From Eledone cirrhosa (lineage: Eukaryota), in contig OZ024745.1 of assembly GCA_964016885.1 (NCBI GenBank), positions 27,714,001 to 27,778,000 on the forward strand: 64,000 bases of DNA, given 5' to 3'. A program made the position numbers and the translations under genes. Of this stretch, positions 1 through 64,000 are shown piece after piece. Positions within the stretch are counted from its first letter, which is position 1, and each line of letters starts with the position of its first letter. The notes under the pieces were generated by a model, which had not been told where the DNA came from, made no database searches, and worked only from the letters and a program-made list of their open reading frames with translations.

Positions 1-354
1 GCAAATATATTGTAGTTAAAACAATAACTGTAACGATGACATCAACATCAGTAGAAATTATAAAAGCAACGTTAACAGCAACAAGAATGGTCACAGCTAT
101 AAATAGTTCCTGCAATTGCAGCTGCAGGAGTTAAAAAAATGTAAAAAAAAACAACAAAACAACAGAAATAACAACTAAAGCATTAACAGTTGTTAACATC
201 AATATCAGTATCAGCATTAATATCCCTACAACAGTTGAACCAACAACAATAGTAAGATCAACAAATACAATAGCTGTTATAACGATGGAAAAAACGATTG
301 AAACTTAGTAATTTACCTTCATATCAAAGTACAAATGACTTTTAGCAACTGCAT

Positions 355-676
355 GGTGCCGTAAATCCTATGGGAGTCGTAGGGCACCGTGTTGGCGTAT
401 CTAAGGCATTTTAAAAAACCTGGTGGAGCCCATCTCCTCGCCAGGTCTGAATACATCAGATTTCTTCCATAGAAGAATAGAGAGTGAGAGAAAAAAAAGT
501 AAGAAAGGGATATAGAGAAACAATTGACCTCAGTACTAGACTAGTACTTTTTTATCGACCTCGAATGGATGAAAGGCAAAGTTGACCTCGGTGGGATTTG
601 AACTTAGAGAGCCGAAACGAATACCACAAAGCATTCTATCCGACGTTCCAACTACTGCCAATTCGCCGCCTTTTAG
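355..676 (-). mobile_element. tRNA-derived SINE (family 1 head and core) with extended 3' module
   Basis: Minus strand reads GGCGAATTGG (A-box-like) ... GTTCAAATCC (B box), then the core AACTTTGCCTTTCATCC...GTCGATAAAA shared with about 10 copies in the window; 3' module matches 26605-26790 and 40300-40670. Confidence 0.8.
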
Positions 677-1268
677 CTACTATATATTACTAGAATGCTG
701 GACCCGTATGTCTGTTGGTGCGTTTCTTCAATTAAGCACAAACAGCTCGACTTATGTACTCTTAAACAGAATCCCTTTTTGTCTAAAATAACTTCTAATA
801 CACTTCTGGGACTGAAACACTGACAACCAACGAATGTTTTCTCTTATCTTCTATCAATAAGGAAAAGTCACTTCTAACCATTAATGGAAGAAAGACAATA
901 GAAAGTAAGGCACACATGCAAAAGAAAAAAGAGACTTCTATATACACGAAAACAAGTACACACATATATACACACATATACTAGCACAACATGTAGGCGC
1001 TTACATATAAACACATACGCAGATATCCAATGATGAATATCCACACACAAATATACGTTCAAACATGCAACAAACATACACATGTGAATACAAATAGGAG
1101 AGAAACATATGCGACAACACACAGAGAGGAATAAGTACGACAAGAACACGCACAGACATATTAATACAAACACAAAACTGAGGTACATGGGTAAATACCT
1201 CTACAATTACATATAATAGACACACACTTATATAGATACAAAACAATATATATTATATATATATCTAT

Positions 1269-1650
1269 CTAGGGCGGGTAAAATTCCAGAGATCCATGGA
1301 TGAGTTCTCTCCAGCGGTCTCTGTCCCTCATTATCACTGCCATGTCCTGCTTCTCCAACAGATCAGTGTCTGTCCTTAGGGCATCAACATATGTTAACCT
1401 TGGTCTTCCTCTTCCAGTGTGTCCATGCAGGGGCTCCCACAGGAGCACTCAGTGCAGTGTCAACTCTGGATGTCGGTGAGCATGTCCAGCTAACCTCACT
1501 CTTCTCTGCGTCATTTCTGTAGTGGAGTCTGTGCTGCTGTACGGGTCTGAGACTTGGTCACTGACCAAGAAACTCACTCAGATGGTGGATGGGTGCTACA
1601 CGAGAATGCTGAGGATGGCTCTGAACATTAATCAGTATACACTGAGGATG
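1269..1650 (-). mobile_element. 5'-truncated, 5'-inverted RTE-clade LINE fragment
   Basis: 1518->1269 (-) translates RRVRLAGHAHRH...LLWEPLHGHTGRGRPRLTYVDAL...RDRDRW; 1519-1650 (+) translates VESVLLYGSETWSLTK...DGCYTRMLRMAL; both are RTE RT C-terminal motifs. Confidence 0.8.
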
Positions 1651-1772
1651 TAGAAGTATATAAGACTACAAAGATTGGAGATGTTAGCCACATTATTGCC
1701 AACTGTGAGGCATTATATGATAGCTGGCAAGGTAATGTATATATACTGTATATATATATACATTACCTTGCT

Positions 1773-1870
<98 letters not shown>

Positions 1871-2814
1871 ACACACACACACACACACATACACACACAC
1901 ACACACATATATTTATCCGTATGTGTGTATTATGTGTGCGTGTTTTATTTGCTTCTCAGAGATTTCCTTCAAAAGTGCAATCACGAATTTCGTGATGAAA
2001 GCTGCCGACTACTAATGGCTCTATTCTCTTTAATTTTCAGTAGTTAAAATATTTTTTCCGATTGAGAATTTTTCACCTTAATTATCTCGAGTACACGTTT
2101 ATCGCAAGAGAAAACTTGAAATTACGAATTCATATTAGAAATATATTCAGTCGAAAAAGTCTGAAAATACACACATACACAAACGCACACATACATACAT
2201 ACATACATACATACATACATACATACATACATACATACATACATACATACATACATACACACCCAAATATGTACATACATACGTATATATATATGTGTGA
2301 GTGTGTTTGTGCGAAAATATATACAGCTGGTCATCCCTGGTCTGTTGTTTTCTATGTATTTTGCTCAGGTGATCGCTATTTATTTTGCAGAATCCTCTTA
2401 CTCTACACTCCACAAACAAAGACTACTTTCTATTTAATTTCCTGTAAATAACGCCATCGCATTTACTGCTCGTTTCGCTGCTTCAGTCTAAACATTACTC
2501 GCACAACACAATTCCTCAACACTTTCATTGGCCTTAACTCAATCTAGTGATAGTTCTTATAATACTCTTTCTATAATCCTCAAATGTACTCTGTATCTAA
2601 GACCTACCTTTTCCTATATTTTCAATATTTATCTCCATTGGAATCTATCTGAATCTATGAAACTACACGAAAGGGAACCTTTCTGACCTTTCCAAATACC
2701 ACCTCAATATTATAACATTGGATATTTGTCATAAAGAACTACCTTTTCCTTATCTTTACTATTTCCCCTTTCACTTGAACATCAACAGTTTCTGCAGAGT
2801 CCGGTCTACCGGAG

Positions 2815-3290
2815 ATTTGCAGTCTACGTGATGTTCTTTCGGCTCTCAAAGCGAGAACCTTTCAATGGCATTTTTATTTTGAGGAACAACCAGAAGTCAG
2901 AAGGAGCGATGTCTAGGAAGCAGGAAACCTGATGAATGAGCGAAATACTTTGCTTTGCTGAATAACCTTAGATCATCTGCGACTCATGAGCCAGGGATTT
3001 GCCATGATGTAGCTTCTCGTTTTGTAAGATCCACATGTCCGGTCTCTTACGCCGAACAGCATCATAAAGACATCAGAAAACTTCCTGATAGTGCTTCTTT
3101 GTAACTGTTTATTCCTTTAGCGGGTATTCAGTAGTGGAAAAAAATAGACAGCATCTCTTTGATTTTGATTCGTATCGGTCCTGTATTTTGTGGATTGTGG
3201 CGGTGTTAGATGCTTCCACTTTGATGAATGAGCTTTGGTTTCCAGGTTGTATACGTACACAAACGTCTCATTTCCATCCTTGTTTGCAGT
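2815..3290 (-). pseudogene. Decayed mariner transposase
   Basis: Frameshifted minus-strand remnants GNETFVYVYNLETKAHSSKWK, DAVRRKRPDMW and DIAPSDFWLFLKIKMPLKGSRF match mariner GDETW..YDPETK, RRKRP.LW and SPDLAP.DF motifs. Confidence 0.75.
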
Positions 3291-3532
3291 ATCGAGCAAA
3301 AGGAAAATGTGACGAATAAGTAGTACAGCACCTCACACGCAGGTTGCCTGACAGAGACAGGCACACCCAGCGAACTTACAAAAAAGCCATGCCTGGGTAT
3401 GGATGTATGCGGCACCACTCTGCAAAGATTTGACCTGAAAAAATTAGTCGGATAGTTTTTTGTACGAACAGATTGTTCAGTCAAGACTTTAACGGCTTTA
3501 ATCATTAATCAGCATGGGGCTGATATAGAACT

Positions 3533-4450
3533 AACCAACACCAACACCAACACCAACACCAAAACCACCACCACTACCACCACCACCAACACCACCACCA
3601 CCACCACCAATACCAACACCAACACCAACACCACCACCACTACCACCACCACCACCACCACCACTAACACCAAAACCAACACCACCACCAACACCAACAC
3701 CACCACAACCAGCATCACCACCAACACCAACACCAACACCACCACAAACACCAAGACCACCACCATTAACACCAACACTAACACCACCACCAACACCAAC
3801 ACCAACACCAGCACAAACACCAAGACCACCACCATTAACACCAACACCAACACCAATACCAACACCAACACCAACACCACCACCACCAACACCAACACCA
3901 ACACTAACACCAATACCACCACCACCAACACCAACACCACGACCACCATCACCAACACCAACACCAACACCATCAACACCACCACCAACACCACCACCAC
4001 CACCAAAACCACCACCACCACCACCACCAACACCATCAACACCACCACCACCACCACCAACACCACCACCAACACCAACACCAACACCACCACCACCAAC
4101 ACCAACACCAACACCACCACCACCACCACCTCCACCAACACCAACACCACCACCACCACCAACACCACCACCAACACCAACAACACCACCAACACCACCA
4201 CCACCAGCACCACCACCAACACCACCACCAACACCACCACCAACACCAACACCAACACCAACACTACCACCACCAACACCACCACCACCACCAGCACCAC
4301 CAGCACTACCAGCACCACCAACACCACCACCAACACCACCACCAACACGAGCCCCCCCCACACCACCACCACCACCACCAACACCACCACCACCACCAAC
4401 ACCAACACCAACACCAACACCACCACCACCACCACCACCAACACCAACAA
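3533..4450. repeat. Compound (ACC/AAC)n trinucleotide repeat, ~0.9 kb
   Basis: Almost entirely ACC/AAC/ACA triplets; produces spurious poly-V/L, poly-G/V and poly-T/P ORFs. Confidence 0.95.
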
Positions 4451-5449
4451 TGTATAAAAACATATCTAATTGTCAATAGTCATTTTAGACGTGACGTTTT
4501 ATTTTTTTACTATCAACTAAAAACTTGGCTTACTTTAGAATTTAGATTTAGAAACTAAACACCAATCGGGTCCTTATTTTAATCTCCACCAACTCCTTCT
4601 TATTGAAAGAGAAAGTAATTTTAAAAATAGGCGAGATAATCGATAATTTACTACATCTCCACTAATAGCCTGATGTAAAATTTCCGATAAACTCTGCATT
4701 GGAACGGTCATTTATTGTTTGATTAGAAGCAATCAATTTGTTCAAGGTCCAAATCTTCTGAATAACAAGTTCATTCCAATTGAATACCTATTATTTATTG
4801 AAATATATTTATTAATTAATGGCAATGGCTTTTTGCTCAGCACGTTCTTTATTATGGTAAATGTCCGTATGAAAATAATCTAATTCTATTTCTAGTAGAA
4901 TATTTATTTGGTTATATGAACTAGTTAACCGAATCTATTGTCTTGCTCTTTTTCACTTCTTAGGTATAAAAATTACATTCGGAAAGAAAGCCATAACTGT
5001 ATAGTTGTAGTTAATGAAAACTGAAACAACACTAAACAAAAACAACAATAAAAACAACAATCACAACAATAAAAACAACAATGACAAGAACAACAAACAA
5101 ACACGATAACGTTGCAATGATTTTCTGTTTTTATATTTGAAGATAACGTATCTTCAGAAATCAATAATAAATATAACGACAACAGTAGCAACAACAACAA
5201 ATAAGAAGAACCTCAGGATTACAAAGCTCCAAACCATTGGGATATTTTGTTTTGTTTTAAAAATAAAAAAAACAAGTGAAAATGGAGTGATGTATTTTTA
5301 TTATTTTTTTTACCAAATTCAGATTTAAAATAGTAAATGGAAAGAAATCTTAAAAGTCCAACTGTAATAAGACATTGAAATATACAGTAAAACATATGTT
5401 ACTCGAGAAGGTGAGAGAGAGAGAGAGAGGGAGAAAGGGAGAGAGAGTG

Positions 5450-5525
<76 letters not shown>

Positions 5526-6320
5526 CGAGGGAGAGAGAGAGAGAGAGAGAATGTGAGAGTGAAAGATGAGAGAGAGATAAGGCGAGAATGATCGAGGGAG
5601 AGAGAAAAGTAACTAAAATAAATAGAAATAAAATTAGTATAGTTAATACGAAGCATTGTGTGATATGTAATAAAAGAGAGAAAAGTAGAAAAGTTTAAAA
5701 AACCGGAACAATGCAGTAGAAATATATAAAGAGCAAATAATGACAAATAAAACAAAACAAAGTAATGTTTTGCCCAGTATATTTCAACATAATATTTCAG
5801 GACTAGTACCCCCTTTTCAGAGGTGGAGCTGAAACAGTTCAAAACAAAATGAACGATCGATGTGTTCTTCCTTAACTGGTCTACGTATGCGAAATATAAT
5901 TATGTTAATATCCTCTCTAATTAAAAGAGTCCAGGATAAAAGTTACAGATATGTTTTCCGTGTCAGGAATGTTGGCACTTTCCTGACTTACTTAATTTCC
6001 ACTTTTGTTTTTGTATTGAGAACCGCTTTTAAAATTTCTCTTTAGAGTTAAAGTATCTACGTGTGATTTAAGAATGATGACAATGTGTGTGTTTATGTGT
6101 ATGTGTGTGTGTGTATGTCTGTGCGTATCTGTGTGTGTGTGTGTGTGTGTGTGTCAGTATGTGTGTCAGTATGTGTGTGTGAGCGTGTGTGTATACGTTA
6201 ACAGTATTATTGGAGATGTATAATATTGATATATCAATTCACCTGTCGGCTTGTAATTCAAATAATTCATAAGATAATACGAAAATATAAAGAAATTACT
6301 TACTTCAGTTAGAAATGTTG

Positions 6321-6415
<95 letters not shown>

Positions 6416-6418
<3 letters not shown>

Positions 6419-6622
6419 CGAAGGAAATGTGGTAAGGAACCAGGTGGACCATAACGCACCAAAGTACTCAATACTTGAGGTAGTAGAGTGGGTAATAGGA
6501 ACCAGTAAGACCCCGACAGCTGAGCTCAAGCCGTTTCGACGGCTAATTCTGGACTAAAAACATTTTAGTCCAGAATTAGCCGTCGAAACGGCTTGAGCTC
6601 AGCTGTCGGGGTCTTACTGGTT

Positions 6623-6627
<5 letters not shown>
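6416..6627 (-). mobile_element. (TA)n-flanked fold-back insertion, family A
   Basis: Perfect 65-bp arms 6495-6559 / 6563-6627 with a 3-nt loop, plus an unpaired tail 6416-6494; homologues at 28807-28987, 39051-39102 and 20321-20350. Confidence 0.85.
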
Positions 6628-6693
<66 letters not shown>

Positions 6694-7129
6694 ATAGCAA
6701 CATTTCTAACTGAAGTAACTAATTTCTTTATATAGAAATATTTATATTTATAAGTATAGACTAGGATAAAATTAGTTCAATCATATTACACCTTAAATAG
6801 CATACATACTGTTTATAGGCTAAAAACTATAATTTGCAGAGCTTCATTCTTTTCAAAATTTCTATTTAGGTGTAAATATTTACGGTATATTAAAAGGAAG
6901 CATTGTAAGCAAAATATACATTTTAAAATAAAAATATAATTTCACTTAGAAATTTATGCTTATACCGCAGCTTGGTTTCGGCAAGAAATAGAAAGCAATG
7001 TCTTATACCACACCTTATGGCATTTACAAGAAAATTCAAATCTAATATTGTTACTTGTCTAGACAGCAAAAACTATCTCTCAGCAAAAAGACACACACAC
7101 ATATATATATATATAAATGAAAGGTATAG

Positions 7130-7193
<64 letters not shown>

Positions 7194-7333
7194 TATATAT
7201 ATAAATATAAAGGTTTACATATACATGGCGGTCTTCTTATAACTGGTCTAATTGATTTTTTATATGGTTAATTATGGTAATTGGAAGAGGAGACGGTATA
7301 TATTTTATCTAATAATTCTAAGGACATGATTTA

Positions 7334-7611
<278 letters not shown>

Positions 7612-7708
7612 AATATATATATATACGTTATTCCGGGTTGAATCGGAGGTAACCACAGTAAGTAAGGTACTCAATACATAGCAGAGTATAAAAGTTTTAA
7701 TATAGAAG

Positions 7709-7759
7709 AGATTCTACAGGACTAGAACTGTTTCATTCTTTAGAAATCATCAGGAATCT
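7709..7759 (-). ncRNA. Type I hammerhead ribozyme
   Basis: AGAUUC-CUGAUGA-uUUCuaaaGAAu-GAA-ACAGuucuagucCUGU-A-GAAUCU: 6-bp stem I, 4-bp helix III, GUA site; degenerate homologue on + at ~9358-9480. Confidence 0.85.
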
Positions 7760-8520
7760 GGGTGTCAAAAAATAAATATGGTATTTATAGGTCTCTTCAG
7801 GTGGTAGGAGAGGGTAGGGGGTGGGATGGGTAGAGGTCATTGGTTGATATATATATAGCCCCTTCTTTCGGCAAACAAAATTACTCGGAACAGCTGCTTC
7901 GCCATGGGGCCCTGTCAGACTTGGAACCCGCCGCGCCACCAGTTATTGACCGCCAAACGGTACCTTTAAATTCTAGGCTTAATCTTAACTTTTAACTTTA
8001 TCATGCCTCCTTCTACTAGCACTTAACTAAATCCCCCACCAGTGTGAATAACTAGTAATCGTTTGGTATATACGATGGCCAGCCGGCGGTGGCGGACTTC
8101 CCGCTAACACACCTGACGCTTAAGACAGTTATATTCCTGGAGTGCTCAGAAAAATAAATTTCCAGTTCGTTCGCTAAACGATAATACTCGGAACGGCTGA
8201 CACGCCGTTGGGCACCGGACTGGTTATTGGCCGCTAAGTTATTGACCGCTGGTTATTAACCGGTAAGCATGGGCTTAATCTTTACTCTATATTCTACTCT
8301 GAAACTTTATCGTGACTATACATTTAAACTTTTTCATAAAAGCCTCCTTCTGTAAATTCCTTTAACTTAATCTCATAACTTTATACTTAAACCTTATTTT
8401 TCTAATTTGGTATATCCTTGAGAGATGCAGAAAACCTAAAGAATTCCATCATTTATTAATTAATTCATAATCTATTGCAGAATAAACGCTCTACCTTCAG
8501 GGAGCTAAATATGACCTTTT

Positions 8521-8560
<40 letters not shown>

Positions 8561-8818
8561 CTTTTTCTCTAACACGGATATTTACATATTTAAATATTTA
8601 ACATTTATATACTTATGTGTTTATTTATTTATGTATTTATTTATTTATTCTATATGTTCTCCTACCCACCCACTCCTAATACTTATATCTCGCTACTTAT
8701 CCCTTTCCATCATATTTAGTTTGTCCCACTTTTACTTGTGGTATATAAATATTGAGTTTTGTTGTAATAAATCAGTGCCAAGACTGGAATTGAACCATCA
8801 ACACAGTTGATTTATGTA

Positions 8819-8880
8819 TTTTATCTGATGAAGACGTACTGAAAAAACAGCACAGTACCTCCGAAATATATATGATAAAA
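8819..8880 (+). ncRNA. Type I hammerhead ribozyme with G at the cleavage position (probably inactive)
   Basis: UUUUAU-CUGAUGA-agaCguacug..caguacCucc-GAA-AUAUAUAU-G-AUAAAA. Confidence 0.7.
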
Positions 8881-8927
8881 CATATATTTTGATTATGTGA
8901 ATGTATCCATTTATTAATATTTGAATA

Positions 8928-9011
<84 letters not shown>

Positions 9012-9031
9012 TTATTAATATTTGAATAATA

Positions 9032-9101
<70 letters not shown>

Positions 9102-9194
9102 CTAACTGAATAAAGTATTTTTTGTACACATGTACATAGAGAACGTTCTAAGTGAATGAGCACTTAAAATTTGTGGCCAGGGTATGTTTATCTT

Positions 9195-9220
9195 CTGAAG
9201 AATAGGTAACGTGTACCTCG

Positions 9221-9230
<10 letters not shown>
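9195..9230 (+). ncRNA. Partial hammerhead running into (TA)n
   Basis: CUGAAGA-auAGGUAacgugUACCUcgu-GAA followed directly by a (TA)n tract; 3' strand of stem I absent. Confidence 0.4.
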
Positions 9231-9309
<79 letters not shown>

Positions 9310-9476
9310 ATCTGTGTGTCTGTGTGTATGTGTGTGTGGCATACACACATATATACTTATATCTTGATGATTTCTCCCAAATGAAACAATTTTAGAAGCC
9401 TTTCTATATTAAATATTTATACTCTGCCATGTATTGAGAATCTTACTTACTGTGGTTACCCCCGATTGAACCCGGG

Positions 9477-9518
<42 letters not shown>

Positions 9519-9809
9519 CAAAATAAGATGCTGAGGTTACATATATCGTTTAATCATAATAATTATTTCCACGGTTCTCCATGCAATCGAGATGTCCATG
9601 CATTTGCTGTTAATTATGAGAACAGATGAAAACCGATATGTTTGATATGTCGCTGGCAGAAAAAAAGACACGTCCTATTGCTTGTGTGCTCAGCAGACAT
9701 ATGAGTTCCTTGAAGGGTTTGCCAGCCGTCGTGTTTGCTAGAAAAGACTATCAACGAAAAAAAGCTTTCACCTGCTTACTCCTGTTTTTACCCAAACAAT
9801 CTTCTCCGA

Positions 9810-9963
<154 letters not shown>

Positions 9964-10137
9964 TGATAGATAGATAGTTATACAGCCCGTGACATACGGC
10001 AAATCCTTCTTCCGACTTAAAGAATATCGATATGCTTTGAAGGTGACATTTTAGCATATATCTCCCGGATATAGTAGAAGTGATTTCTGAGGGCTACGTA
10101 GACGCTGTGCTTGTTACGGGCCATCTATTTCATTTGT

Positions 10138-10201
<64 letters not shown>

Positions 10202-10345
10202 ATACTTTGGGTCATGTTGCCAATAAGAAACACACGCACCAGTTGCTTTCACTCCAATTTATTATAAATTAAATTTATAAATTTAAGAATTTATAAATTT
10301 CCGGTTGGTTGGTTGGTTCCACAACCAGACGGTTGTTCATATATT

Positions 10346-10388
10346 GTCAAAGTTCTTTCGTCACACATTCTGTGACCTCTTCAGTGAC
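10346..10388 (-). ncRNA. Minimal type I hammerhead in a (TA)n-flanked island (10197-10465)
   Basis: GUCA-CUGAAGA-g-GUCACAgaaugUGUGAC-GAA-AGAACU-U-UGAC; the island's 3' end matches the hairpin at 20189-20265. Confidence 0.7.
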
Positions 10389-10461
10389 TGGGGATTCTTC
10401 TCTTTGTTTTGTGCCTCTCCATTGTTTTGTCCTACGCCATCTTGTTTTTGGCGTAGGACAG

Positions 10462-10509
<48 letters not shown>

Positions 10510-10637
10510 AAAGTTCTATTTAAAATTGTTGGGATACAACAAGTAAATATTTTTATAACTGATATAAAGCACTCGACAAGTATTTGGAGTAGATATACGA
10601 TATTAATAAATGGAAATTATATTTATAAAACCATATT

Positions 10638-10702
10638 TATTTCATTATACATATTTCAGGGATACCAAATTAAATCATGGTATGCCTTCATCAGACAAAA
10701 TA
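10638..10702 (-). ncRNA. Type I hammerhead ribozyme (mirror of 10716-10780)
   Basis: Reverse complement of 10716-10780. Confidence 0.85.
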
Positions 10703-10715
10703 CTGTTATATATTG

Positions 10716-10780
10716 TATTTTGTCTGATGAAGGCATACCATGATTTAATTTGGTATCCCTGAAATATGTATAATGAAATA
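10716..10780 (+). ncRNA. Type I hammerhead ribozyme
   Basis: UAUUUUGU-CUGAUGA-aggCauacca..ugguauCccu-GAA-AUAUGUAU-A-AUGAAAUA: 8-bp stem I with two G.U pairs. Confidence 0.85.
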
Positions 10781-10819
10781 AATATGGTTTTATAAATATA
10801 ATTTCCATTTATTAATATC

Positions 10820-10879
<60 letters not shown>

Positions 10880-10973
10880 GATTATCGAAGTCCTAGGTGA
10901 TTCGAAATTTGAAAATGTGGGAATCTCAAACAACGCAGAAAAATAACTGAAAAACAACAGTCGATTGCTAGAA

Positions 10974-11157
10974 ATAATTGTTTCTACTTTTGGCACAAGG
11001 TCAGCAATTATATAAGTGCATTACTGGTACTTTATTTTATCGACCCTGTAAGGATGAAAGGCAAAGTTAACCTCGGCGGGATTTGAACTCACAATGGCAA
11101 GGGCCGTAACTCTATGCGCCAAAGCATGGCGTCTGACCCTCTGCCGATACTGCAATT
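10974..11157 (-). mobile_element. tRNA-derived SINE, family 1
   Basis: B box GTTCAAATCC on minus strand; shared core and 3' end GTGCCAAAAGTAGAAACAATTA. Confidence 0.85.
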
Positions 11158-11384
11158 AGCGATGGGTTATGACCTCTCCTTGGAGGCGTAATATCGACGC
11201 ACAAAGTGGGTCCAGAAGGGAACAACTCTTAACAATTTGCACCACTGAATCATATTTTGAAAATTTACTCTTTAACTTATGTTCAAAAACACCCGCTTAA
11301 TAATTATTTAAACAGCCATAAGTGTTTTGAAAGTATTATAGCTATGTAGTTAATCAATGTATTTGATTATATTGTAATGAATGT

Positions 11385-11772
11385 TGACTGGCTAGATATA
11401 GTCTATATTTCCTCAAAGTTACGTGGCTTTCGTACTGTAGATTTGGATGGAAACACTATTTAGTTGAGGTGTCAGATGTGACTTCACAGGTGGAATGTGT
11501 TATAGACTGGATTCCATTAAGAGGGAGGATTTGCCTCTTGAAGCTTAGACTGAAAAATAGGACTCTGTGGTGGTACAAGTTTATGCGACAAGAAGCGACT
11601 CTGAATACAGATCTTTCCTTAATGTCGTCACTGCAGCGTTAGATGTAGTTATGACTGAGTCATAAATCCTAATGGGAGACTTCAATGCACATGTTGGCAC
11701 TGACCACCTGACATGGCAGGAAGTGATTGCAAGGAACATGGATCTCGATCTAAATACGAATGGAGAAAACTT
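11385..11772 (+). pseudogene. APE endonuclease relic of an RTE-clade LINE
   Basis: Translates VVQVYATRSDSEYRSFL...ILMGDFNAHVGTDHLTWQEVIARNMDLDLNTNGENL (GDFNAHVG motif). Confidence 0.8.
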
Positions 11773-11797
11773 ATATATATATATTTAATCAGTTAAT

Positions 11798-11915
11798 CTC
11801 TGAGTTCAAACCCCGCCGAGGTTAACTTTGCCTTTCATCGTTAAGGGGTCGATAAAATAAAGCACCAGTAATGCACTGGGGTAATTGCTGGCCTTGTGCC
11901 AAAAGTAGAAACAAC

Positions 11916-11920
<5 letters not shown>
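11798..11920 (+). mobile_element. SINE family 1, 5'-truncated
   Basis: GTTCAAACCC B box, core and 3' end. Confidence 0.8.
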
Positions 11921-11969
<49 letters not shown>

Positions 11970-11979
11970 GGGGGGGGAT

Positions 11980-12015
<36 letters not shown>

Positions 12016-12046
12016 GGGAAAAGAAAGAGAGAGAGAGAGAGGGGGG

Positions 12047-12100
<54 letters not shown>

Positions 12101-12448
12101 AGAACATGTTAGACACGTTTAGTGTTTTAAAAATATTTATCAGTGATGTTTATACGCTCGAGAATGGGACTAAAATATACTATAGCTTATATAATCTCTG
12201 CGTGGTAAACAGCTGCAGGGAGAGTTCATTTGCATATAGTTCGTGCTTCACTTGGCCTGTAATAATTGTCAGTAGCACAGTCATAGTGTGACTGATAATA
12301 GAGGTGTATATGACGGCGTATTAGATATGTTAATATATAATAAACAGATGTCTCGTTCAGATTCTTTTCCCTGTCTCTCCATTTAATTCATATCTTCGTT
12401 TTTTTTTAAATTCCTATATATCTACTACTTATGTATATATCGTTTTAT

Positions 12449-12710
12449 TATAATTGTTTCTACTTTTGGCACAAGGTCAGCAATTATCCCAGTGTATTAG
12501 TGGAACTTTATTTTATCGACCCCGTAAAGATGAAAGGCAAAGCTAACCTCGGCGGGATTTGAACTCAGACCATAAAGGGCCGTAACTCTTTGCTGCAAAG
12601 CATAGCGTCCGACCCTCTACCGATACTGCCAATCCACCGCCATATCGTTTTATTATAATTGTTTCTACTTTAGGCACAAGGCCAGCAATTAACCAGTGCA
12701 TCACTGATAC
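12449..12710 (-). mobile_element. SINE family 1, full copy plus a second partial 3' end
   Basis: Full copy 12449-12641; flank ATATCGTTTTATTATAATTG duplicated at ~12437 and ~12642. Confidence 0.8.
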
Positions 12711-12983
12711 GATCTATATGTATCTCTACTTTTTTACATTTTTATTTTATCATTATTATTGCCACTTCAATTCTATTTTTATAGAATTTTTATGTCTATT
12801 CTGTTCGTAAGATTGTTGAAAGGAAGATATAAATTGAAGCTGTTTCTCTTTAGCCACAGTGAAGTTTTAAACCAGTCAATGTTTTAAAAGTCTGAAGACA
12901 GCAACCTAAGGAGTCATACCGTATACTTTCGAAATGTTACGCAGTCAAGGGCACATTTCAACAAGATCAATATATATATATAT

Positions 12984-13062
<79 letters not shown>

Positions 13063-13063
13063 T

Positions 13064-13094
<31 letters not shown>

Positions 13095-14121
13095 CACACA
13101 CACACACTCACACACACTCTTGTCTCTGTCTCTGCGCATCCGTTTGCGTGTGTGTTTAATGTTTGATGTGTGTTCGCGTTTGAGTGTATGTGTTTTTGTT
13201 TTTGTGTTCTATGTTTGTTGACTAGTGTGTGTTTATATGTGTTTATTGTTATTGTACTTGTGTATATTTATATTTATTTGTTTATTTATCTATATTTCCC
13301 TTAAGTCAGTATTGTTTGTTTGAGACAAGAATAAATAAATAAATAAATAAAATAAAAATGGCGTAGACTTTACAATACAATGGGAGGAAACATAATAGTA
13401 CCACTAATGATGTCGCAGATGTGTGACGAAAGAACTTTGATAGACTATATACATATATATTTATATTTGTATTTTTAACCGTTGGTCAATCAATGATAAA
13501 CATTGATTGCCAAATAAATTAACTATGGAGATATAAAATATACAGAAGCGAAAATCAACCCAAGCGAAAACAAACAGTGAGTGTGTTCTGTTATTATTTC
13601 TGGCAATATTATAACAATATGACCCTCCCCAAGTATATATATATATATATATATTTTTTTTTTTTTTAAGTATTACCACCCCACATTTTGTATGTATGGA
13701 TGTGTGTGTGTGGAGGTGGAGGTGGGTGTGAGTGTAGTGCAAGCCAACCTACATAAGTCTTTTTATTTGTAAATTTTCTACTCCAACCATAAATTTCAAT
13801 AGAACCACTCCACATAAATTCCTCAATTTAAGAATGACCTGTAGTATCGATTTCATACTATTAACCTTAATTGAATATATATATATAGATGAAATCAGTC
13901 ATATGGAACTATTGTCATCTTGCCTGACGGTTTGAACTTTAAAACACCACCTGCCTCTTTGAGGTCAAATACCAACCCTACTACCATCTACAAACTGACC
14001 AATGAGAATCAAGACTATTCCTGCTGACAATATTAAATTATTCCTAACAAGCTCATATGTCCCAAGGCTCTGATACCATCAACACTATAAACACAGAGCT
14101 GGCATATCTAAGAACTGACTA

Positions 14122-14177
14122 ACTGCCTGATGAGGTCATAGCCATTGAATGGCTATCATCGAAATATATATAGCAGT
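14122..14177 (+). ncRNA. Type I hammerhead ribozyme in a (TA)n-flanked island (~13890-14223)
   Basis: ACUGC-CUGAUGA-gguCauagcca uugaa uggcuauCauc-GAA-AUAUAUAU-A-GCAGU. Confidence 0.92.
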
Positions 14178-14218
14178 AAATAAAGGATTATGAGTTCTTG
14201 CAATTGACTTATGTTTCG

Positions 14219-14270
<52 letters not shown>

Positions 14271-14552
14271 CATGTGTATAAATATACATATAGTGGGGGG
14301 TGGGGGTGAATGAGTGTGTAAATATACATATATGCATTTTAAATAACCAATTACTAGCAAGAGTAAAACATTTTGGGATTGCTTAAAAAAGAAAACCTTT
14401 TCCCGATATCAAATACGTTTATTTTGCGATATTATCTCAAATATCAACAACTGACACAAACTCGCTGCACTAAACCCACCTCTGCTGAAATATTGTCTAA
14501 ATGAATGTTTAACTCATATCACTCAAGGTAAAAACATATACGCTCAAATGTT

Positions 14553-15209
14553 CATAAGCTGAAAACTTCATAGGCTGACCAAGATACTCTCATGGAATGA
14601 CCAACTAAGGTTTATTTTTCAAAATAGTCCCTGGAAAGGAACAATGAAGTTATTAATGAAATTATGAAATTAATGGATGCAAGATTTCACAGCTCTAGCA
14701 TCACTCCTTCATATGTTGAGAAGTTGATAGGCTGACCAAGATACACTCATGGAATGACCAACTGAGGTTTATTTTTTAAAATAGGGAAAGGAACAATGAA
14801 GTTATTAATGAAATTATGAAATTAATGGATGCAAGATTTCACAGCTCTAGCATCACTCCTTCATATGTTGAGAAGTTGATAGGCTGACCAAGATACACTC
14901 ATGGAATGACCAACTGAGGTTTATTTTTCAAAATAGGGAAAGGAACAATGAAGTTATTAATGAAATTATGAAATTAATGGATGCAAGATTTCACAGCTCT
15001 AGCATCACTCCTTCATAGGTAGACAATTTCATAGGCTGACCAAGACACTCTCATGGAATGACCAACTGAGGTTTATTTTTTAACATTGTCTCTGGAAAGA
15101 AACAATGTAGTTATTAATAAGAAGTGTTGAAATTAATGCATGCAAGATTTCACGGTTCTAGCATCATTCCTTTATAGTCAGGCTATGAACTTTTTAGCTT
15201 ATCCTCCTG
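14553..15209. mobile_element. Mariner-type MITE with four internal 152-157 bp tandem units
   Basis: TAGGCTGACC recurs at 14571, 14728, 14880 and 15032; right end GTCAGGCTATGAACTTTTTAGC is the inverse of the left end. Confidence 0.75.
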
Positions 15210-15388
15210 CACTTAATCTATCCATATATTTTACGTCATATGTAGATGTGTGCAGGTATATATATATTCATTTAGATTGAAATCGTTGCGCTTGAGTTCC
15301 AAGAGTTCTTTGTAAAAGTAACTTCCCACTATCAAACTGTCTGTTGAAATTATCCTTCTAAAATCCGTCCAAATAGTCTCTTTGTATG

Positions 15389-15448
<60 letters not shown>

Positions 15449-16338
15449 TATATATATATATATATGTGTGTGTATGGGGGGGGGTGTATGTGTGTTTGTT
15501 TGTGTGTGTGTGTGGCTATGTGTGTGTGGATATGTGTGTGTGGTTATGTGTGTGTGTGTATGTATATATATATATATATATAAATACATACATACGTATA
15601 TACATGTATGCATACATCTATGTATGTTTGTATATTTACATGTGTATCAATTTGTGTCTGAGTGTGCACAGGGTATGTTTACGCTCGTGTTGTGTTCGTT
15701 GTGCCTCATTATATATGTGAGCGTGTGGTTGTATGAAATGTCTTGTTATTCTCCTTCTATTAAATGAACAACTGAACTACTTTGAATCATAGCAGCTATG
15801 CGGTTTGCTAATTTAGTCCAATCTAAAACGGACGTAAATTATAGTTGGCCGTTGACCACAACAATATTCGTGACTTTTTCCAATATAATCCACTGTTGTC
15901 GAAACAGCGGGTCAGCTTCTCTTTCTTGGTTACAACCTCGGAAAATGAAGTATCAAGTGTTTTTATCGCAGCTAGTGTGTATGAAATGCACGATAGCCTA
16001 CGTTGTATGGATGTAGAATATCAACTCACCCTCTTCTTTATCTATTGTTATTATAAATTTTACAAATCAACAGTAAAAAAAGAAGCAAAAACAACAACAA
16101 CAAACAAACAAAAACAACAACTACAACAACTACAACAACATCGTTTTGTCTCTTGATAATTGAATTATATATCGAAGGAGATCACGAAAAAGCTGTAAGG
16201 CGTCGTGACTATTTTATAAACGGTTAAGGAATGGTAATTTGAACACGAAATATGAGAGCGAAAAACGTATTTGTAAATAGTATAGAACTGATAGAAAAAT
16301 AGATTATATATATATATATATATGTATATATAATATAT

Positions 16339-16399
<61 letters not shown>

Positions 16400-17438
16400 G
16401 AATATATGCATACATTGATATATAAACACACGTTTATATATATATATATATTTATATGTATATAAATGTTTGTGTTTATATATCAATGTATGCATGCATC
16501 TGTCAAGTATTGTTAAAAGAATCTAATAATAACTCTTATAGCTCTATATGTGCACTTCCAGGTAATCCATACATATGCATATCTACTTAGACTTCACCTC
16601 GGGCAAACAAAGAGCCACTAAAATAGATATATGCCTCTTACATTAAATCTGACTATACAGGCATTTACATATGAAACAAGGAAGCATACATGCATAAAAA
16701 GTATACAATTATTGATAACTACTGTCATACGTAATTCGAAACACCAAAATATATGCATTTATATATTTCATATTTGTATATATTCATATAATCATACATT
16801 TATAAACAGATGCAATGCAAAAAGTAATTTCACTGAAAAATATGCGCAGAAAATCTGTATTGTTGTGTTGTCGTTGTTGATGCATTGCCCTAGGTAAGCC
16901 CTAACTGAACAGACTTATGATAATTTCTTATCCTGCCATATGTAACCCGTTTGTCTTTCGGATCTAGTTGGATCTATGGTCCCGTAACTCCTGATAGAAT
17001 CTTTTGGACGCCGTATTGACATACGTTTCTTGGGCATTTTAACCCTGGCGGAGCGCATCCCTATCCAGTCCTCTAGCTTAACTGAGGTTAAATTACTGCA
17101 TGCTTTCCTAACTTTCACACGAGAGAAAAAAACCTATTGCAAAAACTTTCCAAGCCTTCTTATCTTACAATAATTTTCAATGCTAGCCTCGCATCCGCTT
17201 CCTCTTAAAATTCTCTCTTAAACATATACAGATTTCGTTCATTCTTACACATCTTGTCAGATGTATTTTGTCAGAAAAGAAATCCCGTGAGTTAAGCTAT
17301 GGAACATGACAATGGTCAGTAATGTTTAAAGATATAAATGGCAGAGAAACTGGGTTGATATGCGGGACAGAGTCTTCTGTATTTCAGGCGTTGCTTTACA
17401 GCTTATTTTAGAGAAGAAATTGTTTAAAAACCCTAGAC

Positions 17439-17512
17439 CAGTGATTCTCAACCAGTGTGCCGCGACACACAGGTGTGCCGCGAGATCTTCCTAAGTCTGC
17501 CGCGAAATTTTG
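17439..17512 (+). mobile_element. hAT (Charlie/Buster-like) terminal fragment
   Basis: CAGTGATTCTCAAC terminus after CCCTAGAC, with subterminal TGCCGCGA x3; partner end not found. Confidence 0.5.
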
Positions 17513-17999
17513 AACGGCACACTAAGAAAATGCGAAAAACCACGTGATCCCAATTGAGTATTCACAGTCTATGGTTTAACATGTTGCACCACATAGCTTT
17601 GTTCATTTAGCGATGAGTGAAATGTTTCCAAATGTCGCAATGCTAAAAATTCTATATCTTTTATTGTTTCGTTCATCGTTAGTATTGATCATATGAATGG
17701 ATATTGGTCAATACTTGTCTTCCCCCCGGAAGAAAATGTTTGATATTATATCATGCATCTTTTTTTCACTTTTATGGTAGAATCTACCTCTAAAACAGTT
17801 TGTCTAGAGCCTAGACAAACAACAGTTCAATTAGTATTAACTAAGCTATTGTTTTTCACTAGACCTGCTAGAAATAGCAGTTGTTTATATAGTTACTATT
17901 TCTCGCAAGTTGAGACCATAAAGATCATAGTTTCAGCTGAAGTCGGCGTTTGTGTGTGTATATTTTGTGTGATTAAATTTGTCTGCAAGCAAATATGTT

Positions 18000-18063
18000 T
18001 CTCCCTCCAGTCAAAAGATCTTCTCCCTCCAGTCAAAAGATCTTCTCCCTCCAGTCAAAAGAT
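18000..18063. repeat. 22-bp tandem repeat x3
   Basis: TCTCCCTCCAGTCAAAAGATCT units. Confidence 0.85.
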
Positions 18064-19265
18064 GAAGTCTCTTAACATAAACTTAATTGCAGCTGTCAGT
18101 GATCATGATGCATACGAAAATGACTAATGTTGAACAGCCGAACAACTGACTACATTGCCACCAGTTTAAAATTTACTACAATAATCACGAGTATATCTCC
18201 GAGCAAATCACACATCTCAGTGTTTTGCACTTCATATCACTGACAAAATAGTTTTCTTTTCTATTTATTGTTTGAGTGGTTAGCCATAAAAAAGAGTATC
18301 CAGCTTCAAAACCAACCGTAATATTTAATTTTTCATACATGAAAAACAACAATCAATAATCTACAGAGAAAATGTTCTTTAGGTTTTTCATTTAATTTAG
18401 GTTAATCATGTGGCCGAAGCTCTTTCGTTCTTTTAATTTTCCTTTCGTTTTGTTATATTTAATTTCCCTTCACAAACAACATCTACATTTCTTTCCGAAT
18501 TCTACATCGCCTTTGAAAATATTGTAGCACATCTACGATTTTCTTTTGATTTTAAAGAAAATGTTGACCATATAATTATGTTGTTGCTCTTTAGTCCTGG
18601 GTCAGCTGTAATCAATTAAACCTTTTACTAAAGCCATTCCAGCAGTTAACTTCGTTTCAGATATAGTTTATCTTAAGCTTCAATATCACATATGTCATTA
18701 TTTTTAAGACGGTAGGGGATTATTTTAGAGAAATTTAACAGTTTCCTTCACTATTTTCTTTCCCTTCTCAGCTAGATTAAAAAATGCTGATCGAGGAAAC
18801 CTATTGTAAAGGAGATTCAAGCCATCATCATCCCGTCTTTTTATGAATATTATATCCTAAGATTGCATTATTTATATTTTACATGCTAATATTTATACAT
18901 GTCTACAAGCCCTTCCACGAGACACAACGTCTACTAGCACTATATGCTTTAAGCACGATTCAGCGACATCCAAGTAATAGTTTACCTTAAAATTTTCAAA
19001 CTATTTACTTCGTTCTAGCATGAATATTTATAATGTTTAACTACGTCGGCAAACCTATTCAAACGTCATACAAATTAGACTGTATATTTCAGATTTTATC
19101 TATATTCTGTATAAAATATGTAGCGTTGCTATAGTAATATTCCCCAGTATGCTGTGTCATAGAAGTAGTTATTCTGTGACGAAGACAAAAAATTCAGAAA
19201 GTATATGGATATTTAAAAAAATTATTTCTATGACAGATGAATATTTGAAAGTGTTTACACTCCAC

Positions 19266-19829
<564 letters not shown>

Positions 19830-20055
19830 GTGGTATTTTTTTTTTAAAGCACTGTTGAATAGGAAATCTAAATTTTAATAATTTTAAAACCCATACAATA
19901 CATTAGAAAATTAAAGGTGCCAAGATAACGATAGAATTTTACCTTAGCAAATTTAATTATCCCAAATATTTCCGGGTTTAAAAACCCATTATTAAGTGAG
20001 TATCCCTGTGACGGACTTGAAGGATCGGTCGGAGATGATTTGTTGTTAGGAAGGC

Positions 20056-20131
<76 letters not shown>

Positions 20132-20134
<3 letters not shown>

Positions 20135-20257
20135 CGTTTCTGAATTTGTTTAGCAAGATTCTTTATCTGAAAACATGTGTTGAAACCGATATTGTTATGC
20201 TTTGGGAGGGTCATGTTGCGTGTGTTTCTTATTGGCAACATGACCCTCCCAAAGCAT

Positions 20258-20265
<8 letters not shown>
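20132..20265 (-). mobile_element. (TA)n-flanked fold-back insertion
   Basis: Perfect 31-bp arms 20189-20219 / 20235-20265 with tail 20132-20188; same family as 10197-10465. Confidence 0.75.
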
Positions 20266-20324
<59 letters not shown>

Positions 20325-20429
20325 GTTCCTTACCACATTTCCTTCGTTATATATATATATATATATACGAAGGTGTGTTTAGCGGAATATGAAATTTATG
20401 AAAAAGTTAGAAGCTTTGGACAATGTGGG

Positions 20430-21930
20430 GTGAGGCTAAAGAAAAATTGTCTAAGTAATACATCGTTTCTTCTAATTACCAAATACTGAAGCTGGTGAAT
20501 TACTGTACCAGCTACTGCAAATTTTGCATTTGATTCAGCCTCTTGCCTTCCATCACCCGCGAACACGGCCATGAGATACTTAAACTTCTTCACCTGCTTC
20601 AGTGGAACTCGATTCACAGGTAGAGTTCATTGCTCATCCTTTGTGCAGAGGACGAGTGTCTTAGTTTTCGCAGTACTGATTTTCATTACAGCCGTGCAGC
20701 ATTCGGCATCAAAACATTCAAGTACATGTCGGTCGGAGATCACCTTCCAACGAGTTAAATAATACCGTGTCTTCTGCAAATTCCAGTCGACTGATTTTAC
20801 ACCCACCAGTCGTGATAACACTTCCAACCCGGCTGCGCATATCAATCAATAATAAACAGGAGAGGTGTTAATACGCACCCTTGGCGGAGTGCGACTCCCA
20901 CATTGAATGGTTTCGATTTAGCACCGTTTATCTGAACACAAATACTCGGGCATTCGTAGAAACACATCAGGGCAAAAAGAAGCTGTTTACCAATCCCATA
21001 ACCAATCCTGCAGAACCTTCCACAGCGGGTCCTATGGAACGTGATCATATACCGTTTTGGGGTCTACAGAGCAAGAATGCACCTCTTGGCAATACTCTCA
21101 GGATTTCTCTAAGACCTGTCGCAGTGTGAATATTCGATCGACTGTATTGTGTCCGAGGCGAAAACCACACTATTCATCTGTTAGCGTGGACTCGGCAATA
21201 TCCCTACGCCTCTTTGCCAGGCACTTAGCATAGTCTTTACCGGGGAGGCTTAACAAGAAGACCCGTCTATAATTAAAGCAATCTCTCTTGTCCCACTTGT
21301 GGAAAATTGGGATTATCACTCCTGATTACTAGTGCTGAGGTGCCTTTTCCAGAGATCCAGGCCACTTGGCACACAGCCAGAGAAACCTTATCTAATTAAG
21401 GCTTTTAACTTATCGGGCCGAATCGCATCTTCCCCAGAGGCCTTGCTACATTTGAGCTCTTTAATTGCTCTTTGACCTCAGCCTCTGAGAGATTAGTCAT
21501 CGGTCACAGATGTATCTGGTGTACATTAGAAGATGCTGTTGGAACCGGGTTTATGAGATCAGCAAAGAATTCTCTCCACCTCGCGATGATGCACCTCACT
21601 GAAGAGAGGAGTACTCCAGACGCATTCCTAATAGCAGGTGTGGAGGAAGATTTATTATGAAGTCAGCGGGTGGTCTGCCAAAACACTTTACTTGCTGATC
21701 TGAAGTCCGCCCATGTCTTAACTTTGGGCGCCTTTACTGTCTCTGCTGCGATTTTTCGTGCCTACGTGTACCGCAAGTGTAAGAAGAAGGACTTATATCC
21801 AAGACAAGAATTACAGGTGTCCTCCTTTGCTCGGATGTCATCTTTGACCTCTAGATTGGACCACGATGTCCTCCTGCCACAAGGCTACATACCAAGCCGA
21901 TTTCGCCCGCTGCATTTAACAGCTGAAGTA
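20430..21930 (-). pseudogene. Decayed RTE-clade LINE reverse transcriptase region
   Basis: Frameshifted motifs GVIIPIFHKWDKRDC.NYR, LLSLPGKDYA, CGFR, FNVGVALRQGCVLTPLLFII, LKQVKKFKYL. Confidence 0.85.
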
Positions 21931-22195
21931 GAAAGGTGAGCTGGCTATGTTGCTAGGAGGAATAATGAAACACTACCGAAAATTCTCACTTATGGCCAAA
22001 TTCAGACGGGAGTGCGAAACGTAGGAAGACCTCTTCTTAGATACAGGGATAAGCTGAAGGATAATATCATGCATATTGGAAAACAAGCATATGCTCCTAA
22101 CCATAACTAGTGGAGGACAATCTGTCAAAATCGAATCAGGAGCCATGTCAACACAAGGACGTCGGTGATTTAAGACAAGGTCAAAAGAGTGCAGT
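21930..22195 (+). pseudogene. RTE LINE 3'-terminal fragment
   Basis: Translates R*AGYVARRNNETLPKILTYGQIQTGVRNVGRPLLRYRDKLKDN. Confidence 0.7.
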
Positions 22196-22286
22196 TACTT
22201 TTCAACGTTTTCTGTGTGAATGACGTGGTATGGTTTGCAAAAGCAAAGCAGGCTTGTGTCGCATGGAAGACACAAATACGAGAGTA

Positions 22287-22345
<59 letters not shown>

Positions 22346-22351
<6 letters not shown>

Positions 22352-22510
22352 TAGAAGGGGTATTTAATTTGTTGGAAATCCGACAAATATAAATATAAAT
22401 GTTTATAACTGATTTAGAGTACGCAACTGTTGAGTGCTCTAAATCAGTTATAAATATTTATATTTATATTTGTCGGATTTCCAACAAATTAAATACCGCT
22501 TCTACTTATA
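22346..22510. repeat. Near-perfect 165-bp palindrome next to (TA)n
   Basis: Centre 22428, about 4 mismatches; resembles the tail of the 10507/58388 family (TTGTTGG...TTTATAACTGAT...CACTCAAC). Confidence 0.9.
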
Positions 22511-22549
22511 AATAGCTCCTTTAATGTTGAGCACTTTAAATTCAGGAAC

Positions 22550-22640
<91 letters not shown>

Positions 22641-22936
22641 ACAGAGAGAGACAAAGAAAGAGAGAGAGGGAGAAAGCTGCGCATATCAATTATAGAATTA
22701 GAGTTATTTCACAAATAGCTTAATCAATTTTCGAACCTATGTTACGTTCCTTTATGTACCTAATCACACACGCAATGTACAATGCAACAGAAATGGTTCA
22801 GACAGCTAAGCATAAAATTCAATACCTTATCACATCTACCTGTAATATGTATTGTTCAGAGTTTATATTCATACGAGAACGAAGTTTTCTCTCATCCTTT
22901 TACATTAGTGCTAAAATCCTCATTATTTATGTGAAT

Positions 22937-23130
22937 AGGGCGGTGGATTGGCAGTATCGGCAGAGGGTCGGACGCCATGCTTTGCAGCATAGAATTATGG
23001 CCCTTTATGGTCTGAGTTCAAATCCCGCTGAGGTTAACTTTGCCTTTCATCCTTACGAGATGGATAAAATAAAGTACCAGTAATACACTGGGATAATTGC
23101 TGGCCTTGTGCCCAAACTAGAAACAATTAT
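22937..23130 (+). mobile_element. Full-length SINE family 1 with 15-bp TSD
   Basis: A and B boxes; ATTATTTATGTGAAT at 22922-22936 and 23126-23140. Confidence 0.9.
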
Positions 23131-23281
23131 TTATGTGAATTTATTTTAAAAAATACCTTAAGTTATATAAGTATGTTTTATCTATGTATGACTGCACATG
23201 CATATCAACATATGGGTGGATAAAGGCGGTGAATGGCACAAAGTTACAGGGACGAACAAAATACTTCGTGATTTCCTACAA

Positions 23282-23792
23282 ACGAGGGTCGGCTGAAAAG
23301 TCCATAGGCTGACCGAGATACTTTCATGGAATTACCAAATGAGGTTTATTTTTCAAAATAGTCCCTGGAAAGGAACAATGAATTTATTAATGAAACTATG
23401 AAATTAATGGATGCAAGATTTCACAGCTCTAGCATCACCCCTTCATAGGTAGAAAAGTTCATAGGCTGACCAAGATACTCTCATGGAATGACTTCATAAG
23501 GTTTATTTTTTCAAAATAGTCCCTAGAAAGGAACAATGAAGTTATTAATTAAATTATGAAATTAATGGATGCAAGATTTCACAGCTCTAGCATCACTCCT
23601 TCATATGTTGAGAAGTTGTTAGGCTGACTAAGATACTCTCATGGAATGACCAACTGAGGTTTATTTTTCAACATAGTCCCTGGAAAGAAACAATGCAGTT
23701 ATTACTAAGTTGAAATTAATGCATGCAAGATTTCACAGCTCCAGCATCAGTTCTTTATAGTAAGTCTATGAACTTTTCAACCAACTCTTGTA
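23282..23792. mobile_element. Mariner-type MITE with three internal ~157-bp tandem units
   Basis: Left TIR ACGAGGGTCGGCTGAAAAGTCCATAGGCTGAC; right GTAAGTCTATGAACTTTTCAACCAACTCTTGT; units at 23305, 23462 and 23620. Confidence 0.8.
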
Positions 23793-24208
23793 GATCCCTT
23801 TACAATCACAGTTCAAATCCCAGCTTTTAACACACCAGAATCAATCCTGGAAAAACAAAAATATATATATCAGCCATGAAATTAGATCTAATAGAATATC
23901 TCACCTGACCCTATTTTAAAAAACTATGCATAGTTAAATGTCATGTTGGAAACAGCAGTAAAATATCCCTAAAATCACGACCCCTCCGTTTTAAACACGG
24001 ATGTCGTTAAATCTGTCGGAAAGCTGCTGGTTCGAGGTGGAAGTGCAATAAAAGAATACCAAAAAATATATATGAATGTGAGATGTGTATCTGTATTTGT
24101 TAATATATATTTTGGCTAGTATGAGTGAATGAATGTGTTTGCATATATAAAAGTATAGATGTGACCTTGCGTCTATCTGTATGTGTGCATACGCGTAAAC
24201 TATGTATG

Positions 24209-24239
<31 letters not shown>

Positions 24240-24282
24240 CTGTGTGTGTGTGTGTATACATATATATGTATATATAGATGTA

Positions 24283-24327
<45 letters not shown>

Positions 24328-24384
24328 ATGTGTGAGTATGTGTGTGTGTGTGTATATATATACATATATAAGTATATATATGTA

Positions 24385-24461
<77 letters not shown>

Positions 24462-25128
24462 GAGTTTGTGTGTGTGTGTATTGATGATTTATGTATATGC
24501 ACACATGTATACGCCTATGATTGCATGCATGAATATGTATCAGGATAGAAGCATAGATTCCCGTCCCTGCGTCTATTGCTCACTGATGTTTTATTTTTCT
24601 ACTTATATAATGTTCAAGCATCAACGTGAATGCACAACTGTTGTGTATTGTATAATTTTAAACATTTATTTCACGTGATAAAAAACAACAACAACAAACA
24701 ACAGCACAGCAACCAAAAAGCTAGGAACGTAGCTATTTGCCCGGGAACGCGAAGCAAAATGTAGCTGCTTGCAAGCGTCTAACCAACGTGCAATAGCAGC
24801 AGGTGAAGCTATGGATGGACGCAGAATTTTAGGCATTCAAGGTCATGTATCATTTGAAATGTTGCGCGCGTGAGTACTTTGCATTCTGCATTGGTATGCA
24901 ACTGGCAACCAACCATCTGCTACAAGTCATAGAAGCCGGAGCTTATTGGACGAAAGCTGTCTGTGAAAGATTTCGGGCTTTCAAGGTCATACGTTCATTG
25001 ACGTCACGTTTAGACTGTTAGACATAGACAAAGATATACACACAGACACACAAACACACACAGACACACATGCACACATAGATACACATGCACACACAGA
25101 CACACACACAGACACACACACACACACA

Positions 25129-25186
<58 letters not shown>

Positions 25187-25277
25187 AATTATATAAAACA
25201 ATGTGCATGCACACACACACATATGTACACACAATCACACACGCAGAATTTATATAAACACTCACACACGCATATAT

Positions 25278-25323
<46 letters not shown>

Positions 25324-25514
25324 CCGTGCATGCACACACATTTACACGCACACACATACGGAGAACCATACACTGACACACTATCATACAACGTGCATGT
25401 AAAAAATATACACACACATTCACTCTCTCTCTCTCTCTATCTCTCTCACACATAACACCGACAGACACACAAACTTATATATATATATATATATATACAC
25501 ATATATATATATAC

Positions 25515-25725
<211 letters not shown>

Positions 25726-25732
25726 CATATAT

Positions 25733-25774
<42 letters not shown>

Positions 25775-25789
25775 ATATGTGTGTATATA

Positions 25790-25863
<74 letters not shown>

Positions 25864-25909
25864 TATATATATATACATATACACACACACATATATATAT
25901 ATATTTATA

Positions 25910-25940
<31 letters not shown>

Positions 25941-26604
25941 ACAACGTGCATGCAGACAAACACGCACTCACACACGCACTCACACACACACGCTCTCTCA
26001 CACAGACGTGTACGCACCACATGTAATGGTATTACACAAATACTACTTACACTCAATCATTTTATTTCAGTCTTTTTCTGTTATTGTTCAGTGTTCTTTC
26101 TTCTTTCCTTCCTTCGTTCTCCCTTTCTCTCTTTCACCTTCTCTCTGTCTTTCTCTTCTTCTTTGTTTCTCTGCATCACACGTTCTTACGTTCAGTCTTT
26201 TGCTTTTACTCTGTATTTTCCATTTACACGTGCCCGTGCATACACATACACATACACACAACCACATACACACAAACGCACATACACACGCACACACATA
26301 TATATATATACAACGCAGCCAAACTTATATACAGACATACACATAGCCACATACTCACACACACACTGTCTCTAACATCTATATGTCTATATTTTCCTTA
26401 CTCTCTCCACATGTTTCTTAACGACGATGTAAATGATCTGCATTGTGATTGGCTAAAACAAGTTTATAATCTGTCATATGTTGTCACCAATCAATGCGAA
26501 CACCGAGTAAGCAGTTTTTCGTCCCCAGTCGAAGGGATCCATTAGTTTCTATTTCACGTTACAGTATCAACAAACAGATATTTCTCTTCTACTTTTTCTT
26601 CTTA

Positions 26605-26862
26605 GTCCCGTAACTCCCACGAGAGTTGTAGGGAGACCACATCGACTTACGCGTTTCTAGGGCACCTTTAACCGTGGCGCAGCTCATTTCCTCTCCAGGT
26701 CTGAATACAGCAAATTTCTTCCAGAGAAGTGAGAGAATGGAAGTGGGGAAAGAGATATAGAGGTCGAATTGGGCCCAATACTAGACAGAGTTTAGAGAGC
26801 CGAAACGAATACCGCAAATCATTCTATCCGACATTCTATCATCTCTGCCAATTCGCCACCTT
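26605..26862 (-). mobile_element. SINE with extended 3' module, internally deleted
   Basis: Colinear with 355-676. Confidence 0.7.
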
Positions 26863-28772
26863 CTCTTGTACTAGATAATGTTATTATTTTTCTTGTTTTT
26901 CTCGTTCTCTTCCGTCTGTGTTCCTCCTTTCTCTCATTCTATTTTACCACGTCTCATACATTATCTCTCTTAATCGCTCATCTATATTTATTTGCATATT
27001 TCTCTCCTCTTTCTCTTTCCCTCTCTTTCGCTTTTCTAACTATCTTCCTCGTATTCTTCCCCCTTTGACTTTTTCGCTCCTTGTTGTCTCCTTTCTTACT
27101 ATCCATGTTATTAGCGAATGATACTGTTATATCGTTTTATGTATAAGCTGTTATCAATACACTCAAGCACTGTTTATTTCCTCACTTACTTTATACATCA
27201 CTTTCCGAGTGGATTGTTACTACTTGTATATATACATATTTTCTATAATATTCACGAACGACACACTTATAATATATCAATATAATATATATGCCCATAC
27301 ATAAACATGCATATGCATATATACACATATTGTTAATATGAAAATATCTTCATGCACTCGCACATGAATTTGTACACAAAACAGCTATCAAACAAATACA
27401 TATGCGTTCGTACATCGCATGGTATGCAAGCTCTCTTGTCTTCCCTTCGTCAGTTTGCTGCCGGTCTTTTCGGTACATTATCAAGAGGATGTCTACTAAT
27501 TTAGTATAAACCTTCTAGTCGTTATATCCTATTTAAGATAGTATTGTACGTAGCACTCCAGCCGATGATGCCATTTGGTAACATAAAGAAGCATTCTTGC
27601 AGATAATCTTCATAATTTCATACCATACTCAAACAACAAATTCTTCTAAAACTTCTTTTACCTCACTTTTCGTCCATACTGTTCATACAGTATTTAAGCG
27701 CGAAAACGTCCACGAGACATACACATACAAACAAAACATTGCCAGGCGAAGGCAAAAATTACAAATAAACGAAAATTATCTACCACACGAGGCTATGGGT
27801 TAAATTCATAACAGCAATTGTTGAAGCGAGTGGATCAGGTGTGTCTTCATCAGTAGGTATTATCCTTTTAAAACTTTAAAATGGCAAATACGCGGCCAGT
27901 GGATGACTTTGTTACTGCATTTGTTTAGTAGTTACTGTGGTCACGAGTAGATTCTATATAAATTCCATGGCTTGAAAAACTATATATATATATATATAAC
28001 TGTATATAATAAGAATATATCGCCATTATCTTTGCATGAATGTAACATGGTATATCAGAAATGGCTCTATCAAATATCAATGATAAAGGGAAGTAATTTA
28101 TCTCAGAATCGGAGGGAAAGCAACAAATAACCAGGGAAAATGAATATACACGTATTAGTGTTTAGCCTCAGAAAGAAAAGGTAATCCCTACGAAATGTAT
28201 CTATCTATATATCTATATATCTGAAATACACTATCGGAGCGTTGAGTAGATTGAGAATTTTAGTAAATGTAGCAATCTAAGACGCAGATAATAATTGTAA
28301 CCACAGTTGATATCATATAAATAATAGCTTAGACAATCGCGTCAAATACCCCCATAGACGGACAAAATGTGGCTAGCAGACGCTAGGAATAATTCAACTC
28401 CGTACCACAGTACTGGTGTGAGAAAGCTAGGCCCTATTGCTTCAGGTGCGTCACTGAGAATCTTATTATGTGAGGGCAACTACAAATTAATTTCAACCAA
28501 GTAAAGTAAGCAAATGAAATCCTCCAGTAGATGGTTTATACGTGAAAAGTATATAAGTTATAACTTTTTCTATTCTCAATACTGTGCGAGTAGTCGCCAT
28601 AGGCAATGGGTAAACATTCCGAAATACTAGTGTTTGGTGTTCTCACACGTCTATCGAGATAGTTGTGACAAGATCACAACTTAGAATAGTCATAGCGAGA
28701 CTTATATATATATATTATACATAAACATATCGTATATGCATTAATACACACCTCTAATAATCATAATGATAA

Positions 28773-28806
<34 letters not shown>

Positions 28807-28807
<1 letters not shown>

Positions 28808-28982
28808 CGAAGGAAATGTGGTAAGGAACCAGATGGACCATAACGCACCAAAATACTCAATAGAGTGGGTAATAGGAACGAGTAGGACCCCGACGGCTGA
28901 GCTCAAGCCGTTTCGACGGCTAATTCTGGACTGAATTAGCCGTCGAGACGGCTTGAGCTCAGCCGGCGGGGTCCTACTCGTT

Positions 28983-28987
<5 letters not shown>
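28807..28987 (-). mobile_element. Fold-back insertion family A, copy 2
   Basis: 55-bp arms 28872-28926 / 28933-28987, tail on the left, (TA)n on both sides. Confidence 0.85.
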
Positions 28988-29044
<57 letters not shown>

Positions 29045-29051
<7 letters not shown>

Positions 29052-29383
29052 GTGAGGTTTTTTTTACAAAATGAAAAATAACCGAGGTGTCCTACACGAG
29101 TGAAAGTATAAAGAAAAAGAGATGAAATCGAAAATGCAACTGAAGTCTTATTTTTTTTAAAAATATATATATTTATTTGGTTCCTTTACCGGTTTCGCAA
29201 TTCGTCTGCTTTTCAAAAGGTGAGTTGAGATGGAGGGTCTGTGGTTTTTAAACCACAGACCCTCCATCTCAACTCACCTTTTGAAAAGCAGACGAATTGC
29301 GAAACCGGTAAAGGAACCAAATAAATATATATATTTTTTAAAAAAATAAGACTTCAGTTGCATTTTCGATTTCATCTCTTTTT

Positions 29384-29390
<7 letters not shown>
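29045..29390 (-). mobile_element. Fold-back insertion with a hammerhead in each arm
   Basis: 141-bp arms 29107-29247 / 29250-29390 (1 mismatch), tail 29045-29106, (TA)n on both sides. Confidence 0.88.
29277..29314 (+). ncRNA. Minimal hammerhead, U3-A8 variant (mirror copy at 29183-29220, minus)
   Basis: CCUU-UUGAAAA-GCAgacgaauUGC-GAA-ACCGGU-A-AAGG. Confidence 0.75.
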
Positions 29391-30097
<707 letters not shown>

Positions 30098-30127
30098 TCT
30101 CTGTGTGTGTATGTGTGTGTGTGTGCA

Positions 30128-30390
30128 TGCGTGGCTTAGAAGTTAGGAGTGTCAAGCTTGGGATTGTAATTTCGTGAGTTCGATTCACGACAGCGCTGTG
30201 TCCTAAGGCAATACACTAATACACTGTTTTTCAGGTTGCTTCTTTCCATCTTACTGCCAAAAAGTTGTACCAGTAATTCAAATGCCTAACAGTATCTTGA
30301 CACACACTTTCACGGTGTGTATACGGCCGAAATATGTTATGGGTGCACGTGTCTCTGTAATGTTCCCTCACGTTAATTTCTCGAATAATC
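30128..30390 (+). mobile_element. Old tRNA-derived SINE, second family
   Basis: TGGCTTAGAAGTT A-box-like, GTTCGATTC B box, TGTGTCCTAAGGCAATACACT core; related minus-strand fragment at ~36500-36685. Confidence 0.55.
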
Positions 30391-31119
30391 GACGGCTATC
30401 CAACACTCACACCATATATACATATATATATAGAAGTAGTAACACTTCTACCAAACTCGTCCCATGGACTGAGAGTGCTTTATTACCTTCCAGTGTTCTA
30501 CCCATATATATATATATATATATATAGCTAGCTCGGCTAAAGCAAGTCGGCTTTTACTTATATAATTCCCCGACCATGGATTCTGGAACTCAAGATACAA
30601 CATCGGTAATTCCAAGACATTGGAATAACCAATGTTGGATGAATTTCAGTTCCTTCATCTGGAGGAGAATTCTTTCTTAGGAATAAGCATACATACCATG
30701 TCCTTGCTAGACGGTATGGTGAACAACGTGTTGCATTGCTGAATTACCATATGAATATATTTCACTTAATGTAATAGAACAAGACGACGGACTTATATTG
30801 ATGCTGGAAATAGCAGCCAAATAACAGTCTAAATCAGCTCAGCAATGATACAGCAGTCAATATTAATTTATAACTCTATAAAGTTACCTGTCTCTACATG
30901 TAAACATCTCAAGAAAACATATAAGATATATTAATAAATTATCAACCCATAGAAATAATGTTTCATTACTTGTCTGAGTTGATAACTTATTAATATATCT
31001 TATTCTTTCATTGAGATATTTACAGATTAGAGACAGCTAACTTCGAATATTATCAACATCCGATATAAAACTCACGAATACAATATTTTCGTGAGTTTTA
31101 TATATATATATATATATGT

Positions 31120-31191
<72 letters not shown>

Positions 31192-31963
31192 TACATTATA
31201 ATGTTATGGTACATTTAAAAAAATAGTACTACAATAGTGTAGATATGCATTTATTAATAAAATATACACGAAATAATGGCTAAAAAGATGCAGTATGATT
31301 ATTAGTGCGGTTGTTAATAATCAACGCAACTTCAAAACAAAAACTAGACATGTCACAACTTTACACATATATACCTTGTATATTTTAGTAAATGTCAATC
31401 ACAACTTGACATTGTTACACAACTCTCTTGTTTTGACAAAACAACTTAATTACAGACTTTCAACTGTAACCTCATTTTTGTTGTTTAGAGTACAGGTAAC
31501 CCTAATGAAATGGGATTCTGGTTTATGGCATTCCAGCTGTGTCTATCATATTATATTTCTGTTATATCCATTGTATTCGTGAGTTTTATATCGGATATTG
31601 ATAATATTCGATTCCTTTGCAAGAAAACAGCCTCGTTAGGTTATGTTTTTTAGACGACTATCGTCATCCGGTTGTTCTATCGGTGACAGAGAAACAATCG
31701 ACAAAGTTGTTTCTGGGTTACTGCCATTTGTCAAGATTGTGTATCTCTTTTCTGTCACATTCTCTGAATGTAGTTGACAGCCGAGAGAAAAGAGTACTCA
31801 ATACCGAAATAAAGTTTAAATATTCATTTATTAAGGCTAAATAATGAAATTCGTTGCTCTGGATTTGCGCCTGCTCCTTACAAGGTCATCAGCCAAGATG
31901 TTCTCATCTGATGACCCTATGGGAAGCAAGCGACACTCCTGAGCAACAAGACTTAATGAATGA

Positions 31964-32019
<56 letters not shown>

Positions 32020-32024
<5 letters not shown>

Positions 32025-32621
32025 CTGAATTTTTCGAATATTAATAATAATATTCGATACGTTTGCAATCATGAAAACATCCTCTTTAAGGCATGTCAGT
32101 AAAATGACCCCGTCATTCTTGCTCTGTGTTGGCATATAAACAAAACGCCAGACACTAGTGTTAGTTATTTGAATATGACAAAGCAGTCCATTAGTCGCTC
32201 GTATACATGAAACTGACTGGCCCATCTGGCTAATCATTGGGTCTGCTAATATGCAGATCTGACTGATCAGGCAGTCTGCTACTATGCAAATCGGGCTGAT
32301 CAGGCAGTCTGCTACTATGCAAATCGGGCTGATCAGGCAGTCTGCTAATATGCAAATCGGGCTGATCAGCCACTGTCTATTTCAGAAAACAACATACATT
32401 TTCACTAGCTTTGAAATTTGGCAGGTAAGCAGTATATGGTACTGATGAAGGATAATCACCCAGAAACATTAGTATGCCAACACAAGAGCAAGAATTCTAC
32501 TGATATGGCTTAAAAAAGGTGTTTGTATAATTGCAAACGTATCGAATATTATTATTGATATTCGAAAAACTCAGATTACATTTATTGTATTCAGCCATGT
32601 AGAGCGATAAAACTATCTGTT

Positions 32622-32622
<1 letters not shown>
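32020..32622 (+). mobile_element. Spaced fold-back insertion containing a minisatellite and a hammerhead
   Basis: Diverged arms ~32020-32136 / ~32473-32579, tail to 32622; 33-bp unit x4 at 32241-32372. Confidence 0.7.
32437..32479 (+). ncRNA. Minimal type I hammerhead
   Basis: UGGUA-CUGAUGA-aGGauaaucacCCa-GAA-ACauuaGU-A-UGCCA. Confidence 0.75.
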
Positions 32623-32700
<78 letters not shown>

Positions 32701-32740
32701 GAATATATATATATTTTTATATATGTACACACACACACAT

Positions 32741-32849
<109 letters not shown>

Positions 32850-34148
32850 TGAATAAAGAGTTATGAAGAATCTTGACAGGTGAAACTTGTATAACTAAAA
32901 CAAAATATATAAATGAAACAAGTTGACCATTGACATGAATTTAGATAAATTTGTTAAGGGATGAAGTAAGAAATCACATACACACAGCAATTCCTGTTGA
33001 CAAATATGCTAAGGGATGATTGATATTCCCTTCTTCGTTGTCAGCAACTCCCTAACAAATAGAAAACAACTTGAAGAAATGAAGGAACAATTTCATAAAT
33101 TTTACATGATTAGGATGAAATCTGATCTTTATTTGCAGTCAAGGATATAGCTATGGACATGTTTCAATGTTATTGACAAAATCTTTATAACATTATATTT
33201 GATAAACATTATATTTGATAAACATTATATTTGATATACATCTCAGGTGATTCTCAGAGGACACTGATTATTATATATACTGAAATATCACGTACATTTC
33301 TATACATTCAGCCCTTCCTTTTAATTTCTTCTTATAATATTCTCCAAAATTTGGGGAACTTTTATGTAGATGAGGAGCAAGGAAATTCCTAATATACGTT
33401 ATTGGTTGGTGTTTGAATGCCCGAGGAATAGTCAGCTGTACTGAGCAGTATCCCCGAAGGGAAATTAATATCAATAATATTAGCAAAGGTTTGAAGTGAA
33501 GAAAGATGCAAGTAGGCGATATGTTGATAATGTATAAATTGAATCTCAAACTTACATGTTCCAAGCAATGGATAAGATTGCATTAAGTAAACTACATGCG
33601 AGAGGCAATGTTCAAGATGATAGCATTTTATTACTAGTTCCAAGGCAGTAATTTTCAATCCTACTTCAAGGCTTATGTTGTATCTCTCAACAAAACTTTT
33701 CAGAAATTTTGATTTCCTCATGTGAAATATATTAATATGCATAAAATAGGTCAAGGAACAAAACTATGGTATAAGATATAGAATAAGAAAGAACAGACAC
33801 CCACACAAATACACACACGCACATACACAGACACACTATAAGACTTACAGTGATTGATATTTGAGTTTATCTGTCATGTAAACCTTTCTTGTATTAAACC
33901 AATCGATACGGATATAGGAAGTCAATCTATAGAAGATCTCCATACTTTTTCTTAACACTCTATATCAAATGTAGAAGTGAAAATGAACCAATGAAAAAGC
34001 GTATAAACTGTCGCTTAAACCATCCTCAAATCATACCCTTTGCCTTAGAAATAAATGATACATTTGGATAATGTGGTCCTGGATGCCCCGAATCTGGAAA
34101 ACATATCTGGATTTCGATATGATCTGGGTCTAAAAACAACCTTTCAAA

Positions 34149-34337
34149 TAATTGTTTCTACGTTTTGGCACAAGGCCAGCAATTACCCAGTACATTACTG
34201 GTACTTTATTTTATCGACCCCGTAAGGATGAAAGGCAAAGTTAACCTCGGCGAGATTTGAACTCAGACTGTAAAGGGACGTAACTATGCTGGAAAGCATG
34301 GCGTCCGACTCTCTACCGATACTGCCAATCCTCCACC
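34149..34337 (-). mobile_element. Full-length SINE family 1 with 13-bp TSD
   Basis: CCTTTCAAATAAT at 34140-34152 and 34336-34348. Confidence 0.9.
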
Positions 34338-35129
34338 TTTCAAATAATGATCAAACCTCACTTTTTTCCCGATGAGAATTATGGACATACGACTTCATAA
34401 ATATTTGTATTGGTGATATTGTCCATGGTCACCCGACTCTCAGCAATGAGGATGGGAAGAGACCAAAATCTAAAACCAACAACAATAAAAAGTCGAAGTT
34501 TCCATATGAATATTACCTTTCATCAATTACTGACCACAGGGTGATAAAATAAAGTAAGTGTTGTAGTCCTTCAAGCAAAATTTTAGAGATGGCGTTTTTA
34601 GCACATCTATCAGTATGACAATCGAAATACTCAACAGAACTATTGATTTTAAGAAAGGGATTTTCATTATTCTACACTGACTGAAGCAGATTTAATGTTA
34701 TTTACACTTTCGTTATAGAAGTTAAATGTAATAAATTTAACACATCTTAATTTACAACTTCAGTCAATATAAGATTATATAAGCATGTTTCTGTGAATGT
34801 ACATAATTATTTTCACGTTTTACAAAGACAATTGAATAATAAGCTGTAGGAAATGTTCTCGTCCATGGAATAATTTGAATTGTCGAGTCAAATGTAGATA
34901 AATAGATAAAATGTCAAAACGTATGTCTATTAAAATTGCTCGAAATTATTCTGTGGTAACTAGACCAAGTGTAGCGTCTGGCTAGCAGAAAGAGACATAA
35001 GACAATTTACAATTTCTCTGGCGTTCGCAAAGAAAACCAAAATAGATAGCTTTACTTCTGTTTTAATAGACAAATGGCGGTTCTACAGACCACTAGTTTC
35101 TGACTGGATAACATTTATGATTGGTTAAA

Positions 35130-35572
35130 ATTATGATCCCAATTTCTGGCAGTTTATGGGAAGCGAAGGTTGTTTATATCGACGCCAGTACTTTAATGGC
35201 ACTTTATTTTATCGACCCCATAAGGATGAAAGGAAAAGTTTAACTCGGTTGGATTTGAACTCAGGACATAAAGAGACGGAGCAAATAGCACAAATCATTT
35301 TATCCGACACTCTAACAATTCTGCCAATCCACCACTCGCTTATTGGCTAAAATAATGATTTTAAATCCAGACACAAGGTCTGCAATTCATGAAGAGGGGG
35401 CAGTTGATAATGTAGACTCGAGTATTTGACTGGTACTTTATTTTATCGATCCCCGTAAGGATGAAAGGCAAAGCTAACATCGGCGGCATTTGAACTCAGA
35501 ATGTAAAGGCCATAACAATATGCCAAAAAGTATGTTGTCCGGCGCTCTAACGATTCTGCTAATTCTCCCCCC
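35130..35572 (-). mobile_element. Two adjacent diverged SINE family 1 copies
   Basis: Core TTTATTTTATCGA..GGATGAAAGG..TTTGAACTCAG at ~35200-35265 and ~35435-35500. Confidence 0.75.
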
Positions 35573-36852
35573 TCTGATTGGTTAAAACAATACAAGTGAC
35601 GGCAATGAAACTAAGCTGTCGTCTGAAAGAGGTCGTAACAAATATATTAGTACAGTTATAGGTCATATTGTCTAATAGTTAAGTATAATATACTGTGCAG
35701 TAGAAAGGGAGATAACTAAATACTGAGGCTTGAAGGACCGCTTCCTTTTCGTGCTGGTCGCCATCGACACCTCAGATGTCCCCAGTTCCCGAACTGCAGA
35801 ATCGGGAAGCCAGCAGCCTGCTTGATGAAGGAGCTCCATGGGGAAGGGTGGCCGAGATTATTTTCCACGCCAATGCCTTCACCATTTTGTCCGCAGGGCT
35901 CAGCTGAAGCTTGCCGCTCGGGCTGGGATGTGCTGCCACTTCGACACCACTTTCCCATTCTTTCGTGGTTCAATTTCTTTTTGCTTTACTCTAGACTTTT
36001 CCTTCCATCATTATGCGTATTATTTGTGTAAAATTATATAAGTATTGATCAACACATTTATACTCATAGTATAGTCGTACATTTGGGTTGTTTTTTTTAG
36101 TGAGTGGGTGTAAATAAATTCTTAGACATAAGCCCACACGTATTCTTATACACACAAGTAAAGATTTTTATGCAACTTATGTAGCTTCATATTATCAGCT
36201 ACTATAGATTCATCCTTTATCAAGCGTCACAAGAGATATTTTGTTATACCAGAATCTGTACTTTCTTAAGTTGCATGTAACATTTTCTCATTAATTAAAT
36301 TCATCTTGAAGATAAGAGAACGCCTTTGCATTTGTATTCTATGGAAGAATGCCAGCTTAATACATTATTATTTTACTGTTATTTATAAATTCCTTCTAAC
36401 TTTTAACCCTTAGTGTTTGCATTGGCATGTACAACTATATTTGGATGAATGACCTGTTTTAATTTAAGTCTTAGTCTAAAGTATGTCTCAAGCGTGGAGG
36501 CTCATCAGACCAGTGCTTATCCCAGTTTTCTTGGCCTTAAGCGACTGAGACTACAATACTCCCTCACCTGGATAGGATGCTAGTCCATCGCACGGTTAAA
36601 CACCCAGCTGCTATCGGTACTCATTTTCAGTTGAATGTACTGAAGCAAAGTGAGATGAAGTGTTTTGCTCACGAACACAACACACAACCTGATCTCTTTC
36701 TCACGTCCTATCTATCACTCTCATTCCTTCTTTGGAATAAATCGGCTGTGTTCAGACCTGGAGAGGAGATGGGCTCTGCCAGGTTAAAAATGTCAATGAA
36801 ACCCTTATTTCTCCCTAGCGCCCCTACCATTCCATGTTATGGGTCTATACAT

Positions 36853-36941
<89 letters not shown>

Positions 36942-37556
36942 CATACATATATCTCTTACATTTTTTTTCAACAATATAAGATATAAATACACTTATTTCA
37001 TTAACTTTCTTTTGGTCTTGCATCCACCACAACAAGGCGCCATCACTTAATCAACCTCTCCTATCATAAAAAAACTCCCTCGTTTGTAAAATACACCAAT
37101 ACTTTATTGCTTTTTCAAACTTTATCACTTTAATCACCAATGTCACTTAGATCATTTCTATCTGACCATCACAACAAAACCCCAATATCCTTCTCACTCC
37201 ATTTTCACTTCCTTGATCATAAAAAAAAATGACAAAAAAAATAATCCTTTTAATTCTTTTATCTTTTATTTTTATTACACCCTTTCAACTATACATACAC
37301 TCTTACACCGCTCTACTCCTCCCAGACCCCCAGACCTTCTAGTTTCTTCTCCCTAAATACATATATGTTTACTTCTTCATCCTCAACACAATACAACAGA
37401 CCCGTTTGAAAATTGCACCGAATAGGAGAAAGTTCCTTGACAAGGATTTAAAGTTCTCCCCAGAAGTTAACAAGGACTTACAAGAACTAATACCAATAAC
37501 GACTTATTGTAAAAATTTGAATTATTAAAGAACAGTCATTCTTCCCTCTTCCCTTT

Positions 37557-37625
<69 letters not shown>

Positions 37626-37635
37626 TATATATATA

Positions 37636-38075
<440 letters not shown>

Positions 38076-39098
38076 TAGATCGCCCTCTCTCTCTCCTTCT
38101 CTGACAAAATTAAATGTGTTCAGACCTGGAGAGAGATGGAGTCCTTCAGGTCTAAAATGCCCAAGACATCCATATGTGATGGCGGTGCCCCTAAGATTCC
38201 ACCAGGAGTTAGGGGTACATACATACATACATAATGCAGACCGTATGAAAGAAATGTTTACGATATGATTCAAATATACAACATGAAAATACTTTTGATG
38301 TATTAGATTGATTTGGAAAACCTTTGTTTATAATTTGTTGTTATCTTTACTTATCGCAATTCAGGTTCATTTGTAAAATTACTTATCTAGATTTGATGTA
38401 CACCATTTGTGGAGAATGCGAATAAATTTTCATGAAAAAAATTTATTTACGATCGTCATTTCTTAGTACAATAATTATTACATCTTAATCTGGTGTGGCA
38501 CGTAGAATTTTAGATTTCCGTCAACAAACTTTTAAAGTAATTGCTATGAATAATAAAGTGGCTTCCAGCCTCAAACGATTTTTATGTTTATGAAGCACTT
38601 TGACTGGCTTTCAGTACGACTTCTCTATAAAGTCCGGCATAATATTTATTTCAAACAATCTAAAGTAAAACGCAAATGAAGATTATGTTTGAAATCGTAT
38701 CAACGGTTGTTGAACACTTTGAAATATATATTGTTGCCACATTCATTATTAATAAATTTAATCTAATGAGAACAAGCTGATTTTGCGTTATTTAATTCAC
38801 GATAAGATATGAGAAGTAGAAACGTCAAAGGAGTATATTATACAATTTGTTTTCCTCCTCTTTACTTCTCAGTTGGAATTCAAAAACCTTTATATTTCGC
38901 CCGTCTGTAATTGCTAAAATAGGCACCAGTAATACATTTGTGTCGATTCATTTCAATTATAACCAGCCCCTTAAAATAGTTTTAGTACCGATTCAAGAGA
39001 AACCAACATAGTAAGTGTAATTCTTTCTCTCTCTCTGTCTATCTATCTATCGACGGGTCGAAACGGCTTGAGCTCTGCCGTCGGGGTCATACTTGTTC

Positions 39099-39239
<141 letters not shown>

Positions 39240-39258
39240 TATCAATCTCGCTATCTCT

Positions 39259-39294
<36 letters not shown>

Positions 39295-39989
39295 CTCTCC
39301 CTCTCTCATCTCTCTCATTCTCTCTCTGCATCACATGACACAAGCTTGATAATTGGATTTCTATTTCAAACATCTGTGTCTAATAATAAACTAAATCCAT
39401 CACATCTCAAATGAATTATTTTCATTTTAGACATTATATTATCTTCTCTCCAATCCTACAAGGTGAAAATATAAAACATCAGCCTCGGCGTGTTGCTCGA
39501 TCTGATAGAAATAGAAAGCAAATCTCATTTAAATCACAAAATAAAAAGATAGAATGGTCGTAACTGGAATGCCTATGATCATGTGTTTGCTTCCTTGGAG
39601 TTGATCTCAGGTTGGACAACAACGACAACATCAACAAGAACAACGTTTCAATTAAACATTTCTGCCAATCTTAAAGGAAGGTTTCTTTCACCATACAACA
39701 ATCTAAGGTTTCTTTCGCCATACACCAGTCTAATAACATTTACGCGGCTTTATTGTAAACATTGATAGAGTTAGTTTACATTTGTTTTTTACTAGGAACA
39801 TCAGAAACAATCAGTAAAATATGTTACTGGTGGACATTTTGAATATGTAAAGTTTGGCATGCTTATGTTTTTGTTATGTACTACAAATTATATGTCAAAG
39901 GTTTGACATGTGTGTCATATATTTTGTCTCATACATAAGTTGTCTTCGAGAACCTCTTTTATATTTCCATAGTAAAGTTGCAATAATTT

Positions 39990-40670
39990 GGTGAATTGGC
40001 AGAGCCGTTAGAACGTCTGATAGAATGGCAGAGTCGTTAGAACGTCTGATAGAATGGCAGAGTCGTTAGAACGTCTGATAGAATGGCAGAGTCGTTAGAA
40101 CGTCTGATAGAATGGCGGATTCGTTAGAACGTCTGATAGAATGGCAGAGTCGTTAGAACGTCTGATAGAATGGCAGAGTCGTTAGAACGTCTGATAGAAT
40201 GGCAGAGTCGTTAGAACGTCTGGTAGAATGCTTTATGGTATTTGTCTCGGCTCTCTGCTCTCTGGGTTCAAATCCCGCCGAAGTCAAATGTACCAGACTA
40301 GTGCTGGGGTCGATTCTTCCTTTATATCTTGTTCCCACTTCCATTCTCTCACTTCTCTCGAAGAAATGTGCTGTATTCAGACCTGGAGAGGACATTGGCT
40401 CCACCAGGTTTAACAGCAAAATGCCCTTACTTAGTTACAGGACTAAGAAGTAAAAAGTAGAGGAGTCGATAAAAGTAGAAGGTCGATAAAAAAATACCAG
40501 CCCAGTACTGGGGTCGATTATTCCTCTATATCTCTTTCTCACTTACGTTCTCTCCATCTTGTATTCAAACCTAGAGAGGAGATGGGCTCCACCAGGTTTT
40601 AAAAATTGCCTTAGAAACGCCGTATGTCAATACGGAGACCCTACGACTCTCACAGGAGTTACGGGGCAAA
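39990..40670 (+). mobile_element. SINE with eight 29-bp head repeats and a duplicated 3' module
   Basis: TGGCAGAGTCGTTAGAACGTCTGATAGAA x8 at 39997-40228; B box GTTCAAATCC at ~40266. Confidence 0.85.
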
Positions 40671-41167
40671 GCGAAGCGAAACTTGTAATGTGTCGTCTTA
40701 AGGCAGTGTGATACAATAAAACCTAGATGTTAATTACTGTTCTTATTATACGAGATATAACGTTAATGAGAACCACTAAAGATTGTGTGCTACTATGGCT
40801 ACCCTAATTAGGCAATATATATGATTGAATCCGAAATACCAAATATTGTAACAGATTTCTATTGTTAATTTTCGCTATATTCTGGGAATTAAACATAGGG
40901 AGATAACTCACAATAGCAAATATAGAAACACTGATAGAATAAATAACAACTCGAATAACAGGGATAACACCATTAACATACTAATTGACCAATCCGGTAG
41001 CCCGATACCCGAGCTAATTCACAAACATCAAGGTCAACTGAAAGATATATCTCCCACTCCTACAAGATCTACTGCGTGAAGTCTTTTCAGGCATATGCTG
41101 GCCAGTCGCCCAAGTGAATAGCTCGTGTGACCTGTTGCAGATCAATGGATATTTACATCTTCTGTAG

Positions 41168-41240
41168 ATTTTATCTGAAGAGAACACATTGGCAGATGTT
41201 ATACAAAAGCCATATATCTTCGAAATACGTATGATAAAAT
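41168..41240 (+). ncRNA. Type I hammerhead with G at the cleavage position
   Basis: AUUUUAU-CUGAAGA-gaaCacauuggc..gccauauauCuuc-GAA-AUACGUAU-G-AUAAAAU. Confidence 0.72.
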
Positions 41241-41659
41241 AAATAGGGATGGACTAACATAACCGTCTTACTTATTTATTATTATAATAAAACTCCGGAT
41301 AAACATAAACGGTTGAGTGCTTAACCGTTGAGTTTTGTATAAGTCGGCAGATTTTCAATCAACCAATTTTCTCTGAATAAATACATATATATATATATAT
41401 ATATATATATCATAGATTGAGTTAGAAATTCAAAATAGTCTTTTACAATGAAATAGCTTAAGGAAGGGAATCTTTCCGAGCCGTGTAATACAATTGAATA
41501 TATGAGAGGGATGAACACCTATAGAACTATACATGTGGTCGAATTGTAAATGACCAAGTTAGCTAGGTTGAGAAAATATTAATTTAAAACAATATGGTTT
41601 GCTTGTCTCGATTTAAAGTAATAAATCAATAAAAATAAGAAACCTATATTGGGCAACTG

Positions 41660-42110
41660 CCTTATTAACTTGCTATTGAACCACACTGGCATACGGACTA
41701 TACTTCTATCCCTGTATGTATTAATTGCATATAGGACGCATACTTTTATTATTATTCTCCCCAATGGTAGAGACACCTTCGGTCGTTCGTATAGCTGCTA
41801 TTTTTAGTAGCATTAGATTGACCTGTCCAACGTGCTTTCGCCTTTGCACGCGTTCCTAACCATAACTGATTCATTCTGAGGCAGTTTGGTATGGCGCCAG
41901 TTTGTAATTTGAACTCGGGAATTTTATATTCTCCGAGAGAGAAAACCCTTCTGACGATGTTCTCTTTCTCAATGGAATTCCACTTGGAATGTCTATTTAT
42001 TTTTGATCTGAAACCGCGGTAAAGGCACATATAGTAAGTACAGTGAACTTTTGTGAATTTAATTATTTATTATTATTTTTTAAGATATTTTCTGTGTTTA
42101 CACTCTCTTG

Positions 42111-42115
<5 letters not shown>
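41660..42115 (+). mobile_element. Diverged, circularly permuted relative of 29444-29947
   Basis: Shares ATTGAACCACACTGGCAT, AGTTTGT.ATTT.AA.TC.GGAATTTTATATTCT and the hammerhead, in a permuted order. Confidence 0.65.
41947..42025 (+). ncRNA. Type I hammerhead with long irregular stem II
   Basis: CCUU-CUGACGA-(52 nt)-GAA-ACCGCGGU-A-AAGG. Confidence 0.7.
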
Positions 42116-42151
<36 letters not shown>

Positions 42152-42569
42152 TTTTCAACGTATTGCCCTCTCCTTCATTTATTTTGCTTATATATATATA
42201 TATATATATATAAGCAAAATAAATGGAGGAGAGGGCAATACGTTCAAAAGCAAAATTTACTTCTTACACGAGGTTTCATCACTTGATATCAATATAACAG
42301 TTCTATACATATAAGTGTGTACGTATGCATATATATTGCTATAAGGAATATTTTTGTAGAATCTTCAAGGAAGAAACATTCTTATAATGATGTTGCTGGA
42401 AGGTAGTAACATTTATAAAACAGCGAATGAAAATTTCCATTACTTGAATAAATATTCCTTTACAGGACAGATAAAAACACGTCGGAGTACATTCCTTAGA
42501 ACATATATATATATACATATATATATATTATATATATATATAATATATGATATATAATATATAATATAT

Positions 42570-42672
42570 GGCAAAATTAACCTCGGCAGGATTTGAACTC
42601 AGAATGGCAAGGACCGTAACTCTATACGTCAAAGCAGGGCGTCCGACCCTCTACCAATACTGCCAATCCACC
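42570..42672 (-). mobile_element. SINE family 1 head fragment
   Basis: A and B box region only. Confidence 0.7.
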
Positions 42673-42741
<69 letters not shown>

Positions 42742-42762
42742 ATGTGTGTGTGTGTGTGTGTG

Positions 42763-42841
<79 letters not shown>

Positions 42842-42842
42842 A
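42763..42842. repeat. (TCTA)n microsatellite upstream of the LINE tandem
   Basis: Direct reading. Confidence 0.95.
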
Positions 42843-43073
42843 ATCTAGCTGTCGTCTGTTCTACAGTATGGATGTAATTCACTTCGCGCAGAAGTTTTGT
42901 TCAAATTTATTGCGGAAATTTTGTGAGTTCAAATTTAATTTTGATACTATTCTGTAGCTTGACCCCCGTCTGAACTGTCAGGCGGTGGGTCAGCTCATCT
43001 TTACTCCTCCTAGAGGTGAAAAACCTGTTTTAAAAAATTTTGTGGCAAAAAAAAATTCAATCGTCTGACAGAA

Positions 43074-44973
43074 ATGTTAAACGAAGCGAACGAAAATAGT
43101 GGTGGGGGGGACAGCGGTAAGAGTTGTAAGCTCGCACGCTTTAGTCCCCCCTTCCTTCCCAACTAACGTCATAGAGAAGGAAGGAAAAATTAAAATAAAA
43201 ACAGACCAATCTGCGGAGAAAAATGACGAAAACACAAATCTGGACATGGATTCCAACAACGAAAAAATAAAATTTGAAAAATTGCATGACAATACTAACA
43301 CCACAAACAAAGACACAACAAACACAAAAATAACATTTGAAAATAACACCATAACAGAAAGCAAAGCAGACGACAGTCAAGATTTCATTTGCACAAACAA
43401 CAAAGAAATCTTTGACATATATACCCGAAAATATTTCAGATGTGGCACGAAGAATCACAGACGCCAAACAATACATAAGTGAAGGAGAGAATGGTATTTT
43501 ATCGGTAAAAATGCCTCAAGAACTCACCAAAGACATTGAAAGTAGAACGGTCGTGTTCCGCACCATCAACAACACTACAAAAAAACCTGAACAGCCTTCT
43601 CAAGCAGATATCAAAACAGTACTCACAGAAGTACTTAATGAAACCACTTTCATAAGAAAAGACAGACTGTACGGAAGCCTAGCAATTATCATGAAGAACG
43701 AATCGGCGGCAAAAAAATGTGCTTTGTCACCGATTCGTTCGAAAAATTTTACCTTTTATCCATCTTATATGGTAAAAGAACTCAACGCATATGGCTGGAT
43801 GCAATGATGCCAGATGTGGACTACTGCTGGCTCATAGCTGGCTTCATCGATCCAGTGAATGACAACGTGATTTCCATTGGGAAAACCACAGGCAATGCGT
43901 TCAGTGGAACAGGTATAGAGCTGGTAGTGCAAATGAAGCCTGAACGCATCGCCCAAATACCCGACAGAATCCTATTAGAGGGCCACGGGTATATAAACAT
44001 TAGCGTGGAGGGGAGAAGGCCGTCCTGTCATATCTGTGCAGGCAGAGGGCACCTGAAGGCCGCTTGTCCCCAACTCAACAAAAAGAAAACCCTGCTACCA
44101 ACACCAGCTCCACCACCACCACCACAACAGATAAACAAACAACAAAACTCAGTCCCACCCAACCCGTCCCTCAGTAAAACCACACCACCACCACAACACA
44201 AACAGTCACAACACATTACCCCAAAACAAAATACAGGCCCACCCAACCCCTCACTCAATAAAACAACACAACCACCGCAGACACAACACACAACACAGTC
44301 TAACATAGTGACATCCATCTCCCCCACAAAGAAAACCAACATGGAAACATTACCAGCAAACATACCTCTTCCCTCCAACACTGAAGATAACCCAACGAAT
44401 TCGGAGGAAGAAACGGAGTCCTTCAGACAGATTAAAAGGAAAAAAAGAAAACATGTGCAAAACACACAAGGCCAAACAACCCCCACCCAAATCTCAACAC
44501 AATCCAACAAAACAGAAAACACCCCTCCAGCAACAAACAAAACCAAACCTGCCCCTCCCCTCTTCGAAACACTCACACCATCCGAAAAAAAGACATTACA
44601 CTATACTTACATCAACAGAAACAATAATAAATTAAATGAACTCATATACAATAATCCTTCGGTACAAACCGAAGGTGTAAACTTTTTTTCTTCAGAAAAC
44701 TACCCACATTTAAAATTAATAAAGATCCCAATGAACCTCTACCAAAAACTAAAAAAGGATTTTAAGGAGGACGTAGGACCACCCTCTGTCAAACCCATAA
44801 ACCGCGTCCTACTAAAAAGCTTTCCCCCTCCCCTTCCCCCCCCCAACACAACTCCAAACACCCCAACCCCACCACACACTGACGACCCCACACCACCACA
44901 AGACACCCCTTTACCCAACACCCCCGACCCCATGGAAGTCGTGCAACCCGAACCCCGGGAAGCGGAAAGGTAG
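43074..44973 (+). pseudogene. ORF1 (zinc-knuckle gag-like), frameshifted
   Basis: ORF pieces 43099-43482, 43412-43807 and 43717-44973 are colinear with copy 2 ORF1; CHICAGRGHLKAAC (CX2CX4HX4C); Pro/Thr-rich C-terminal half. Confidence 0.85.
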
Positions 44974-45006
44974 GTCTCTACACTCTCCTTTGGCTCTGCC
45001 GCCCAC

Positions 45007-48000
45007 ATGGATGTGTTAAGAGTAGGATGTTTGAATGCACGTGGCCTGGGCTCAACTTGGAAGCAAGCAAAGCTTCTAAATGACCTCAGGTCATGTGGTA
45101 TAAATGTAATGGTTATCTGTGAGACTCGAATCAGCGTCGTGCGGCAGCTGGCCCCTACCTTCGATGACTTTGAGGTGCATACATCTCTCTGTCAACCTGG
45201 AGGTGGGGGTGGGGTTGTCGTACTGCTGCAAAAACACCTGGGTCTTGCCGTACAGGTTGTGCACTCGGACCCGGAGGGTCGTTTGTTGGTGCTAGACGTT
45301 GGCAGTAGTGAAGGTGCGGCCTTGAGACTGGTCGCCGTCTACTCCCCTTTCGGAGCTGAACGGCCCGACTTCTTCCAGCGTTTGGAGACTTTTCTAGGAA
45401 CGTCGCGTTCCCTGCTTCTAGCGGGGGATTGGAATGACATCCTAGATGCACGTTGGGACTATGCAGGAAAATGTCCTAATAGAGGGGGGTGTAACAGCCT
45501 CAAGGGGTTACTCGACCGTTTTAACTTGGTCGATAGATATCGACTAGATTTTCCAACTGTGCCTACCTGGACTTGGAGAAACCACAGTGGTCAATCTAGA
45601 TCGTACTTAGATAGATTCTTAGTTAGAAGTAAGGATATGAACATATTAAGCTGTCCAGAAATGCGCACGGTTGGCTACACGGATCACAAATTAGTGACCT
45701 GCGTAGTCAATCTCGAGAAAACACATAAACAGGGTCCCGTTTACTGGAAACTTAATTTGTCTTTACCGGCAAAAGAGACTTACAGAAACCGGATTAGCAG
45801 ATTAGTTAAGGAGAGGTTGACGGGTGCAATCGTCAACAACCGATGGTGGGCATCTCTCAAAAGAGAGATTAGAACAGAATCAATAAGTTATAGCAAGATG
45901 TTAGCTGCCGATAGGAATAGAAACGAGAAAGAATTAACAGGTAAATTAGAAGAGGCAATCAAGAGCGAAGATGTGGCCAGAGTGCTGGCATCGAGGACGG
46001 CCTTGAACCAGTTTTTCGATGCAAAGCACGAAGGCTGCGTCATTCGAAGTAAAATACGTGCTCTAGGTAATGAGGGGGCCAAAGCCGTTGGCTGGGCCCG
46101 CGTGACAGAAGCTAAGAGTGGAAATCGATCCACCATCCGGTCGTTGCAAGACGAAGATGGACGGGTGATCCGGGAGCCTAAGCAGATGTGCGAGGCCTTT
46201 CAAAGGCACTTTGCCCGATTGTTCGGGGGAGGCGAGGATCCGGGCGGGGGCGTGGATTTCGATCCATACCTCGACGGCCTGCCGCGTCTCTCGAGCGAAG
46301 AGGCAGAGTCCTGCGAGGGACCAATCTCGGCTGATGAGATCGGAGATGCGCTGAGCCAATGCAGTAGACGCAAATCTCCAGGTCTCGATGGTATACCTTA
46401 CGAACTTTATTTAGCAATGCCGGTCTTCTTCTCCGAACTCCTCGAAGCGGTCTACTGCAATTGGCAGCAGAACGGGAGAATTCCTTGTTCTGTAGCCAAT
46501 GGCGTAGTCACGCTGGTGAGGAAGGACGAGAACAAGGGAGATAGTATAAATAATTTTCGGCCCATAACCCTGTTAAACACAGAGTTAAAGATTTTGGCCA
46601 AGGTGTTAGCAAAGAGGTTGGCGCTTGTCGTGGGTGGCCTGGTGGGAGATGCGCAGACATGTGCTATCCCATCCAGATCCATTCACGATAACCTCCACCT
46701 CATGCGATACATCATAGAGAGGGTTGGCAACAAACCCGGCTTCGGTGGGGCCCTGATCAACTTGGATCAGTCTAAGGCCTTCGATAGGGTCGACCATGGT
46801 TACCTGGATGCGGTGCTAGCGGCGGCTGGGTTCGGTCCTGTTTTCAGAGGCTGGATCACTGCCTTACATAGCAACCACATCTGTTCTAGGATCAAGGTGA
46901 ACGGCTACCTTTCGAAGCCGTTCGAAATCACACGATCCATTCGACAGGGGTGCCCTCTCTCCTCCCTTCTGTACGTATTGACTCTCGAGCCTTTACTTAG
47001 GAAGTTGGAGTTGTTGCAGGGTATCCCCCTGGAACCAGCATTGAGAAAAGTGGTGTCGGCCTACGCCGATGACGTAACAGTAATGGTATCGACCGACTCG
47101 GAGATCGAGGCGATCGGTACCTTACTGGAGGATTACGAAAGGTTGTCAGGAGCGAAACTGAACCGGGAAAAATCCATCGGGCTGCAACTCGGAACGTGGA
47201 GAGGCAGACCGATGCCTCCCGACGGTGTCGTCGGACACTGGACGGAGGGCCCGGTAAAGTTGCTTGGGGTCTGGTTTGGACCGGACCTCCAGGTGGAAAA
47301 GAACTGGAACGAGGTTACGAACAAGGTATTTGCACTAACCCAGAAATGGGCCAAGTGTAAGCTGTCCCTAAAAGGCCGGGCGGAGGTGGCGAACATTTAC
47401 ATAGCGTCCGTCACTTACTACCGCCTGACTGTCGTGCCTTGCCCTAAGGAAACACTCACCACCATGGAACGCATGCTCTTCCAATTTCTTTGGAAGAAGC
47501 GCCCTCCTATGGTGAGAAGATCCATCTGCTGCCAACAACCTTCGAAAGGAGGGCTGGGGATGCCGTGGTTGATGATGCGTAGGCACGCATTAAGGCTACG
47601 GCACCTACAGGTATTCCTCACTGGTCAACCGGTGTGGGCTCCGTTCGTGAAACGAGCCTTTCCGAGACTCGTCTCGCTCACCTAGCTACAGTCCTGGGTC
47701 AAGCAAAGATCCGGAAAACTGGGAGACTGGCACACTGAGTGTGCTCAGGCGCTCAGGGCTCTCTGGCAAGCGGGCCAGGCCATCGGTGGAGAATCCACCT
47801 CACCATTCTATAGAGGGCTGGTGGCTAGCAGGGGCGATGACACCCTTGGAGAGTCGCTGGACATGGAAGAAGACGAACTGGCCAGCCTGTTCGGTAGGAC
47901 TTTCGGCCCAGGACCAATGGACAACTTCCAGAAGTCACTAGCCTGGCAGTGCTACCGAGGGGCTCTACCCGTTCGAGAGAGGCTCTACAGACACGGGCGC

Positions 48001-48444
48001 CCGGGCAGAGATCCCTCAAAAAAGATTTGCCCTAGATGCGTGCGTCACGAAGAAACCGTTGCGCACGCATTGGTGCAATGTCCGGGCGTGGCTGATCTGT
48101 GGGGCTACGCCGAACAACTACTGTCGCGGGTGGCGCCGATTCAATTGACCGCTGAGTCCGTGATGACAATCAAACCGCCTCCCCTCTTCACAAAGGAAGC
48201 AAAGGCGGTTTTTCTGTGCGTAATAGCCATGTTGAAAGAGGTTGTTTGGTGGACACGATTGAAAGGTCTGAGGTCAGGCAACTTCCTCTCTGGCCATAGT
48301 CTGGTCTACTTCTTCCGATATCACTTCGGAAGAAGGATAAGAATGGAGAGAGAGGTGCTTGGCCACAGGCAGTTTTATGAAAGGTGGGTGATAGTGGCGA
48401 GAATGGATCGTGTAAATGGGCCTTCTCTGTATACCATCCTGTAG
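45007..48444 (+). pseudogene. ORF2 (APE endonuclease, RT, CCHC) with a single in-frame stop
   Basis: LNARGL, GDWN, YLDR, TDH; KSPGLDG, NFRPITLLN, DQSKAFDRV, RQGCPLS, YADD; TAG at 47683-47685 (GAG in copy 2); same frame continues to 48444. Confidence 0.93.
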
Positions 48445-48658
48445 GTAAAGAAGTAAAGGAGAGGGGAGCACCTTCTCCATGTGCTCCCCGGGCAAAGGAT
48501 TGCACACTTTTTCGGGGGTGTGTGCAACCCCCATCACGTCCCCTCCCTTTTGAGGTTATTTTCGATTATTTTCATTTTATACCCTTTTTACTCGATTGTA
48601 TGTAAACTCCCCCTTTGTATTTGTCCCTTCTTTTTATGCCTTTATGGTAAATAAAGAA

Positions 48659-48659
<1 letters not shown>

Positions 48660-48714
<55 letters not shown>

Positions 48715-48724
48715 CTCTCTCTAT
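48660..48724. repeat. (TCTA)n/(TC)n spacer between the LINEs
   Basis: Direct reading. Confidence 0.95.
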
Positions 48725-48943
48725 CACACGTGTGTCACTTCGCGGAGAAGTTTCCGTTAATTTATGTAAGAAAAAAACGTGAGTTTTTAGTTAAATTTTA
48801 TATCATTGTGTAACTGTACCACCCGTCTGGACCTTCAGGTGGTGGGTCAACTCATTTTCGCCCCTACAGGGGCGGAATATCCATTTAAAAAAATTTTCTC
48901 CATCGAATCTTGGAAAAAAATATTGTAAAATTTTGATTATGTT

Positions 48944-50835
48944 ATGAACGCTGCATCCAACGATAATGGTGGTGGAGAGGCGGTAAGACTACAAAGCTCG
49001 CAGTCAATAACGTCTTCTTCACTAGATACTATAGAGATGGAAAGACAAAATGAAAATAAAAAAACGAATTCATATCCAAACAACACAAATGACACCAAAC
49101 AGTTCAATGACAACAAAAATAACAGCAAAACCAATAATGATGATAAAAGCAACAATGATAACAACAACAAAGAAAAAAATAAAGACAACACCAGCATCAA
49201 AGACAACAACAACACCAAGGAAAATACGGATGATACCAACATCGGTGACAACAAGAATAACAACAAGAATAACAACAATAATGACAACACCACCAATACG
49301 GATTCCACAAAGAAACCAAAAATCTCCTTTGCAGAGAAAGTTCAAAAGAAAGAAGAATTGATATATCTCGACATAACAAATGCTGAACAACTTTTAAAGG
49401 ACGCTAAGAGATATGTCACTTTCGATAAAAATGGTGCTTTCAGCATCAATTCTCCGGTAGAAATTCGCAAGGAAACTGCTCTCAAAACGATAGTTTTTAG
49501 GACAGTTTCCAATTCTACCCGAAAACCAGTCCAATTGTCACAGAAAGAAATTGAACTGGTTTTCAAAAATTCAATGAATGATATTGCATTCATTCAAAGA
49601 AGCAAACTTTTTGGGAGTATTTCGGTATTCATGAAGGATCAATTGACGGCCCAAAATTACTCTGTGTCGCCAATTGTATCCAACCTGTACACCTTTTTCC
49701 CTACATACATGGGAAAAAGGACACAAAAGATCAGAATCACAAGTGTCACACCAAAGGTGAACATATGGTGGATACTGTGCGGCTTCATCAATTTTGATGA
49801 AGACAGAATACTGTCAGTAGGAAAGTCCCCCAGAGATGTATTCAATGGGACTAGCATTGAAGTTCTGGTGCAAATGAGCCCAGAGCGAATAGCGTGTACT
49901 CCTGGACGGACTCACCTACATAAACCTTTCGGTTGAGGGTAGGCGGCCTTCATGTTACCATTGCTTTAGCAGGGGTCACCTGAGGGCTTCCTGTCCTAAA
50001 CTAATGAACCAAAAAAAGGCTCTTCTGCCGACACCCATCAAAACAACACAACCACCAACACCACCACAACAACAACAACACCAACACACAAAAATAACCA
50101 CAACAAACACAGTCCCACCCAACCCCACTCCACCTAAAACCACTGCAAAATCACATACAGACAACAGCTCCCCAAGACATACCCCTCCCCAATCACACAG
50201 ACGATACAACAGATGAGGCTATCTCGCCATCACCCAGTGAAGACGAGGGAGAACCCCATCGCTCGAAAAGAAAGAAAAGACATCACAAAAGCAAAAAACC
50301 AGCAAATACTACCACAAACATACAACCACCAACACAAACAACAAAAATATCACAAACAAAACCCCCACCTCCTGAAAACAAAATACCTGCAACAAAACGA
50401 AAGCACACACAAGAACTACAGACAAAAACAAACACAACACAAGAAAATTACACTTACACTTACATAAACACTGAAAACAAAACACTAATAGAGACCATCA
50501 CGAACGACCCTTCGGTTTTCACCGAAGGGAAAACTTTCGCCCACTCTATTAAAAATAGCAAAAAACTGAACCTAAAACTGATTAGGGTCCCTATACAAAC
50601 TTATAGGTCCCTAAAAGAAACATTTGAGAAGGATGTGGGGAATTCCTGCGTGAAACCACTCAACCGCGTCCTTCTCAAATGCCTCCCCACCCCAGACACC
50701 CCCATCCCACCAGACCCCACCCCACCAAACATCTGCATCCCCACCCCGCCGGAAACCACCACCCATCCAGACAACCCCTCCAACACCCCCATGGAAATCG
50801 TGCGGCCTGGTCTCCAGGAGGCGAAGGGTGAGTGA
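48944..50835 (+). pseudogene. ORF1, frameshifted
   Basis: Asn-rich N-terminus; IVFRT and YMGKRTQKI blocks shared with copy 1; CYHCFSRGHLRASC at ~49950; KPLNRVLLK near the end. Confidence 0.85.
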
Positions 50836-50868
50836 TCTCTTTTCCTCTTTTAACTTTTCAGCACCAAC

Positions 50869-53800
50869 ATGGCCAATATAAGAGTTGGATGTGTGAACGT
50901 ACGCGGCCTGGGGATGCCCTGGAAACAGGGCAAACTCTTAAACGACCTCAGGTCGCACAGTATGGATGTGGTAGCCATTTGCGAGTCCAGGATCCACGGC
51001 GAGCGACAGCTGGCCCCCATCTTCGATGACTTTGAGATCTACGCATCTCTCTGTCAACCGGGGGGTGGGGGCGGAGTTGCCGTTTTGCTGCGGAAACACC
51101 TGGGCCTCGTAACACAGACAGTACATCTGGACCCGGAGGGTCTACTGGTGGTCCTAGACGTTGACGGTAGTGAAGGTGGAGCCTTCAGGCTGGTGGCCGC
51201 ATATGCCCCATCCGGGACACCACGGCCAGACTTCTTCAAACGTCTAGAGACTTTTCTGGGAACGTTCCGCTCCTTGCTTTTAGTGGGGGGCTGGAATGGA
51301 ATCCTAGATGCACGTTGGGACTATGTGGGAGCATGTCCTGATAAAGGGGGGTGTAACAGCCTCAAACAGTTAATCGACCGATTTGACCTGGCCGATAGAT
51401 ATCGACTAGATTTTCCGACTGCGCCACTGTGGACGTGGAGTAATCGTAGCGGAACATCTAGATCGTACCTAGATAGGGTTCTAGTTAGAAATAAGGATAG
51501 GGACATGTTAAGCTGTCCACAAATGTTCATGGTTGCCTATTCAGATCACAAACTAGTGACATGCATGGCCAACCTTGATAGAACCCACAGACAAGGACCC
51601 GGCTACTGGAAGCTGAACTTGTCGTTACCGACAAGCAAAGCCTACAGTAGACGGATTAGCACTTTAGTTAAACAGCACTTGACAGGGGCCATTGTCAACA
51701 ACAGATGGTGGTACTCTCTCAAGAGGGCAGTTAGATTAGACTCGATAGTTTTTAGTAAAGAATTAGCGTTAGATAGAAATAGAACCGAGAAGGAACTGGT
51801 AGATAAAGTAGAAGAGGCAATTAGAAGTGGCAACGTAGCCAGCGTGCTAGCAATGAGAACGGCCTTGGACCAGTTCTTCGACGCAAAGCACGAAGGCTGC
51901 GTTGTCAGAAGCAAAATACGTGCTCTGGGAATCGAGGGAGCCAAAGCTGTTAGCTGGGCCCGAGTGACGGAGGCAAAAAGTGGGAACAAGTCCACGATTC
52001 GGTCTTTGAAGGACCAAAACGGACGCGTGATACGTGAGCCGAAGCAGATGTGTGCGGCTTTTCAGCGGCACTTTGCTCGGCTGTTCGGGGGGAGCGGCGC
52101 GCCGGGAGAGGCTATGGATTTCGGTCCATACCTCGACGGCCTACCGCGACTCTCGGACAGCGAGGCAAAGTTCTGCGAAAAGCCGATTTCAGCCACTGAG
52201 ATAGGGGATGCGCTGAGCCAATGCGGCAAACGCAAATCTCCAGGTCTCGACGGTCTACCCTACGAATTTTACGTAGCAATGCCGGACTTATTCTCCGGTC
52301 TCCTGGAAGCGGTCTACTGCAACTGGCAACAGAACGGGAGAATTCCCAGTTCTGTAACCGGGGGCGTGGTCACACTAATCAGGAAGGACGAGAATAAGGG
52401 GGATGACATAGGTAACTTCCGGCCCATAACTCTGCTAAACACAGAGTTACAGATTTTGGCCAAGGTGTTGGCAAAGAGGCTGGCGCTTGTCGTCGAGAAC
52501 CTGGTGGGAGAAGCGCAGACATGCGCAATCCCGACCAGGTCCATACACGACAACCTCCACCTCATGCGATACATCATAGAGAGGGTAGGGTGTAAACCCG
52601 GCTTCGGTGGGGTCCTGATCAACTTGGATCAGTCTAAGGCTTTCGACAGGGTTGACCATCGTTACCTGGATGCGGTGCTCGAGGCGGCAGGCTTCGGACC
52701 CGTGTTCAGGGGCTGGATTGCTGCAATGCACAACAGCAACATCTGCTCGAGGGTCAAGGTGAACGGCTACCTCTCGGAGCCGTTCCATATTACGCGATCC
52801 ATTCGACAGGGATGCCCTCTCTCCTCCCTTCTGTACGTACTGACTCTCGAGCCACTACTGCGGAAGCTGGAGCTATTGCAGGGCATCCCTCTGGAACCGG
52901 GACTGCGGAAAGCGGCGTCGGCCTACGCCGACGACGTGACAGTAATGGTATCGAGCGCCTCGCAAATCGAGGAAGTCGGCATCTTACTGAAGGAATACGA
53001 AAGTGTCACAGGAGCGAAGCTGAACCGGGACAAGTCCATCGGTTTGCAACTCGGATCGTGGAGAGGCAGACCGATGCCTTCCGATGGCGTCGTCGGACGT
53101 TGGACGGAAGGACCGGTAAAGCTGCTCGGGATCTGGTTTGGTCCAGACCTCCAGGTGGAGAAGAACTGGAACGAAGTGACGGCCAAGGTGTTTGCACTCA
53201 CCCAGAAGTGGGCCGAGTGCAAACTATCCTTGAAAGGTCGAGCGGAGGTGGCCAACACTTTTATAGCGTCCGCCATCTACTACCGCTTGACCGTCGTGCC
53301 TTGTCCAGCCAAAACGCTCGCCAAAATGGAGCGCGCGCTCTTCCGATTCCTTTGGAAGAGGCGGGCTCCTTTGGTGAGAAGATCCATCTGCTGCCAACAC
53401 CCTTCTAACGGAGGGCTGGGGATGCCATGGTTGACGATGCGCAAACACGCGCTCAGGCTGCGGCATCTCAACGTATTTCTCACCGGACAACCGGTGTGGG
53501 CCCCGTTCGTGAGGCGAGCCTTCCCACGACTCGTCTCGCTGACCGAGCTGCAGTCCTGGGTCAAGCAAAGACCGAGGAAAATGGGCGACTGGCACATCGA
53601 ATGTGCTCAGGCGCTCACAGCCCTCTGGCAGGCGGACCTGGCGATCAGTGGAGACTCCACTTCGTCATTCTATAGAGGGTTGGTCCGCAGCAAGTGCGAC
53701 GACGCGCTCGGTGAAACTCTAGGCGTAGAGGAAGATGAACTGGCCAGTCTGTTCGGTAGGACCTTCCGCCCGGGACCGATGGACAACTTCCAAAAGTCCC

Positions 53801-54306
53801 TGGCCTGGCAGTGCTACCGAGGAGCTCTACCAGTTCGAGACAAGCTCTACAGACATGGGCGCCCGGGCAGGGACCCTGCAAAAAAGATCTGTCCGAGGTG
53901 CGTGCGAGACGAAGAAACCGTCGCGCACGCATTCATACACTTCCCGGGCGTCACTGACCTGTGGGGCTATGTAGAACGACTATTGTCGCAGGTGGGACTA
54001 ATCCAGTTGACCACCGAGTTCATTGTCATGATCAAACCGCCACCCTCCTTCAAAAACGAAGGAGAGGCGGTTTTCCTTTGTGTGATAGCTATGGCGAAAG
54101 AGGTTGTATGGTGGACAAGGTTGAAAGGGCTGAGGTCAGACACCTTTCTCTCCGGCCAACAACTGATTCTTTTTTTCAAATACCACTTTGGAAGAAGAAT
54201 CAGGATGGAGAGAGAGGTGCTGTACCCCAGCAAGTTTTATGAAAGGTGGGTGAAAGTGGCGAGAATGGCCCGAGTGAATGGGCCTTCTCTCTATATCAGC
54301 CTGTAG
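50869..54306 (+). CDS. ORF2, APE endonuclease-reverse transcriptase, 1145 aa, open
   Basis: RT motifs intact (YADD, RQGCPLS); endonuclease GDWN reads GGWN; last Cys of the C-terminal CCHC reads Phe. Confidence 0.93.
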   Translation: MANIRVGCVNVRGLGMPWKQGKLLNDLRSHSMDVVAICESRIHGERQLAPIFDDFEIYASLCQPGGGGGVAVLLRKHLGLVTQTVHLDPEGLLVVLDVDGSEGGAFRLVAAYAPSGTPRPDFFKRLETFLGTFRSLLLVGGWNGILDARWDYVGACPDKGGCNSLKQLIDRFDLADRYRLDFPTAPLWTWSNRSGTSRSYLDRVLVRNKDRDMLSCPQMFMVAYSDHKLVTCMANLDRTHRQGPGYWKLNLSLPTSKAYSRRISTLVKQHLTGAIVNNRWWYSLKRAVRLDSIVFSKELALDRNRTEKELVDKVEEAIRSGNVASVLAMRTALDQFFDAKHEGCVVRSKIRALGIEGAKAVSWARVTEAKSGNKSTIRSLKDQNGRVIREPKQMCAAFQRHFARLFGGSGAPGEAMDFGPYLDGLPRLSDSEAKFCEKPISATEIGDALSQCGKRKSPGLDGLPYEFYVAMPDLFSGLLEAVYCNWQQNGRIPSSVTGGVVTLIRKDENKGDDIGNFRPITLLNTELQILAKVLAKRLALVVENLVGEAQTCAIPTRSIHDNLHLMRYIIERVGCKPGFGGVLINLDQSKAFDRVDHRYLDAVLEAAGFGPVFRGWIAAMHNSNICSRVKVNGYLSEPFHITRSIRQGCPLSSLLYVLTLEPLLRKLELLQGIPLEPGLRKAASAYADDVTVMVSSASQIEEVGILLKEYESVTGAKLNRDKSIGLQLGSWRGRPMPSDGVVGRWTEGPVKLLGIWFGPDLQVEKNWNEVTAKVFALTQKWAECKLSLKGRAEVANTFIASAIYYRLTVVPCPAKTLAKMERALFRFLWKRRAPLVRRSICCQHPSNGGLGMPWLTMRKHALRLRHLNVFLTGQPVWAPFVRRAFPRLVSLTELQSWVKQRPRKMGDWHIECAQALTALWQADLAISGDSTSSFYRGLVRSKCDDALGETLGVEEDELASLFGRTFRPGPMDNFQKSLAWQCYRGALPVRDKLYRHGRPGRDPAKKICPRCVRDEETVAHAFIHFPGVTDLWGYVERLLSQVGLIQLTTEFIVMIKPPPSFKNEGEAVFLCVIAMAKEVVWWTRLKGLRSDTFLSGQQLILFFKYHFGRRIRMEREVLYPSKFYERWVKVARMARVNGPSLYISL

Positions 54307-54599
54307 GTTGAGGAAAAGGAGGAGGAGAGGAAAGGAGTACAAACTCTTCGTACTCCTGGAGATGAGGGTTGCACATTTTTTTTCGGGGGTATGTGTTACC
54401 CATATAAACTGTCTCCCTCTATTGGGGAAAATCGACTAACTTTTTAAATTCCATTTGTGATAACATTTTACTCGTTTTTATTGTATGTAAACTTCCCCCT
54501 TTGTATTTGTCCCCTTCTTTTGTGCCCCTGTGGCTAATAAAGAAATATATCTATCTATCCCTCCCTCCCTCTCTCTCTCTCTATATATATATATATTAT

Positions 54600-54777
54600 A
54601 TGTGGGTTTGCAGAATCGGTAGAGGGTTGGACATGCTTTCCAGCATAGTTACGTCCATTTACGATCTGAGTTCAAATCCCGCCGAGGTTAACTTTGCCTT
54701 TCATCCTTACGAGGTCGATAAAATAAAGTACCAGTAATGTACTGGGTAATTGCTGGCCTTGTGGCGAAAGTAGAAAC

Positions 54778-54782
<5 letters not shown>
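54600..54782 (+). mobile_element. SINE family 1
   Basis: B box, core and 3' end. Confidence 0.85.
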
Positions 54783-54857
<75 letters not shown>

Positions 54858-54939
54858 AACTTAGAAGCTTCATCCATCATAACTATAGACAAATAGTCTA
54901 AGTAATGGAGCACATAAACCCCCTTAACGGAAAAAATGG

Positions 54940-55232
54940 TCATGGCACCTGGTTGGAATCCACAGCGGGTCACCTTCGGCAAATGTCATCTTCTATTGTC
55001 TTCGGAAAAATCAGTAGTTGTTGAATAGTATTTTGGTTGAATGAAACAGTGCGGAAGCCCGGCATTTACCCACATATATACACACACACGTACATACACA
55101 CATACTATGTTTCTGTTTCTGTTTATGTAACAAGTACCCAGGCCGATAGGATCACATACAAGCCGTTAACAAGGTGCACCAGTATGGCCGTAGGCCAATG
55201 ACTGAATCCAATAGAAGAATCTAAGAATAAAA
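54940..55232 (+). mobile_element. Old CORE-like SINE fragments
   Basis: GTTGGAATCC..CACCTTCGGCAAATGTC core and GGTGCACCAGTATGGCCG..ATGACTGAA tail; family recognised from memory only. Confidence 0.45.
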
Positions 55233-55270
55233 GAGTACCTAAACAATGTATCTGCATTATAGTGTATAAT

Positions 55271-55498
55271 TTAACCCTTTATCATTTACATTACTCTATA
55301 TTACTATTATATTTTCACGATAAAGGCTTTATCTCACATGATTATCTCACATAATATCGAATCTATGAGATTTTGATATTATTTATTTTGAGATCAATGC
55401 CTTAACATCAGTATAAGCAGCCCGTTACAGCCGGGTTGAACAAAAAGAGGTGAGATAATTCTGGCCGGTTACGGCCTGTTTAAATGCTAAAGGATTTA
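55271..55498. mobile_element. Possible piggyBac-type (TTAA) MITE
   Basis: TTAACCCTTTATCATTTA ... TAAATGCTAAAGGATTTA imperfect TIRs. Confidence 0.45.
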
Positions 55499-57550
55499 TT
55501 ACGTTAATAATGAATTTAGTAAAGTACATATTAGGAAATTTGATAGCAGTCAAAAATAGGATTTGAATTCATTGTAGATGTGTTATAATGTAATGCCAGT
55601 TGTATGAAAGACACAAAGAATAAAGAAAAAAATGAAAGGCTTTCCAAGGCCTCCATACTGGCTGAACTAACAAATATTTGCTTAATACACAAATTACAGT
55701 TAAAGCTACAGAAGTATATATTTCAAATCTTACTATAAAATATTTTAGTGTGAGGTTATTATCGTTGAAAAGTGTATGCTGTTTCAACAACAAAAGAATC
55801 GCGATTTCAACCTTGTTGGGCACATTTAGTTTCGGTAAAATTAGATCTGTACAAGCTGGCTTTGAAGGACTGTTTTATGTATCTTAGGAGAGTTCAATAG
55901 AAGTGTTCCATAAGTTTAATTTTCATCAGGCAGGAAGAATCTATCGTTTTCCTTTCTATCTGTCTCAGTATGAGGAAGAGAGAAAAAAGTGATGGTTTCA
56001 CTTGAGCAAGTTCCAAGTGCAAAAGTAAAACATTAGATTCTACATCGCTTTATGTCTATTTAAATGACACAGACCATCAGCAGCTTCTTCAGATTTCAGA
56101 TATGATAATGATTTATGTATTAGTTAATATCTAGATATATATCTTATGATGCTATCAGCTTGGCAGTTAATGTACGTAAACCAACATACAAATTAATGTA
56201 TTGTAGATAAGAATATATTACTAACCTTTGTCTAAAATGATTTAGACGGGAAGACGAGGATGTTCTGAGGCTTGTCTGGTCTGGTATCTTCCCATACTCA
56301 TTGTTGAGGTTTGGGACCCAAATAGAATTGCACCAATGTTCATCTATTGATGCTGCATGTCTATAATTCTCCCCAGGGAAAAAAGTAACGTTGGTGGATT
56401 CCGTATCCTCGTCCAACCATTACTTGGAAGATGGTTACAGAGCTGCAGCTCATCCGCCTTCACCACAAGGAAGAAGACGTTGTCCACTTCAAAGGTTGTC
56501 ACCAGGGTGACTAAGGAGACCCATGTGCCCCGGTTTTGGAATCAGAGTGATCCTTCTCCTAGACAGATTGCCAACCAAGGCTAACGAGCTCTGTCTACCC
56601 GTATTTTCTACATCTTATTGGATGGCCGCTAAATTTCCTGGTCCCCCCCACACACACTTTGACGGGTTTTGCTTTTCATCTTGCAGGGGATCTAAAAATC
56701 ACGCTCCTCAACGAGCGGGTTTAGTGGGGCTGTCGGTTTAGTCGGTGACGACGCTGACCCAACTAGATAAAAACTGTGGTATTTCATCTATGGGAAGGCT
56801 AGAGCTCATATCCTTTCTCAAGACCACCAAAACTGATGTGAGAGATGAAAGAAGATATTCTTGAATGAGAGACCTGGCCAGAATTCTTACATCAGAGTTG
56901 TCTCCGTCAAAGACAACTAAGGACTAGCTGCTGGTGTTAAACCATACAACAACAAAATGCACTCTGTTAAAGGTAGCCAATGTACAGTTGGTCGTGTTAA
57001 ACCAAACGAAAGCAGAGTGCACCCTGGTTCCGGTTACCTGGTTATATGGGGCATGCTTTTGACAGCTCTTGTCAACGTCTGCATTCAGCAACTTCATTCC
57101 CTCGTTAACATTGATGTTGCCAGTACACTTAGACCAATTTACAATGATTGACCGTTCTCCGATAGCATTTTTCTGGAAACTGTAGCAGTGAAAACTTGCG
57201 ACGTTCTTGGTCCCCGGATCACCTTCCTACTCACTACTATCAGGGTGGAGTTAACTACACACAGGTGATAGGCCCACGAGTTGGAATGGCTATTCCCTCG
57301 CGTCTTCCTCACCATCCTTTGGGACATGTTTCCATTCTGTTCACTGAGACCACAAGATGGCTTGAATATGGGCTCCTAAACACAAGAGGATGCTCTCGTA
57401 CACTGCCCGGGCCAGCATCACTGTGGTAGCAATGTTATTGAAATACATGTTTTACTAAAGATATTGTTTTTCATATCGAAACCAAGTCTTAGACAAAGAT
57501 TCAATTTCCCTCAAACCACACACTAATGCTCCATCACTAACTCATCTTTG

Positions 57551-57629
<79 letters not shown>

Positions 57630-57672
57630 GTCAAAATATTAATAAATGAGAAATATTATCATAACCAAAGTA

Positions 57673-57739
57673 TATATTTTGTTATACATATTTCAAAGGT
57701 ACAATGGTGTTTCAGTACGTTTTCATCAGATAAAATATA
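57673..57739 (-). ncRNA. Type I hammerhead in a (TA)n-flanked island (57627-57802)
   Basis: UAUAUUUUAU-CUGAUGA-aaaCguac..guacCuuu-GAA-AUAUGUAU-A-ACAAAAUAUA; related to 8819-8880. Confidence 0.8.
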
Positions 57740-57802
57740 AGAGATTGGTTATACGACATATCCCTAACGTCTTGAACCTTGAATCCCATATAAACTTTTG
57801 GC

Positions 57803-57848
<46 letters not shown>

Positions 57849-58067
57849 AGAGTGTGTACATGTATGGTAATGTTTCTATAAATATATATCTACGTGATAT
57901 TGTAGTGCTGGTCACGTTATACAAGATATTTTCGCCCGTTTCTGTACTGTTTCGTTTCTTCGTGTTCTGTTCGTGTTCTCTTCTATTTGCCTCTTGTTTC
58001 ATTACATTTGATTTATCACATATTCCAGCGCAACATACAACTCACTTATCTCTTTGACGTTTGGTTC

Positions 58068-58112
<45 letters not shown>

Positions 58113-58182
58113 GTGTATATATTTGTGTGTATATATTTAACTATTTATCTCTCTCCCTCTCCCTCTCTCCCTCTCTCTCCCC

Positions 58183-58284
<102 letters not shown>

Positions 58285-58314
58285 CTATATGTATATACAT
58301 ATGTGTATATACAC

Positions 58315-58383
<69 letters not shown>

Positions 58384-58516
58384 CATGGAAAGTTATATTT
58401 AAATTGTTGGGTTAACAACGAGTAAATATTTATAACTGATATAAAAGCACTCAACAAGTATTTGGAGTATATTTATGATATTAAATAAATGGAAACTATA
58501 TTTATAAAACCATATT

Positions 58517-58582
58517 TATTTCGTTATATATATTTCAGGGATATCATATTAACAATATGTTATGCCTTCTTCAGACAAAATA
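58517..58582 (-). ncRNA. Type I hammerhead, homologue of 10716-10780
   Basis: UAUUUUGU-CUGAAGA-aggCauaacauauu guu aauaugauauCccu-GAA-AUAUAUAU-A-ACGAAAUA; a stem I G.U becomes G-C. Confidence 0.85.
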
Positions 58583-58755
58583 CAATATAAACAGTCTTAT
58601 AAATAAATAGATACGACATACCTTTCAATCACCTTGCATTTGGGAGGTTGATTTGGCAGTAAAAAATATTGTGGACAGTTGTAAAAAGAAAGAGAGAAAG
58701 AGAGAAAGAAAGAGAAACGAAGAAAAAGAAGAAATGCATGTGACTAAATAGAGAG

Positions 58756-59084
58756 ATATAGAAAGATAGATAAAGAGAAGAACTTCATGTAAAGAAACAG
58801 AGAGAAATATATATATAGAGAGAGGAAAAAGAGATAGATAGAGATAGATAGAGAAACTAGGAAGTTGAGTATCGGTTGATACATCGGTTGAAACTAAGAA
58901 GTTGAGAAACTAGGAAGTTGAGTATCGGTTGATACATCGGTTGAAACTAGGAAGTTGAGTATCAACCGATACTCAACTTCCTAGTTTCTCTATCTATCTC
59001 TATCTATCTCTTTTTTCCTCTCTCTATATATATTTCTCTCTGTTTCTTTACATGAAGTTCTTCTCTTTATCTATCTTTCTATAT
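58756..59084. repeat. ~125-bp inverted duplication with a scrambled tandem spacer
   Basis: Arms ~58756-58880 / 58961-59084; spacer reiterates GAAACTAGGAAGTTGAGTATCGGTTGATACATCGGTT. Confidence 0.85.
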
Positions 59085-59449
59085 TTATATATATATTTAA
59101 ATATCAAATATGACATATACATGACATATTTGATATTTAAAAAGATTAGAAGTTTAAGTAAATTCTTTTCTTCTTCTTTTACTCTTATACTGTTCATTAT
59201 ACTCCGTCATTATACTGCGCCCATGAGGGGGCAGTAAATGATTTAATGAATCAGTTAAAACCCAGGAATCCAGCACTTAATTGTTCAGATCGGGTAGTTT
59301 ATTCATCGCTATTTGTAGAACAGCTAAATCAAGGGATATAAACTAACAGTAAACGTAAACACGAGCCACTCGTACAGACGTATACACGCCACCTGCACAC
59401 ACATGCATTCGGGATTAAAGCGAATATATTTCCTATAACCTCGTCAATA

Positions 59450-59637
59450 TGGCAGTCAATTGGCAGTATCGGTAGAGGGTTGGACGCCATGCTTTCTAGC
59501 ATAGTTACGTCCCTTTACGGTCTGAATTCAACTCCCGTCGAGGTTAACTTTGCCTTTCAACCTTACGGGGTCGATAAAATAAAGTACCAGTAATGAACTG
59601 AGATAATTGCTGGCCTTGTGCCAAAAGTAGAAGCAAT
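59450..59637 (+). mobile_element. SINE family 1
   Basis: Head, core and 3' end. Confidence 0.85.
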
Positions 59638-60204
59638 ATATATATTTATATATATATTGCCACTATCCATATTCATTAAACCATCACACTCCCGTTTTTA
59701 GTGCGAAAGAAACACTAAATTCCGTGCCCAATCACGTGATCATCCTCAGCTTATCAAATTGTACTTTAAACAGATAACAATTTGAACGATCTTTTTGCAT
59801 AGAACTGAAAGAACGCTCCCGAATTTTAGCGCGAAATTACCACAAGATTCTGTGGTTTTCTTCAAACCAGCAAATGGTCCTTCAAACATATAGCAATCTG
59901 AACCACACAGTTTTGGGGTAAAACTGAAAGAAATTCACAACATCAGTTAGAAGCGAGTTACAAGTCGGCAGAACCACACATCTTTCCATCTTTCTTAACG
60001 TTTGAAAAACATGAAACATATGAAACCGGCAAAGTTATACGTTATTGTAAATAAACCTTCTTTAAGATTCCAATTGCATTTTCAACTCTTTTTCCCAATT
60101 TTTTACCCATGTGGAATATATTAACCCCCCCCCTCTCCACAGACACACGCACATAAACATATATATATATGTATCTATTTATTTATATATATATATACTG
60201 TATA

Positions 60205-60613
60205 CCTTGAAAGGTTTATTATACTATGACCATTTCAATGACCGGGTTCAGTATGAATCCGGTGATATCATCAGGTATTCAAAATATAACAAAAGGAATA
60301 TAACAGATAAAATCCATGGGGCTGAAAATCAGAGACAAGAGGACGACCGACTATTTAGCAGCTTCTACCTCAGTCGGCCGACCTCGAGTCCTTTGTTATA
60401 TTTTGAATACCTGATGATGTCACCGGATTCATACTGAACCGGGTCATTGAAATGATCATAGTATAATAAACCTTTCAGCCTCCTGTTATTTTATAATAAC
60501 ACCACCAACTACACAAACGAAGACGGGTGAGTTGCATTACGTTGATATTACATCGAGATTGACCATACGGAATGACCAGTTCTATCCAGTGGTGAACCAA
60601 CAAACCTAAATAA
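60205..60613 (+). mobile_element. Spaced fold-back insertion with two hammerheads and a TSD
   Basis: 86-bp arms 60208-60293 / 60392-60477, tail to 60613; ATATATATACTGTATA at 60189-60204 and 60614-60629. Confidence 0.85.
60407..60464 (+). ncRNA. Type I hammerhead (mirror copy at 60221-60278, minus)
   Basis: AUAC-CUGAUGA-uguCaccggauucauacugaaccggguCauu-GAA-AUGAUCAU-A-GUAU. Confidence 0.85.
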
Positions 60614-60622
60614 ATATATATA

Positions 60623-60731
<109 letters not shown>

Positions 60732-61128
60732 TGTACATAAGTATATATACAAGTCTATACTTATCTATAGAATTATGCTATGTATCTTTTAAAACTGTTT
60801 ACACCAATCACAATTCGTTGATTTTTCAATGCACATATTTCCTATCTTTTGTAGTTATTGTTTTAATCTTGATTTCTTAACGGGCACCAATGTGTAACGT
60901 AATAATTTAGTGAGAACTACACGTAAAGCACACAGGGGAATGATAGAGGTTTGGATAAAAATGGATGCTGGAATAATTATAGTTTCTATTACTCATTGAA
61001 GTGGAGAAAATGTATTTCACTTTCGTCTTTATCTTCCCTCTATCTATTCTTCTGATATCTTTATTCTCCCTCTTTCACACTTTTTCTTTCTATCTATCTA
61101 TCTTTCTTTCTTTCATTCTCTATCCTGT

Positions 61129-61176
<48 letters not shown>

Positions 61177-62271
61177 TATTTATTTATTTATTTTGTCTTT
61201 CTTTCTCTCATTCTCTCTCTTACTCTCTCTCTTTCACACTCTCTCACCCTCACTCCCTCAATCTCCTCCATCTCTCCCCCTCTCACTTCCCCACTCTGTT
61301 TTTCTTCCTTTCTATTCTTTCTTCAACATTTTGCTAATTGTTAACTCATTCACTGGAGTTCTTTTTAAATATAAATCTACTCTCCTAACTACCTATCTAT
61401 CTTTTTATCTGTCTATCAATCTAGTTATCTATCTTTTTATCTATCTACCTGTATGTCTGCCTGACTGTCTGTCTGCCTCTCTTTATGTATGTATAAATGT
61501 ATGTATGCATGTATGTATACATCTATGTATGCATATGTGAGCGTAAGTAACATGTATGCGTGTATGTATATGTATCTATTTATCTATCTCTCTCTCTATA
61601 TACATAACTCTAAGTACACACGCTCACACACAAATACGTACATACACACACACACACACGCACTTGCTCGCTTGCGACCGTGACCCTGTGTGTTTGTGTG
61701 TGTTTGTGTGTGTGCATGTGCGTGTGTGTGTGCGTGTGCAAAACCATTCCATTTCTACTGGAACCAGTAAAACATTCATCCAATTAAATAGGTAGCCAGC
61801 CATGCCAACCAACCGTCAAGTAAATTCGAACCACGTGTTATTGGTTGCACTGGTTGTCAATATGTATCGCAATTAGATCTCAACCGAAAACGGCTTCAAT
61901 AGTTTGTTAGAACGAACATGTACTCAGTTCCGTCGCTTTCGTACATAATTCTCGCATCCTTTTCAAGTTTGTCCTCTAATTTTGCCCCGCCCCTTTTGCT
62001 TAAGTAACTATTTACTGGTTTCTCAGCTTCTAATATTGACGATGCTTCAACACTCATATAAAATTGCCACTACAATTACTACGAGTATTAACTAATGCAA
62101 GGATGTGCCATCTATGCATAAATTCTGAACTGATCTACGTAAGTTCTGTGTCAGAGAATTGTCTGTCTGCTTGCGTAAGTAGAATTGGAAACAAACAGGT
62201 GATTCTATTGGACAACGAAGCAACATCAAGGACGTACATCGCTCTACCGTAACACTCAAACACACAAACAC

Positions 62272-62373
<102 letters not shown>

Positions 62374-62390
62374 TTCTCTCTCCCTCTCTC

Positions 62391-62422
<32 letters not shown>

Positions 62423-63569
62423 GAGAGAGGGAGAGAGAAAGAGATAAATATATATTCTCGCAAAAGCACACGTATATTTAAGCACAAACATATACATATA
62501 CAAACACACACTCTCTGTTTCTCTCAAATATAAACATGTATGCAAAAGCACAGCCGCATGACCAAAAAACACTCTCACATCGTAGTGAAAATTACAATTA
62601 CTTGTGTTCATTAAAGGCTGTTATTGGCTGAAGATAATTTTATTTATTTCATTATTATTTTTTGGCGTATTTCTTTGTTTTATTAGTTGATGCTGTTGAT
62701 GTTATTGTTGTTGCTTGCTATTTACACTTCACGGTTAACTTCAATGCTGGTAGTTTTAGCAATAGAATGAAAACTATGACAATGATGATGATGAAAATAA
62801 TGACAAGGACACACAGTATTACAATAACAACAATAATAACAATACTAGAACCAAAACATAAAGGAGAATAGAAAGGAACAGGGAAAGCGGGGTTTCGTTG
62901 GGTCCGGCCGTTTCGTGTTTGTAGACACACGTTTATATATAATTCTTTTTTGTGTTTCTGCCAACATCTCGGGGTGGGGCACGGACGGCTGTGTCAGCCC
63001 AGGATTTCTCTAGTTTGATTAATTTGACCGCTTAGGCCAAACATGGGATTTTTCCAAAATGTTCATGTTAAAAAGTTCTGTTCCTTTGCTGAAAATGTAT
63101 TGTTGTTGCTGTTGTTTATTATTGTTGTCAGAGCTGTCGTTGTTTATGTTGTTGTTGTCATTTGTGTTGTTGCGGTGGTGGTGGATGAGTTACTGTTGTT
63201 GTTGTTGGTGTTGGTGGTGTAGTTGGTGTTGGTACAAGTGTCGTTCTTGGAGTGTTAATTATATTTTGTTCTTCCAGTGAATGAGACAGTGCTGTCAACG
63301 TTTTTATAAGCGAGAAGTTAGCTTCTTACTTTTCCCATGCAGTTTTTGTTGTTACTGCATTTGGAAGTGTCTGTATTGGTGGTGGGGAAAGTGGTGACGT
63401 TGGTGGGAAGTGAAATAACAAAATAGACGCAGCTTTAGTCCTTTGGGGGCTAAAGATAGGGGGGTGGGGACAGCCAACTCCCTTCGAAGTCGGTCGTTTT
63501 AAGTACAGGAATGTACAAACATTTCAAACAAAATCCTTTCAGAAACAGGTGAATAATTAACAATACTCA

Positions 63570-64000
63570 TACCGTAGTCTCAGCGGATGCTTGCACATCG
63601 TCAGCCACGGCATGTCCAACTCCCCACGCAAAGATAGTTGGCAGCAGATGGACGCTTGACCAGTGGAACCTGTCCCTTCCACAACTGGAAGAGCAAGTGC
63701 TCCAATCTAATGAAACGTACGACGGTTAGGCGGGAATCGACACGGAAGCGATGTACCGAGCGCATAATCTGAATCGGTTCCGATAGGTGACCATTCACTC
63801 CGACCAACGGGTACATTGCAACGATTCAGCCTCTGATGACGAGATCGAAATCGACTGTCTAGAGGAAAGCCTCCAGATACCGTTGGACCACCCTATCAAA
63901 ATCTTTCAATTTATCCAAATTGATCAGAGCCCCGCCGAAGTCAGGTTTACTCCTTATCCCTAGTATGATGTGGTGAAGGTTGTCATGTATAGACCTGGTC
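63570..64000 (-). pseudogene. Decayed RT fragment of the same Tx1-like group
   Basis: Frameshifted KPDFGGALINLDKLKDFDRV..RYLEA..VNGHLSEPIQIMRSV matches ORF2 KPGFGGALINLDQSKAFDRV..VNGYLSEPF. Confidence 0.75.

Follow-up and report, generated by a model that had tools for sequence, protein, structure and literature searches.

Do two LINEs that lie between TCTA repeats owe this position to a target preference, or did they bring the repeat with them as a tail? The question is raised by a locus of Eledone cirrhosa, where two APE–RT–CCHC LINEs of about 5.8 kb are arranged head-to-tail at positions 42879–48659 (copy 1) and 48735–54545 (copy 2) of the window, i.e. the whole stretch of 64,000 nucleotides that was analysed. 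As the best explanation we propose, with a probability of roughly 0.6, that two inactive full-length Tx1-like LINEs inserted successively into a (TCTA)n/(AGAT)n tract that was already present and that their lineage likely prefers this repeat. The features of the locus are listed in Table 1.

Table 1. Elements, spacers and repeats at the locus (window positions)
Feature	Positions	Strand	Remarks
(TA)28 then (TG)16	42674–42762	+	upstream portion of host compound microsatellite
(TCTA)19 array 5' of copy 1	42763–42841	+	(TATC)x19.8 [Tandem Repeats Finder]
37-nt spacer, array to copy 1	42842–42878	+	possibly decayed TCTA-type repeat or 5' extension
Copy 1 5' UTR	42879–43073	+	TCACTTCGCG at start; two predicted hairpins in common with copy 2
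Copy 1 ORF1	43074–44973	+	broken by three frame changes
Copy 1 ORF2, 1145 codons	45007–48444	+	APE endonuclease, RT, C-terminal CCHC
Copy 1 3' UTR	48445–48659	+	terminal predicted hairpin, then AATAAAGAAA; no poly(A)
Inter-copy array (TCTA)13-14 (TC)4 TATC	48660–48725	+	(ATCT)x16.8 at 48659–48725 [Tandem Repeats Finder]
10-nt palindrome CACACGTGTG	48725–48734	.	immediately 5' of copy 2 start
9-nt spacer, inter-copy array to copy 2	48726–48734		
Copy 2 5' UTR	48735–48943	+	TCACTTCGCG at start
Copy 2 ORF1	48944–50835	+	layout as copy 1 ORF1; broken
Copy 2 ORF2	50869–54306	+	open for 1145 codons
Copy 2 3' UTR	54307–54545	+	AATAAAGAAA at end
3' flank TATA(TCTA)2 TC CC(TCCC)2 (TC)6 (TA)8	54546–54595	+	downstream portion of host compound microsatellite

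Architecture, classification and state of the copies

Both copies possess the ORF2 layout of the Tx1 clade, consisting of an APE endonuclease, RT and a C-terminal CCHC motif, and ORF2 matches the Pfam entries PF03372, PF00078 and PF13966. In the Tx1 clade, ORF1 contains an RRM region and a CCHC knuckle. Here, ORF1 comprises a low-complexity N terminus, a tandem RRM-like region, one CCHC knuckle, a Pro/Thr region and a small C-terminal block. The CCHC motif is visible, yet it stays under the Pfam cut-off (E 0.02–0.2); PF00098 is carried by relatives of ORF1, and the profile search with ORF1 gave no L1-type Pfam match. For the ORF1 model (pLDDT 92.5), the top matches were tandem-RRM proteins, with only E ~1e-3 and TM 0.3. 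A word-index search for relatives of ORF1 gave 0 of 282 candidates, an index-free search 48. The C-terminal block has a GGDEF match of 0.93 in the ESM Atlas; with 148 shared features (guide value 170), it is a weak lead only.

The best named matches point in the same direction as the architecture: ORF2 matched a Stylophora "Transposon TX1 149 kDa protein" (an automatic name) with 285 bits, and L1 with 176 bits in a different search. The nearest named relative originates from Argonauta hians, and among solved relatives L1 ORF2p is closest to ORF2. A protein with 64% identity is labelled as belonging to a Herbaspirillum MAG (P0226); the respective contig is probably a contaminant. The initial annotation had called the elements Tx1-like, an assignment supported by architecture and named matches and not by a tree with Tx1, Kibi, Koshi or Keno; the trees built comprise only sequences other than curated references. 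Human L1 shares the ORF2 layout (E 9e-51), the endonuclease fold and the length of the hairpin loop; in contrast to it, the elements described here have no poly(A), and their ORF1 has a CCHC knuckle without an L1-type Pfam match. The endonuclease model (pLDDT 94.5) found L1-EN as best match (E 1.3e-19, TM 0.84), and the domain is predicted to be an L1-type APE fold. In all 4 close rows compared, its hairpin loop counts 9 residues between the anchors, which is the length in the promiscuous L1-EN, whereas the loop of Tx1L-EN has 11.

Both copies are, as judged from the assembled reading frames, dead, because ORF1 is frameshifted in both, ORF2 of copy 1 contains a stop, and copy 2 has lost a catalytic aspartate. 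The frame changes in ORF1 of copy 1 are located near 43105, 43355–43380 and 43770, two of them in G runs; in ORF1 of copy 2, 14 nt are deleted near 49893 and the frame changes near 50200. In ORF2 of copy 1, a single in-frame stop is found at codon 893 (47683–47685), and the catalytic residues of the endonuclease are present. In copy 2, glycine replaces the catalytic Asp (equivalent to L1 D145), and the CCHC motif has phenylalanine in place of its last Cys. Copy 1 was thus the right choice for the nicking assay suggested at the outset.

Divergence and junctions of the two copies

The ORF2 sequences are 78% identical at both the amino acid and the nucleotide level, with a dS of 0.74 and a dN/dS of 0.175; of the 693 mismatches, 388 are at third codon positions. 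ORF1 is far more diverged, as had been noticed initially: the globular blocks share 38–59% of their amino acids, and in the RRM-knuckle part 434 of 754 nucleotides are identical. The 5' UTRs are 73% identical (166 columns), the last 75 nt of the 3' UTRs 81%. Because of the ORF2 divergence, the copies are taken as separate lineages, which descended under purifying selection, and a tandem duplication followed by decay is ruled out; the earlier claim of independence is supported at the level of lineages. The two lineages had been termed subfamilies, but with 78% identity in ORF2 "families" is the better term.

Both copies have the 5' motif TCACTTCGCG in common (at 42879 and 48735), and two of the four occurrences of AATAAAGAAA in the window terminate copy 1 (48650–48659) and copy 2 (54536–54545). 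In agreement with the initial annotation, poly(A) is absent: only AAA precedes the repeat at both 3' junctions, where a 3' poly(A) of the mammalian L1 type is missing, and the orientation is identical at all junctions. This 3' junction was retained in both lineages despite the dS of 0.74. Both 3' ends join a repeat in TCTA phase, not TC; (TC)n begins only further downstream. The array between the copies contains the expected (TCTA)n, with 13–14 units. The (TCTA)n reported after copy 2 was overstated: the TCTA phase is there, but TATATCTATCTATC amounts to about three units, the first of which is mismatched (TATA), followed by CCTCCCTCCC(TC)6(TA)8, and Tandem Repeats Finder did not report this TCTA stretch at score 40.

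Neither 5' end adjoins TCTA directly. The array preceding copy 1 is present, with 19 units, but its distance to the element is 37 nt and not 36 nt; the spacer of copy 2 is 9 nt long. The likeness of the 37-nt spacer to TCTA is borderline, as 5 of 1000 shuffles and 136 of 3000 non-microsatellite 37-mers from the window score as well. No further copy of more than 13 nt was found within the window, and an interpretation as small-RNA head was rejected, since Rfam gave no match at the gathering score anywhere in the window. The locus offers no unambiguous target-site duplication (TSD); the inter-copy array, which has the same repeat order as the 3' flank of copy 2, is possibly a decayed one.

Proposed target preference and its alternatives

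AGAT-class repeats account for 155 of 52,073 bp (0.30%) outside the locus; of the other repeats, AT makes up 6.5%, AC 1.95% and AG 0.97% of non-element DNA. Four TCTA arrays with at least 12 perfect units exist in the window, and two of these adjoin the elements. The probability that a site chosen at random, in random orientation, has a TCTA run of at least 40 bp within 50 bp upstream is P = 0.0012, a value that applies to one window and to a test picked after the data were seen. Both element-free long arrays run from TCTA to (TC)n to (TA)n, as does the 3' flank of copy 2, and the inter-copy array has this order in miniature. The flanks of the locus read as a single host compound microsatellite, (TA)(TG)(TCTA)...(TCTA)(TC)(TA).

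An L2-type scheme, in which TCTA is a tail carried by the element after a 3' stem-loop and pairs with nicks or breaks in GATA tracts while the endonuclease is unspecific, seems unlikely to us. It would account for the absence of poly(A) and for the L1-length loop, and stem-loop-plus-repeat ends are established in zebrafish L2 (excerpts of PMC4176376). The same terminal hairpin is predicted directly 5' of TCTA in both copies (z -3.5 and -2.9 in 44-nt windows picked after seeing the fold); however, 150-nt windows give z-values of -1.15 and -0.45, which are not significant, and in the comparison of the two sequences 0 of 9 pairs have a two-sided change. Moreover, a tail combined with random insertion leaves the stacking and the upstream (TCTA)19 unexplained. 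That this array is the tail of a third copy was rejected, as neither an element 3' end nor a 3' UTR match lies upstream of it.

We favour a target over a pure tail because the GATA repeat is scarce (0.3% compared to 6.5% (TA)n), because no end of an element precedes the upstream array, and because the flank of copy 2 has the repeat order of the two element-free arrays. The initial annotation had posed target and tail as alternatives; the former is favoured, but the two are probably not mutually exclusive, and the predicted hairpin followed by repeats fits an encoded tail too. It had also postulated a GATA-specific endonuclease, which is plausible and which the evidence in the window favours over a pure tail, but the endonuclease sequence, hairpin loop included, gives no positive sign of specificity. 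The L1-length loop of 9 residues, the lack of a clean TSD, the spacers between TCTA and both 5' ends and the mere three or so units after copy 2, starting with TATA, speak against a target. In addition, this is a single locus, and the sets of junctions are not independent because the middle array belongs to both copies.

It is quite improbable that the target is a broader or neighbouring one, i.e. compound microsatellites rich in pyrimidine or the point where (TCTA) meets (TC), as would result from a Kibi-like preference for TC. TCTA gives way to (TC)n on the 3' side of both copies, in copy 1 after about 14 units and in copy 2 after about 3, and each of the related targets already known, namely (TC)n, (TTC)n, (TTCC)n and (TTTC)n, is a pyrimidine-strand repeat when read in element orientation (excerpts of PMC4494074); but both junctions are in TCTA phase, and pure AG/TC repeat, of which the window contains three times as much, harbours no copy.

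We give little credence to the absence of any preference, i.e. to one template-jump event, recombination between TCTA-flanked copies, passive survival in repeat-rich DNA or an assembly error in the middle array. Assemblies are commonly mis-joined at microsatellites, and the window is very rich in them (173 tandem-repeat rows). A template jump or a mis-join would reduce the data to one event, yet TCTA remains on both outer sides. For Drosophila Waldo-A/B, passive accumulation in CA repeats was proposed (excerpts of PMC3812793), but such a process would predict (TA)n, which is 20-fold more abundant.

Under the preferred reading, a targeted TCTA tract, transcription would start at the common TCACTT, and the APE endonuclease would nick the AGAT strand. 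The junction permits a nick at A|T or T|A; T|AGAT would be favoured by analogy with L1 (TTTT|AA) and Tx1L (before AGTT), the targets being TTTT/AA for L1 and a downstream AGTT for Tx1L (PMC1950540). Since only 4 nt separate AATAAA from the end of the element, the transcript would be cleaved and polyadenylated within the UCUA units of the flank. Each transcript would then carry a few target-complementary UCUA repeats for pairing with the primer, with a predicted 3' end of AAUAAAGAAA(UCUA)2-6 followed by poly(A), and this pairing would yield a precise junction without poly(A). As insertion leaves TCTA on either side, the site would still be a target and copies could stack. Doubtful, in our view, is the wider model of an octopod Tx1 lineage of several long-separated families with an (AGAT)n-specific APE, whose transcripts end in UCUA owing to AAUAAA and which stacks in GATA arrays and helps to seed them genome-wide.

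Related elements and implications

Kibi, specific for (TC)n, and Koshi, specific for (TTC)n, are likewise APE-type LINEs of the Tx1 clade residing in microsatellites (excerpts of PMC4494074 and PMC3812793). They work like the mechanism proposed here, but they use (TC)n or (TTC)n in teleost fish, whereas the junction repeat of the octopod is TCTA. Crocodilian Tx1 families inserted in (TTCC)n or (TTTC)n also have tetranucleotide targets, with several families per target class (excerpts of PMC4494074); their units are pure pyrimidine and they were scored over many copies, whereas TCTA contains a TpA step and the present locus has two copies. In the same excerpts, a Tx1 family counts as target-specific if one sequence type occurs in >20% of its flanks, and tandem insertion is known for target-specific elements; here, 2 of 2 copies at a single locus are flanked by TCTA. 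Waldo, (ACAY)n, and Mino, (AC)n, are APE-type LINEs on short tandem repeats as well, a tetranucleotide included, but belong to the R1 clade (excerpts of PMC3812793) and use other repeats, whereas ORF2 is nearest to L1 ORF2p among solved structures.

Two pattern scans for further copies, in contigs comprising no eukaryotic genomes, gave 68 and 25 matches with 0 confirmed, and plasmids gave no match; the second scan was directed at the contig of the Herbaspirillum-labelled protein, which would be expected to include a 3' end. Of the 165 "Tx1" occurrences in the octopus RepeatMasker table of PMC9115989, 29 were examined, all of them short, low-score and uninformative. The junction motifs had no match in the literature and readable supplements searched. 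For Octopus vulgaris, the catalogue lists 80 L1-Tx1 families (56.3 Mb) and 13 with recent activity, which account for 421 insertions over 2.29 Mb (PMC13282606); the present elements may be among these families, and the main text of that article does not use the word "target".

The concept of microsatellite-targeting LINEs reportedly dates from 2004. Microsatellite-targeting Tx1 elements as such are known, and a GATA target is not described for them in the literature searched; for the specialist, the locus is a welcome new case and no surprise. How such endonucleases choose a microsatellite is not well understood (excerpts of PMC3812793), and the intact catalytic residues, the L1-length loop and the TpA-containing target would make for a clean test of nuclease versus RNA-primer pairing as the source of specificity. 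If the proposed preference is true, GATA markers of octopuses would be affected, as their flanks might be multi-copy LINE ends; GATA/TCTA would be a further microsatellite that APE-type LINEs target, and microsatellite-targeting Tx1 elements would extend from vertebrates to cephalopods.

Two diverged Tx1-like elements

The two LINEs of the locus, copy 1 and copy 2 (see table), begin with the same 5' sequence (TCACTTCGCG) and finish with the same 3' sequence (AATAAAGAAA). In the aligned ORF2 and 3' UTR (3.9 kb), they agree at 78%; for the first 166 alignment columns, the value is 73%. Domains found in ORF2 (1145 codons) are APE endonuclease, RT and zf-RVT. Among proteins of solved structure, L1 ORF2p is closest to it (E 9e-51), and R2 ranks behind. 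L1-EN is the best structural match of the predicted copy 1 endonuclease fold (pLDDT 94.5). For the predicted fold of the central ORF1 region (pLDDT 92.5), which precedes a single CCHC knuckle, the top matches are tandem-RRM proteins, weakly. ORF1 closes with a small conserved stretch (47-49% between the copies at the amino acid level), which matched no Pfam family at the cut-off and gave only a weak, GGDEF-labelled lead in the ESM Atlas. Two predicted 5' UTR hairpins kept in both copies (20 pairs; five one-sided changes and one two-sided change) gave no Rfam match and are possibly a promoter or an RNA element.

Features of the window and their coordinates
Feature	Position	Strand	Remark
Copy 1 LINE	42879-48659	+	head-to-tail with copy 2
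Copy 2 LINE	48735-54545	+	head-to-tail with copy 1
(TATC)x19.8	42763-42841		upstream of copy 1; Tandem Repeats Finder
(ATCT)x16.8	48659-48725		between copies; Tandem Repeats Finder
Palindrome	48725-48734
Compound arrays (TA)n(GA)n(GATA)n	9838-9977, 39102-39239		element-free, fixed polarity
5' UTR hairpins	42960-43030, 48817-48885
ORF1 C-terminal block	44566-44865, 50419-50727
SINE-like repeat	42570-42671	-
SINE-like repeat	54596-54780	+
Third LINE fragment	63569-64000	-
ACCAAC/ACC mixed repeat	3534-4449		about 147 copies
Tandem arrays	14551-15176, 23295-23749		related units of 152 and 158 bp

The initial annotation had proposed independent insertions instead of a duplication, which is borne out by the ORF2 comparison: dS is 0.74 and dN 0.13 (ratio 0.175; 0.13-0.22 across domains), and 388 of 693 mismatches occupy third codon positions. 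Judged from the sequence, the copies diverged as active lineages and no duplication took place at the locus. Both are broken as assembled: in copy 1, the frame of ORF1 changes three times and codon 893 of ORF2 is a stop; in copy 2, the ORF1 frame changes twice. Copy 2 also carries a Gly in the endonuclease where the remaining 41 of 42 aligned rows have Asp, and the last Cys of its CCHC motif is replaced by Phe; D145 is counted among the catalytic and structural residues in passages of PMC1950540.

Among the 112 homologues listed, one NCBI protein (70%) and one Argonauta hians protein (63%) are closest. In an RT tree of 44 rows (42 homologues hand-picked from two homologue searches, plus both copies), these two, the copies and the homologue P0138 form one branch (100/99), whose sister consists of 11 proteins (union 100/98). 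A FastTree tree of 105 of the 112 homologues, the other seven having too short RT coverage, agrees. From this placement, an octopod is the likely host. The elements are designated Tx1-like from architecture and automatic names, the trees being free of curated Tx1L, Kibi, Koshi and Keno sequences. Another relative (P0226, 64% identical) bears the NCBI label zinc-binding protein of a Herbaspirillum MAG; it was not found in a scan of the genome contig collection, and its 1775-bp contig is likely eukaryotic contamination. A third LINE, also related (45-68% to the copy 2 RT/thumb at the amino acid level), is present as a decayed piece with internal deletion that is cut by the window edge; neither a 3' end nor adjoining TCTA was found there.

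The flanking TCTA repeat

Of the TCTA arrays originally placed at three junctions, the upstream and inter-copy ones stand. After copy 2, where Tandem Repeats Finder reported no TCTA array, the sequence is TATATCTATCTATC CCTCCCTCCC (TC)6 (TA)8, with about three units, and spacers of 37 nt (copy 1) and 9 nt (copy 2) keep the 5' ends from touching TCTA. The feature is real; its third array had been slightly overstated. The TCTA likeness of the 37-nt spacer was equalled in 5 of 1000 shuffles, and by 136 of 3000 non-microsatellite 37-mers of the window (419 of 3000 unfiltered). Directly 5' of the copy 2 start lies a perfect 10-nt palindrome (CACACGTGTG), which might have arisen when the cDNA folded back at this 5' junction.

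Of the 52,073 bp that lie outside the locus, 0.30% is AGAT-class repeat (AT 6.5%, AC 1.95%, AG 0.97%), and the probability of a long same-strand array at most 50 bp upstream by chance is 0.0012. Four of the six perfect TCTA runs of at least three units reach at least 12 units; two of these adjoin the copies and two are element-free. Both element-free arrays follow the order TCTA → (TC)n → (TA)n, a recurring host microsatellite grammar. Since the 3' flank of copy 2 and, in miniature, the inter-copy array share this order, the flanks look like a host compound microsatellite split by the insertions; no element end was found before the upstream array. That the preference is broader, for the TC/TCTA boundary, seems to us quite unlikely. 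A decayed duplication around copy 2 is possible, low-complexity sequence having no value as proof.

The whole microsatellite-LINE block is flanked by two outward-facing copies of an abundant SINE-like repeat, possibly resembling octopus tRNA-derived SINEs; among 13 window matches (head present in nine), only these two have (TA)n directly upstream. Elsewhere, several frames of the ACCAAC/ACC repeat are open on both strands.

Target or tail

We assign a probability of about 60% to (TCTA)n being the preferred insertion target of these elements. The AGAT-class scarcity, the chance value of the upstream array, the two long arrays abutting the copies, the flank order and the lack of an element end before the upstream array count in favour. 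Against it count the single locus and the sharing of the middle array by both copies. The weak TCTA likeness of the 37-nt spacer in the 37-mer comparison also counts against a target, as does the endonuclease hairpin loop of the elements, whose nine residues match the L1 length and not the 11 of Tx1L-EN. Alternatively, capture might be guided by an element-encoded tail, with a nuclease lacking specificity: the 3' ends of both copies contain a predicted hairpin incorporating AAAGAA, which suits such a design, but its windows were chosen post hoc, no two-sided change occurs and it is not significant in 150 nt windows. We regard this alternative as unlikely, and a passive or artefactual origin as improbable.

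If TCTA is the target, transcription would begin at TCACTT, which we take to be initiator-like, and the nick would fall on the AGAT strand, probably between T and A. The terminal AAUAAA would signal polyadenylation inside read-through UCUA units, cleavage usually following at 10-30 nt; these units would pair with the primer, giving a junction without poly(A). Stacking would be possible because the repeat would be regenerated on both sides.

The proposed mode resembles that of Kibi and Koshi, which target (TC)n and (TTC)n (PMC4494074); by their TCTA target, the present elements belong to neither. Crocodilian targets in that paper are (TTCC)n/(TTTC)n, and the portion of its text covered contains no word beginning with GATA. 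Targets given elsewhere are ACAY, AC, TC, TTC and TAA (PMC3812793) and, for Togen, (TG)n (PMC4640811); the portion of PMC13282606 covered describes 80 L1-Tx1 families of O. vulgaris, leaving targets undiscussed. In the literature searched, no GATA-targeting LINE was found; Repbase, Dfam, subscription journals, the list of targets in Fig. 3 of PMC4494074 and bioRxiv supplements could hold one. Provided that the genome-wide flanks agree, TCTA would be a further target in a known kind of microsatellite targeting.
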